From: Blepharisma stoltei ATCC 30299
Lineage: Eukaryota > Protista > Ciliophora
Assembly (NCBI GenBank): GCA_965603825.1
Contig: CBFDEM010000025.1
Span: 186,001-250,000, forward strand
DNA: 64,000 bases
Direction: 5' to 3'
Shown: positions 1 through 64,000 of the stretch, piece after piece
Layout: each line of letters starts with the position of its first letter
How positions within the stretch are numbered: the first letter of the stretch is position 1
Translations under genes and position numbers: made by a program
The notes under the pieces: model-generated
Seen by the model: the letters and a program-made list of their open reading frames with translations, nothing else
What the model was told of the DNA's origin: nothing
Database searches by the model: none

Positions 1-75
1 TATGAAAAAGTATTCAAAATAGAAGAAATTTTGGAGAAAAAGAAAGAAAGAGTAGAAGCAGCTAATAATTTATAA
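1..75 (+). CDS. 3' end of a gene starting upstream of the window
   Basis: Frame 1 reads YEKVFKIEEILEKKKERVEAANNL then TAA (73-75); purine-rich, coding-like composition. Confidence 0.5.
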   Translation, partial: YEKVFKIEEILEKKKERVEAANNL

Positions 76-162
76 CGATGTCATAAATAAGTTGCTTTTA
101 TATATACCAAATAATAAAAAATAGCTTCAAGAAATAAAATTAATGATAAATAATTTTAATAA

Positions 163-1002
163 ATGGTTTTGTTTAGAAGGTTCTCATTTGTGAGGCTTGC
201 AGAGCACATTGTAATTATAACTTAGCCTAAAAGAAGAGAAGGGCTATTAAACGCAGATGTCATGAATGAGCTGATGAGAACCAAGACAATGAAATTCAAA
301 GAAAGAATGATTTATTTAGCAAAACGAGAAAAAAGATTTTTATTCATTTTAGGAGGATTCATAGGCGCAACTAATTTATTTTTACAAACCAAAGTAGCTG
401 TTATTATGACGCATTCTATAGCTGAATTGTGAGTGAAAGGGAAAACTTTTTTAGTCCCTGAGGTAAAATACGATCCTTGCTCTTTACAAACCAGAGGAAA
501 AACAAATTTAGATACAGAGATTGAAAATAAACTTGCTGATTTATTTATAAAAATAGATCTAGCGGCGCCTGAAGGTGTTACTGGGCAGCTTTTGAGAGAT
601 ATTTGTAGAGAAATGGGAAAAAGTATTGAGTTTCCTGATGAGATCAGCATCAATGAATTTCTGAAAATTTTGGAAAAAAATAAGGTTGATGACAAATTTG
701 TAGGAGTATTTGAAGAGAAAGTAAAATATTATGTGGAAAAAGTTAATGCATGGCAAGAAAAAATAAAAAATGATATAGACGGAATTAAAAAGCAGGTAGG
801 AGAATTCAATGAAGAAATAAAAACAAAAGATGATGCTGATTATTTAGAATTACATATGAAAGTTTTAGGGATTAGAAAGCAAGAACTTCAGAAAAAGCTT
901 AAAAAGACACCAAATGACTCCAGATTAAAATTGAAACTTAGTGATCTTGAAGCAGAAATCGCTTCAACAAAAGAAAAACAGACTCATAAAGCTAAAAAAT
1001 AA
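163..1002 (+). CDS. Hypothetical 274-aa protein with basic N-terminus (possible mitochondrial presequence), one hydrophobic segment and C-terminal coiled coil; join(163..210,226..1002)
   Basis: ATG 163 (MVLFRRFSFVRLAEHI), 15-nt intron 211-225, in-frame TGA 430-432 read as Trp joins the track ORF 433..1002, TAA stop. Confidence 0.7.
211..225 (+). other. 15-nt spliceosomal intron
   Basis: gtaattataacttag; removal deletes an in-frame TAG and joins two open segments. Confidence 0.8.
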
Positions 1003-1117
1003 ATTATAATCTATAGCAAAATTTCATAAGATAAGCTAGCATGCTGAATGAAACTTCTGCATGGCAAATAATCTGTGAAAATATTATCATTTTTAACTTA
1101 AATTAGATTACTTATTA

Positions 1118-3472
1118 CTAATCCGAGGTTGCAATTTTTTCTGGATCTAAAATAGCTTTCTCTTTAGACGCATTCGGGCTTGGTCTAAAGTTTAAATTCC
1201 TTAATACCCTTTGTTGATCTACATCAGTGCTCTTCCCATAGATTTTTTCATCTGCGATCCTATTGCTCCATATAATCCCTTTCTTCACATCATTAGGAAT
1301 ATCAGGAACCTGCCTGCTGATTAAGAACTTAAACACTAAAAGTACATGCTCAAGAACCATAAAATAAGCCCATTTCGTTGCAAAATCAGTTAAATCAAAT
1401 ATATTTGCAGTGAAAACAATAATAGAAGTATTAGTTAAAGCGCCAATAACAGAAATGGTCCTTATGATTGACTCTCATTCACCAATAGAGTTTGCAGGGG
1501 TAGGGTACGGTCTTTTCATTAAATGGCATAATTTAAATGCGTCTACTCTGACTTCAATGACATTTACTATAAGTGCTATTAATGGAACAATAGGGTATGC
1601 AGCTGAAAACATGACGACATAGCCATAATCGATAATAAGCTCCATATAATCGTCAAGCGGTGTTTCATACTCTGACAAGCCTGCTTGTTTTTCTGTGTAC
1701 GTCATTGACTTTCTTCCTTTATGGCCATACTCAGCCATTGTTTTTAAATGTTTCTTTTCAGCTCGATCTCTGCAGGCATTAGCACAATATGGAATTCCTA
1801 GCTCGAAGAAATTGCAAATCACATTAAATATAAAGATAACTTGAAGCTGCAATGAGAGTTCATCTAAGCACACAGAATTGTCTTCGTCTCCATAGCATTT
1901 AATGAACCCTAAATAGAATAAAGAAGCATAACTATTGACAAATTGGAATAAATAAAGTTTTATACATAATGCATCATTGTACTCAGTATCATACTCATAG
2001 TTTTCCCATTCAGTGAAAAACTTGGCAATTTTTCGATAAATCAAGTTTAGGATTCTTATTTGAATTGCATTTATGACGGCGCAGGAAAGAGGACCCCATG
2101 AGTAATCAGCATAAACATTGCGGTAAAGCATAACACCAACTACAGCTACAATAGCACTGGCAATACAAATAAAAACAACAGACATGCTGATATTTCGCTT
2201 GATTGATTCCCATATGGATTTTTGAGAAATTTTCTTTTTGCGGCCTGTTACCGGGTCAACCCCATATTTTCCCTTATAAGTAGGTCTTTGCTGTTCTACT
2301 TCTTGGATATCGGTTGTTCCCCACATCCAAGAAAGTTCGTTTTGCCGTCTACTCCAAAGCTGGTCTAGCATTGTTGATCCTAATGCTAAAACGAGTGAAA
2401 ATATCAATAATGATACTTCAGAAAGGGTCATTTTAGGATCATTATCATCAAGATCATCCTTTATAAGCTGAACTATAAACGTTAAGAGCCCAACTAAAGC
2501 AGGTGCAACAAGCCACGCGACATAATATTGCAGCCATGCAAAGTACATAGCGATTTTTTCTCCATAGTAATTTCTTATTTTTCTTAATGGCTGAGGCTTC
2601 CAAAACATTCCAAAAGATCCCCAGTTGTTTTTAAGCCAAGTCAGCTGCTCTTCATTATGCAGAGAATAATGGTTTATCAAGATTTCATTGTCTAGAAGTT
2701 CGCCTATATCAATAACTGAAGAAATCATTGCAAGGAGAATTTTTACCTTGTCTTTATACTTAAACATAGTCATCCCATTTCCGTTTTTATCCTGTCTTTC
2801 GTCCAGTCCATATTTCTTGTAGTTGCTTTCTACATCTTTTATGACCTTTTTTTGGAGAACTGGGCCTGATTTTTGTTGGTCTTCGTCTTTATTTTTTTCG
2901 AATCTGCCATAAGGACATATGAGGCTGTAGCCTGATTTGACTGCGCCTTCAGGTCTTTTGAGTTGTAAATGATAGTCCATCAAATCGGCTTGGACTTTAA
3001 AATTGTGTTCACTGGCGCGGATCTTACAAAAAATTTCGTCTTCGTCTCTGGAAAAGAAAAGCTTTAGATCTAGTTTGAGATCTTCCTGCATCACTCTAAG
3101 GACGCAAGTTATAACTAAGTTCAGGAATTTTCGGAATTCAACTTCCCCAGCATTTTCCTTAGCGAAACCTCTCCACATCTCACTGATCCAGCCATGGCGG
3201 TGTGCAGCATGCTGACTAGCTTCTTTTTTAAGGTTCATTTCTAGGCTTTCTTGCTTTCCTTCTTCTTCACTAATTTTGAAAGTAGTTGTAAAAATTTCTT
3301 TACATCTGCTAATACTTATTTTTTGGTTGAGTGGTTTGAACACTGCTTCATCTCTGGAAAAATGGTTTGGGAAGATGAAAATATACTGGTAGTCTTCTTT
3401 AAATGACCCTCCTTCAATTCTCCCTGATTTTGGGAGAAGAGGCTCAGTTAATTCAACTCCTTCTTTGACCAT
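1118..3472 (-). CDS. Anoctamin/TMEM16 family Ca-activated channel/scramblase, 784 aa
   Basis: Motifs QPLRKIRNYYGEKIAMYFAWL, FTEWEN, LFQFVNSY, DDYMELIIDYGYV, EVRVDAFKL. TGA 1475-1477 gives the conserved ANSIGE[W], and the frame continues into ORF 1118..1360; TAG stop. Confidence 0.93.
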
Positions 3473-3693
3473 AATAAAATATCAAACGGCGGAAATTAAG
3501 AGGAAAAGGATATTATTTTGGATTTTATGCATTGGAATAAGCATGACAATATTTTAAAACGGACTTATGTATCGAGGAGTAAATAAAAAGTGTTGATATA
3601 ACGATACATAATTAAAAGAAATCTTATCTATATTTATATAATATATAGAGTTATTAAGATTCACTTGAGGTATATAAAATAAAACTCATTTAA

Positions 3694-4893
3694 TTACAAC
3701 TTCCTTGGCGTTGGGGATTGCAGAATGCCAGTTTTTCCCACAATAGTTTCTTTTAATATCGAATACGGCTGCTTAACTGGCTGATACCTATTAAAATCAT
3801 TTTCTTTATTAGCTGTAAACGACCCCCTCTTGCTCTCACTTTGCTGAATACCTGAAAAAATGCTTTCTTCTGCTTTAAATGCCAATAATTCCGTCTCATC
3901 TTTAATTTCATTCAAATTTAATGGCAACTCTTGATGAAAATTATCCTTTACCATTTCTGAAGCTTTATACTGGAACTCCAAAACTCTATTATGAAGATCT
4001 GCAGAGATGCTCCCAACTATTTTAAATTTATCCATCATTAGACTGATAGTTTGAACAAGCAATGAAAATTGAGGCCTGCTTGTTTCTAATTTAATGATTT
4101 CTTCCATGTCGTTTATATTCCTTTCCATTTCTTTTATTTGAGTTTCACAGCTATTTAAGATATCTGATAAAAAAGCTGCTGGAGCTTGAATTTTGTGAAA
4201 TGCATCAGCTTGGTTGCATTGCTCAGTTATCTTGATAAATTCTCTCACGTATTTCGCTATGTTATTTTCAAAGGTTTTTAATATATCAAGAGCATTTTGG
4301 CATCTTCTTTGTCGAGAAATCACCTTTTTAGAGTAACTAAACAACTGATTAGTTTTATCTTTTACCCTTATTTGCTGTTCAGACAGTTTTTCTAGTGTAG
4401 ATTCAGAATTTCTAAGAGATATATCATTTCCATCAATATCCTGTTGTATTTCATAAATTGCTTTTTTGTAGCCTTCTGATAGTGTTTCTACTTTTTTGTG
4501 CCTTCAATACCCAGAGTCTTCAAAATTGGTCCTTGGCTGGGGTGGCTGAGATGAAGTTGGAGGAGCCATACTTCATTGAGGATACATTGTAGAAGGAGCT
4601 GTAAGTGAAGTTGTAGGCATAGGATTAGTGTAAAGAGATGTCTGAGGCATAGAAAGAGATGATAACTGAGGAGGATTTGTAAAAAATGAGCTTTGAGTTA
4701 TCCCTGGCTTGGGATAGTTCAAGTATTGATTACCTCCATATCCTGATGGGAGACCTGATGGTGTGCTCATAGGGTTTTGGAAAGGCTGAGGAGATCTTGT
4801 GCCGGAAACAGCAAAAAAATTGCTATCAGAGACAAGCCGTGATAATGATGGAGATGTTGCTGGGGCAAGCTGAAAATTAGGTGGATTGTTCAT
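3694..4893 (-). CDS. Hypothetical 399-aa protein: P/S/T/Q-rich low-complexity N-terminus plus coiled coil
   Basis: Track ORFs 4573..4893 and 3694..4344 are in one frame and are joined through TGA 4573-4575 and 4504-4506 with no TAA/TAG. Confidence 0.75.
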
Positions 4894-5131
4894 CTTAATT
4901 TGAATTTAGAATCGTTAACTATAAAGATTTTCAGCGGGATTAAATTAAATATTCTAATAATTCAGGCAAAAAATAATAGCTCTTCATAAGAAATTTAAGT
5001 AAATATATGCGAAATAGGATAAAATTTAAGTATTATTTGGAATAGAATAAGAAATGCATTTTATAAACGACAATAAATAATTTATAGCAAATGAATTAAA
5101 ACAATTTAAAATTTTGAATTTCTTTGGTGCT

Positions 5132-7898
5132 TTAAGAGGATTTCATAGGAATTTTAAATCTCTGTCCATTTTTCCTGCAAAGAACTCCTTTAATCCAGCT
5201 CTGAATTTTCACAGCAGAGTTCATTCTCTTTTGAAGCCTCTTTCTTGTTATTATTCCTAATAAAAATCCTTTAATCCTACCCATAGATTTTTGAACCAGT
5301 TCCTTTCTTGCTTTTCCCATACATTTTCTCCATAGGCTTTGAATCCTAATAGCTGCTATTTCTTTTTCCTTGTGTTTAATTATTGATATTTCTTTTGCGT
5401 CATTTTTCAATTCTTTACAAATTCCTATGATAAGTTTTAAAATAAACTTCTTTACATGCCTTTGAGGAAGATTCATAGCCCTTTGAACTAATAAAGATTT
5501 ATACCAGCTTTGAATTTTTGTGGCTGAGTAATTTTTCTTTATCATCCTTTTTCTAGTTAAAATACCAAGTAAAAATGCTTTTACTTTATTTATTGAATTT
5601 TCTTTTAATGAAACTGCTTTGATCGCCATGAACCTCCTCCAATTACTTTGGATTTTTATAATCCCAGCTGTGGCTTTTTGATATTTCATTTTAGCTAAAC
5701 CAGTTTTTATGCAGCTTTGAGCGAGGACAATTTTCTGTTTCATTGCTTTGACTATATTGTAGGCTTCCTTTCTTTTAAGTAGAGATTGGATAGCCACAAT
5801 ACTGTTTGTTAATTTTTTATAATTTTTTCTAGCAATACAGCCTCTATAGGATTTTTGAATTTTTATTACATTTTCATTGTGGCTGCTATAATGCTCATTT
5901 TTCATATTCATTACTTTAATTATTGCTTCTTTCCTTCTAAATGCCGACTGAAGTAATAAAATAAAATCTTTGAGTGCTTTGACATTTTTTCGTTCTTTAT
6001 ATCCCCTATAATGTGTCTGAATTTTTAAGACTTTTTGGTCATCATATTTGCAAATTTCTTTTTTTAACTCTTGAATTGTTTGCCAGGCTTGGTTTCTCCT
6101 GAAAAATGCTTGAATCATTATGATGGAATTTCTCAATTCTCTATAATTTTGTCGGCCTTTATGTCCTCGGTAGCATCTTTGAATATTCAAAATTTTCAAA
6201 TTTTTGTCATTATAGTAATTTTCTCTCATTTCTTGGACTTTCATTATTGCATCTTTTCTTTTGAATATCGCTTGTAGCAGCAATACAGCATTCTTCAACT
6301 GTTTATACTGCCGATAATTTCTACGTCCTCTATAACATTTTTGAATTTTAGCTACAGCTTGATGCTTATTTTCTAAATGTCCTGCAGCCAATTCTTGCAT
6401 CCTAATATATGCCTCTCTTCTTCTAACTACTGCCTGTATCATTATTATGGAATTTTTTATTTGTTTGATTTTTTTTACACATTTCAACCCTTTATACCAT
6501 TTTTGGATTTTTATTATTTTCAGGTTTCTGCTTTTATAAAATTCCCTTCATTTTCTTTGAATTTTCCTCGCAGCTTGAATTCTTGCTTTTACTATGAAAT
6601 CGCTTTCAGTCACAATTTTTTTGACTGACTCAATTCTTGTCCTTGTTTTTTCTTTTTTTGATCTTATTCTAATTTTTTCTTTTAATGATAAAATTTGAGG
6701 TTTATCATTTACACCAATAGGAGGGGATTTTTCTATATCAATTAGATCGTGTTTGTTTGCACTTATAGGTCTTGGTTTTTTGACTTCAGAAATCAATAAA
6801 TCTCTTCCTATTCTTTTTTCGCCAGTCCCTGAAGTACTAGGTCTGGAGATTTTGATATCCTGAGCACTTGAGCGGATTATTTTAAACAAAGAATGAGGAG
6901 CAGGGACTTGAGACTTGGATGGAGAAGATTTTATGGTATCTTTAAGAGCTTTAGATACTTTTGAATCAGAAGCTCCGAGGAAGCTTGGCTGTTTGTCTAT
7001 TTTCGGCAAAACATCAGATTTTTGTGTATCTTTAAGCTCTTTATACAGCCAAAGGACCTTTGTATGCACGAGCGGCAGCCCTTTTAAATGAGCCTGTGCC
7101 ACGTTGTAAGCCTGCGCCACATAATTCTGAGCTTCCTCCATCACATTCATATGCACACATTCAATAGCTGAATTATATAAACAAACAGCAATAAAAACAT
7201 TAACCTTGTCACTTTCCACCCTAAACTTATTTGACAATAATTCCAAGGCTCTTTGATGCATATCCAAAGCTCTTTTATGGTCTTCACATACACAACATGT
7301 ATAACCGCAAATAGAAAGCGCTAAAACCAAGTCTTGGGAAGCATTGATTTTTTCAGTCAGTTCTATAGCTTTTTCGCAGGCTTCTATAGCTTGGACGTTT
7401 TTCTTTTCTTTTAAATAATAAGCGCAATTGCTAGATATTTCTTACTAAATTTGAAGACGAGCTCTTAATGCGTTACGGTCTTTGAATTTCAGCTTAGATT
7501 TGGGGTCAATCAGCTTGTCTAAGACTCCGATTAATCCAAAGGCTTGGGTACGCTTGTCTCGGCGCAGACTGTAGACTATTCAATTGCATAAAGTGTTGGC
7601 GAATTGATTGGTTTGGTCAAGAATCTAGGTAAAAGTTACAGTTGAGGGGTGGGATTTTAGAAGTTTTCTTTTTGAAAATAGGCTGCGGAGCCAGATCATG
7701 GCTGCTTCAGAATACTTTTTGCGCTCTTCAAAAGTAAGGGCTTGGAAGTCAGCTTCTGGAATATTAATTACGTTCAATTTCTGTGTATGGGGATTGAAGA
7801 TCTAGCTCTTTACTTATTGATGCTATAGGTGTTATTTCACTTAAACTTAATGGTTCTTCCTTTTGAGTGAAAGTAAGAATGTTTATTGGTCTTTTCAT
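5132..7898 (-). CDS. TPR-like plus multi-IQ calmodulin-binding repeat protein, about 906 aa, 3 tiny introns
   Basis: ATG 7898; introns 7756-7771, 7625-7639, 7431-7445; TGA 7580-7582 and 6548-6550 (KIQRK[W]R fits the IQ consensus); more than 15 IQxxxRG-like repeats; TPR-like AVCLYNSAIE helix. Confidence 0.82.
7431..7445 (-). other. 15-nt intron
   Basis: gtaagaaatatctag; splicing gives ATT TA|C AAT and removes in-frame TAG/TAA. Confidence 0.8.
7625..7639 (-). other. 15-nt intron
   Basis: gtaacttttacctag, phase 0, contains in-frame TAG. Confidence 0.78.
7756..7771 (-). other. 16-nt intron
   Basis: gtaattaatattccag; removal restores the frame (GAA C|AA GCT). Confidence 0.72.
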
Positions 7899-7949
7899 AT
7901 TATATACAAAATATGACAAGAGATCTATTTAGGACATATTTAAAATAGA

Positions 7950-8484
7950 TTAGATATTTATGAGTGTCCTTAAGTTTCCCTTTTCTTTTGGCTGAATGCT
8001 CCACTTTTCTGCCTGCAGGATGACAGAGCACTCATCTAGAAAAGTCATGATATCTATAAGTAAATAGACTTTGCTAACCGCCTCAATTTTCAACTCAAGA
8101 TCTTGTCCAAGTTGATGCCAACTCTGCTCTTTCAAACTTCAAAACAATTATTGATCGTCATCCATTTTCAAATGAAGAGACCACTTAAATCCCTAACTTA
8201 CTCATTTTAGCCATTCCAAAACAAAATCAACTGATTTTGGATTGGAGTAAGCCGCTAAACAGCTTTAAGGTAATTTGCTAGCCTATCTCTATCGTTCACT
8301 CGTTTGGGTTGTGCTGGAAAAAGGACTTAGTAATTGCCCATAAGGATCAGACCACAAATGAGTGGGTGCTTAGGCTTTCCGCTTTGATTTTCTCACATTA
8401 ATGGCCTAACTCTGGGCTCAAAATACTATGCCCGGGCGCAGGGATGCTACTGTCATAAAGAGGACGGATCGGATAATCTTCCAT
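7950..8484 (-). pseudogene. Possible degenerate remnant of a PPP/calcineurin-A-like gene (tentative)
   Basis: GC-elevated island with TAA/TAG in all frames. Fragments MEDYPIRPLYDSSIPAPGHSILSPEL, LWSDP (8343-8357), FQHNP, FKWSL and KIEAVSKV occur in calcineurin-like order but in different frames. Confidence 0.25.
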
Positions 8485-8945
8485 ATTATGCATATTAAAT
8501 TGAAAATAGAAACTGATTTAATTATATATGCATTAACTTGCCTAAATTTAATTGTAATTGTATAATTTATAACGAAGTAGCTTAATTTATTGAGATATGA
8601 TGTAGACATTAATTCAATTAAAATTAAAGGATTTTAAAAGTGCTAAAGGAAAATTGATCAGGAGGCTGAAATTTGAAATTCCATTAAACGATTATTCATT
8701 TAATATAAAATTAATATGCTCTTATTGGATAAAAATAGTTTATTCGCATATTTAACTCTCTAACAACATTTCTTAAATGATCTCTCGCTATTTTATGCTT
8801 AGAATTAATTTTTTTCTTCTACAGAAGCAATAATATCTTTAATGCCGATAGCTTCTAATGGCTTTAAAACTTTAAGTTTTCTCCAATTTCTTACAAGTAA
8901 GCTTACATTTTTAATTTACTTAATTTTATTATGATATAGTATTTT

Positions 8946-10211
8946 TTAGCCAAGATTAATTCTTTGCCCATTTCTCCACAGCTGAACTTCTTTTTGATCA
9001 TCTTTTGATATAAATGTAGTAACCCCATGCAGCTTATCTGACTCCCATGTTCCAATATGCTTAGAATTATCAGGATATTTCATCACTCCATACCCGTTCT
9101 TCATATCATCCACAAATTCTCCTTGATATTCGCTTCCATCACTATTTGTTAAAACTCCTTTCCCATGGTGCATATTATGTTTCCATTCACCTACATATCT
9201 TCTTCCATCAGGGAAAATCATAGCTCCAAACCCGTCTTTTTCGTCATTTTTATATTCTCCTTCATATACTTTTCCGTTATGCCATGTGTATTTTCCCCAG
9301 CCATGGTTGTCTCCATGCTTGAAATTGCCTGTATATGTGCTTCCGCTTGGCCATTTATAAGTCCCGTGGCCTGATCTGTTATTATGCTTTCAAAATCCGT
9401 AGTAGCTTTGCCCATTACTGGTTGTTTTGTTCCCATATCCATGCTTTTCTCCATTTAAAAACTCCCCTGAATATCTGGCACCATCAGGCCAAATTTGTAC
9501 TCCTTTTCCTTCAATTCGTCCATCTAGCGTCCATTCTCCTGTATATATAGACCCATCAGGTAATTCTACTGCATCTTTTTTGATTTTTGCAGTCGAGCTA
9601 TAAATAATAGGCTTTTCTTGATCCTGCTCATGTATTGATGTAATAGGATTACTAAGAATCACAATATTATTAATATTTTCCATAAAGCGACCTTGAAGCC
9701 TCCTTAGCATTTCTTCTTGCGATCTTGATGTGTTTAAAATATTTTGAAACTCCAAAGTAGCTGCACATTTAAGTGAGCAGACATAGATTTCAGGACTTGA
9801 TGGCTTTTCAGGGGTGGTGAATAAAATCATGCTTTCTACAGCTTCTTTAGTATTGCATATAGGACTGGCGCATTTTTTAATATCACAATTATAAGGGCAT
9901 TCATCTTGCTCATGAATTTCTATACGACCTACTCGGTCAACTTTTCCACAGCCATTCTTAGCGTACTTGCATCGAATTAGTAAATCTTCGAGGTTAGTCC
10001 TAATTATACGTCCTGGTCTTTGCATTTCAGCTTTTTCGCATCGGTTCGGACAAGTATACCCATTCAGTTCTATGCATGCAGAAATACAGTCACCGCAAAA
10101 AAGGCTTTCACAGGATGAGCACTCTTTGGGGTTTTTTACAACTTCGTGGCAGATAAGGCATAAAAATGAGTTCGGGACTTTGTCTACGAATCTTTCTGCT
10201 TCGTAACCCAT
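8946..10211 (-). CDS. RING/TRAF-type zinc finger plus MORN-repeat protein, 421 aa
   Basis: CLIC...CSSCESLFCGDC...CPNRC and CKYAKNGC...HEQDECPY, followed by about 7 MORN repeats. TGA 9390-9392 gives YYGF[W]KHNNRSGHG (MORN YxGxW) and the frame runs into ORF 8946..9221. Confidence 0.9.
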
Positions 10212-10268
10212 CTATTATATTTTTGATATTAAAAATATTTAATACCAATTAATTTTTAAAAAATTACA

Positions 10269-10469
10269 TTATTTTGATATTTTTGTCTTCTTTTCTTCAG
10301 AAACGCTTCTTTTCCTTTTCATAATCCCGCTCCTTTCCCCTCTTTCTCTAATCATTTGTGCTTTTTTCTCATTGAGTGCCAAAAAAAAACTCTTAAGAGC
10401 TTCTATTTCATTTTTTAAATTTTCGTTCTCAGTGATTAACTCTTGGCGTATTTCTTCTTCTCTATCCAT
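10269..10469 (-). CDS. Small 66-aa coiled-coil protein with basic C-terminus (possible NLS)
   Basis: ATG to TAA ORF with coding-like composition (MDREEEIRQELITENENLKNEIEALK; KRKRS...KKTK). Confidence 0.55.
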   Translation of the reverse strand: MDREEEIRQELITENENLKNEIEALKSFFLALNEKKAQMIRERGERSGIMKRKRSVSEEKKTKISK

Positions 10470-10488
10470 CTTAAACTTATATAAAAAT

Positions 10489-10869
10489 ATGAGATCATTG
10501 ATTTTTATGTGTCTCCTTATTCTAGCTATAAGCGATTTTACAAGTATTGATAATGTTCAAGAATTTACAGTGATTATTGGAAAAACAACAAACGTTACTT
10601 TGGTGTCGAATCCTACAACAGGATATAGCTGGTTCTTGAACCCTTCAAATTCAGAAAAACTGAAGGTTCCAGATCTTAGAGGGGAATATAGAAGGACAAC
10701 AGGACTAATTGGAGGAGCTGGGATTCAAGTTTTTAAGATTTCTTGCAGTGAGCTATGTGCTGATGGAGAATCATTAGAATTAACTTTTGAGTATAAAAGA
10801 CCATGGGAAGCTGAGCCTATAAGAAGCAAGCTGGTGACTGCAAAAATCCTTGCAAACCCAGATCTTTAA
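10489..10869 (+). CDS. Chagasin/ICP (MEROPS I42) cysteine peptidase inhibitor with signal peptide, 126 aa
   Basis: Signal peptide MRSLIFMCLLILAIS; family loops NPTTGYSW, GLIGGAG, YKRPWE. True start is ATG 10489 (or 10507), not the track's TTG 10372. Confidence 0.88.
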   Translation: MRSLIFMCLLILAISDFTSIDNVQEFTVIIGKTTNVTLVSNPTTGYSWFLNPSNSEKLKVPDLRGEYRRTTGLIGGAGIQVFKISCSELCADGESLELTFEYKRPWEAEPIRSKLVTAKILANPDL

Positions 10870-10939
10870 TTATCACTAACTGTTTTAAAAATTCCTATCA
10901 TCATACTAATTTCTACCAGGTGCTATAAGTCATAATAAA

Positions 10940-13900
10940 ATGGAAGCTTTGCAAGCCTTAAATAATTCCTTAGAGCTTCAATGGACTCCAGAAGGCCTTT
11001 CACACGCATGTGAAGCTATTATTGCCTACCTATCCTCTCCACACCACACAAAGAAAATTCTTCATTTAATTTGGACTATCGCTAAAAAAATTTCCCAAAA
11101 AATAAAAGATCAAGACCCTCTTCAATACCAATCTCTCTTTGAAAAAGCTTCAGGCTCTTATCTTTTCCAGCTAAAACTCTACAAACTTCTTCAGCTGCCT
11201 GCAAATATCCAGATTTTATCTTCTTTAGTCCGTAAATCAATTGAATCGAAATTATTCAAGGAATCAAAAATCCCGAAATTTGACTTTTCTCAGCAAAATA
11301 TAAATCCATTAGAATTAGGAGAAAACGCCCCTGCAGCTATTTTCCTGCTTAACTCAGCACCAGTTTCTCAGTTGGTGCAGAATTTTATCAGCACTTATCT
11401 TAACGATAAAGCAATTAAGCCAAATTTGCGTGAATTTATGATCCTTTATAAGCCTATGCTGGCCCAGATAACGACTCAGCAGTTTGGGGATGAGCTATTA
11501 GGCCTGGTAAAAAGAATTATTATTAGAGCTGTAGCATTGCTTCCTGAAGTGACCATGATGATTTCTTATTTATCCTGCGACATGTCGCCATTCATCTGGG
11601 AAATTTTCAGTCCTAATTTATTAGAATATCTCTACAACGAAAAATATTTTAACGAAGCTTTAGCACTCTTTAAAGTTTTAGCTAAAAAAAGCTCAGATTT
11701 AACTGAATTTCAAGGCAAATTAGTAATGCTTCGAGATCTGAATGAGTCTCAAGTGTTTTCTCTGCTTTCCACATTATCCCATATCCCAATAGCACAACTT
11801 CCAAATCCAGAGCCTTTGGTAAACTACACAATTGCAATGGGAAACAGAGTGAAAAAAGAAGCCTTCAAAAAATCTGTGGCTGATTGTGTAGCAAACTTAA
11901 ACCCACAGCCAACTCCTCAGCTGATCCAATATTTGCAAAGCAATATCCAAAATGCAGCTTTTGCGAATTTATTGAGTGTTTATATTAGGAAATATGATCT
12001 AAAAATTGAGGTGAATTACCCTAATGTGTCTTCATCATTATTACTGGCAATGGCTCTTTCTATCAAAATCCCTCAGCCTTGTCCAGTTCCAGTGCAGAAT
12101 TTTTTAAATGATAAAGGCTCATCGTTATATTTACTGCAAAATTTATCAGCTGATGAATCCTTGGCTATAGCAAGGGCAATAAGAAATGGGCTAGAAATTT
12201 TCCCTGAAAGCGAAACATTATGCAACAAGTTTGCAGCTTTTACTTTAAGCAAGCATGGAGCTGTAAGGAAATTCTGCCACGAAAACTGGCCAAGGTCTCC
12301 AGTTGCTTTTCTCTGTCATGGATTTATGGGCTGCGCTAATGATGAAATTTTAGTCGACAATTATTCAAACAGTTTTAAGCCTATTATTACTAAGCTTATT
12401 ACTTCAATAAAAACAAGCGAAGACGCATATGCAATTGCAGAGCTGCTAAGTGCGGATGGACTTTATTCAATAAAAAGGACTAGTTTTGTGGTCTCTAAAT
12501 ATCATTCTGCATTCAATGCTTTTGACCCAGCACGCGTCTTTAGCTGTAAAAGAATTGCAGGGCTTGCCTTGACTGTTGGGAATTTCCAAGAAATGTTTGA
12601 CTATGGGCTTGCTAAAATTCAATACGAAAAATTCAAAATCCATAGAGAAAAAAGAGAATTCGTAGAAGGCAGCTATGATAACCCTCATTTTAATGAAGTC
12701 CCAAAGCTTCTTCAAATATGTGAAGAAATGCTGAATAAAGCAGGCATCAAAGGAGACCCAAGGAACAGCCAACTTGTAGAAAAAGCATTCGGTGTTGTCT
12801 GGAACCAAATGGCTGCAGAAGTTGGAGCTATTCTTAACGGCTTTTCAGTCGGAATCAAATTGAGAGCTAAATTGACACCAGTCCCAGAGTTTTTTGATCG
12901 TCTCTACAGACAAGTGCTTCCAGTTGTATATGAATTATATCAAATCAATGACGTAAGTGGGCCAATTTGGCATTTTGTTGATACTTTGTTGTCTAACTCT
13001 AAAAGCTTCAGCCGAGTTGCGTCACAATTTACTACAGCATTTTTAAGAAGTTCTTTAAATATTACCAGTGATAAAGCCCTGAATAAAATTTTCAGCTTTG
13101 TTGATTCAAATATTTCAATATCAAAGCTTGACTTAAATGAAGCTTATTTATTAGAAAAAATTGTTATCTATGTGCTGAGGCAGTTAGGAACTAGCTTAAG
13201 GTCTTCAGCTTTGAGCATGATGATTGAATTTTTATATGCGAAAAACTTTTTCTCACTAGAAGACTCAATCCAGCAGATCTGCCACGTTTTGCAAACTTAT
13301 AGCAGCCCACTCATAAACTCTATTTTCCCTCCGCTTATCCCTCTCTTAAAGCCTCACCACTGGGAGCCTCTTTTTGACATTCTTTTACTCCTTGAGCCTC
13401 TTACAAAGCAAGTGCTTCTTGACTATTTATTACAATATGAAGATACAATTCCAAATGAAAAATGGTCAGTTTCCACAATTTATTTATCCCTTTTTGACGA
13501 AGTTGATACCGTTTCCAGCTGTTCTCAAGAGATTTGGGAGAAATTTAACTTTAAACTGACATTGGACATATTCTTAGACAATATTTTGGTATGTATTTTT
13601 CATGACAATGTAGATATTCAAACAATGGCAGCTAAAGGGACAGCAAAGGCTATGGAAAGCAACGAAGACTGGAAAGCTCCAGCCATGCACAGAGCATTTG
13701 TGGAGTTTGATAGGAGAAATGACAATAGAGAAGGAATTATCAAGCTGCTTAATCAATGTGTAGAAATTTTGCCTAAAGCGCTGGTAATTGAAACAGTCGA
13801 GTTTATACTTGATAAAGGGATGGAAGACCCTACAGACCACTTCAGAAGTGGCCTGCTTGAGACTGGAATTTTGTATTTGAATACACGTGGAGAAGCTTAT

Positions 13901-16900
13901 GTTAACGAAATTTTCACATTGCTTCAGCTGAGAATTGACTCGCCTCATGAAAGCACAAGACATTCAGCAGTTGTGATGCTAGGATTTCTCGCTAAGTTCT
14001 TTGGTCCTGAAGATTTCAGAATAGAAAGCACAATTGAGTTGCTGCTTAAATCTTTGGACATTCCTTCAGATATGCTGGCAAGCACTGTTTCTAAATGTCT
14101 GCCAAGACTTGCATCGTATAGGCCTCACCTATTAGAGGGATTAATTGATAGAGAAGTCAAAAAAATTTTCGATAAAAAACCTATTAAGCAAAAAAGAGGT
14201 GCGGGGTATGGTCTGGCTTCTCTTATTAAAGGAGGTGGAATAAAGACCCTTATAAGCTACCACATTTTAGACATTTTTGAAAACATCATAAACAACAAAA
14301 AAGCGCCTACACTCGACAAAGGAGCTATTCTTATTGCAATTGAAGGGCTTTGTTCAGTCCTTGGGAGATCATTTGAGCCTTATTTCGGAGAAGTACTGCC
14401 GTTCATTTTAGACTGTTTTTCTGATAAAGAGCTGCAAGAACAAGCTAACAATGCTGCCAGAGTGCTTATGTCGAAGCTTTCAGCTAATGGGATGAAGAAA
14501 ATTCTGCCATTGCTAACTCGTGGATTAGAAGAAACCAAATGGAAAAGTAAAGTCGGAGCTATCGAAGCTTTAGGAAAATTAGCATTCTGCTCATGGAGAC
14601 AGCTTGCTTTATGTCTACCAGACGTAGTCCCACAAGTGGTAAAAGCTTTTTCAGACACCAACCCAAATGTACTTGATGCTGCCAAAACTGCTATTACTGA
14701 TATTGGCTCAGTAATTACCAATCCTGAAATATTCCAAATTGTTCCGATCTTAACCAAAGCTCTTGGCGACATTTCAGCTTTGAGCGAAGTCTATAAAGTA
14801 CTGATTGACACAGCATTTCACCATTATATGGACGCTCCATCTCTCAGTTTATTAATACCATTAATAGAAACAGGCTTAAAATCCAGAAGTATAGAGCTTA
14901 AAAAACAAGCTTGTCAAATAGTAGGAGGAATCACAAAGCTCATATCAGACCCTATGGAAATTTTCCCATACCTGGAACGTATCGTGACTTCTCTGAAATA
15001 TTCTTTATTTGATGCTTTGCCTGAGGTTAGAAATATTGCTGCTCAAAACTTAGGAGCTTTATGCAATGGGATTGGAAATGAGCTTGCCCAGCCTATAGTT
15101 GACTGGCTTCAAGACATCATGCAAAACAACAATCCTAATGTAGAAAGATCTGGAGCAGTCCATGCTTATAGTGAAATTATTTTATATAATGACCATTGGG
15201 AGCAGCTTCTGCCTGACCTGTTGAAAAAATGCAATGACGATTCTCCAATAATTAGAGAAAGCTATCTTGGGGTCTTTATTTTTATCCCACCAAACACACA
15301 AGGAAAATTTGAAAGATACCTCAACAAAGCCCTCCCTATATTTTTAAAGAATTTAAGCCACGAAAATGAAGACGTCAGAAAAATCGCTGTCAGAGTTGTG
15401 CAGTTGCTTATACAAGACTATGGCAGGACTAATATGGAAAGCTTTTTCGTTCCTTTAGAAGAAGGGCTTTTCCAGCAGAACTGGAGGACCAGACAAAGCT
15501 GCATCACACTTATGGGAGAAATGCTAGATAAAATGGAAGCTTTAGGCAGAAGAGAAGGAAAACAGCTGATAAACCACGAAATAAAGAACAGGATACTTGC
15601 ATCTGTTTATATTTTGAGATCTGACCACTCGGGGACAATTCATGTTAATGCTGTTTCTATCTGGAAATCACTTGTGGAAAACACGCCTAAGTTTTTGCTT
15701 GCCTTGACACCTGAACTGGTTTTGAGAGTAGTACAAATTTGTGATAAAGATGTGTCAGAACCACGAGAAATAGCTGGGACTTCAGTGCAAGGACTGATTT
15801 CTAAATATCAAGGGAAGCTCTTTTCAAGCTATTTAAGACACTTTGAAATGTACTTTGACAAATATCCCAAAGGTGTTGCTTTTGCGTTAAGAATTGTATG
15901 TGAATCTGCAACTAGAAACCTATTGATTACTTATAGTGACAATATTATTCAAATCTTAGAGCATTTATTGCACTCTAATGATAAAGATTTCTTAGAAAAT
16001 GCAGGTGGGATCTTCCATGACTTATACAATAAAACAACTATTGATAATAAAGATCCAGGCGCCCTATCTCTGCTTGACAAAGTAGTCGTTTATCCAGCTG
16101 CTTGTAGAGAACTTTTGAAATTCAAAAATGATGGGATTACCAAAGCACTTCTTCCTAAAATTATGAGCTCGGAGCACAGATCAAAAACTCTTCCTGAGGT
16201 CGCAGATCTAATAGCTGATGACTTATTTAATATCAGAGAACTAAACGACATTTTTACACAAATTATCAATGGAGGTGATTCTCTTCTAAACGCTACCAAA
16301 ATCATAATAGCTTCCCTTAGTGACCATTCTAATCTAGAATCTGCTTTAAATAAGCTGGAATACCCAGTCCAAAGTGTCCTTCACATAGTGGACTATTTCT
16401 GCTCACACACCAAGCTGAATTTCACTGGATACGTTGACAAGCTGTTAACACTGATTCTTCCAGCTCTCCTTGTAAATGAGCCAGAAACCATAGCATTTTT
16501 GCCAGAAGTTTTGAAGAAAACCATAGCCTCTATACCTAAAGAAGAGCTCTGTTTCTATTTCCCTATCTTTAAATCACACCTCAGCAATGCTCGTAGGATT
16601 CAGTTATTCAATGAGCCTAAAGGCCTTGACCCATTTTTACCTATTCTACAAAGCGCAATTATGTATGGAAGCCCAGAAATCAAAGAAATGGCCTCAAGAG
16701 GATACTGTGATATTATACAGCTGACTGATGAAGCTCCTTTACTTCCTTATGCTGTCAATATAGCTGGACCTTTAATCAGAGTTTTAAGTGAAAGAGTCCC
16801 AGGTGATGTAAAAGTTGGGATTTTAGACGCCCTTTATTTTTTGCTAGAAAAAAGCCCAGCCAAGCTGAAAACCTTTGTGACACAGCTACAAAGCGTGTTT

Positions 16901-17692
16901 GTGAAATCTATGAGTCATACTGAGAAAAACGTCAGAGATGCAGGACATAGGAATTTGATTGAACTTTTGAAGCTGAAACCAAGAGTGGACTTATTGGTAA
17001 GTGACCTCTGCGGACTGGATGGACCTGAAGAAATTGTGGTACAAGGACTGCAGACTCTTCAAGAAGTGGCTAGAAGAACTGAAATCCCAAGCCAATCTAA
17101 AACAAGTGCAGCCAATAAAATGATGAACGATTTGAAAGAAAACACAGCCAGAAGCGTCACTTATGAGGCTGGAAAACTACTTGGACTGATTGCGCCACAT
17201 CCTCCTACTATTTTAGAAAGTCTTCCTATTAATGAAGCAGGCCTTCATATTGCTGAAACAATGCTAAGTGAGCTTCCAGAAGAGAATTTATATCAGGCAG
17301 AAGGATATTTTGATGAGCTTATCAATTCAAATTATACAGAAGCTCTTGGACTCTTAACAAATCTCTCAAAAGTTCATCCAAAAGCTACATTTATGATCAG
17401 TATGAGACATTTTGACCTCTTTGCAAATAACTTAGCCCCAGCTTTGCCTTTACTAATATCATTACCAAGTGAGGAGTTTTCTGCAAATATCGATGCCCTC
17501 AGCGAGCTGCTCCCTGCAATTGCGAAAGCTTGCAAAGCAGGTGGCGACCCTAACCTAGACCAAGCTGTCATTAACATTTTTTCAATCAACAAAAAGAAAA
17601 TCGATAACGTCCTAAAAGCTTTACATTTGCTAGATCAAGGTGCTGACCAAGTGTTTTTCAGACAGTACGCAGAAAGACTTATCCAAGGCTAA
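10940..17692 (+). CDS. GCN1: GCN1 translational activator (HEAT repeats), 2250 aa
   Basis: KRGAGYGLASLIKGGGI, LGRSFEPY, TKWKSKVGAIEALG, DAPSLSLLIP, VERSGA, NWRTRQSCITLMG, WKSLVENTPK, IAGPLIRV, LKTFVTQLQ. Confidence 0.93.
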   Translation: MEALQALNNSLELQWTPEGLSHACEAIIAYLSSPHHTKKILHLIWTIAKKISQKIKDQDPLQYQSLFEKASGSYLFQLKLYKLLQLPANIQILSSLVRKSIESKLFKESKIPKFDFSQQNINPLELGENAPAAIFLLNSAPVSQLVQNFISTYLNDKAIKPNLREFMILYKPMLAQITTQQFGDELLGLVKRIIIRAVALLPEVTMMISYLSCDMSPFIWEIFSPNLLEYLYNEKYFNEALALFKVLAKKSSDLTEFQGKLVMLRDLNESQVFSLLSTLSHIPIAQLPNPEPLVNYTIAMGNRVKKEAFKKSVADCVANLNPQPTPQLIQYLQSNIQNAAFANLLSVYIRKYDLKIEVNYPNVSSSLLLAMALSIKIPQPCPVPVQNFLNDKGSSLYLLQNLSADESLAIARAIRNGLEIFPESETLCNKFAAFTLSKHGAVRKFCHENWPRSPVAFLCHGFMGCANDEILVDNYSNSFKPIITKLITSIKTSEDAYAIAELLSADGLYSIKRTSFVVSKYHSAFNAFDPARVFSCKRIAGLALTVGNFQEMFDYGLAKIQYEKFKIHREKREFVEGSYDNPHFNEVPKLLQICEEMLNKAGIKGDPRNSQLVEKAFGVVWNQMAAEVGAILNGFSVGIKLRAKLTPVPEFFDRLYRQVLPVVYELYQINDVSGPIWHFVDTLLSNSKSFSRVASQFTTAFLRSSLNITSDKALNKIFSFVDSNISISKLDLNEAYLLEKIVIYVLRQLGTSLRSSALSMMIEFLYAKNFFSLEDSIQQICHVLQTYSSPLINSIFPPLIPLLKPHHWEPLFDILLLLEPLTKQVLLDYLLQYEDTIPNEKWSVSTIYLSLFDEVDTVSSCSQEIWEKFNFKLTLDIFLDNILVCIFHDNVDIQTMAAKGTAKAMESNEDWKAPAMHRAFVEFDRRNDNREGIIKLLNQCVEILPKALVIETVEFILDKGMEDPTDHFRSGLLETGILYLNTRGEAYVNEIFTLLQLRIDSPHESTRHSAVVMLGFLAKFFGPEDFRIESTIELLLKSLDIPSDMLASTVSKCLPRLASYRPHLLEGLIDREVKKIFDKKPIKQKRGAGYGLASLIKGGGIKTLISYHILDIFENIINNKKAPTLDKGAILIAIEGLCSVLGRSFEPYFGEVLPFILDCFSDKELQEQANNAARVLMSKLSANGMKKILPLLTRGLEETKWKSKVGAIEALGKLAFCSWRQLALCLPDVVPQVVKAFSDTNPNVLDAAKTAITDIGSVITNPEIFQIVPILTKALGDISALSEVYKVLIDTAFHHYMDAPSLSLLIPLIETGLKSRSIELKKQACQIVGGITKLISDPMEIFPYLERIVTSLKYSLFDALPEVRNIAAQNLGALCNGIGNELAQPIVDWLQDIMQNNNPNVERSGAVHAYSEIILYNDHWEQLLPDLLKKCNDDSPIIRESYLGVFIFIPPNTQGKFERYLNKALPIFLKNLSHENEDVRKIAVRVVQLLIQDYGRTNMESFFVPLEEGLFQQNWRTRQSCITLMGEMLDKMEALGRREGKQLINHEIKNRILASVYILRSDHSGTIHVNAVSIWKSLVENTPKFLLALTPELVLRVVQICDKDVSEPREIAGTSVQGLISKYQGKLFSSYLRHFEMYFDKYPKGVAFALRIVCESATRNLLITYSDNIIQILEHLLHSNDKDFLENAGGIFHDLYNKTTIDNKDPGALSLLDKVVVYPAACRELLKFKNDGITKALLPKIMSSEHRSKTLPEVADLIADDLFNIRELNDIFTQIINGGDSLLNATKIIIASLSDHSNLESALNKLEYPVQSVLHIVDYFCSHTKLNFTGYVDKLLTLILPALLVNEPETIAFLPEVLKKTIASIPKEELCFYFPIFKSHLSNARRIQLFNEPKGLDPFLPILQSAIMYGSPEIKEMASRGYCDIIQLTDEAPLLPYAVNIAGPLIRVLSERVPGDVKVGILDALYFLLEKSPAKLKTFVTQLQSVFVKSMSHTEKNVRDAGHRNLIELLKLKPRVDLLVSDLCGLDGPEEIVVQGLQTLQEVARRTEIPSQSKTSAANKMMNDLKENTARSVTYEAGKLLGLIAPHPPTILESLPINEAGLHIAETMLSELPEENLYQAEGYFDELINSNYTEALGLLTNLSKVHPKATFMISMRHFDLFANNLAPALPLLISLPSEEFSANIDALSELLPAIAKACKAGGDPNLDQAVINIFSINKKKIDNVLKALHLLDQGADQVFFRQYAERLIQG

Positions 17693-17730
17693 TTAAGATT
17701 TAAAATTACTCATTAATTACAGTTACAAAC

Positions 17731-19068
17731 CTAGTAAATAATTTCATCTTCTTTTCTTTGTTCATCTCTTTTCTTTATGTATTCAGCTTCATTGATTTTT
17801 CTGGTCAATTCTTTGATTTCTTCGTTATTTTCTTCAATTTTGTTGAGTGTTTCTTCAAGTTTGTTCCTTAAAGAAATTTCAGCTTCTTTATTGTCGTTAA
17901 GTTTCTGCATCAAGCTGCTTATTTCTTCAGATCTTGCAGTTTTGGCTTGTTCAAGGTAGGCTTGGAATTCTTTTAACTCATATTCCATTTCTCTGATTTT
18001 GTTGGATTTGAGGTGGTTAAGCATCTCAAGGTGGCTGACAACTTTTAAGTTATCTGACAAAGATTCCAATAAAAGTGACTCTTTTTCTTGAAGACTTGTG
18101 ACTTCGTTCTGGATAACTTCTTCGTTACCAATGAATTCGTCAACCTCAGTATCAGATGCAGTTTTAGACTGCAGTCTGAATTCTTCAAATTTGGACTCAG
18201 CGTCCTTTAAAGTCTCTGATTTAATTTCAAGCTCTTTTTGAAGCGAGTCAATATTATTGCTCATTGTCAAAATATTTGCTTGTAAACTTGCATTGTCTGC
18301 TGTCAGCTCTTCTATTTTTAAGGACTGATCACCAATTGTGCTTTCCAAAGCCAAAATAGAAGTGGCTGCTGAGTTTTGGATATCTTCATATGTAGGCTTA
18401 GCGTCTTCTGAAGCATTATCTTGCTCAGTTTTATATGACTCTTTTAATGCATTAATTTGATTTTCTTGATGGTTTTTAGCTTCATCAAGCTTATCCACAA
18501 TATCGTCAATTTTTGATTTTTCCTGTGCTTCCTTATCCTTTGCACTTTCTAATGAGGCTAGGGAAAGCTCGATTTTTCCATTCAGCTCAGCATTTTCTCT
18601 TTGATAGTGTCTGATTTGTTGACCTTTAAGGAAAATTGATAAGGTAAGCTCGTTATAAACTTCTGCTTCTTTTTTCTGATTTATTAGTGATTTCGCCTCA
18701 TTTATGCAGTCTGCAAGTTTTAACAGCCAAAAATTGATTTCGTCAGTGGTGAATCCTTCTGAGGAACCTCCAAGAAGATTGATATATTCAATAAGCTCTA
18801 GCAGTCTTGAGGCAATTTCTTGCTGAATGATGAGATTTGTGTCAGTATCAGCTGAGTTTTGGTATTCTTCAGTCAGTTGGATTAATTTTTCTTTCATGTA
18901 ATTGTAGTCATCTGAAATTGTTTGGTATAAATTATAGTCAGAAAGGAGCTGGATTATCTGAGCCCTTAGATTTGTGTTTGAGACTCCTAGTTCTGTGTTT
19001 TGCTTGATAAGAATTTCATAGAGATTGGATGCGAAGCAAGCTGTGAGAAACGCTAACAATAACTTCAT
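17731..19068 (-). CDS. Acidic coiled-coil protein with signal peptide (secreted or extrusome candidate), 445 aa
   Basis: MKLLLAFLTACFA signal peptide, E/Q/K heptads, TAG stop. Confidence 0.75.
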   Translation of the reverse strand: MKLLLAFLTACFASNLYEILIKQNTELGVSNTNLRAQIIQLLSDYNLYQTISDDYNYMKEKLIQLTEEYQNSADTDTNLIIQQEIASRLLELIEYINLLGGSSEGFTTDEINFWLLKLADCINEAKSLINQKKEAEVYNELTLSIFLKGQQIRHYQRENAELNGKIELSLASLESAKDKEAQEKSKIDDIVDKLDEAKNHQENQINALKESYKTEQDNASEDAKPTYEDIQNSAATSILALESTIGDQSLKIEELTADNASLQANILTMSNNIDSLQKELEIKSETLKDAESKFEEFRLQSKTASDTEVDEFIGNEEVIQNEVTSLQEKESLLLESLSDNLKVVSHLEMLNHLKSNKIREMEYELKEFQAYLEQAKTARSEEISSLMQKLNDNKEAEISLRNKLEETLNKIEENNEEIKELTRKINEAEYIKKRDEQRKEDEIIY

Positions 19069-19372
19069 TTTAAATTTAACGACATTTTGGTATCCGGCAA
19101 ATTATCAGTTTATTGTAATAAAATTAGCTAAAATTGCTTTTTTTACTTAAAATCGTAATTTTCATCAAAAATCTTCTTAAAAAAGATCAATATATTTTTA
19201 TTATACAAATATCAGCAATTACATATATTTTATTATGCCTTATGCTATTTTTGCTAATTAATCTATATTTAGATAGCTAATTAATATTAAATATCAATTT
19301 CCTTATTAAAATTCCAAACTATGCTGGCCATTATTAACTTTCGAATGAAATACAAATTGTCATTTATATCTA

Positions 19373-20710
19373 ATGGAAACACAAGACCAAAGCGCTAACT
19401 TTTTTTATCTTCTTTACAACGCATCAAAAAGAAATCACATTCGCTTCCCAGTCCCTAAAACCCTTATTAAAGGTTTAGGTTTTAAAAAGCCAATTCTGAT
19501 TCAGAAAACTTTCCGAAACAACTCATTTAATGAACTTCGACCTGAAGAAATTGAATCAATAATTACAAAAACCTTTATAGAAAAACCAAATATTCCTTGT
19601 GCTATAGCGAAGATTAATACTAATCGAGTGATCTGTTTCACAACACAAGAAATCATTAAACTATGAAACACTCATTCAGAAAATTTAATAATACAAGAAT
19701 ATCTGGAATGCAAAGGGGGAAAACCACATGTTGTCAGGATTAGGTGGAAAACTCCAGGACATGTGACAGTTTCTTATATTTCCCATGAAGATGCGGAAGA
19801 TGAAAATCCTTTTATATTGTCAGGGACAGTTTATGAATCAGAAGTGTATATTACTATTGGTACAATTGAGCTAACTAGATATGCGGATACTCTAAAAACT
19901 ATTTTAGAGCACTCTTTATATGAAGAAAACTCAATATGTGAGCTGGTCGCTGATTTTATTCAAGAAACCACTGGGAAATGGTACTTTATTCATATATATG
20001 AGTGCAAACTCTTCAAGAGGAGCCCACTGCTATCTGTTAGATCAGCTGAAATTTTAAGGACTGAAAACTCAATTGTATCAAATATACCAAATAAAATCCT
20101 AGATGCGTTTTCCTTAAGTGGGAAAAAAACTTCGATTACTAGTCCATGCACTTCAACAAGACCACACACAAATTTTGGAGCCACCCGAGTCAAATTTAGA
20201 GAAGATCTCAAATTTTCAGGTATTCCCTATATAAAATCAGTTAAAAGGCAAAAGGAACTTGATTTAGATAAAGATATCAAAGAATTGATTGGACAGCCAA
20301 AAAATCCAGGAATTACTCATATAACCTATAGTCAATGGAATAAAAGAATGGAAAATCACAAGAGAATAACTCCTAATGATTTGCTATATGCAAGCAAAAT
20401 TGCTAACCAGGCATCATATATCAAAAGAAGATTTGACCAAAACAAAAGCAAAATTAAAGGGTTAATAGAAACCATGACAAGATTAACAGCTGAAAAGCCA
20501 CCTGAAAGCAATAGAAGTAATAGAAAGAAAGAGCCTACATTAATTATGCCTAATGATCTCACAAGCCTTAACATTATTTCAAAAGATGATCTTAGAAAAA
20601 AGGTTAAAGGGCTGACCTTTGTTGAAACCAAAGAAGAATTTGAGTTTGGAGTCAAAAAAATTGATGAAATGCTGAAACGAATGGAAAAAGTCCAGGGAGC
20701 ATTAAATTAA
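19373..20710 (+). CDS. Hypothetical 445-aa protein (possible degenerate ATP-grasp-like N-terminal half)
   Basis: Two track ORFs joined in frame through TGA 19664-19666; IIQEYL...VRIRW...ELVADFIQETTGKWYFI pattern. Confidence 0.72.
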
Positions 20711-20761
20711 TTTCTGATTTGTTATAAATACAAAATTTTATAAATCTAAATATTAACGAAT

Positions 20762-22177
20762 TTAAAATCTAACTTGGTTATTTTCAAGCATCATCTTTAC
20801 AAATTCTTGTAAATCAATAACTCCATCTCCATTCAGGTCGGCTTCTCTTATCATATCTCTCCAGAATTGATCATCGTGCTTATGGTATTTCCCCAAAATT
20901 TCCTTAAGCTCATCTGCAGTAATTGTCCCGCTTCCATCCAAATCAAAAGCTTTAAAGGCTGCCTCAAGTCTTTTTCTCGACACTAAATTTTGCCGATTTA
21001 AGCAAGCAGTCACAAACTCATTGTAGTCAATTTCTCCAGACCTGTTTATGTCAACTTCGTTCATAATTCTATTAATTTCTTCATCAATGTCTTCAAATTC
21101 AGTGGCAAAGATTAGCTCAAATCCATGTCTAAGCTCGTCTCGTGATACAGTCCCATTTTCATCTGTGTCTAAAGATTCGAATAATTTAACCATTTCCTCT
21201 CTTTCTGTCTTTGTAGCTAGCTGTGAAGCAATATAAGCAAGAGTCGCTTTTTTGAGTTTTTGTCCAGTTCTGAAGTTTTTCAGGTTTCCTAAAGCAGTCC
21301 TAGCAGCAGCCTGGTCAATGCGAAATCTTGCAGCATTTAGCAGCCATGGATGTGCAAGTGCTTCTCTAGCAGAAATTCTCCTTTCTGGGTCAAAAGTCAA
21401 CATTTTTTCAATCAAGTCTTTAGCTTCAAACGAAATTGAGTCCCACTCAGGCGATGGAAACGAATACCTCCCAGTTTTGACTTTATTAAGAATTTCATGG
21501 TCTGAATTTCCACCAAACGGAGGCATTCCTGAAAGCAAAATATACATATTAACCCCAGCACTCCACATGTCACACTTCTCATCATACCTTTGAGCCAGTA
21601 CTTCTGGAGCAATGTAATAAGGAGTCCCAAACCTCGTATGCATTTTTTCTCCTGGTGTATAAGCCTGAGCTGTCCCAAAGTCAATTACTTTTAATATTGA
21701 ATCAGGCTCTGAGCTACTCAACACCAGGTTTTCTGGCTTGATGTCTCGATGAACAACATGTCTGTCATGCAAGTATACAAGCACAGCTAACAACTGCCTC
21801 ATGTAGCTTGCTGCTAACCCTTCGCTTAGGTTCCCATCCCTGATGATTTTTTCAAATAATTCGCCACCAGAGCAGAATTCTGTAATGATGTAATAATTTT
21901 TCTCGTCCTGGTAAAACTCATATATTTTCAAAATGTTGGGGTGGTCAAGTTTAGATAAGATGCTGACTTCATTGAAAATCATTTGCCTTTCTGACTCGTT
22001 CCTGAGCTTTTTCTTGTGCACTGTTTTCACTGCTCTTTTTTCTAGGGTCTCACGATGCTTAATTCTTCGCACACTGCTAAAAGCACCTTCACCTATTTTG
22101 TTACCGATTTTATATATATCTCTTAGAAGGCCTTCGCGTTCAAAAACAAAGTCTTGCTGTGAAATTGAGAATTCCAT
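20762..22177 (-). CDS. Calcium-dependent protein kinase (CDPK), kinase plus 4 EF-hands, 471 aa
   Basis: GEGAFS, HRDIKPEN, DFG, GTPYYIAPE; EF loops DTDENGTVSRDEL, DINRSGEIDYNEF, DLDGSGTITADEL, DLNGDGVIDLQEF. Confidence 0.96.
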   Translation of the reverse strand: MEFSISQQDFVFEREGLLRDIYKIGNKIGEGAFSSVRRIKHRETLEKRAVKTVHKKKLRNESERQMIFNEVSILSKLDHPNILKIYEFYQDEKNYYIITEFCSGGELFEKIIRDGNLSEGLAASYMRQLLAVLVYLHDRHVVHRDIKPENLVLSSSEPDSILKVIDFGTAQAYTPGEKMHTRFGTPYYIAPEVLAQRYDEKCDMWSAGVNMYILLSGMPPFGGNSDHEILNKVKTGRYSFPSPEWDSISFEAKDLIEKMLTFDPERRISAREALAHPWLLNAARFRIDQAAARTALGNLKNFRTGQKLKKATLAYIASQLATKTEREEMVKLFESLDTDENGTVSRDELRHGFELIFATEFEDIDEEINRIMNEVDINRSGEIDYNEFVTACLNRQNLVSRKRLEAAFKAFDLDGSGTITADELKEILGKYHKHDDQFWRDMIREADLNGDGVIDLQEFVKMMLENNQVRF

Positions 22178-22857
22178 GACAGTTATATATAAATTATGGA
22201 TGAGAACTGTATTATCTTATATAAGGAATTTAAGTGGGCTTGCCAACAAAATTTATTTAATCAATATATGCAAGAAGGAAGTGGGACAAATCTGTATCGA
22301 GTTTTGTTGTGAACACTAACAGGTAAAATAATGTAAGGGTGCTTTGATGTAATTTTGAAGGAAAAAGAAATCTAGGTCATCCAAAATGATTTTAGACCTG
22401 TTCAATTAAATAATAAATTTTATAATTAGAGGTTTTTGCGTTTGGGTTTTAAGAATTTAGATTAATTTCATAATTTTTGTTGAAAATAATTAATGCTAGT
22501 TGGAAAGAACAAATGTGGTATAAACATGAAATTACTCAGCTTTTTCCAATAACAGTAATACATAGTTATGATATATATTCCAACGCTTATTTTAAAATTT
22601 TAAAATGATATTACTTAATGCAATATCAAGAAATAATTACTTTTCTTTGGATGTTTCCATTTAGCTTGGAATTACAGTTTCTGTCAGTTTGACATTTTTC
22701 GAGATCAATTATAAAAATTATAAACTGCGGCTAAAGCCAAAATAGTACCAATTTTAAATTTTCCAACTTTTAAGTCGCGATAAATTTGCATTTTGATCTT
22801 ATAAAATTTATTTTTAACAAAATCCTTAAAAAACCAGCTAATTTCATTTAAAAGAAT

Positions 22858-23370
22858 ATGCATAAAAATAAAATGAAAAATATTCCCACAAACGAAAAAT
22901 TTATTAATGCAGTCTTAGGCACTTATGAGCCAGCCCCCGAGAGACTAAAAACCCCAGATTTCACACCAAGTCATAGAACAGATTTTAGACAAAAGTTTAG
23001 GGCCTCATGGAATGCAAATTCAGAAATCCAAGACGAGAATATGGAAAACCTACTACAAAAGGAAAACGAAATAAGGATAAAAGCCAAGTTTGTTTTATCC
23101 TTAAATCCGATCGAGCTCAGTCCTAATAGATATAAAACATCAAAATTAAACCATTTTAGCGATGCATTGAAATTTAAGAGGAGCCCTTTTGACAGCAAAA
23201 AAAAAATTGGAAAAGATAAAAGGGTACAGAATAAAAATGCAGATCAATTCCACCTACCTTCTTTGAAGAAGATAGTATCCTATAATGCATTAGCTAAATT
23301 AGACTCCATGGATCAGTTAGAGTTGCAGAAGCTTCTTGTGACAAGAAAACAAAGACGAAGCGTGTGTTAA
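22858..23370 (+). CDS. Hypothetical basic protein, 170 aa
   Basis: ATG to TAA ORF flanked by AT-rich spacers; no recognisable domain. Confidence 0.6.
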   Translation: MHKNKMKNIPTNEKFINAVLGTYEPAPERLKTPDFTPSHRTDFRQKFRASWNANSEIQDENMENLLQKENEIRIKAKFVLSLNPIELSPNRYKTSKLNHFSDALKFKRSPFDSKKKIGKDKRVQNKNADQFHLPSLKKIVSYNALAKLDSMDQLELQKLLVTRKQRRSVC

Positions 23371-23602
23371 ATATAAAATATTGTTTTCGATAATTGATAA
23401 CGTTAATTTCCATCAGTATTATAAAAAGAAGAATTTTATGACATTTTAACACTATTCTTTAATTTTAAATGAATATCCCAAAAAGAACAAACAAAAATGA
23501 AATATGATTTATAAATTTTGAAAAATTATTGCATTATTTCTAAGCTTATATCTCAATTAGATATAATGAATTTCAATTATGCAAAAATAATAATCTGCAT
23601 AA

Positions 23603-24311
23603 ATGGTGTGCATAAGGCGTGCTACCGCAGATGATCTCTTGCAAATTCAATACTGCAACCTCATGTGTCTTCCAGAAAACTACAACTTGAAGTACTACTA
23701 TTACCACATTCTCAGCTGGCCTCAGCTTCTTTATGTTGCCGACGATAATGGCAAAATCGTAGGCTACGTGCTTGCAAAAATGTAAAAATTACTCAGGGAG
23801 GACGAAAAAACTGAAGACGACCCAGAGATCCACGGACACATCACTTCTATCAGTGTTTTAAGGCCATATAGAAAGCTTGGACTAGCCACAAAACTGATGC
23901 AAGCTTCTCGTAACATTTAATTCAGACAATTCAATGGTGGAATGCTATGACGCTGAATTTGTATCCCTCCATGTGAGGGTCGGAAATAGGGCAGCTTTTA
24001 CTTTATATTCGAAAACTTTAGGCTATGAAATACATGGCATTGAAGAAAAATATTATGCAGATGGAGAAGATGCCTATGATATGAGAAAATACTTTAAGCC
24101 TCCAAAGGAAAGAACTACTAAAGCGACCTTGAAAAAAAAGCTTAATGCGGAGGATGAGCTTAAACACCAGATGGGGAACCAAGAAGAGGAGGAGCCGAAG
24201 AAAGAAGAAGAGCCAAAGGTAGAGAAAAAAGAAGAAGACAAAGGAGAAGCCAAAGAGGAAGACAAAGGGGAAGGGAAGAAGAAAAAGAGAAATAGAAAGA
24301 AGAAAAAGTAA
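23603..24311 (+). CDS. NAA10: NatA catalytic subunit NAA10/ARD1, 225 aa; join(23603..23781,23797..23909,23926..24311)
   Basis: [66 protein letters not shown]; two tiny introns reconstitute the canonical protein. Confidence 0.95.
23782..23796 (+). other. 15-nt intron
   Basis: gtaaaaattactcag; AT|G restores the conserved LAKMED. Confidence 0.93.
23910..23925 (+). other. 16-nt intron
   Basis: gtaacatttaattcag; C|AC restores the frame between KLMQAS and MVECY. Confidence 0.92.
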
Positions 24312-24538
24312 ATAATCTTTAAGATTAAATAAAAATCGCTTCAGAATTCAATTATCAAAATATAAAAATGCTGGATATAGCAATTTATATAAACCATAAA
24401 TTAATATAGACTTTATTTTTAATCTAACTAAAGAAAATAAAAATTGATAATGCTCCTCTGATATAAAAAAATTGTAAAAATAAGAAAAATATAGAGAAAT
24501 ATAGAGAAAAGAGAAATTTTTTGTGTGATTAGATAAAT

Positions 24539-26221
24539 ATGGAGATTAGATATGATATAAAAACTGCTCTTAATATTCTTCAAATTGCACCTAGATTCCG
24601 AACCGAAGCTGATATCGACAAGCTTGTAAATGTCACCAAAGATTGCGAATTTTTCAGAAAAATCACAGAAGAGCAAAAAAATAACGATGTTCACCGAGCA
24701 TCCTGCCACGCCATGTTCTTAAAAGAATGCAATGAATTTGAATATATCGTCGATTTCGGAAGCAAAGGCGAGGATTTCTTTATCGTGCTCAAAGGTTCTG
24801 TTTCTGTCCAAGTCCCAACCAAAAAAAGGTTTAAAATTAAAAGAGAGTTATTAGACACATTCGAAAGTTATTTTGGGTACAATGTCGGCTACAAATCAGG
24901 AGCTCCCAAAGAAGAGTCCTTTGAGAGACCCAAATCAAGCGAAAAAAAGACACAAAATATTATTGACAACTTTTTGGTGAATAAAGTAAGACCGAGGGCT
25001 ACTAATGAAGAAAAAGTTGAAGCATCTGAGCCAGTCCAAACTGAAGAGAAAAAAATTTCAAAACTTTTCCAAGAAAAAATGATGCAGGAAAAGTTTATAA
25101 TAGAAACTGTTACAAAATTATGGGAAACGAATGATAAAGTTGAAATAGAATTAGAACAATTGCAAGAAGTCAGTGTTTTGCATGAAGGAGCTTCCTTTGG
25201 GGAGCTTTCACTTATTAGTGAGAGGCCAAGAGCTGCATCAATTCAAGCGCTGGAGAAATCGTATTTGGCAGTACTAAATAAAGGCGATTTTAAGAAAATT
25301 CTTGGGGTAGTCACTGAGAGACGAATGAACCAGAAAATCAAATTTTTTCAGTCAATTCCTATGTTTTCTACTTGAACAAAAATTGCATTGATTAAATTCA
25401 GCTATTATTTCGAATTTCAAGTGGTGAAAAATAAACAATATTTATATAAGGAAGGCGATCCTGTTAATTTTGTATATTTTATCAAAAGTGGAGAAGTGCG
25501 ATTAACAAAATTAAATGATGAGGCCTCATTTGAGCAGGCAAAATCACACAAAAATGTTTTAACGAAGAAAAAGTCCTTACAGGTTGTCATAAAAGGAGAA
25601 AATGAAATAGTAGGACTTGATGAAATTATTGATGGAGCTGATAAGAGGATGTTTTCGTGCAGGTGTAATAGCGGAATCGTTGAAGTTTATACTATTACAA
25701 AGGAAGATTTTAAAACAAGAATCCCTTATGTAGATACTTGGGCATTTTTAAAAAACAAAAGAACTCAAGATTTAATAAGAACACAAAATCGCATTGAAGA
25801 GTTAAAAGAAATGGAAGAAATGATGCTAAATCCAGAGCTGCCAAGTATTATAGGGGCACACAAAAGGTCAGTTTCACAAAAAATAATAAAAAAAGATATT
25901 TCTCCGTACAGAACTTCATATAGTAATCTAAAAAGCAAACTCTTATTAGGAAAAACGACGAATAAAGCAAATTTTAGTTTCTATCAAAAGGAGCAATTTA
26001 TACCAAAAATAGCAAGCTGTATACCAAATCCAAGCAATAATTGTACTCCTTCTGTAACTCCCCTAAAAAGAATGTTTAATACATCAGAAAAGAAAAAAAG
26101 AGAAAAGCATAAGCTTAGGACTGGACCTCCTCCAAATTTTTTAAGACTGAAAAGAAAACTGATTTTTGCTAATGAGAAATTGTTCGTGACAGATGAATAT
26201 ATATCGATACCTGAAAGCTAA
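24539..26221 (+). CDS. Tandem cyclic-nucleotide-binding domain protein, 560 aa
   Basis: FFIVLKGSV...GASFGELSLISERPRAASI; second domain LYKEGDPVNFVYFIKSGEV; joined through TGA 25373-25375 (PMFST[W]T). Confidence 0.88.
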
Positions 26222-26558
26222 ATATTCCGATGATAGTCTACAGATAATTAATTCGTAAATAGCGATGATAATTAACTATAAAAAGAAAACTAATCCATAC
26301 AGAAAATACTTATTAAAAGTATATGCTTAGTAATTCTTCAATAATTTTGATTATAAACTGGATTTTGAAGTTATTATTTTTGGTTGTAGTCTTTGAATTT
26401 TTATTTAATGAATTTTTCTATAATTATTTTATAAAATTTAAAAAGCATATTCTACTTGAAAATCTCAAAATAATAGCTTGAAATTTTAAATGAAGTAAAT
26501 GAGTGAATTATAAACATGTAATTTTAGCTAATCATCATTACATAATCAAGACATATAA

Positions 26559-27383
26559 ATGGGGAATAATCTTACCTTACTTAAGCTTTTTGCAGTTTCC
26601 GAGGTTAAAGAAAACAGCCGTGTAGTTATAACAGGTGCCAGTTCTGGAATTGGCAAAGAAATCGCTCTTCAGTACGCAAAGCGAAAATATTCTCTTGTTC
26701 TCGCAGGTCGCCAACTTGATACTTTGCAAGCCATTCAAGAGCAATGCCTAAAGCTCGGCTCTCCCAAAGTCCTAGCAAAGGAAACAGACGTCACCATTGA
26801 ATCCCAATGCAAAGATCTTATTAATTTTTCAGTCGAAAATTTAGATGGGATTGACATATTAGTTTTATGCGCAGGGATTTCAGCTTATCAGCTCTTTGAA
26901 AACGTCTCCGATTTATCTGTATATGAAAAAATAATGCAAACAAATTATTATGGATATTTATATTGCGCATTTCATGGCCTCCCACATCTGAAAAAGTCCA
27001 GAGGACAAATATTAGTGATATCAAGTATTTCTGGAGAAATCGGGCTCCCATTTAGGACTGCTTACTGTGCTTCAAAATTCGCTGTAACTGGGTTCTTTGA
27101 AGCGCTAAGGAGTGAGCTGAACCAAGACGAGCTTGCGATTACCATTGTATGCCCACCATCTGTAAGGACCAATTTAAGGAATAATTCTCTAGTCAAGGTA
27201 GATGGGGATAAAGACAATGAAAATAGGATCAGTGTAGAGAACTGTGTGGCAAATATATTGGCAGCTGCTGACAGAAGAGCAAGGAAAATTTATTTCCCTT
27301 TCAAAGTGTACTTTGCAGCTTATCTGAGACCTTTCCTTCCTGATTTTGTAGACAAGAAATTGAAAAAGGCAGCAAGGCTTTAA
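26559..27383 (+). CDS. Short-chain dehydrogenase/reductase (DHRS7/11beta-HSD-like), 274 aa
   Basis: ITGASSGIG Rossmann motif, ISSISG, YCASK catalytic motif. Confidence 0.93.
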   Translation: MGNNLTLLKLFAVSEVKENSRVVITGASSGIGKEIALQYAKRKYSLVLAGRQLDTLQAIQEQCLKLGSPKVLAKETDVTIESQCKDLINFSVENLDGIDILVLCAGISAYQLFENVSDLSVYEKIMQTNYYGYLYCAFHGLPHLKKSRGQILVISSISGEIGLPFRTAYCASKFAVTGFFEALRSELNQDELAITIVCPPSVRTNLRNNSLVKVDGDKDNENRISVENCVANILAAADRRARKIYFPFKVYFAAYLRPFLPDFVDKKLKKAARL

Positions 27384-27414
27384 TCACACATCAACTTTAA
27401 TTAGATAATTAAAT

Positions 27415-27657
27415 ATGGCTTTGAGTATTTTCTGCCTGATTGAAGCCTGCATTTTGATGCTTAATGCACTAGCTATTCTCAACCCCAAATATTTTTTACG
27501 AAAATACAGCTTGGACTCAATTGAACAATTTGATTTGCCGTCGGCGCCATGGAAAAAGCAGCTGGCTTTTTTGCTTTACTCGGCAAGGACATATGGAAGG
27601 GTTCCTTTGATTTTCTTTAACTTGATGATCATATCTCTGGAACTGCTTATAGGCTAA
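27415..27657 (+). CDS. Yos1/IER3IP1-like ER-Golgi transport protein, 80 aa
   Basis: EACILMLNALAILN..FL and C-terminal RT...RVPLIFFN...LELLIG match the Yos1 pattern. Confidence 0.82.
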   Translation: MALSIFCLIEACILMLNALAILNPKYFLRKYSLDSIEQFDLPSAPWKKQLAFLLYSARTYGRVPLIFFNLMIISLELLIG

Positions 27658-27702
27658 CTAATAATCTTTTTCTTAACCTGACTCAGATAGAGAATAATTA
27701 AT

Positions 27703-30348
27703 ATGGAAGAAGCTAAAGAAACTAGGAAATCCTACCAAATCCGTGCCTTATTTAGAAAGTCTGCCGTGATGCAGCTGAGACAGAAAGGCACCAACTTTTG
27801 CCAAATTATCACCCCAATTTTTTGTCTGTTGTTAGTCTATCTGATGAAAGAAATTGCCCAAAGCCAAATCAAGGATACAAATGATGCGGTAATTCTGGAA
27901 ACAGTCCCTCGAATTCTGAACCCTCCACTTGTCCCTAATTATTTGTTATACAACCTAATAGGGCTGAAAATAGACGATTGCGAACAGTGATATTATTACG
28001 ATTTTGAAACCAATGACCCAGAAACTCACGAATTTGTAGGGACTCTGACTGGAGAATATTTTGATACAAATAATAGCACCAGCACGGGACTATTAGGACA
28101 GATTCCAAACTACTTTTGCAGAAGCAACGTGAAGCAGAATCCTTATTTCGCCAGACCAGAAAGTACCATAAATCAAGATATTTTTGATACAATAAAGGTT
28201 ATGAACGATAACCCGATCTACAATAAGCAGTCCATATATGGCTCGTTTCTTCCAGACGGAGCTGTGACTTTTTATAGTGCAAATAAGACGAGCTTGAAGT
28301 ATAAAGCACAGATAAATGACCACAGATTCCAAGCTTACCATAGAAATAATGGGGTCACTAAGCTCAATTATCCATCAGGAGGTGTGAATAGCACTGGCTA
28401 TTCCAGCATTTTGACAATCACTGATGGAATGTTGACGCTGATTGACATGATCCACCAAGCGCTATTTAGGTCGCTTTTTAATGATACAGAAATTATGACG
28501 CTGATACAATATATGCCGATTAAGTTTCATGAAACTGCAGAGCTTAATAGGCTGCTTAATATTATGGGGGCAAGCTTATACCCTATTGCGCTTTCACTAT
28601 TATTGCCTGTGTTTATGTATTCAGTAGTGCTTGAAAAAGAAGAAAAGCTGCAGGATTTTATGAAAATGAATGGTATGAGAATTGCGAATTATTGGCTAGT
28701 TAACTTTATTTTTGATTTTATTGTGTATTCGTTGACAATTGTCACTTTTATGATTTTTGGCGTTTTTGTGGTGCAGCTGCAATATTTTACACAGACAAAT
28801 GGGCTTTTAGTAGTAATTGTTCTTGTCGGGTGGGGAATTTCACAAATTTCTTTGGCGTTTTTCATACAAGTTTTCATCAATAAAGCAAGAACAGCGACCA
28901 TTTGGGGTTATTTGCTTTCAATATGAACAGTGTTATGGGGGATCACTTTAAATTTAGCAGTATATCCAATTCCACAAAGACTCCCAGGCTATCTCTTCAT
29001 GTATCCCCACTTTGCAATGACCCGCGCAATTTATATCCTCAGCTACAACTGTGGTTATTACAAATGTGTAGAAGAATTCAGCGAAGTCGACGACGAGCTA
29101 AAAGACTGCATTGTTTCTTTATATGTAGCTGGGACTGTTATTTTGATCATTGCTTTATATCTAAACGAAATTGTCCCTAGAGAATTTGGAGTAGCCAAGC
29201 ATCCTCTATTTTTCTTGAAAAGAAAAAAGCCAATTGAAAGAAACCCTAATTTATTAGAAAGCAGTGACGAAATTGGAGATGTTTATGCAACAGAATTAAT
29301 AGATGAAGACCAACAGGTTAAAGAAGAAAGACATTTGGTCTATAATCTGCAAGGATCTTATTCTGCTTACCCATTAGTTGTAAAAGATATCAGAAAAATT
29401 TATAAAGGAAAAGCAGGGAGACCTGATAAAATTGCTGTAAAAAGGATGTGTCTGAAAATAAATGAGGGGGAGCTGTTTGGGCTGTTAGGACCAAATGGGG
29501 CTGGAAAAACTACACTGATTAGCATGCTTACTGGACTGTATAAGCCAGATGGCGGAAATGCATGGATAGGAGGTTTTGATATTATTAATGAGTTAGACCA
29601 GGTCCAGCTAGTTATGGGTGTATGTCCACAGTTTGATATTTTATGGCCAGAATTGACAGTTTATGAGCACTTATTATTTTATGCGCGTCTCAAAGGAATT
29701 CCACCATCAGACGAGCACAATAGAGTGCAGCTCGCAATGAAAGATGTGTATTTGACTCAGTTCAAAAACTTAAAAACCAATGAACTATCAGGAGGCATGA
29801 GACGTCGTCTGTCAGTTGCTATTTCTCTAGTAGGAAATCCAAAAATTGTATTTTTAGATGAGCCTACCACTGGCTTAGACCCAGAAAACAGAAGGCAGCT
29901 TTGGGATATTTTGGCGAATTGCAAAGAAGGGAAAGCAATGGTATTAACGACCCATTCTATGGAAGAAGCTGATGTATTGTGCTCAAGAATAGCTATCGTC
30001 AATGAAGGAGTTTTAAGATGTATTGGCCCACAAGTTGTTCTTAAATCTTTATATGGAGGTGGATATCACTTGTTTATTAATTGCCAGAAGCCTAGTCATC
30101 ATTCTAGTGAAGACCAAGAAGAAATCGTAGATCAAGTCAAAGACTTCGTGAAAAATGTTTTGCCTGCTGCAATAATTTTATCTGAGTTTAATGGGAACCT
30201 TATTTATCAAATACCACTAGGATGCTGTAAGGTTTCGTCTATATTCAGTGAATTTGAGCAGAACAAGCTTAAAATTGGGATTGCTGATTGGGGGATATCT
30301 CAGTCATCATTAGAAGATGTGTTTATGAGAGTAATTGGTGCAGATTAA
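27703..30348 (+). CDS. ABCA-subfamily half transporter (TMD plus one NBD), 881 aa
   Basis: VLEKEEKL..FMKMNGM, Walker A GPNGAGKTT, CPQFDILW, LSGGMRRRL, LDEPTTGLDP, TTHSMEEAD, SSLEDVF; joined through TGA 27988 and 28924. Confidence 0.93.
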
Positions 30349-30929
30349 AAATTATTTAGAAATTAAAAAATGTTTATGCAAGAGTTGATAAATTTAAACA
30401 TGGCTAGCTAATTTGTGATTGGAAAAATTGTTGTATAAAATATTTAAAATTTCTATACATATTTCCATATTTCTTTCTAATAAATTTCAGGATCTTAATT
30501 GAATTTCTTAAAGGAAATGCCAGTTAATTTAATTAAATTATTTTAAGTGTCTTTTAAATTGCTTTCTTCTTAATTCTTTGCTAAAATAAAAATCAAGGCT
30601 ATAAACAAGACCATGACCAACGAATTACAATTAAATGAGACAAATTAGATATTTTCCATCAAAGAAATGCTTTAAAGAATCAGAGATGTGTTATAATTAC
30701 TAAATAAATATCCTAGCAAAGTCTTTCCTGAGCAGAATTCTCAGCTTGCTTGAATTTTCAACAATGTTCAAACACCTTTTTTATCCCCAAAAATTGGCGC
30801 CTAAAAGTTTCCCATTAGCTTCTGATTCCTCTTTAATCAAGACAGGGCCAAAAAATTGACAGAAAATGAGATGCCTTAGAATTTCGTCAGAGAGCTATCT
30901 TACATTTTTCACCAGAAATTATATTTAAA

Positions 30930-33900
30930 ATGGACCCTGGATCAGCAGAACATAGCGATGTGGATATGGAGTCAGTTCAAGCCCTTTCGAATATTGGAAA
31001 TCAGCGGTTTTCGTATAATGAGCTAAAATCTATTGACGTGCCCATAAAAGGGCCAGATTTAGATAAGCCAAACTATTCTGATATAGAAAGCTTAGCTGAA
31101 GACAACGATGATGGCCACATGATCGAGTCTTCAGAAGAAGACGTCCCAATCCAAACTTTTCATGAGCCAAACTTGACTGATTATGAAGTTCCTTTATTTA
31201 CCAAAACTTCTGGAGAGACTATTTTAAAGCTAACTGAGTTATACACCCCATTGAAATCAACGCAGTCTGTATTCGACAAATTGCACTTGCTCGAACGTGT
31301 TTGCAAGACCTCAAGCTCCATGACAGATTATTACGACTACATTAGGAGTCTGAGGGAGTACAAAACACAGCTTAAAGAGCTATATTCGAAGGTAAGACTT
31401 GAAGAAATCACTGGGGCAGAAAAAGAGCCGGTTTACTCATTAGCCAAGCCTATTGAAGACTACCAAAAAAGATATTTAGTAAAAAGATTGAAGGAAATTG
31501 ATAGAGAAATCAAGGAGCTCGAAATAGAAAAAAAAGCCCAGGAAAAAAAGTCAATAAATATTAATTTTCCAAAAAATTCGTTCATTGAAATAAAGCAAAA
31601 GGATTTTACAAAAGAAATTGTTTGGAGTGGTCCAGAAAAAGTCTCAAGAAAAAAGGGGCGGGAAAAAGTCGCGAAGATTATAGAAAATAATGATGTTTTT
31701 AAGGTGGAAAAGCAATTGGCACAGAAGTCAAAGAATTTGTTGTATGTAAACTATAATGAAAGTGAAGGACCATATTTAAAAAAATCAGTTGCTTTCCAGC
31801 CGAGGGATTTATTAGGAGCTGCATTGGCAAGCTTGCCTATGAAGCGGGCTCCAGATCCTTACTTATTTAGTAAACAGATGGTAACTTTCGGATTTGCCCG
31901 AAAAAAAGCTAAGCCTGGAAAGTTGGAATTTTCACATTTACCAAAAAAAGAGTCACAACAAGATGGAAAGCACTGGGGAGAAGTCTCAAAACCCATAGAT
32001 GAAAACCAGCATGATTCCGATTTTCGTCTCAATACTTCTATTAAGCTATTTGAAAATTCTTCCAATTTTCAGCTCTCCATGATTCCCACAAATGTCAATC
32101 CATTCTTCAAAAAAAATGACTGAGAAAAACTAGTCTTTTTGGACTCAAATGGAGAAATTTTCCAGACATTAAAAGAAGAGTACGGAAAATTGGTTTATAA
32201 CTTGAGTGATCCCCATATGGATTTTTCCATTCAAGAAGAACAAGAAGAAGCCATGGAAGTTGAAGATGGTGACTATATTTCAGACGCAGACTCAGAGCAT
32301 TCAATTGATGAAGTAAAAACTATCCGAAGTGACGATTTTCCAGAATCTCGTGGCCGATTTTCTGAAACCTCTTCAAGAACAGGCAACGTTCTTGGGCTTC
32401 CAAGAGGAGGCATGGAAAATTCTTTTAAGTCTCGCTTTACTATGCTAAAACATGCATTGCCAGCTTATGACTACCCTTTTTCTAAAGTGGAATGAAATAA
32501 AAACGAGCTTCGCAACTTTCATAGGCCTGATCTCTCATTTAGCCTTCCCAAAAATAAATGAAAAGTAAACTTGGTAAGAACACCTCCTTCCAGTCCTGGT
32601 ATGGAAGTAAAAGGTGAAAACATAACAGCACACGCAATATTAAAAGGCCATAAGCAGCTGACGCTAAAAGATGGAGCTTTTGTTGTCACTGAATATATTG
32701 AAAAGCGGCCACCTCTGCTTAATAATTATTCAATGGCTTCAAAAATAAGAAGGTATTATAAAGGAAATAGGCCAATAGAAGAGTATCCAGACTATATTGG
32801 CAGCTTAGGACTTCCAGAAAGCTTGGACAGCAACGAAAATGTGCCTTTAATTGCAAGACTGCAAGAAAGCCAAGGAATTGCAATTTTAGAAAATAACTTG
32901 TATAGAGCCCCTATTTACTTCCACCACTCAAAATCCACTGATTTTATTATGATGAAGTACCCAAAAAAAAGTGGAAAAAGCAAATGGTACCTTCGTCCTA
33001 TAGAATACCTTTACTGTTCAGCGCAGATTGAGCCGAAAATTGAAGTTTTCGCCCCAAATGCAAGAAACACCAATAATTTCCAGCAAAAAAGAATCCAAGC
33101 AATTATATTAAAGTGCCTCATTGACAAAGACAACCGAGCAGATATCCACGAAATCGCTCAAAATTTTCCAGCACACAATGAAAGCATCATCCGCAAGCAG
33201 ATGAAAAATATTTACTGTGAACAAACAAGTGATGGGACCTGAACATGCACAAATCTCCCCAATGAGCAAGAAGTCAAAGATATGATCACTCCAGAAAACA
33301 TGTGCCAATATGAAAGCATGCTCGCAGGACAACGTAGGCTAAAAGACAAAGGCATTAAGACGACTTCTATTGACAAAATCCCTAATGCAATTCAAAAGCT
33401 GAAAAAAGAAATGGGGAATAAAAATATCAATTATTTAGCTGATTATATAGAAGAAGAGCTTACAATCACCCCTTGGAATTTGACAAGTTCATACCTAAAA
33501 ACCAAAAATGAAAAAGGTATGATGAGAATTGTAGGGATCGGAGACCCAACCCATGGCAACTGTGGCTACTCTTTTGTAAGACTTCCTATGAAGCTTCCAA
33601 ATACAGATAAAGCATACTTAAAAAATGACCCCTCAGAGTATCTCCCCACAAATATGACAGTAACTGGGACAAATGCTGATTTGAGAACTCTTACTAAAGA
33701 AGATGTAATAAGAGCTTTGATCAATTTAGGCTGCAAAAAAGAAGAAGTCGAAGGCCTTGGGAGATGGGATGGAGTCGCTAAACTTCGAAGTGTAGCCAGC
33801 AGAAAGGTATCAGAAGGGCACAAAGGGACATTTGATAAGTTTGCAAGAGGCATCAGAATGTCGACAAAAATGCAAAAAGAGCAATGCCAGAAGACCATTG

Positions 33901-35147
33901 ATGAAATTTTTGCAAAACAGGTGAGGATGCTTGGGGAAACAAGGGAATATTATGAAGACAGGAGCAGTGGAAGTGAAGATGAAAAATTAGCAAGGCTGAT
34001 GGCAGATAGTATAAATAAGCCCATTGAAGATGTGGAGAGAAAAAGAATTGACCTTGATGAAGACATTGAAAGAAGTGACATTAAACATCTAGAAAATTTG
34101 AAAACTGCTGCAGGCATGTTTACTGCTTCAAATGAGCCAGAAGAGCCTACAAAGTCTGTTGAGAAGCGCAAAATCCTTAAAAGAATCACTAGAATCCCAA
34201 ATCTCGACGGCACAATTACAGTAAGAACTGAGTTCATAAGTGATGAAAATGAGCTGGAGCAGTTCATCAAAAAGAAAAAAGAAGAGCAAAACAAGCCAAA
34301 AGGTAGCAAAGACCGCAAAAAAACCTATGATACAATTGAACAAAAAATGCTGTTCAGGGTATCTGATCACTCAAAGAAGAAAAAGAAAAAAGAAGAAGAC
34401 CTTGATCAAGAAGCTAAAAAGCGAGAAAAGCAGCTTCTAGAGGAGAAAAAGAAGCTGGAAAAGCAGCAAGAATGGAGCAAAGAATGCATTGAAAAACTGG
34501 AATCAGGACAAGTCCCAGCAACTGGCGGGGCTGGAAAAATCGTTTGTGGAAAATGTGGAATGGTAGGCCACATGAAAACAAACAGAAAAAAGTGTCCAAT
34601 GTTTTTGGAAGAAGCTCAAGATGCGTTTAAAGCTGAAAAAGAAGGTATGGTAAAAATGGAAGGGTCGAAAATCAAGCTTTTTGTAGAAAAGATACAGAAA
34701 GCTGCGCCCAAGAAAAAAGAAGAAAACGCAATTGATGAGTATTCAAGGCCGAAAACAATCCCGTCTAGAAGAAGGCAGTATAAAGAAGACAATCCTTATG
34801 AAGACATTGCCTTTAAGCTCACCAAATTCGATCAGACAAGGCTGTTTATTCATTCAGTCAAAAAAGAAGCTTATCCTGACTATTATGAGTTGATAAAATC
34901 TCCAATTGACTTGTCCACCATGATTTCTAAAGCAAAGCAAGGGAAATACACTACTGCTCAGCTGTTTATTGATGACTTGGAGCTGATGGTGAATAATTCA
35001 GTTCTTTATAATGGTCTATATCATGATGCCACTGAGCAAGCAAGAGAGTTAAAAGAAATCGGCATCAAACTTCTCAAAGAAAAAGAGCTGCTTGTTGAAA
35101 TACCAAAAATTGAAGGAATAGAGGCAGAAAATGCCCCTCAATCCTAA
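30930..35147 (+). CDS. TAF1: TFIID subunit TAF1 (DUF3591/HAT-like core, Zn knuckle, one bromodomain), 1405 aa
   Basis: LRNFHRP, EYIEKRPPLLNNYSMASKI, LENNLYRAPIY, TPENMCQYESM, TPWNLT, GIGDPT..GYSF, TGTNADLR, CGKCGMVGHMKTN..CP, YPDYY...SPIDL...YNG; four track ORFs joined through TGA 32121, 32493, 32559, 33240. Confidence 0.92.
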
Positions 35148-35311
35148 GTAATAACTAGACATCAATTTATATGTACATATTATGGATTAAATGTAATTTA
35201 TTATTTTATTTCTTATAGATTTCATTAATAAAAATAAATATTTAAATTAACTCATAAGATAAATTTATCGGTTTTAGTGATTTAATTATATAGAAAAGAG
35301 TCTATATTAAA

Positions 35312-37378
35312 ATGACTTGTAAACACTTGGATGGCCTAGAGGACAAAATCCAAACACTGAATAGAGATAAAGAAAATACGGTTGACGCTTTAAACAGTCT
35401 CAAATGCAAAAAGTGTGGGGCTGGGGCTCCAGACGTCTGAAATTGCCTTGACAATTCTCCTTATAACACATGCCCTGCAATGCTCTGCTCAGAACACTTA
35501 GAAAACCACGCCAAAAATCGTAATCATACTCTTTATTTTAATATCAGCACCTTGACTACTTTTTGTTTCCAATGCAAGCTGTCAGACGTGAATTGTCTAT
35601 TTTCCTATCGAATGTTTGACAGCATCGCTGAATCAATTGGCTATCACGACCCCAAAAAACGAAATAAAAGACTTACAGGGCTCAAAAATCTAGGAAATAC
35701 TTGCTATATTAATACAGCACTTCAATGCATTGCTCGTATGTTGCCTATCCAAACTTACCTTAGAAACGATCCTTTTTTGAAATATAATCTCAACAAGTCA
35801 GAAGAATATACCTTAATTTATCAATTTCGAGAGATCATTAAAAAATTTTGAAGAGGCCACATCTTAATTTCTCCTGATAGATTCGTGAACCAAATTTATT
35901 GCCTCTCCCCTGATTATAAGCCGAAAACTCAGCAAGATGCCCAAGAATTTATAAGGCTGTTTCTTGACGACATGGACAGCTATCTCCAAAGGAAAACTGG
36001 GAAGAGGTCAATAATATCAGAATCCTTAAAAGGCACTTTAAGATGCGAGATAAAATGCCATAATTGTACAACAGTCCATGTTAAAGAAGAAGAATTTGGA
36101 GAAATATCACTTGCGGTGCCAGAAACAGAAGAAGTTTCTGAATTAGCTGAAAAATCAGAATCTTTATTAGAGAATGAGGATAAAACTTGAATTACAAAGC
36201 AAAATAATTCAATTTTTAACAAAATCAAAACGTAAAATTAATTTAGCATCCTATCATTAAGACCTGAGACCATTGCAAATCTGTATGACTGCCTTATCTC
36301 TTTTTTCCAACCTCAAGAATTAAATACAGAAGGAAATTTATTTTATTGTTCTGCCTGTGATTCCAAAGTGTTGAGCACTCAGCAATATAAAATCAAAGCT
36401 TTTCCAGATATTTTGATTATTAATCTAAAGCGATTTAAATACTCATACTGAGGATCAAAAATTTCCACTCATGTGAATACCCCATTGGTTTTAAACCTTG
36501 GCCAATTCTCTGATTGTGATAATCCAACTTATTATTTATCATCCATTATTCAGCACAGTGGCTTAATTTTTAAAGGCCATTACACTGCCTTTTGTAAAGA
36601 TTTTGAATTTGATAGATGACTAGAATATAATGATAAAAAAGTCCAAGAATGCAGTGAAGACAAAGTAAGGAATGCTCAAGCCTATGTAGCAATCTATACA
36701 AAATTCCCAGTTAAGAGAAAAAAAATCATTCCGAAGGAAAGGCCTGATTTTTTTTTACCAAAAGAATGGGTTTATAGATATTACTCACTGTCCAGCCCAG
36801 GCCCAATATATTTTAGTAAATTTTACTGCAACCATTTATTCTTGAGTATCAATACTCATGAATATGACTTTTTGGGCATCAGTAATGAGCAATGAGAAGA
36901 GCTGAAATTAGAATGAAAATATATAGGCGAACCGCTAAGGTTTAAAAGCCCCTGCAATCAATGTTTAGAAAATAAAGAAAAATTCGCAGCAAGAATTAAT
37001 TTTGAAAAAAATTTATTGGAAAGGATAAAACATGTTTCAAAAGAATACCCAAGATTCTTCATAGCAAAGACGTGGATGAAGAAATGGGAATCATTTTTAG
37101 CTTCTGATTGCAATTTAAATGAATACCCTAAGGCACCTGGGCATATAAATAATCAAGTACTTGCTAACAGCGATGGAGATATTAGAGAAGGGCTGATTTC
37201 TGAAGTGGATTATATTGATATTAATGAAGAATTGTGGAAAATTATTAAGCAAATTTATGGATGCGATATTGAAATTATTAAGGCCAGCAACGATATCTAT
37301 TCAGAAAATGTTGCAGATTTTCACTTATCAGAATTAGATGAAGAAATTGAAGAAGCCATACATAAATTTACAAGTTAA
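35312..37378 (+). CDS. Ubiquitin-specific protease, USP20/33-like (zf-UBP, USP, DUSP-like tail), 683 aa; intron 36232-36246
   Basis: CKKC...DV[W]NCL, GLKNLGNTCYINTALQC, QQDAQEF, LKRF, QHSG...GHYTAF, R[W]LEYND, W..KWESF...PGHINN; 7 in-frame TGAs (35438, 35849, 36188, 36449, 36617, 36893, 36914). Confidence 0.9.
36232..36246 (+). other. 15-nt intron
   Basis: gtaaaattaatttag; removes in-frame TAA within the USP domain. Confidence 0.88.
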
Positions 37379-37392
37379 ACAATATAATTTAT

Positions 37393-38574
37393 TTATCAGG
37401 ATGCTTTAAGCTGCTTTATTAATGCTTCTAGTTCTTTACATCTGACTATTGATTGGTGAAGCTGTGACTCTAAAGCTTGTATATTTGCATTCTTTTTCCT
37501 CAAAATTTCTGTAACTTTCTCTTCAAGTTCTGCTATTTCAAGAGCATGTCTATCTTCATGCTCCTTCATTTCTACAGATATATCAATTTCAAGGTTAGCT
37601 TGGGTATCAATATCATGATAAATTATTTCTGTCTGTGTCTCTTTGTCATCTTTTAACGCTTCAAATTCTGAAACCTCAAAAAAATACTCATCAGATATCT
37701 GAGGCTTCATAATATTTTTTTCCAAGCTGCTACCAATTTCAACAATCTCATTATTAATTTTCACTTTTTCGTCTTCCCTTTTTATGCTTTTTTCATATTT
37801 TATTTTCCAATTTTCTAATTCAGCATTCAAATTTCTTACTTCTTCTTGCAGTTTATTTTCTTTTTCTCTTTGCTCTTTTCTGCATTCGCCATATATTTTA
37901 TTAATTACTTCTTTTATTTGTTCATCCCTTTCTTTTGAAATTTTTTCACAAAATTCGTATTCTTTTTTCTCTAATTCTTCTTCTTTTCGTTTAAGCTTCT
38001 TTTTATAAGCATTTTCCAGTTCTTCTTTCATAACTTGGAGTTGTTTTTGTGACTGATTTTCTATTTCTTCAATTTCTTTTTTCTGCTTATATTTCAAGTC
38101 TTCCATTTCTTCTTGTTTTCTTTGTAGCTGCTCGCTCATATCATTAATTAGATGGTCAATATGAATTTTATGAGACGCTTTAAGCGTAGAAACTTCGCTT
38201 TTAAACTGCTCCATAAGGGTTTTTGTTGCGTTTTCGTGCTGCTGAGATAAAGCTTTCATTCGGTTTGAATGAGATTCAGTTAAAGCTTGGATTGTTTCAT
38301 CGTATTTCTGCTTTATAATTACTTCAGATAAAATATCTCTTTCTTCTTTGCTTCGTTTGGACTCGGTGTGCAGCATTAATTTTGACTTTGATTTTTCGTA
38401 TTCTAACTAATTAGAGCTTACTTCTTTTTGTTTGCTTTCTATAAACAGCTGGGCCATATCTGTGTAGATTGGAGCTGTGACGCCAGGGATGTAGCCAAAT
38501 CCTCTAGAGGATTGTGAAATATTTGCGGAGCTAGGGCGAATTGACTGCTTTGCTTTAATTTTGTTGCCTTTCAT
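37393..38574 (-). CDS. Coiled-coil protein with CEP131/AZI1-like C-terminus, 388 aa; intron 38407-38421
   Basis: ATG 38574; tail EIAELEEKVTEILRKKNANIQALESQL...RCKELEALI resembles the CEP131 C-terminus (tentative); ends TGA-TAA. Confidence 0.7.
38407..38421 (-). other. 15-nt intron
   Basis: gtaagctctaattag, phase 0, in-frame TAG. Confidence 0.82.
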
Positions 38575-38779
38575 ATAATAAATATGATTCAGTAGAGAGC
38601 AAGAAAACTGGGATTAGATCATATGTAGTTAAGCAAATAAAAAAGCATATTTAAGGGTTTTGAGATGATAATTTAAAGGTAAAATTGTTATGGATATAAA
38701 TTTTTTATATTTTTTTAACTAATGATGTATTTTTGATATGAAAGAAGTAATTAATTAAGTTATTCAGATCTCTCTTCTC

Positions 38780-39052
38780 TTAAAATACATTGCAGTTAAG
38801 ACAAGCAGATTTTCTTTTCTCAACTTTTGGGCTCGAGCTGTGGCTGAACGATTTAATTGATTTATTCTCGTTAACCAGAATAGATACGAGAGTGCGATGA
38901 ACACTCTCAGCCTTGGTAGTTTCTAAATTATGAGTTTGACTCTCACTAAGACATTGGTTAGCCAATGATGGAGATTTTTCTGTTACATTTCCATCAATGC
39001 TGTCTATACTGATTTTATCCTCCATGCTATATGTTGAGTTGATTGTATCCAT
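38780..39052 (-). CDS. Small 90-aa protein ending in a CaaX-like prenylation motif
   Basis: C-terminus KRKSACLNCNVF then TAA. Confidence 0.65.
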   Translation of the reverse strand: MDTINSTYSMEDKISIDSIDGNVTEKSPSLANQCLSESQTHNLETTKAESVHRTLVSILVNENKSIKSFSHSSSPKVEKRKSACLNCNVF

Positions 39053-39158
39053 AATGTTAAATTATATGAGACTTAAACAATAATCTTATTCGCAACCATA
39101 TAAATTAACATTGATTAATTAATGCGAATGATAAAAATGTACCTTTGATTATCGTAAA

Positions 39159-40361
39159 ATGAGGCTGCTATATATAGGAGCTACCTGACCTCAGCCATGA
39201 GTAACTGCTGCAGGCGTTAGAACAATTGGTTTGATTAATGCTTTTAAAAGTTTTGGCTACAATGTTAAATTTTTGAGTATTAAAAAAGAAAACCCCTCGC
39301 AAATCAAAGGAATTGAAGAAGTTGGGGTGGAAAGGCATTTTTGCGCAGCAAATGATGAGGAAACATTTAAATCACTTACAAATGAAGAAGATATATGTGT
39401 ATTTGAAACAGCAAGGGTTGAGGAAATGTTTGGGCATATGGTCTATCAATTTCTTCCAGCCTGCAAAAGAGTGATTGATACTCAAGACCTTCACTTTTTG
39501 AGACTGGCAAGAGAAAAGATGATTAATGATAAGAGCATTGAGCAGATAAAGAACATTGAAATTAATTGGAAAGAAGAAGATGTGACCCGAGAAATTTCAG
39601 CCATGCTAAGATCTCATAGCACAATACTAACTTCAGAGTTTGAGCAGAGGCTAATACAAAAGCACTTTCCTTTTATTAAAACAGTTTGTTTGCCGTTCTT
39701 CTATTCTGATCAAGAAATCAATGAAAATAGCAGAAAAAATTGTCACCTTAGGTATCGAGATAATTTTGTATGAATTGGAAATTTTACCCACCCTCCAAAT
39801 GTAGATGCAGTCAATTATATGGTAGAAAAAATTTGGCCTGCTATTAGAACAGCACTTGGATGTGAGCTGCATATTTATGGCGCACATTGCCCAAATAGCG
39901 AAGCATGAAGATCAAATGGAGTAGTTGTAAAAGGGCCGATGAAGAGTCTTGAAACTTTGAAGAAATACAGAGTTCTGCTTGCTCCTATAAGATATGGAGC
40001 TGGAATAAAAGGGAAAATTACTGATAGTTTTCTGTATGGGCTGCCTGTTTTAACTACTTCGATTGGAGCAGAAGGAATTGACCCTTTTCCTGGAGTAATT
40101 GCAAACTCAACAGAATCTTTGATAGACGCTGCTATAAGCATGTATGACAATACCATTTTGCTTCAAAATTGCCAGCTAAAAGGCTTTAGCATTCTAAAAG
40201 AAAAATTTTCAAACTCCAAAAACTCATATCTATTACAAAATCATATTAGGGGATTAGAAGATAAGCCTTTGCATTCAGTTATGTTTAGTGAAACTATGAG
40301 ATCTACATTTTATTTCTCTAAGTACCTGCAGGCTAAAAATAGTAAAACAAATAGTAAGTAA
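39159..40361 (+). CDS. GT4/GT-B-fold glycosyltransferase-like protein, 400 aa
   Basis: MRLLYIGAT[W]PQP[W]VTAAGVR, EEMFG, IDTQDLHFLRLAR, V[W]IGNFTHPPNVDAV, LLAPIRYGAGIKGKI, TTSIGAEG; TGA at 39186, 39198, 39771, 39906. Confidence 0.87.
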
Positions 40362-40559
40362 TTTATTTCATTGAAAATTTAATTAAATAATATATCATAT
40401 ATTGGACTATAGAATTTTAAAGATTGGCAATTATCTTAATTTTGAGCCAAAAATTGATAGTTATTTTTTATTCCTCACCTCAAATCTTAAAATTGTTGCC
40501 ACCCTTTATAATAACTGTCCAGTATTTTTGAAATATAAACCAAATTATAAACGTTAAAT

Positions 40560-42419
40560 ATGCATTTGGCATCAACGCCAGCATGGAGTTTTGCCCAGAA
40601 ATATACAAACAAGCTAGAGTCCCAAGCACCTGGACCAGGATCGTATTCGCCAAAAGGAGGGCGTCATGAACAATCTCCTCAATATCGAATTGGAACAAGT
40701 AAAAGGCACGATTTTACAAAAGGCTCCGCAAATTCTCCAGGCCCAGGAGCTTATGACCCTGACAAAAAGGAACATTCTCCAGCTCCTAAGATGGGAAACA
40801 GCAAAAGAGATCCCTTAAGTGATACCTTAGCTAATCCAGGTCCTGGAACATACCAGATTCCTTCAAAAATCCAAGAAGGGCCTCAGTACAGCATCCAGCG
40901 CAAGTATTCTTCCAAAGGCTTTGGAGACTCTCCAGGCCCAGGACAATATGAGCAAGGACTTAATGATTTCACAGCCAAAGAAAGGCCTACAAGTGCTAGG
41001 ATCGGTACTGCTCGAAGGGATGATCTAACAGACAAGCATGCAGCTGCCTATCCAGGTCCTGGTACATATGAGCATAGACCTCAAAGTGCAGGTCCCAAAT
41101 GAGCATTTGGCAATGAAGCAAGATCTAAATTTAATAAATCAGATGAGCCTGGTCCTGGGACTTATGAAATGGGAGGAACTTTAAATGTGAAAGGATGGAG
41201 TATTAGTGGGAAATACCCAGATGGAGTAGGAACTGACAAACTCAATGCTCCTGGCCCTGGGGCTTATGATCCTGAAATTAATTCAAAATTGCCTTCATAT
41301 TCTATTGGCAGGTCTGGAAGAAGTGATTTTACAAAAAATGGGGAATGGCAGCCAGGACCTGGAGCTTATGACCAATCTTTAAGACCAAGCTCATCAGGTC
41401 CAAAGCTGGGAACTGGGAAAAGGCCACCTTTATCAGAAGCTGAAAACACACCTGGTCCTGGAGCTTATAATTATAAAAGCACAAATGAGAGTCCTCAATA
41501 CTCAATGCCTGGAAGGACAGGTAAAGAAGGAAGGCCACTAACTCCAGGTCCTGGACATTACAACCCAGCTGGCTCCATTACTGAAAGAGGATCACCTTCA
41601 TATAGAATTGGCAGTGCCAGGCGAGATGATGACAAGCCTGATAGTGTCCGAAATAGATATCCAGGACCTGGTAGCTACTCAAGCAGACCTCAAAGTGCAG
41701 GGCCAAAATGGGGATTTGGGACTGAAAAAAGAGACAAAATAAATGGAAATAATAGTGTAGGACCTGGCCAATATGAAATGAGAAGCAGTTTAGACCAAAA
41801 AGCATGGAGTATGTCAGGCAGACATCCAAATCTAGATGAAAAAAATGGAGAATACCCAGGACCTGGAGCTTATAACCCTAAAGGAAGCTATGGATCACCT
41901 AACTATGGTTTTGGCACAAGCAAAAGACCTCAGTCAGCAGGTGCTCACTCTCCAGGCCCTGGAGCTTATAATGTTAGAAAAGACTTCAACAAAACAGCGC
42001 CTCTATTTGGGACAGGAAAGAGACCACCATTATCAACAATCACAGACACACCAGGACCAGGAGGTTATAATCTTAATAGTGCCAGAAGTGGCCCAGCCTA
42101 CTCTATGAGCGCAAGAACATTAAATGATAAGAATTATGTGACACCAGGGCCAGGAGCGTATAACCCAAGCTTATATTCAGGAAATCCCAGCTGAAGTGTA
42201 GGAAGAGAAAAAAGAAACGAAATTCATAGCTTGTCTAAGTCTCAAAGCGCAGTTGGACCAGGATTTTATGATATAAGAGGACAACTAGGCGGTCCTAAGT
42301 GGGGATTTGGAACGTCTTCAAGATCGTCTAAAGTAAGGTCAGACTCCCCTGGACCTGGAAACTATGAAATTCGATCATCCATTTCAAATTTGCCGAGCTA
42401 CGCAAGAGTAGGCCGTTAG
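40560..42419 (+). CDS. Sperm-tail PG-rich (STPG/SHIPPO/ODF3-like) repeat microtubule-associated protein, 619 aa
   Basis: About 18 PGPGxY repeats; three track ORFs joined through TGA 41100-41102 and 42192-42194; TAG stop. Confidence 0.9.
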
Positions 42420-42653
42420 AAATATCAATATTTAAGTCCTTTAAAATTATTATTTAAAAATATGCTGCATTAACAAATATGACTCCTTGTACAATTCTTG
42501 CAATTTTTTGACAGAAAATTATAAGATTTATTAGATTAAAAGAAGAAGTCGCTTATATAACCTAAAGAAAATTATCAAGGTATCATATCTAATTTGTCCG
42601 TTATAGATTGTGAAATGGACATATAAAGATAGAGATAATATGGGATTATTAAA

Positions 42654-43226
42654 ATGGCTTCTTCAAGCTTCTTGGAGAGATTTAAAAATAAAACACAAAC
42701 TCTAGGAAGAACAGGTGAAATCGGAACTGGTGAGTCTAAAGCTGTATCAAAATTGCCTGAGTTTATAGATCGCTTACAGTCAACTTCATCTTTTTCTCCA
42801 TATCGTCAACAAAACAATTCTATTCACGCGAAGTTAAAACTTCCCAAATTGGAGAGTAAAGAAACTCTTGAAAACTCCAAAACCCCAAGACCAATTATAA
42901 AGCCTTCACCAGAGGCTACATCTCGGATTTTAACTGATATTTATCAAGAAAACAGTAAAAGTCCTCTGAAAAGAAGGATAAAGAATAAAAGCATGGAACG
43001 ACTGCCTGAAGCAAATTCTAAAGGCATAGTAAGCTTAAAATCAAAAATGGATAAAATGAAATTTTCAATAAATCAAAATAGAAATGATAATACTCATTTC
43101 ACAGACAGGAGTTATCAAAGTAAGGAAAAGGTGCTTCCACCTATTTATAGATATCAATCTGAAACTCGAAGAGTTGATCATTCATTTTTAAAGCCTCCAA
43201 TTTATTCTTCTTTTGGGAGGCAATAA
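42654..43226 (+). CDS. Hypothetical basic, S/K-rich disordered protein, 190 aa
   Basis: ATG to TAA ORF, no recognisable domain. Confidence 0.62.
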   Translation: MASSSFLERFKNKTQTLGRTGEIGTGESKAVSKLPEFIDRLQSTSSFSPYRQQNNSIHAKLKLPKLESKETLENSKTPRPIIKPSPEATSRILTDIYQENSKSPLKRRIKNKSMERLPEANSKGIVSLKSKMDKMKFSINQNRNDNTHFTDRSYQSKEKVLPPIYRYQSETRRVDHSFLKPPIYSSFGRQ

Positions 43227-43469
43227 ATTTCAGAAACAAATTTTAAATTTTAAATAAATAATCAATCAATTAGATAGGCTGAAAATAATTTGGTGTATCT
43301 GCTTTAAAAATAAATTTTATTATAATACCAATTTGAAAGCTCTTTTTAAATTAAAAAATATTTAAGCATAAAGCTAAAATATAATTTAATAAAAATTAGG
43401 TTAAAATAAAGTATCTCAAAAAATGATCTCCATCTTTCTATATATTTTTACAAATAAAATACATAATCA

Positions 43470-44288
43470 ATGATGCCATATCAAAGAAGTGGTCTTTTAC
43501 GATACAAAAGGGGGAATACATACAATATGCCTAAACCTCCGACAAATCATGAAGATAAGCATTTGGCTCAAAAATTGCAAGCAGAAGAAGATGAGAAACT
43601 AGCTTTGAAACTAGCCAGGGAGCAAGAAGAGGGGTATAAGTACGTCGCTTATGATATATTAACTAATGAGAAAAAGAAAAATGCCAGTAGCGGCAAGAAT
43701 TATGATAAGAAGAGTAGTAATTTCATTTCAGATCAAAAATTTGTTTTAAATCCCGAACAATTATATGAAGAAATTAAAATTAATCCTCATGAACAAATTA
43801 AATTAGATGAAGAAATTGCTAAGGAAATAGAACAACAAGAATTAGCGAACTCAAAAAAATCAAACCATCATCAAAAAAACCGATATGACCCATCATTTGA
43901 TAATACTCGGTCTTTTATGCCCCCAAGACATAATCATAATCATCATCGAGCAGTTTATTCAAGCAACCCTCTTCACAATTCGCATCAGCGAGGATCAGAT
44001 CCATGAGACAACCAAAGCTATGAGCAATTATTGGAATTAGATAAAGACATGTATAATAAAGGAAACGGTATAAAAACTTACGAACTTGACGCAATTCCTA
44101 TTTCCCAATATAATTCAAGCAATAATAAAGAAGAGTCAACTTGCAATATATGCCTAGAGGATTTCCAGGATGGTGAAACCATTATTAGGCTGCCGTGCAT
44201 GCATATCTTTCATAAAAATTGTGGTGATGATTGATTAGAAAGAAAAAATTCATGCCCGATATGCAAGATTTCTGTTATTGAACATTAA
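43470..44288 (+). CDS. RING-H2 E3 ubiquitin ligase with ubiquitin-binding-like (MIU/UIM-type) helices, 272 aa
   Basis: DKHLAQKLQAEE, DEKLALKLAREQ, DEEIAKEIEQQE; SYEQLLEL; CNICLEDF...LPCMHIFHKNCGDD[W]LERKNSCPICK; TGA 44004 and 44232. Confidence 0.9.
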
Positions 44289-44316
44289 AAATAAGCGAAT
44301 AATCTTTAAAAATTAT

Positions 44317-45924
44317 TTATGACCTTGAAGCATACTTCATATAAAGCTGCTGTGAAATGCGTAAAATTCTTGTTGGTTCTAAATATTGATTACTGTTCAC
44401 TTTAGCTGTATAGTCAGGTACATATAGATTCATAGGCTCATTTAAAGCTTTTACCCCTAAGCAGTGATAAGGTCCTGCTTCTGAAGTAATACCTTCGTTT
44501 CCTATAGTCAGTTCAACTTGCCCGCTTAAAATCAAATAGAAGAAGCTGCAAGCCATCCCTTTCTGGCATAAAATTTTTCTTGGAAGCCCATCATCAGGCT
44601 TTTGATCTCCATCCATTGAATGCGATACTGAATTGTCTGATTCATACTTAATGTCTTCAATGCTGATAATTTCTTCATCCTCTTCTCCGTTCATCATTAA
44701 AATTCTTGCCTTGTTTATCAGTTTTGTGAGATTTTTGCTTGAAATTCTATCAGGATGAAATGGCTCTACACTTTTCACTAAAAAGCTTTTTATTACTTCA
44801 AGCTCCGTCTCAGTCATCACAGATTTGCTTGGAAAAATTGAAAACAGAACTGTGCTGCTGACTTTATGAAGTTTATTAGTTTTTGCTTTTAATCTGTTAA
44901 CATCATGCTCATCTTCTATTTCTTGCTGTATTAAAGTTTCAATGATGTCTTCCATTGTGATTATTCCTACTGGAGAATAATAAGGATCTTTGCCTCCATC
45001 CACGACAACTTCCTGAACAACTGCAATGTGGGACTTTCCTGCTTTGAAGTCTTTTAATAAATCTTCAACTGGTACTTCTATATTTACTGTCATGATTGGC
45101 CTTATAAAAATACATTTGCTGCTCCACATCTTGATAAATTTGTCTATGCTTACAAACATCAGGTCTTTCGCCATGAGGACACCTATGATATTTTCTCTCC
45201 TTCCTTCATAAACAGGAATTCTGCTGTATCCTTTATCATAAATTTTTTTAATTTTTTCTATATTCAGGGTCTTTGCTGAATTCAGCATAAATGCCTTGTC
45301 AAGAGGAGTCATAATCGAGTAGAGCTTGGTATCTGAAAAGTCCATGGCTGAAGTCAATATTTTTTGCTGCTCTGGATTTAAACGGGCTTCCCTTTCATAA
45401 ATATTGAAAAGTGCCTTCATTTGTGCTTTGGTAAATTTTGTTCCTGGGTCATCTCCCAGCAAATAGTCTAAGACTACACTTATAGGCTTTGCTATGATAT
45501 ATTCAATAACGATCAAGGTACGCACGAGCCAAACCACCTTGGCTCCTATTATTAGTCCGTACCGACCACAGATAGCTTGAGGAATTATCTCGCCAAAAAT
45601 AACTATAAGTGATGTCGAAATAAAAAATCCTTCTAAACTACCTTCAATATCAGACATCACAATTGAAAGAGCTGAGCCTGCCCCAACTGTTCCAATAATC
45701 AGTGTACATAAAAGCAAGTTACCCCTTTTTCTGATAGGAGCAATTTTTCTGGCATTGTCAGCTTGCTTTCTGCTGTCCTCATCCTTGACTTCTTGCTCCA
45801 TAAGGACTTGCAAGGTAGCATTGTCCAGTCCTAAGACTCCTAAGGTGAGACCATTGAAGAGTGAGTTGATGCAGATTAGGACAATAATCACAGGTATGGA
45901 TCAGTATAAATCACTGTCGCTCAT
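44317..45924 (-). CDS. CNNM/DUF21-CBS metal transporter with C-terminal CNBH-like domain, 535 aa
   Basis: FNGLTLGVLGLD, GNLLLCTL, IFGEIIPQAIC, IMTPLD, GYSRIPVYEG, GIITMEDIIE; true start ATG 45924 through TGA 45901-45903. Confidence 0.92.
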
Positions 45925-46022
45925 AAATATTTAATAAATAATTATTTAGCAACAGATAAGCTTATCCATATAATTCTTAAACGGTTACCAGTTAGTTTTA
46001 GAATTTCTTGTTGTAATAAATA

Positions 46023-47645
46023 ATGATCAGAAAGCTGTTCCGGAGCCACGGGTTCTTATCTCAAGTCATAGAAAGCTCAGTAAACCCAGCATCTTCTGAG
46101 TTCCTAGACAACCAGTCCCAATTTTTGCGTCTCCGGCAAGAACTGCTTTCGAAAATTGAAAAGGTTAAACTAGGTGGAGGCCACAATTCAACTGAGCGAC
46201 ACAAATCAAGAGGAAAATTAATTCCAAGAGACCGTGTGAATGCCCTAATTGATAAAGGCTCCCCCTTCTTAGAACTTTCTCAGTTAGCAGCCTACGATAT
46301 GTATGGCGAAGATGTCCCGAGTGCTGGCATAATCACAGGCATTGGAAGAATCCAAGATCAGCAATGCATAATTGTATGCAATGACGCCACTGTTAAAGGA
46401 GGAACCTATTACCCTACTACTGTTAAAAAACACTTAAGAGCACAAGAAATAGCTTTGGAGAATGGGCTGCCTTGTATTTACATTGTTGACTCAGGTGGAG
46501 CAAATCTCCCTCGACAGGATGAAGTTTTCCCTGACAAAGAACACTTTGGAAGAATTTTTTATAATCAGGCCAAGCTTTCGAGTGCTGGGATCCCACAAAT
46601 TTCTATTGTGTGTGGCTCTTGCACCGCAGGTGGAGCATATGTTCCAGCTATGAGTGATGAAAATGTGATAGTAAATGGAAATGGGACCATCTTCCTTGGA
46701 GGACCTCCACTAGTAAAAGCTGCGACTGGAGAAATCGTATCAGCAGAAGACTTAGGAGGAACCACTTTGCATTGCACCACAAGTGGTCTTACAGATCATT
46801 TTGCTAAAAATGAAGCCCATGCTTTACAGCTTGCTAGAGACATTATCAAAAACTTGAGGTCTCAAGAAAATAAAGTAGAAGAAGAAGTTGAGGAGCCGCT
46901 TTATAGCATAGAAGATTTAGCTGGCATTGTTGCAGTTGACGGGAAAAAGCCATTTGACATAAGAGAAGTCATTGCAAGAATCGTTGACGGCAGCAGATTT
47001 CACGAGTTTAAAAAAGGATATGGAACCACCTTGGTGACTGGATTTGCAAAGCTTTATGGGATGAATATAGGGATTGTAGCAAATAATGGAATTTTGTTTT
47101 CAGAATCGTCACTTAAAGGAAGCCACTTTATTCAATTGTGTGACCAAAGAAGAATTCCTTTGTTTTTCTTACAGAATATCACAGGATTTATGGTTGGACA
47201 GCAGTATGAAGCTGAAGGTATTGCGAAACATGGAGCAAAAATGGTTAACGCTGTAGCTACAAGTACAGTGCCAAAGATCACTTTGTTATTAGGAGCAAGC
47301 TATGGAGCTGGAAATTACGGAATGTGCGGAAGAGCATATGGCCCAAGATTCTTATATATGTGGCCTTCTGCCAAAATTTCAGTTATGGGAGGAACTCAAG
47401 CTGCAAATGTCCTTGCTGAAGTAAACGCAAACAAAGGTAAATGGAGCAAGGAAGAAGAAAATGAATTCAAAGACAAAATCATTGCAAAATACGATAAAGA
47501 AGGTTCGGCCTATTACTCTACTGCAAGATTGTGGGATGATGGAGTCATTGATCCATTCCAAACAAGACAAATTTTAGGTTTAAGCCTTTTTGCTACTCTG
47601 AATAAAGAAGCAGAAAAGACTTCACATGCAGTTTTTAGGATGTAA
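46023..47645 (+). CDS. MCCC2: Methylcrotonoyl-CoA carboxylase beta subunit, 540 aa
   Basis: [74 protein letters not shown]-terminal VFRM. Confidence 0.95.
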
Positions 47646-47728
47646 ACATCTAAAATAAATTTATTTATTGGCGACTTACCATTATAAATAATTATCTTTC
47701 TCTAACATATATTAATTGACTATGTAAA

Positions 47729-48352
47729 ATGAGCAAAAATTTAAAACGTAAAAACATCGACATTTACTCTGAGAGCCGAAAAAGGTTTATGGGGAGTTTA
47801 GCCCGTCTTGATGAAAATACAATTGAAATTCCTCGCCCAGCCCAAAGATCAAAATCCAGCTATCTTATTAAAACTGAAAAGCCTTCGAAAATCGTGGATT
47901 CTATTGTACGCGGCAAGTGCTCTCTAACGCCAATTGTTAATGTATCAAGACAGCAGAAACTTCTTAAGACAAGTCAATGTATTTTGAAAGAATCCAAAGG
48001 TATTGACTCAAATCCCCAAGAAGATCTTGCAGGTATTTTTCAGAAAATAAGCAAAATTCCAGATGCAAAAATTAGGATTGTTGATCCTGCTGTGGATATT
48101 AATTTATCGAAAGAACTTGAAAAAAATTTTGATGAAAGCTTTAAATTATCATCAATTGATATAAAGGAAAAAGAAATGCCAAATAGTCCTGGGACTGAAA
48201 TTAGTCTTGAAACAGAGTGTTGTACTCCTATAGCTTCAATTAAAGTCCCAAAGACTTGCAAAAGGCAAAAGAAAATAAAGCATAAGAGTAAGGTGGAAGA
48301 AGAGCTGAAGCAAAAACATCATAAGGTAATTAATAAAAAAATTGGAAAATAA
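47729..48352 (+). CDS. Hypothetical lysine-rich protein, 207 aa
   Basis: ATG to TAA ORF, no recognisable domain. Confidence 0.6.
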   Translation: MSKNLKRKNIDIYSESRKRFMGSLARLDENTIEIPRPAQRSKSSYLIKTEKPSKIVDSIVRGKCSLTPIVNVSRQQKLLKTSQCILKESKGIDSNPQEDLAGIFQKISKIPDAKIRIVDPAVDINLSKELEKNFDESFKLSSIDIKEKEMPNSPGTEISLETECCTPIASIKVPKTCKRQKKIKHKSKVEEELKQKHHKVINKKIGK

Positions 48353-48516
48353 AAAATGTATGTTGAATTTTTATTTAAATATTTTATTTGATTTCATGCT
48401 CTTTTAATAAATTTTGGCATAAGATTACATTAATTAAATTTAAATAATAAGTGTTTACTTTTTATAAAACAGCAGCAGATAAAAGAGAGAAATACTACTG
48501 AAAGCCAGCGTTAAAT

Positions 48517-49680
48517 TTACACAATTTTAGTAATAAAACAGCAGCAAATGTAATATTTCAATGATTTTTTCTTTTTTTGGGGCTTTACTGAATTAATAGA
48601 TGAGAACTTGCACTCTTCAGGTTTAATTTCTATTGAGCTGCGTTTAGACTCATCTTGAAATGTAAAAAATGACCCTCTATCTATAACTGATGCTGAATTA
48701 TTGGCCATGAAATCAATCGATGAGTTATCTTGAGAAGAGCTGTCATATAAATCTCCAGATATAAAAGGTCTCTCAACTTCTGATTTATCAATAACAGAAA
48801 TTTCATCAATAAAAGACTTACTTTCTTGACAAGATCTTAAAGAATCCTCTGAGTACTTTCTTTGCCTTCTGCTATAAACAGCTTCAAACTTTGGAAGAAA
48901 GAACAAGTTTTGTGTAATTTCTTTCGTTTTTTCATCAAGCGATGACTCTGTAAGCTTTTCAATTGTTTTTTCAGTTGAAAATTCTATTTGCTTATCTTCC
49001 GCCTTTTTCAAGTTTTCTAAATAATTTTTTTCTTCGGTGTCTAAAATATTGTCTTTTTTGCTTCGGGTTACATAAGACTTTATCAATGCTCTAATTCCTT
49101 CTAAATTGCTTTGAGTTTCAATCCTATCATTGTCACTTTTTGGGCTCTGTCCTTTCATAACGGATTGAATGTACTCAGTTGTATATTCCGGCAAATAATC
49201 GTTATCAATAACTGTAGTTACTTGCTGAAGTTCTTCGGACTCGTTGGTTAGAGTTCTTTCTAACTGCGCTATATCGATTGCTTGTCTCAGCTTGGATCCT
49301 TCTTTGAGGTTTTTAAATAATAAAGGCTCTGCTCCAAGAGAAGAATATAATTTAATAAGTTCTTTGGTAAATAAATAGCGAGACTGCAGCCGAGCAGCTT
49401 TGACGGTTTGGATTGTATTTAAGCATTGTTGGTAGTCAAGACTTCATTGCTTTTGAGATTCTTCTAGAAAATCAGCAGCATCTTGCTTTTGTTTTTTTAA
49501 TTTAAGACTCTTGACTGCTAGCCTTGCCTTGCATTGGTCAATCTTTCTTTTAAATATGAGATCTTCTCCTTTATTAATTACTTTTTGCTCTTTAATTAGT
49601 CGTTTGGTTTCATATATTTGTCTTTTAAGAGAGTCAATTACTCTCAAATAAATCTCTGAATCATCATTTGCAGTATCCAT
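48517..49680 (-). CDS. Hypothetical 387-aa protein: N-terminal coiled coil, polybasic plus Cys-cluster tail (likely lipid anchor)
   Basis: Track ORFs joined in frame through TGA 49444-49446; tail KKKKSLKYYICCCFITKIV. Confidence 0.72.
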
Positions 49681-49936
49681 TTTATTTATTCATTAGTCAT
49701 TTTACTTCTTTATTCAATAAGCATTCATAATAATCTTAATTATTTCATTTTTACGTAATTTATTATCACATAAATTGAAAAATAAAAATGCTGATATGAT
49801 AAAAGGGTAAATATCATTAGAAGGATTTTCTTTTGTATTTAGATTTTTTACTAAAAAGCTAAAAAATTATAGATAGTTTATAATAAAATTTTTTGATTTA
49901 AAGTTCTATTAAATTTTATATTAAAAATAATATTAG

Positions 49937-50482
49937 TTATTTTATAGGGCAGAAGTCTTGAGCGTCAGGATTCAGCCTGAGTTTTGGATGGAATTCTGGC
50001 ACATTTGGATCATACAGTGATCTTCTCATTGCACCTTCGCTTATACTTCCCAAAGGTTTTCGAGGCTTGCTTATCAGTTCTTCGATTGACTTTTCTGTTT
50101 CTTTCAGAATAAAAGAAGTAAATTCCAAATCTCTTCTTTTTTCTTCTGGCTTTGAAATCGGTTGAGATTTCAAAACAATATTGTACTTTGCTTCATTTAT
50201 CGGTAAGCAAACAGAGTTGTTGATATTTTCTTTATTTTCCGAAGGTGGAATAGATTGTGCTTTTTTGGTTGGATTTTGTATTTGCAAAGGCTGAATGGCT
50301 TTTCGCTCTACTTTTATTGGCTGAGATGGAGGCTGGATCTTATTTTCCTGGTGCGAAGCAGGAATAGTTTGTGATTTTACAGGCGCTGGAGGAATTTGGG
50401 AGTTTGCCTTAAGATTCGTGCGCCATGTACAATACAAAGCAATAAGAGCAAGCAGGACATAGAAAATAATCGATAAAAGCAT
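49937..50482 (-). CDS. N-terminal TM/signal-anchor protein with two C-terminal PAM2-like motifs, 181 aa
   Basis: MLLSIIFYVLLALIALYCTW; tail SLYDPNVPEFHP and KLRLNPDAQDFCP resemble PAM2 LNPxAxEFxP. Confidence 0.72.
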   Translation of the reverse strand: MLLSIIFYVLLALIALYCTWRTNLKANSQIPPAPVKSQTIPASHQENKIQPPSQPIKVERKAIQPLQIQNPTKKAQSIPPSENKENINNSVCLPINEAKYNIVLKSQPISKPEEKRRDLEFTSFILKETEKSIEELISKPRKPLGSISEGAMRRSLYDPNVPEFHPKLRLNPDAQDFCPIK

Positions 50483-50734
50483 TTTTAAATTTTTAAATAT
50501 GAAAATCTGTTAGAAAATTATGCACAATTTTTAAAAGAAAAATGAAAATTCCATCTCTATAACAACTAAAATTTCTTACATAACCCTGAATACACAATTA
50601 GCAATCTAAGAATTGAAATAAAATCCTTTATCTACCTATTTGCTAGATTTTCAAATTTTCTTAATAAAGACTATCTTTAACCCTACTATTTAATCTTATG
50701 ATTGACTTGAATAATTTAAGTCGCTAACTATCTG

Positions 50735-51583
50735 TTAGTAATTCGAATTTTTAGAATTGTACAATCTAAAAAAGTTTTTTCGAATTTCAATCAACTCGTC
50801 TGAGTTCGGGTAAATCCCCTTAAAATTACTTGCAGTACTTTTTGGAGCTTCGTCAATGGAAACATCAAGAGGAGATGATATATGAATTACACTGGTTTCT
50901 ATAGACTTAGGATTCAGCTTCAATTTTTTGTGAGATACTTGGTGCTTTTTTGATGAATTTTGCTTTTTTTGATACAGTTCTTTATAGGATACATCCAATT
51001 GCAAGTTTGGTCGAATTGGAGCTGAAATTCTGCGATAGTGCCCAGGAGCCAAATGAGGCCTTATTTCTGAGTTGTTATTTATGCTGGCAGACTTGCTTAT
51101 CACTTCATCTACAAATAACGGGACTTCTTTAACGAATTGGCGTTCCTTTGATAGCATTCTCACGCTTTGGTTTAGTTTTTTAAACGATTCCGACGTAGTT
51201 AACTGGCTGCTTAGTCTAACTTTGGTCGGAGAAATTTCAAAATAATGCTGGATCCTTGACTTCGCATGGTCCCTTTCTTTTGGGCTCAAACTTCCATTTG
51301 CCTTATTTCTGCCCAGAAGTTTTACTAACTGTGAAGTGGGGACTTCAAAAGTCCTATGATCAAAAATATACTGATGGAAAATACTCTGAACCTTCTCCCT
51401 ACAAGATGCAGGGACTTTCTCTAAAATGGATTTCTAAGTAGAGGTTACCATGTTTCCAAGATCAATTGTAGCTTCGTCGTTTGGGTTTATTAATCTAATA
51501 AGCTGTAACGTCGTTGGAGCCTGTGAAATCGTGATATTCACGTGTTTTACTTGCCGATGTGAGCTTTGGGAGCGCTTATTCAT
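50735..51583 (-). CDS. Hypothetical 277-aa basic protein; intron 51434-51448
   Basis: ATG 51583, open frame to a 15-nt intron, then continuous into track ORF 50735..51289. Confidence 0.72.
51434..51448 (-). other. 15-nt intron
   Basis: gtaacctctacttag, phase 0, in-frame TAG. Confidence 0.8.
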
Positions 51584-51721
51584 ATTCTTTTATTACAAAT
51601 TTAATCAGTTATTTATTGCGATTTATTTACTTCTCTATCATTTTTTTTGTTCACAAATGGTGCGATCTATCTTGCTTTTGCTTCACCTGTAAGAAAGCAA
51701 TACTGAATTTCCGCAATAATT

Positions 51722-53956
51722 ATGGATAATCCAGACCAAAGCCACAATACTTCGCTTTTGCGAGCAGCTAGCGATGGAGACTACGAAGAACTTTGTGAGC
51801 TTTTATCTGCACACAAAATTGACAAGAATATCCTTAATCAATCTTTATATTTAGCAGTCAGCAGATCTCAGTCCACATCTGATCATCTTCACTGTGTGGA
51901 AGCCCTTTTGAATTCTTCAGCAAATCCCAGTCACAAAGACTCAGGGGTCTCTTTGTTAATGCACGCAGCTAAAATGGGACAAATTCAGTTGGCAGATTTG
52001 TTGATCCGATATGGCGCCCCTGTTGATGATAAAGACAACGAAAGTAGGACGCCTTTGATGTATGTTTGTGAAAGCGACTATGGGGACAACGTTGATGTCG
52101 TTGAGTTGCTTTTGAATTGCAAAGCTCAGGTAGACTCAAAAGATGCTAATGGAAACACTGCGCTTCATAAATGTGGAGAAAGAGGATATGTGAACTCTAT
52201 GAGAGCGCTGCTTGATAGTGCTGCGTTTTTCAATGCGCAGAATAAGGATAAAGACACACCGCTGCATTTTGCTGCACGGTTTGGCCATGAACAGTGTGTG
52301 GAGTTGCTCCTGAAATGGAACGCAAAGATTGATATGAAAAATAATTGTGGGAAAAGCCCGTATGATGAAGCCTCAGAAAATTTGAAATTGCTGTTTTCAC
52401 AGTCATCAGGGACACCATTGACGAAATCTGATATGAGTGAAAATGAAGAAGTCCAGTCAGAATCTAGTGGAGGCTATGAATCCATGCCAGAGGACAAAGA
52501 AGTCCAATGCTGTAATTGTAATGCAAGAATTGCAGAAATATGCAAGTTTTGTTATGATGAAAGTGCAGAAAAAAATGAGATGAAGATAAAGAAAATTGAA
52601 GAATTGAGTGATTTAAGGATAAAAAAAATCGAAGAGCTAAATGCAAAAAATGAGGAACTAGAAAGTGAAATTAAGAAGAAAATTGAAAATTTAGAAATAA
52701 AATCTGGAAAAATTGACCGTTTGAAACAAAAGAATAAAAAACTTCAAGAGATAATAGTGGAAAAAGATAATGAAAGAAAGGAAGAAGTAGAAAAATGTGA
52801 AAAAGCTGCTGAAGATTTAAAAGACGAACTAGAAAGCACCAAAGAACAAATTTTGAATTTAAAGCATTCATTAAAACTGCTGAACCAAGAAAATGAAATG
52901 CTGAGAGATAAGCTTGAAGAAGAGTCCAAAAGTACAGATAAAAATAGCAAAAAAACGAAAAGAAAAGTCACATTCTTTCGAGAAAAAAATAATAATTCAA
53001 CACCCAAGCCTGAGATCATAAGTTTATTGCAAGAAGACATCTGCAACTTTATGCAAGAATGAGAAGCTTGACAGCAAAAACTCGAGCCTATTTTTAACGA
53101 AATTTGCTCAAAAATCAGCATTCTTGTTGAAAAAACTTTTCAAGGGGCAAGACTTGAGCCTTATGGAAGCTTTGTAACAAAAATGCATTTGCCTTCAAGT
53201 GATATTGATATGGTCATCACAAATGTCGAAGGAGACAAAAAAGAATTTTTAAGACTTTTGGAACAGGTGCTACAAAGGCAGTCATACGTAAAGGAAACAG
53301 TTTTAATATCTCTGGCAGTTGTTCCAATAATTAAACTTAAATGTGAATTAAGTGGGAAAACAATACAAATGGATATCACAGTTCAAGATATAAAACACAC
53401 AGGAATTCAATGCTGCTCATTTGTTAACAGAGTGCAAGCGGTGTATGGGAATATCAAACCGATTTTTCTTATTTTAAAGCAATTGTTTTACCTTTGCGGG
53501 TACAAGGAGCCTTATAATGGAGGCTTAAGCAGCTATTCTCTATTTTTAATGGTAGCAAGCTATTTTCAATCACAAAAAGAAAAGTGACGAAAAAGAAATT
53601 CAAATTCAAGCAAAAACTTAGGAGAAATATTTTACCAAATTTTGAAATATTATTCCATTGATTTCCAATATCTCACCCCAATATTTTGTTATGATCCTGA
53701 GAATCCAGCAGAAAACCCTTTCCAATACCCAACAGTAAAAATAATATAGGATCAATTTCACAAGCTTATAGTTGTTGACCCATTAAATAATCTAAACAAT
53801 GTCGCTTATCATACCCAGCTTGATCCAATGATTCAAATATTAAGATTAGCCTTCATGCATTTAAATCGATCGATTAATTGTAATTGCTCTGAATCGCGGA
53901 GTCCTTTATACAAGATGTTCTTTGATACTAAGCAATATTTCAACCTTTTAGCATAG
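51722..53956 (+). CDS. Ankyrin repeat + Cys-cluster + coiled coil + TRF4/PAPD5-type non-canonical poly(A) polymerase (Pol-beta nucleotidyltransferase), 739 aa; intron 53735-53749
   Basis: About 6 ankyrin repeats (RTPLMY, NTALH, DTPLHFAA); CCNC...CKFC; PYGSFVTKMHLPSSDIDMV, VPIIKL, QMDIT, GGLSSYSL, LIVVDPLNNLNNVA; TGA 53060, 53069, 53585; TAG stop 53954-53956. Confidence 0.86.
53735..53749 (+). other. 15-nt intron
   Basis: gtaaaaataatatag, phase 0; removal brings the PAP-associated DP..N.NNV motif into the protein. Confidence 0.85.
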
Positions 53957-54188
53957 ATGTATTTAATTCAAATGTTCAAATAATTTTGAAGTTTTCAAAA
54001 ACGTTTTTCGATAAATAAAGTTTTATTAAACTTAATAGGTTATTACAAATAGAGCACATTCTTGCAAGAAATTAAATAATACATGATAATTTTTATTAGG
54101 ATTTGTAAGATTTTGTTGAATGTTATTAAATTATTTCATTTATTTGAAGGTGAAAATTAATTTATTTGTCAATTAAATTTAACTTCTC

Positions 54189-56183
54189 ATGGCAGAAACT
54201 TATTCAACAAGAGAGCTGGAATGGTTTAACTTAGAAACAAGAATGAGAGACCTACTCCACGAACAGCTCTCTAGTATTGGAGTAAAAGCTGTGAAAGACA
54301 GAGAATCTCAAACTCAACTGAAAATTACAACTATGCAACTTGAAAAAAGGATTGAAGAGCTCGAAAAAGCAGTTTTAGGAAGCAATTCTCCTGAATCAGC
54401 TTATTTTACTATGAATTCCAAAATTGCTGAAATTGAAGGCTGTAGAAAACAAGACATTGTTAAGTTCGATCAAGAATTTGCAACATCAAAAGAAAAACTC
54501 AGGTTTTTCCATTCTCAGCTTTCTGGCTTTCAAGAAACAGTTAAGCATTTAGAAGACATGAATGAAAAAATGAACTTAGATATGCAGCAACTGAAAATAC
54601 TTATAGAGGATAACAAAACATTGATTCTTGGAGAAATAGGCTCGCTAACCGACAGCTTTAAAGAACTGAATAAAACTTATGTTGAAATTGCCAAAAAAGC
54701 TGACGAAAGATCAATACAAGCTTTGCATTCAATCAGCACACAAGCAATAGATCTAAAAAAACAAGAACAAATGATCCAAGCATCTAAAATAGAATACCTG
54801 AATTTATCTAATTTTTTAAGAGAACTACAAGTAGCAAAAGTAGAAAATAAAGAATTCGAAGATGAAAGAGCTAAAACTGAAGAGAGGTTTAAGAAACTTG
54901 AAGTAGGGATAACTGGCATTAAAGGTGATATAGAAAAAAGAGATATTTTTATTGAGAAGTTTTTACCAATAAATGTTGCTGCATATGTCTCAGACGTCCT
55001 TTACAATATTGTAGACCCGCCAACAAGAAGAAAGCTAGCTGAATTTGAAAACTTCAAATTAAGAGAGCTGCATAATGATGCTCTAGACTGTAAAATTCCA
55101 GACCCAATAGACACAGCTGTATCAAATATATTAGAAAATTTCAAACATGTAGAACAAAGGAAAATGGAAACTCTTGCTGAGAAAAAAAATAGAAAATGGG
55201 ACAGAAGCTCCTCAATTAAATCTGGGCTCAGCGAAACCACTGGGCATAGTCATAAAGAATCCAATGGACATATCACCACAACGCAGCTTTCTGCTATTGA
55301 AGAATATTCCCCTTACAACAGAGAAAGAATTGCTGAAGACATGCATGGGACATTTGAAAAAATGCTAGAAGAACAAATTGGATTAGCTGAATACAAGCTC
55401 AGGCAAGAAATTAACGAAAAAACCACAACTATAAAAGCGTCATTGAAATCAAGCACCGATGAATGCATGCTATTTATCCAACAAGTATTGGGTGATGTAG
55501 AAGCATTAGATGAAAGGACAAAAAAAGAAAAACTAGAAACGATTTTGGAGAATTCTGAGCTGAAAAAAGAAGCTGAAGAGCTTAAAAAAGAATCAAGTGG
55601 TTTAAGGAATTCTTTGCATAGCCTTGTACAGATGGTTGTATGCCTTGTAGAAAATGCTCAAATCGAACAAGCATTGGCTGCTCAAGACGAAGAAGATAGG
55701 CATGGGACTGTCCAAAATCTAGAAAAAGAGCTGTCTAGTGAGCTTGCTTTAGCAAAGCCAAAAATGACTCCAGAGCCTCTGCCTCAGTCTACTTTGCCTT
55801 CTGCAAATTTTACGTTTCAAAAAAAATGTCTCGCTTGTGGAGGCGCTACTTCAATTTTATCAGGAATTAGAACTGCCATGACTTATAGACCAACACCTCT
55901 TTATTACAGAAATAAAAAGTTCAATAGACTTGAGCTGATTGAGCTCAAAGGAAAAATGCTAAAAAATTGCTGGGACTCTGTGTCTGAAAACCTGCCTTGG
56001 AAGCAAAATGATCTTGAATCTATAATAGCTGAGGCCACAGATGTTCTTAAGCAGACAGAGATGTCTAGTGAAATTTCAAGACCAATCACATCTCAAACTA
56101 CAAGAGATAAAGGCTCCCGTATAGCTCCGCTTTTGCGGTCGAAAACCCCGCACAAAGGAAGGAAATATAAAGCTCTTTTGTAA
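54189..56183 (+). CDS. Long coiled-coil hypothetical protein with C-terminal CLACG motif, 664 aa
   Basis: Uninterrupted ORF with heptad pattern; QDEEDR...KKCLACG...YRPTPLYYR. Confidence 0.8.
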   Translation: MAETYSTRELEWFNLETRMRDLLHEQLSSIGVKAVKDRESQTQLKITTMQLEKRIEELEKAVLGSNSPESAYFTMNSKIAEIEGCRKQDIVKFDQEFATSKEKLRFFHSQLSGFQETVKHLEDMNEKMNLDMQQLKILIEDNKTLILGEIGSLTDSFKELNKTYVEIAKKADERSIQALHSISTQAIDLKKQEQMIQASKIEYLNLSNFLRELQVAKVENKEFEDERAKTEERFKKLEVGITGIKGDIEKRDIFIEKFLPINVAAYVSDVLYNIVDPPTRRKLAEFENFKLRELHNDALDCKIPDPIDTAVSNILENFKHVEQRKMETLAEKKNRKWDRSSSIKSGLSETTGHSHKESNGHITTTQLSAIEEYSPYNRERIAEDMHGTFEKMLEEQIGLAEYKLRQEINEKTTTIKASLKSSTDECMLFIQQVLGDVEALDERTKKEKLETILENSELKKEAEELKKESSGLRNSLHSLVQMVVCLVENAQIEQALAAQDEEDRHGTVQNLEKELSSELALAKPKMTPEPLPQSTLPSANFTFQKKCLACGGATSILSGIRTAMTYRPTPLYYRNKKFNRLELIELKGKMLKNCWDSVSENLPWKQNDLESIIAEATDVLKQTEMSSEISRPITSQTTRDKGSRIAPLLRSKTPHKGRKYKALL

Positions 56184-56239
56184 CTTCTTTATTATTTTAT
56201 ATTTTTAATAACAGTTAGTGTATTTCTTAAAAATATTTT

Positions 56240-56680
56240 ATGACAAAGCTGTCTTTAGCAACGATATTGTCATATTTAGGCACATTTTGACTGGGGATTT
56301 TATGCTGCCAAGCGACAGTTAGTCTTGCGGCTAGCTTATATGCCCTTTTATCTTCTTCTAATGATTGTGAGGATCCTGTAAGAGCATGGCTAATCGTTCA
56401 AGCAAGTGTGATACCTGGACTGTTATTGATTTATTTATTCACCAAAAGGATTGGACTTGCTTTTTGGATATTATTTTGTGTTACTTGGGCTGCATTAGGC
56501 ACTTCATGGGCCATTGATGGAGATTGCAGTGATGATTATCCTGAAGGATACACTGCAGCTGGAGTTTTAATAATTACTGATTATACACTTTTAGGCTTTG
56601 TAGTTGCTGCTGGATGTGTGTTCGGAATATCGGTTTGTATTGGCCAAGGGCTGCTTTCAGAGTATGAGGAGGTTAAGTAA
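56240..56680 (+). CDS. Small multi-TM membrane protein (TMEM272-like CxxPxxxWL pattern), 146 aa
   Basis: ATG 56240, TGA 56288-56290 read through, about 4 hydrophobic helices, NDCEDPVRAWLIV. Confidence 0.72.
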
Positions 56681-56787
56681 AGCTATTCATAATTAAATGC
56701 ATTTTCAATAGTTATTTCATAAAAATTCAAATTCGAAATATAATAAGACGTAAATTCATTTAAAATTTAATTATTTTCTAAGGAAAT

Positions 56788-57867
56788 ATGGCTAGAAGAC
56801 CAAGGCTCTATGCAGATATAAATGCTCAGCTAGGACCTGAACATTCTGATTATGAGAACCTCACAATTCGATGGGGACAGCAAGACAACTACGAAATCAT
56901 CAGGAAGATTGGTCATGGTAAATATTCAGAAGTTTTTGATGGAATTAATTCAGCGACTGATGAAAAAGTTGTGATAAAGATTCTCAAGCCAGTAAAAAAA
57001 GCCAAAATCAAGCGAGAAATCAAAATTCTTCAAAACCTTCAAGGAGGCCCAAACATCGTGCGTCTCCTCGACATAGTGAGAGATCCAGCCTCAAAGACTC
57101 CTTCCCTTATTTTTGAGCATGTAAATAATTTCAATTTCAAGCAGCTTTACCCACAACTGACTGACTTTGAGGTTCGTTACTATATTTTTGAGCTTCTAAA
57201 AGCTTTGGATTTTTGCCATTCCTTAGGAATTATGCATAGAGATGTAAAGCCTCACAATGTCATGATTGACCATGAAAAGCGGCTTGTGAGACTCATTGAT
57301 TGGGGTTTAGCTGAGTTTTATCACCCTAAGACTGAGCTGAACGTAAGAGTGGCATCAAGGTACTTTAAAGGTCCAGAGCTATTAGTAGATGACCAATTAT
57401 ATGACTACTCCCTTGACATGTGGAGCTTAGGAGCAATGTTTGCTGGAATGATATTTATGAAGGAGCCTTTTTTCCATGGCCACGACAATATGGACCAACT
57501 GGTGAAAATTGCTAAAGTTTTAGGGACAAATGAGTTGTATAGATATTTAGCGAAATACGAAATCGAGCTTGACCCTCAGCTTGAAGGAATGGTGGGAAGG
57601 CATGAAAAACAGCCATGGCAAAAATTTGTGAATAGTAAAAATTCGCACTTAGCTAACCCTCTTGCGATTGATTTTCTGTCTCATTTATTAAAATATAACC
57701 CGAATGAAAGGATTTTGCCAAAAGAAGCAATAGATCATCCTTATTTTGTCCCAGTAAAAGAAATGTGGAGCCAGCTGGAAAGCAAAAACCTATCAATTCA
57801 GCCAGGAAATCCTGCTTATGAAACAGCTATCATATTGAAAAACAGGATTGACAGAGGCTTAAATTAA
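56788..57867 (+). CDS. CSNK2A1: Casein kinase II alpha catalytic subunit, 359 aa
   Basis: [56 protein letters not shown]. Confidence 0.96.
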
Positions 57868-57931
57868 ATAAACCATTAACTAATAGTGCCATTTCTACCA
57901 TTTTAATAAAATAAAGCGTCTAATTCTGTTA

Positions 57932-60900
57932 ATGGAGACTGCAGCAAAGAACACAAAAAGACGTGAATTTCTGAAACAAGTGGAGCACGAAATACAAGAC
58001 CTTTGGGAGAACCAGCACGTGTATGAAGCCGAAGTTGATTTGTCCAAGCCAAAGTACTTCATTACTTTCCCATACCCTTATATGAATGGAAGACTCCACC
58101 TGGGCCACGCATTCAGCTTCTCTAAGTGTGAGTTTACAGCTCGCTATCAAAGAATGCTTGGGAAAAACGTATTATTGCCATTTGGTCTTCATGTAACTGG
58201 GATGCCTATTCCGGCCTGTGCCGACAAGCTGAAAAGAGAGCTCAATGAAGAGATCAAAGAAGGCGAAAAGCCACCACAGTATACAGCACTCTACAAAATG
58301 GGAGTTCCAGAAGAAGAAATCCCGAAGTTCCAAGACGCCAAACACTGGCTAACTTACTTCCCACCAAGAGCTAAGGTTGACTTACACCAGTTCGGGGCTG
58401 CTGTTGATTGGAGACGCTCATTTATAACCACAGATATGAACCCTTACTATGATTCCTTCGTAAGGTGGCACTTTGCAAATCTGATAGAAAAAGACAAAAT
58501 TAAGTACGGAAAAAGATACACAGTTTACTCAATCCGCGATGGTGGTCCATGTGCAGATCATGACAGACAAACTGGTGAAGGGGTTGACCCACAAGAATAT
58601 ACCTTGATCAAAATCCAAGTCCTCCCACCTTATAAAGGCAGATTAGCTGAACTAGACGGAAAGAACATATTTTTAGCAGCAGCAACACTGAGAACTGAAA
58701 CAATGTACGGACAAACAAATTGCTTCATTTTACCTGAAGGAAACTATGGCGCATTCCTTATGAAAAATGACGAAGTCTTTATTTGCTCTGAAAGAAGCAT
58801 GAAGAATATGGCTTATCAAGGACTGACTCAAGCCCATGGAGAATATACCAAACTATTGGACTTGAAAGGAACTGAAATTCTAGGCCTGCCTTTGAAGGCC
58901 CCTCTAGCTCCATTTGATGTGGTTTACTCACTCCCAATGATGTCAATTTCAATGAATAAAGGAACTGGAGTTGTAACTAGCGTCCCTAGTGATGCTCCAG
59001 ATGATTATGCAGCCCTCAGAGATTTAAAGAACAAGCCAGCACTGAGAGAAAAATACGGAATCACTGAAGAAATGGTAAATTATGAGGTTGTTCCAATCAT
59101 TGATATCCCGGAACTTGGTACTACAGCTGCTGTAAGACTATGTGAAGAGCTCAAAATTAACTCACAAAATGACAAAAAGCTCCTCGCTGAAGCCAAAAGC
59201 AGAGTTTACTTAAAAGGATTTCATGAAGGAGTGATGATAGTTGGCCCATATGCAGGCCAAAAAGTTAGTGTTGCTAAGCCTCTAGTGAGACAAGAACTAA
59301 TCCAAGCAGGACAAGCCGCTGTTTATTATGAGCCTGAAAGCACTGTCATGTCAAGAAGTGGAGAAGAGTGCATTGTCGCATTAGTAGATCAATGGTACTT
59401 AGCTTATGGCGAAGAGCAGTGGAAAACCGCAGTCCAAGAGCATGTTCAAAACCACTTCAACACTTTCAACTCCACAATCCACAAAGAATTTGAAGGAGCT
59501 TTAGAATGGCTAAAAGAATGGGCTTGCTCAAGAAGCTATGGCTTAGGCACTCAGTTTCCAAAAGATCCTACAAAGGTGATTGAGTCTCTTTCAGACTCTA
59601 CAATTTATATGGCCTTCTATACAATTTCTCATTGGCTTCAAGGAGGGGTTATTGATGGTTCAGTTTGTGGACCAGCTCAGATACCTCCAGAAAAAATGAC
59701 AAGGGAGGTATGGGACTATATTTTCTTAAAATCTGATACATACCCAGAAGCTTCTGGAATTAGCAAAGAAATTTTAGCCAAATTGAGACAGGAATTCAGC
59801 TATTGGTATCCACTTGATTTAAGATGCTCAGGAAAAGACTTGATCAGGAACCATCTCACTATGAGTCTTTATAACCATGCAGCAGTATGGGACGATAAGC
59901 CAAATCTCTGGCCAAGAGCTTTCTTCTGCAACGGACATTTATTATTAAACAGCGAAAAAATGTCAAAAAGCACTGGTAATTTCATGACAATCCAAGACTG
60001 TTTGATTAGATATGGAGCTGATGCTACCAGAATTGCATTAGCAGAAGCTGGAGACACAATTGAAGACGCAAATTTCTTAGAATCTACAGCAGACTCAGCA
60101 ATCTTGAAACTTTATACTCTCCACGACTGGATTAAAGACAATGTAGAAGTAATTTCTACAATGAGAACTGGCGAGAAAACCTTCTTTGATTCCCTATTTG
60201 AAAACGAGCTGAACAATACAGTTGAAAAAGCAAGGAAATTTTATGATAAAATGAATTTCAGAGACTTACTGATCACATCATTTTATGATTTAATCTCAAG
60301 CAAAGAGGACTATAGGATTATGGCTGGAAGTTTCCATGTTGATCTATTTATCAGATATGTTGAGGTTCAAGTTCTATTGATGGCTCCTATAACCCCTCAC
60401 TTCAGTGAAAGCAATTGGCAATTTTTCAATGAAAAATTAAACAGAGAAAGAGGCTTGGTCATTAATCAGCCTTTCCCAACTCAGACATTACCTGTTGACC
60501 CAGTCCTTCTTAGACAAGGAGAATATATTAAAACAACATTGAGAAATGCAAGATTGGGAAAAGAAAAGGGCTCAAAGAAAGAAGGAGGAGAGCCAAAGAA
60601 AGCTGTTGTCTATGTAAGTGTTGAGTACCCTGAGCTCCAGAGAAATATAATTAGGATTATGCAAGAAATCTATACAAGGGACGCCAATGCACCTAATAGT
60701 GCTTATATTAACGCAATAAAGGAATTAGGACTTCCTAAGGCAGGATTACAAAAAGCTATGCAGTTCGCTTCTTTTGCTTATAGAGATTATGAAACAAGAG
60801 GAATTGATGCTTTTGAGCTGACTTTACCATTTGATGAAAAATCCTTACTGGAAACTATTGAGCAGTATGCAAAGAGCGAGCTCGGTCTTGAAGAGTTATT

Positions 60901-61018
60901 AATTCGCTTTTCAAATGAAGCGATTCCAGAAGATAAATCCCAGCTACGAGATACTGCTGCTCCAGGAAGGCCTCAGTTCTTCTTCTTTGCATTTTCTAAA
61001 GAGAAGCAATCTAAATAA
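57932..61018 (+). CDS. LARS1: Cytosolic (eukaryote/archaeal-type) leucyl-tRNA synthetase, 1028 aa
   Basis: FPYPYMNGRLHLGH, DWRRSFITTD, GPCADHDR, GTGVVTSVPSDAPDD editing motif, SGKDLIRNHL, KMSKS. Confidence 0.97.
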   Translation: METAAKNTKRREFLKQVEHEIQDLWENQHVYEAEVDLSKPKYFITFPYPYMNGRLHLGHAFSFSKCEFTARYQRMLGKNVLLPFGLHVTGMPIPACADKLKRELNEEIKEGEKPPQYTALYKMGVPEEEIPKFQDAKHWLTYFPPRAKVDLHQFGAAVDWRRSFITTDMNPYYDSFVRWHFANLIEKDKIKYGKRYTVYSIRDGGPCADHDRQTGEGVDPQEYTLIKIQVLPPYKGRLAELDGKNIFLAAATLRTETMYGQTNCFILPEGNYGAFLMKNDEVFICSERSMKNMAYQGLTQAHGEYTKLLDLKGTEILGLPLKAPLAPFDVVYSLPMMSISMNKGTGVVTSVPSDAPDDYAALRDLKNKPALREKYGITEEMVNYEVVPIIDIPELGTTAAVRLCEELKINSQNDKKLLAEAKSRVYLKGFHEGVMIVGPYAGQKVSVAKPLVRQELIQAGQAAVYYEPESTVMSRSGEECIVALVDQWYLAYGEEQWKTAVQEHVQNHFNTFNSTIHKEFEGALEWLKEWACSRSYGLGTQFPKDPTKVIESLSDSTIYMAFYTISHWLQGGVIDGSVCGPAQIPPEKMTREVWDYIFLKSDTYPEASGISKEILAKLRQEFSYWYPLDLRCSGKDLIRNHLTMSLYNHAAVWDDKPNLWPRAFFCNGHLLLNSEKMSKSTGNFMTIQDCLIRYGADATRIALAEAGDTIEDANFLESTADSAILKLYTLHDWIKDNVEVISTMRTGEKTFFDSLFENELNNTVEKARKFYDKMNFRDLLITSFYDLISSKEDYRIMAGSFHVDLFIRYVEVQVLLMAPITPHFSESNWQFFNEKLNRERGLVINQPFPTQTLPVDPVLLRQGEYIKTTLRNARLGKEKGSKKEGGEPKKAVVYVSVEYPELQRNIIRIMQEIYTRDANAPNSAYINAIKELGLPKAGLQKAMQFASFAYRDYETRGIDAFELTLPFDEKSLLETIEQYAKSELGLEELLIRFSNEAIPEDKSQLRDTAAPGRPQFFFFAFSKEKQSK

Positions 61019-61581
61019 ATAACTCTTTATTTCTTAATAGATATTTAATATTTTTATTTTTTAAAGATTAAAATCATTAATAATTGGATTTAAAAAAATA
61101 GTAAAATCTTTAGCGTTATTTGTTTTTTTGGTAAGTTACTTTAGATTTTATTAATATATATTGCAAAAATTATGGTTCATTTTAAAACTTGATTGGAAAA
61201 CGACAATCGAATTATTGGGAAATATTCATTCACTTGCTCCGAAGAAATAATCAATAAACAAAATAATTGCTAAATTTGCAACTTGCGCTAAAAGCGATTT
61301 CTTTGCATTGCATTTGAGCAAAGAGAAAAAAAAGAAATTTTGTTTTTTTTATTTTCATTTATTCCCTATCTTTTTGGATCTATTAAGTTACCATTAAACC
61401 ATTATTTCTTAGATTTATTGAAACTTTAAATAATCCATTGTTTTTTTTAATTAAATTATAAAATTCTGTTCATCTTCATAAATGCAATTTAATTCAAAAC
61501 CTGAATAAACGGGGAAAGATCGCATAAATTTTGCGAAAATTTTGATAGAAATCATTTTAATTTGTGGTAAAATTTTATTTA

Positions 61582-62091
61582 TTAGACTTGGCACTTCGCC
61601 AAGTGAGAAGTAATAAGATATTTGTTATAAAATTCTTTCTGGCAGTTTGGGCAACGAGCTCTAGTCGATTTATCGTGAACTTGTTTAACATGGAACCTCA
61701 CTGCATACTTATTTCTGAATTTTTTATTGCATGTCGGGCACCTCGAATGCTTGTATTTGGTCTTATGAACCTTCCCTATATGCTGCTTTTTCCCTTTTAA
61801 AGACTTGAACATAATTTTGCACTCAGCACAGAAATATTTTCCAAGTGAAAAGAATTCACTTGAAGACGATGTGCTGGGATCTTTAAGAGATTCTGCCTGT
61901 TGGGCATAATCTTCTATCTTGCCTGTAAAATTTAGATGGATATTTAGGTCTCTTGTAGACCTGAAAACTAGATTACAGTCCTCGCATTGTACACTGTTTT
62001 TAATCTTTGGATTACTTGCTAATAGAGGACAAATCACTGAAGGCAATACTTTATTACCGATTTCGACTGGTCTAATAGCCTCTTCGAACAT
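61582..62091 (-). CDS. C2H2 zinc-finger protein (about 4 fingers), 169 aa
   Basis: CEDC...H, CAEC...HIGKVH, CPTC...HVKQVH, CPNC...HLAKC. Confidence 0.85.
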   Translation of the reverse strand: MFEEAIRPVEIGNKVLPSVICPLLASNPKIKNSVQCEDCNLVFRSTRDLNIHLNFTGKIEDYAQQAESLKDPSTSSSSEFFSLGKYFCAECKIMFKSLKGKKQHIGKVHKTKYKHSRCPTCNKKFRNKYAVRFHVKQVHDKSTRARCPNCQKEFYNKYLITSHLAKCQV

Positions 62092-64000
62092 GTTTTTGCT
62101 TTTAATATTAGTTTAAATCTCTTATAAAATTAGTGGACACCAGGTTTTCATATTGTTCGCATCATTTCCCTATTAAAAATACAAAAATTATTTTGTTAGG
62201 TGAAGATATAAAGCTGAAATGCTTTCATTCTCTCTATTTCGTAAACTATCGCTATTTATTGTCTACACGTAAGTGGCGACTAAATTAAGCATTATAAGAA
62301 AGTTTAATATTTATTTAATTTCTTAAAAAATGTTCAAAATCAACTCAGCGCTAAGAGTATAAATTTATGTCAACAAATAGAGGCTGATTTCTCTAAAATT
62401 GGATTCTTTTAAGGATATTATAAGATTTTGTTTTACTTTATAACGTGCATGCCTAACCCAGATAGTCCACCATTTAAGCTGAGGACAAGCATCTGCAGCT
62501 TACAAATTCTCTGAAGAATTATAGAGATGCAAATTAACTAAATTTTGAGAGATTAACTTAGCTTTTCATAAGTCTTATGCATACAAATCGTTTCGGCTTG
62601 GCTATGCAAGCCACGAAACAATCATAAAAGATCAGTAATCTTTAATGACAAATTAGCACAACAAACTGGAAGGAGAGAACTGTCACTGATTGGCTTGTGC
62701 GCAAAGATTTTTTCAGGTTCTAAAACATGCTCGGCAATCCTCTTGGTTAGACAAAAAATTATGAGGCGTAAATTTGTTTTAATCAATAATGCCAATTTTT
62801 GAATTAATATGCACTGCAATTAATCTCAACGAATTTCAGTTCTAATTAATAAAATTTGTATCAGCATTTTTATTTTATGTGGAATTAAATTTTTCTGATG
62901 CTTTTTTATTTCAGAAACTGATTTTAATTTTTTTTAATTCAGTAATAATTAAGATCTGACAATTATTTTATTGTCAGCTATATTTATAGTGGTAATTTTC
63001 TGATTAAAATTTGTTAAGATTATTCTTACTGATAAGTATTTCATCTATTAGCATATGGTGAATATTATTGAATTATCTGAAAAAGAGGGTTGATAAACTA
63101 ATTATAGTTAAAAAATTGAATTTAATTTGATATTGAGCTTTTTGCAAAGAAGAAAATATTACAAAAATTGATGCAATTTTATAAAAGACCTTGAATTTTA
63201 AAAGTATAAGAATGGACGATAAATAATAATAAAAATGGATTCGAAGATAAATGGATTTTATTTAACTCTCGATGATCTAAGAGCTAGCTTATTCATAAAA
63301 AAAAATTAACTAAAATTAATTATATATTTAAGAGTTGATGATATAAATCCACGAAAAGTTTTAAAAGATTCAGAAATTAATTCATTAAGATTATAAACAA
63401 GATTTAATATAAAGAAAGCAACTTATATGTAATAGTTTTGATGATATTGAGTAATCTTTTAATTACATTATAATACATAATTATGAAAACTCAGAGAACT
63501 CCATTTACATTAATTATAATTCTGAAAGCTAAAATAAAAAACAATAAAATTCCATATCTTTTGCTTTTGCACCATTCAAAATGATTATAAGCCGAATTAA
63601 AATCTGCATGCCTATAAGGAGATGCTTATGAGCTTAATTCTAAGTAAATATATAAGCTATTTACTGCCATAATTTTTCACACCAGATGAACGTAATCATA
63701 GGAAATTTCGTAATATTTTATATCCAAAATTTGTGTTTACATAAATATAAATAATCATAGAACTTTATCCTTATATAGGCATCATGGCAAGGCGTAAAAA
63801 AGTCAAGAATTTTATATAAATTATTAAATATTTATATATATCCTTTAATTCAACCTTCCCGATTTATGGAACATATCTCAAAAGCTAAACTTCGCTTTTA
63901 AAATATAATCTTTCAAATGATTCACAAACTGGGTTTTGCCTGATAAATAGGCTATTATCCTCCCCCCTAATCAAATAATAAAATAAGCCTAAAAACCCCA

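What the first reader, a model, noticed from the sequence alone, without database searches (positions are those of the whole stretch)
51722..53956. Hidden ankyrin - Cys-cluster - coiled-coil - TRF4-type nucleotidyltransferase fusion
Seen in sequence: with TGA=Trp and one 15-nt intron, the ankyrin ORF and the short 134-aa ORF form a single 739-aa protein. It has about 6 ankyrin repeats, an acidic linker, CxxC...CxxC, about 130 aa of coiled coil, and a complete Pol-beta NTase (YGS...SDID, third Asp in MDIT, GGLSSY, PAP-associated DPLNNLNNV). Established knowledge: TRF4/PAPD5/Cid1 enzymes tail RNA and normally rely on separate adaptors (Air1/2, ZCCHC), and Tetrahymena RdRP complexes include such nucleotidyltransferases. 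I do not know of a characterised ankyrin-fused member. Inference: a self-targeting or ligand-gated RNA-tailing enzyme for small-RNA, genome-rearrangement or antiviral pathways. The sensor-oligomeriser-NTase layout loosely echoes OAS/RNase L logic. This is my best candidate for an undescribed system in the window.
Basis: partly seen in the sequence, partly recalled or inferred. Interest (0 to 1): 0.8.

Follow-up and report, generated by a model that had tools for sequence, protein, structure and literature searches.

The report
Ciliate ankyrin-fused TRF4-type tailing enzyme
This is a real, spliced Blepharisma gene for an RNA-tailing enzyme of the TRF4/TENT4 kind that carries its own ankyrin-repeat binding module, and the same fusion is kept across distant ciliate groups, including a copy in the lab model Tetrahymena, with no study of it found.

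Summary
With TGA=Trp and a 15-nt intron (53735-53749), 51722-53956 encodes 739 aa, already annotated as TRF4_3 of Blepharisma stoltei (CAG9320403.1). Four transcript-like assemblies run through both upstream TGAs into the catalytic motif and lack the intron. Layout: ankyrin repeats, Cys4 motif, long coiled coil, then a catalytic domain closest to yeast Trf4 with all three aspartates and Asn, not His, at the Cid1-H336 position. It is no one-off. B. stoltei has four paralogs (the scan flagged two before), and 46 of the 150 best clusters in a search of 1.84 billion proteins carry the fusion, including Tetrahymena. They form one clade (100/98), apart from the canonical Trf4 genes that Blepharisma also keeps, with a family-specific C-terminal Cys/His motif. 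The Cys4 motif occurs only in part of the heterotrich-like branch. Best reading: a conserved adenylyltransferase with a built-in protein-binding adaptor; activity, substrate and partner are untested. The OAS/RNase L analogy is unsupported (OAS far weaker; dN/dS about 0.05), and it is not Tetrahymena Rdn1/Rdn2. I found no paper on it. Verdict: new variant of a known kind.

The parts
51722..53956 (+). Gene for a 739-aa ankyrin-TRF4 protein (annotated TRF4_3, CAG9320403.1); two exons, TGA read as Trp
51743..52399 (+). Ankyrin domain, aa 8-226: about six repeats plus a cap, with family-specific loop insertions after the helices of repeats 2 and 4
   Evidence: Pfam; alignment; fold of relative P0014
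52400..52504 (+). Acidic, probably disordered linker, aa 227-261
   Evidence: 9 D/E against 2 K/R; low pLDDT in the relative
52508..52552 (+). Cys4 motif (CxxC-x6-CxxC), aa 263-277, putative zinc site at the start of the coiled coil; found in 12 of 23 heterotrich-like members and 0 of 63 others
52568..52927 (+). Coiled coil, aa about 283-402; one continuous helix of about 135 residues in the relative's model
52928..53011 (+). Basic linker, aa 403-430 (10 K/R, 2 D/E); possible nuclear localisation signal (inference)
53012..53734 (+). TRF4-type nucleotidyltransferase, exon-1 part: YGS at 53162, Asp494/Asp496 at 53201/53207, third Asp551 at 53372, GGLSSY at 53519
53060..53071 (+). Two in-frame TGA=Trp codons (aa 447, 450) that split the gene under the bacterial code; a third at 53585 (aa 622)
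   Evidence: TGA/TGG exchange with paralog; transcript contigs
53735..53749 (+). 15-nt phase-0 intron holding a TAG; a 15-nt GT..AG candidate lies at the matching site in the three paralogs and in a standard-code relative (L028)
53750..53956 (+). Exon 2: nucleotide-recognition loop (Asn687 at the Cid1-His336 position; Tyr691 where most members have Lys/Arg) and a reduced form (CxC, 53879-53887) of the family's C-terminal CxCxCH motif

Best explanation
A member of an old ciliate subfamily of TRF4/TENT4-type terminal nucleotidyltransferases that carries its own targeting module. Shown: one spliced mRNA; a Pol-beta palm plus central domain with the Trf4 fold and intact catalytic residues; fixed order ankyrin - long helix - enzyme from Blepharisma to Tetrahymena; purifying selection on both ends. 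Inferred from Trf4/TENT4 knowledge: it adds short untemplated tails, mostly A, to RNA 3' ends with two metal ions held by the three aspartates. Inferred from anatomy: the catalytic domain has no RNA-binding accessory domain, so the ankyrin repeats bind a conserved partner protein on a particular ribonucleoprotein and bring the enzyme to it, doing the job that Air1/2-Mtr4 or ZCCHC7/14 do in trans; the coiled coil (capped by the Cys4 motif in some heterotrich-like members) dimerises the protein or spaces the two ends. It works beside, not in place of, canonical Trf4, which Blepharisma keeps in three copies, so it probably serves a special RNA class in a routine (housekeeping) pathway.
For: Single spliced transcript; ankyrin and enzyme in one 615-aa stop-free frame in the C17 paralog and in a transcriptome ORF 96% like it. 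Best solved match yeast Trf4: E 1e-11 for the piece, E 1e-54 colinear for the family profile, Z 27.1 over 289 residues (tied with TUT7 and CutA). DxD intact in 89 of 92 ankyrin-bearing members. Asn at the Cid1-His336 position in 52 of 59. One clade 100/98 apart from canonical Trf4/TENT4. Ankyrin domains align end to end with shared insertions. dN/dS 0.06 (ankyrin) and 0.05 (enzyme) against the C52 paralog. Separate TUTase-type genes exist in the genome.
Against: No activity, substrate, partner or localisation data. The His/Asn rule has known exceptions (10.1101/422972). In this gene and its close kin the basic residue after the recognition loop is replaced (Tyr, Ile, His), so specificity may have shifted. 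Fold search does not separate Trf4 from TUT7 or CutA. Dimerisation and zinc binding were not tested; the fold was of a relative, as a monomer, pTM 0.53 for the whole chain. dS is near saturation, so the ratios are rough.
Confidence: 0.6

Rival explanations
1. A tailing subunit of a small-RNA or nuclear-development pathway (RdRP complex, scnRNA turnover), like Tetrahymena Rdn1/Rdn2 or Paramecium Cid1/Cid2.
For: Ciliate RdRP complexes hold nucleotidyltransferases (PMC4066745; PMC8694037); the genome has two RdRPs; the family is ciliate-centred.
Against: Rdn1/Rdn2 run at about 65 kDa and Rsp1 has no recognisable motifs (PMC6562869); the Tetrahymena family member is 1125 aa with ankyrins. Rdn/Cid1 are described as uridylyltransferases; this family has TRF4-type motifs, and B. 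stoltei has three separate KxWAK-type TUTase genes. No stage-specific expression data obtained.
Confidence: 0.17
2. The acceptor is not ordinary RNA: the ankyrin domain presents a protein for nucleotidylation, or the enzyme is weakly active and the protein works mainly as a scaffold.
For: Ankyrin repeats usually bind proteins (established knowledge); the recognition loop has drifted in the heterotrich-like branch; three members have a damaged DxD; a family-specific C-terminal Cys/His motif is added to the catalytic domain.
Against: All catalytic and nucleotide-binding motifs of RNA-tailing TRF4 enzymes are kept in nearly all members; the fold is the full two-lobed tailing enzyme.
Confidence: 0.12
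3. A ligand-gated immune enzyme in the manner of OAS/RNase L or cGAS-like receptors: ankyrins sense, the coiled coil oligomerises, the enzyme makes a signal.
For: The domain order fits a sensor-oligomeriser-enzyme layout; RNase L binds 2-5A through ankyrin repeats (own knowledge); the ankyrin insertions are conserved; human TENT4B is reported to polymerise without primer (abstract of PMC13548058).
Against: OAS2 E 1e-4 against Trf4 E 1e-54; OAS1 Z 18.4, cGAS Z 13.2 against Trf4 Z 27.1; purifying selection and a tree that follows the two ciliate branches; RNase L was not among the 60 best matches of the ankyrin piece.
Confidence: 0.06
4. Artefact: two separate genes (ankyrin ORF and a short enzyme ORF) joined by the reader's choice of code.
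For: Under the bacterial code the locus breaks into 446-aa and 134-aa ORFs; no single transcript contig spans the whole gene.
Against: Contigs span the junction and overlap; TGA/TGG exchange; stop-free fusions in a paralog and in standard-code relatives.
Confidence: 0.01

Closest known systems
Yeast Trf4p (PAP2) / animal TENT4A-B (PAPD7/PAPD5), the TRAMP polymerase
   Same: Fold and motifs of the catalytic and central domains, three aspartates, Asn in the recognition loop; best match by sequence and joint best by structure.
   Different: N-terminal ankyrin domain and long coiled coil, C-terminal Cys/His motif; a separate clade from the canonical orthologs, which B. stoltei keeps in three copies. 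TRAMP-type enzymes use zinc-knuckle adaptors in trans (own knowledge).
Tetrahymena Rdn1/Rdn2 and Paramecium Cid1/Cid2 (RdRP-complex nucleotidyltransferases)
   Same: Ciliate non-canonical nucleotidyltransferases of the same superfamily.
   Different: About 65 kDa, uridylyltransferases, no ankyrin mentioned; this family has TRF4-type motifs and its Tetrahymena member is 1125 aa.
TUT4/TUT7, Cid1, URT1, CutA
   Same: Same fold (Z 25-27); TUT4/7 also carry targeting modules in cis.
   Different: Much lower sequence match per domain (65 bits against 189 for Trf4); no recognition-loop His, no KxWAK; their modules are zinc fingers/knuckles, not ankyrins.
OAS / RNase L and cGAS-like receptors
   Same: Pol-beta superfamily; an ankyrin plus Mab-21-like cluster exists among the Atlas neighbours (score 0.90).
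   Different: Far weaker by sequence and structure; here the ankyrins sit on the synthesising enzyme, and the gene evolves under purifying selection.
Uncharacterised database entries with the same layout (B. stoltei TRF4_1/2/3; T. thermophila 'nucleotidyltransferase domain protein', 1125 aa; ESM Atlas Ank + MTPAP clusters)
   Same: Same architecture and clade.
   Different: Automatic names only; no paper found that describes the family.

Membership tests
Pol-beta-like terminal nucleotidyltransferases (TENT/ncPAP) | hG[GS]x7-13DhD motif plus a third aspartate | tested here: met
   Tyr481-Gly-Ser, Asp494, Asp496, Asp551; definition in 10.1101/422972
Pol-beta-like terminal nucleotidyltransferases (TENT/ncPAP) | Central (PAP-associated) domain with a type II nucleotide-recognition loop | tested here: met
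   GGLSSY helix and exon-2 loop; PAP_assoc weak on the window piece (E 0.05), over cut-off in relatives
Pol-beta-like terminal nucleotidyltransferases (TENT/ncPAP) | Two-lobed ncPAP fold | tested here: met
   Model of relative P0014:418-731, pLDDT 91.8, pTM 0.91, Z 27.1 to 3NYB
Pol-beta-like terminal nucleotidyltransferases (TENT/ncPAP) | Untemplated nucleotide addition to RNA | not testable with these tools
   needs an enzyme assay
TRF4-like group (broad) | Closer to Trf4/TENT4 than to TUTases and GLD-2; no recognition-loop His; no KxWAK | tested here: met
Canonical Trf4/TENT4 orthologs (TRAMP polymerase) | Groups with animal TENT4 in a tree of the catalytic domain | tested here: not met
   B. 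stoltei C14, C1, C34 genes group with TENT4 (100/99); the window gene lies in a separate clade (100/98)
Canonical Trf4/TENT4 orthologs (TRAMP polymerase) | Binds Air1/2 or ZCCHC7/14 and Mtr4 | not testable with these tools
   multi-knuckle proteins exist in the genome, binding unknown
Rdn1/Rdn2, Cid1-type uridylyltransferases | TUTase-type motifs and, for Rdn1/2, about 65 kDa | tested here: not met
   Rdn sequences themselves were not available for the tree
OAS / cGAS-like signalling enzymes | OAS1-C or Mab-21 lobe, closest match to OAS/cGAS | tested here: not met
Ciliate ankyrin-TRF4 subfamily (defined here) | Colinear ankyrin domain with shared insertions, long helix, clade membership, C-terminal Cys/His motif | tested here: met
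   the C-terminal motif is reduced to CxC in the window gene

The most novel reading that the evidence does not exclude
The family is a gated enzyme, not a constitutive tailer: the conserved ankyrin surface binds a partner or small ligand, the coiled-coil dimer switches the catalytic domains on, and the product is either a special tail on a ciliate-specific RNA class (for example in nuclear development) or a free oligoadenylate or protein adenylation used as a signal, and the system dates from before alveolates split.
Probability: 0.1. Interest if true: 0.85.

Novelty: new variant of a known kind. Interest (0 to 1): 0.5.

Why it matters
TRF4/TENT4 enzymes normally get their targets from separate zinc-knuckle adaptors. 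An ankyrin module fixed to the enzyme since at least the split of the two ciliate branches would be another solution to that targeting problem and points to an unnamed ciliate RNA pathway with its own partner. A copy in Tetrahymena thermophila (the only ankyrin-bearing one seen there), two genes from MSH6, makes it directly testable by knockout, tagging and 3'-end sequencing. The surprise is moderate: the enzyme class is well known, the gene is annotated, and protists often shuffle domains onto these enzymes.

Tried and rejected
Two-gene artefact: rejected. OAS/cGAS relation: rejected by sequence and fold ranking. Identity with Rdn1/Rdn2/Rsp1: rejected on size and motifs. Cys4 motif as a core part: rejected, 12 of 23 in one branch and 0 of 63 elsewhere. 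Word search with the linker and coiled coil found only the gene itself. Six paper searches for the fusion or the Tetrahymena locus tags found no description; the library lacks most subscription papers, and the supplement of PMC4066745, which lists 22 Paramecium Cid1-like genes, was not held. The organism behind GILJ01/GILK01 could not be confirmed. The first tree held spurious frames and was discarded; one search leaves out the TUTase-type and other long-branch B. stoltei rows and P0059, P0092, P0158. Only contigs, no raw reads, were available, so expression level and timing were not measured. As the operators asked, the window gene was searched and aligned piece by piece and exon by exon; the joined 739-aa model was never used as a search query or folded, and the folds are of the relative P0014.

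Full report
Observation. The frame that starts at 51722 meets only TGA codons (53060, 53069, 53585) until a TAG at 53747, which lies inside a 15-nt GT..AG stretch at 53735-53749. Exon 1 has 671 codons and exon 2 has 68, which gives 739 aa. A word search with part of the first piece returned a 739-aa record, CAG9320403.1, named TRF4_3 of Blepharisma stoltei; the genome is 41.46 Mb in 64 contigs. So the gene is annotated, not hidden. Contigs from four public runs of one study cover only the gene body, not the intergenic flanks; one contig per run goes from the 5' part to 53212, across both upstream TGAs into the catalytic motif, overlaps the next one, and that one lacks exactly the 15 intron letters. 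The runs are only guessed to be RNA, but splicing and the blank flanks show they are. No single contig spans the whole gene; the break at 53183-53214 is a 32-letter contig of higher depth, probably shared with the C52 paralog (inference). Codon 450 is TGA here and TGG in that paralog.

Anatomy. Pfam finds ankyrin repeats in the first piece (E 2e-31) and the non-canonical poly(A) polymerase palm in the second (E 2e-15). The catalytic residues are Asp494, Asp496 and Asp551; the GGLSSY helix follows; exon 2 holds the nucleotide-recognition loop. Between the two ends lie an acidic linker, a CxxC-x6-CxxC motif, about 120 residues of coiled coil and a basic linker. A model of the nearest uninterrupted relative (P0014, 731 aa, sister to the window gene and its C52 paralog in the tree) shows six ankyrin helix pairs and a cap, one helix of about 135 residues, and a compact enzyme (mean pLDDT 88; pTM 0.53, so the parts are not fixed against each other). 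Its enzyme part alone (pLDDT 91.8, pTM 0.91) matches yeast Trf4 at Z 27.1, level with TUT7 and CutA, and well above OAS1 (18.4) and cGAS (13.2). By sequence the family profile picks Trf4 clearly: E 1e-54 in one colinear stretch, against 1e-31 for Cid1 and 1e-4 for OAS2.

The family. B. stoltei has four ankyrin-bearing paralogs (C25, C52, C17, C11), three short canonical Trf4-like genes, three long TRF4-like genes with another N-terminus, and three TUTase-type genes. In the C17 paralog ankyrins and enzyme lie in one 615-aa frame without any TGA, and a transcriptome ORF 96% like it exists in MMETSP. A profile of the enzyme pieces was run against 1.84 billion cluster representatives; this costly search was used because the claim rested on where relatives occur. 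Of the best 150, 46 carry ankyrin repeats in front of the enzyme (no hits on reversed sequences; Pfam confirmed all nine tested). They include a 1125-aa T. thermophila protein, with orthologs in T. malaccensis and T. utriculariae, many single-gene contigs of 2.5-3 kb, and one 22% GC contig that begins with CCCCAAT repeats, which from memory is the telomere of rumen ciliates. One standard-code relative has a 15-nt intron at the matching site, as expected of a Stentor-like heterotrich. The Atlas holds several clusters of 53-184 members with the same two domains. The ankyrin domains align end to end with shared loop insertions. A C-terminal Cys motif, mostly CxCxCH, is present in 50 of 51 complete ankyrin-bearing members under a loose pattern and absent from nearly all TENT4, diatom and oomycete rows; the window gene keeps only CxC.

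Tree. On the catalytic domain alone (79 rows, IQ-TREE) the ciliate-like ankyrin proteins form one clade (100/98) with two branches: Tetrahymena plus the rumen-ciliate-like rows (95/84) and a heterotrich-like branch with all four B. stoltei paralogs (100/96). This matches the two main ciliate branches, which suggests plain inheritance from the last common ciliate; most rows are unnamed, so the labels are inferred. Seven rows inside the clade had no ankyrin call; two of them do have ankyrins by Pfam and the rest may be cut gene calls or losses. The three short B. stoltei genes group with animal TENT4 (100/99), which I used as outgroup. Two EukProt proteins (GILJ01, GILK01 transcriptomes) have the same ankyrin insertions (36% identity over 231 aa) and the C-terminal motif but lie unresolved outside the clade; joining them is not rejected (p-AU 0.31). 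From memory these are colponemids, the sister group of other alveolates; I could not confirm it. Paramecium and spirotrichs did not appear among named hits, but absence was not tested properly.

How it most likely works. Shown: an intact TRF4-type enzyme (DxD whole in 89 of 92 members) fixed to an ankyrin domain, both under purifying selection (dN/dS about 0.05-0.06 against the C52 paralog, dS near saturation). Inferred: it adds short, mostly A tails, since 52 of 59 members have Asn where Cid1 has the U-selecting His, a rule with exceptions (10.1101/422972). Inferred: with no RNA-binding accessory domain, it finds its RNA through a protein bound by the ankyrin repeats, while the coiled coil dimerises or spaces the ends. 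Since canonical Trf4 is kept, the substrate is probably a special RNA class. I put this at 0.6. One caution: the basic residue just after the recognition loop (Lys/Arg in 52 of 55) is Tyr in this gene and its paralog, so the heterotrich-like branch may differ in specificity.

Rivals. A role in RdRP complexes is possible (two RdRPs in the genome), but the known subunits Rdn1/Rdn2 are about 65 kDa (PMC6562869) and Paramecium Cid1 is Rdn2-like (PMC4066745); 0.17. Protein nucleotidylation or a scaffold role, 0.12. An OAS-like sensor, 0.06. Artefact, 0.01.

What is known. Paper searches for the fusion, for Blepharisma TRF4 and for the Tetrahymena locus gave nothing on this family. The Tetrahymena gene lies two genes from a 1232-aa MutS gene, the length of MSH6, TTHERM_00194810 (PMC10743813); TTHERM_00194800 is the 45-kDa Nup58 (PMC5450191), which fits the 390-aa gene on the far side; so the tag is probably TTHERM_00194830 (inference), which no main text in the library mentions. 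The library lacks most subscription journals, so this is not proof. The scan had flagged two paralogs before; those are unchecked notes and add no support.

Handling notes. The window gene was sent to search, alignment and comparison tools only as stop-free pieces or single exons, by reference. The joined step (searching or folding the 739-aa spliced model) was left out. The public record P0001 came back as a hit; I looked up its name by id, and it and the records P0011 and P0012 sat among the targets of local profile scans. In scripts exon 1 was translated with TGA as Trp.

Verdict. Real, annotated, transcribed; the representative of a conserved and apparently undescribed ciliate subfamily of TRF4-like enzymes with an ankyrin module. 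New variant of a known kind; interest 0.5.

Noticed in passing
L005, L009, L010 (G000 C22, C13, C41): Three long TRF4-like genes without ankyrins, with a large conserved N-terminal region and a Lys-rich linker; a separate clade (100/98). Resemblance to plant NTP9/MEE44 is from memory only.
   Followed up: partly
P0004-P0010 (oomycete proteins): TRF4-like enzymes fused to a TRAF-type zinc finger (PF15965): another protist lineage with a built-in N-terminal module.
   Followed up: no
   Followed up: no
P0072 (1631 aa): TRF4-like protein ending in a CNOT1 CAF1-binding domain; may be a real link to deadenylation or two merged gene calls.
   Followed up: no
P0059, P0097, P0247: Ankyrin-TRF4 members with a damaged DxD motif; possible inactive copies.
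   Followed up: no
L003 and L004, near 2250: The C17 and C11 paralogs appear to have a second 15-nt intron, and their recognition loop reads differently from the rest of the family.
   Followed up: partly
G000 C13:234167-234595: A run of about six CCHC zinc knuckles, a candidate Air1/2- or CNBP-like protein.
   Followed up: no
window 54189-56183, 56788-57867, 57932-61018: Neighbours: a 664-aa coiled-coil protein, a casein kinase II alpha-like gene and a leucyl-tRNA synthetase-like gene (by eye); no shared neighbourhood with relatives was seen.
   Followed up: partly
P0018 (2202 aa): A protein with three matches to the enzyme profile; tandem copies or a merged call.
   Followed up: no
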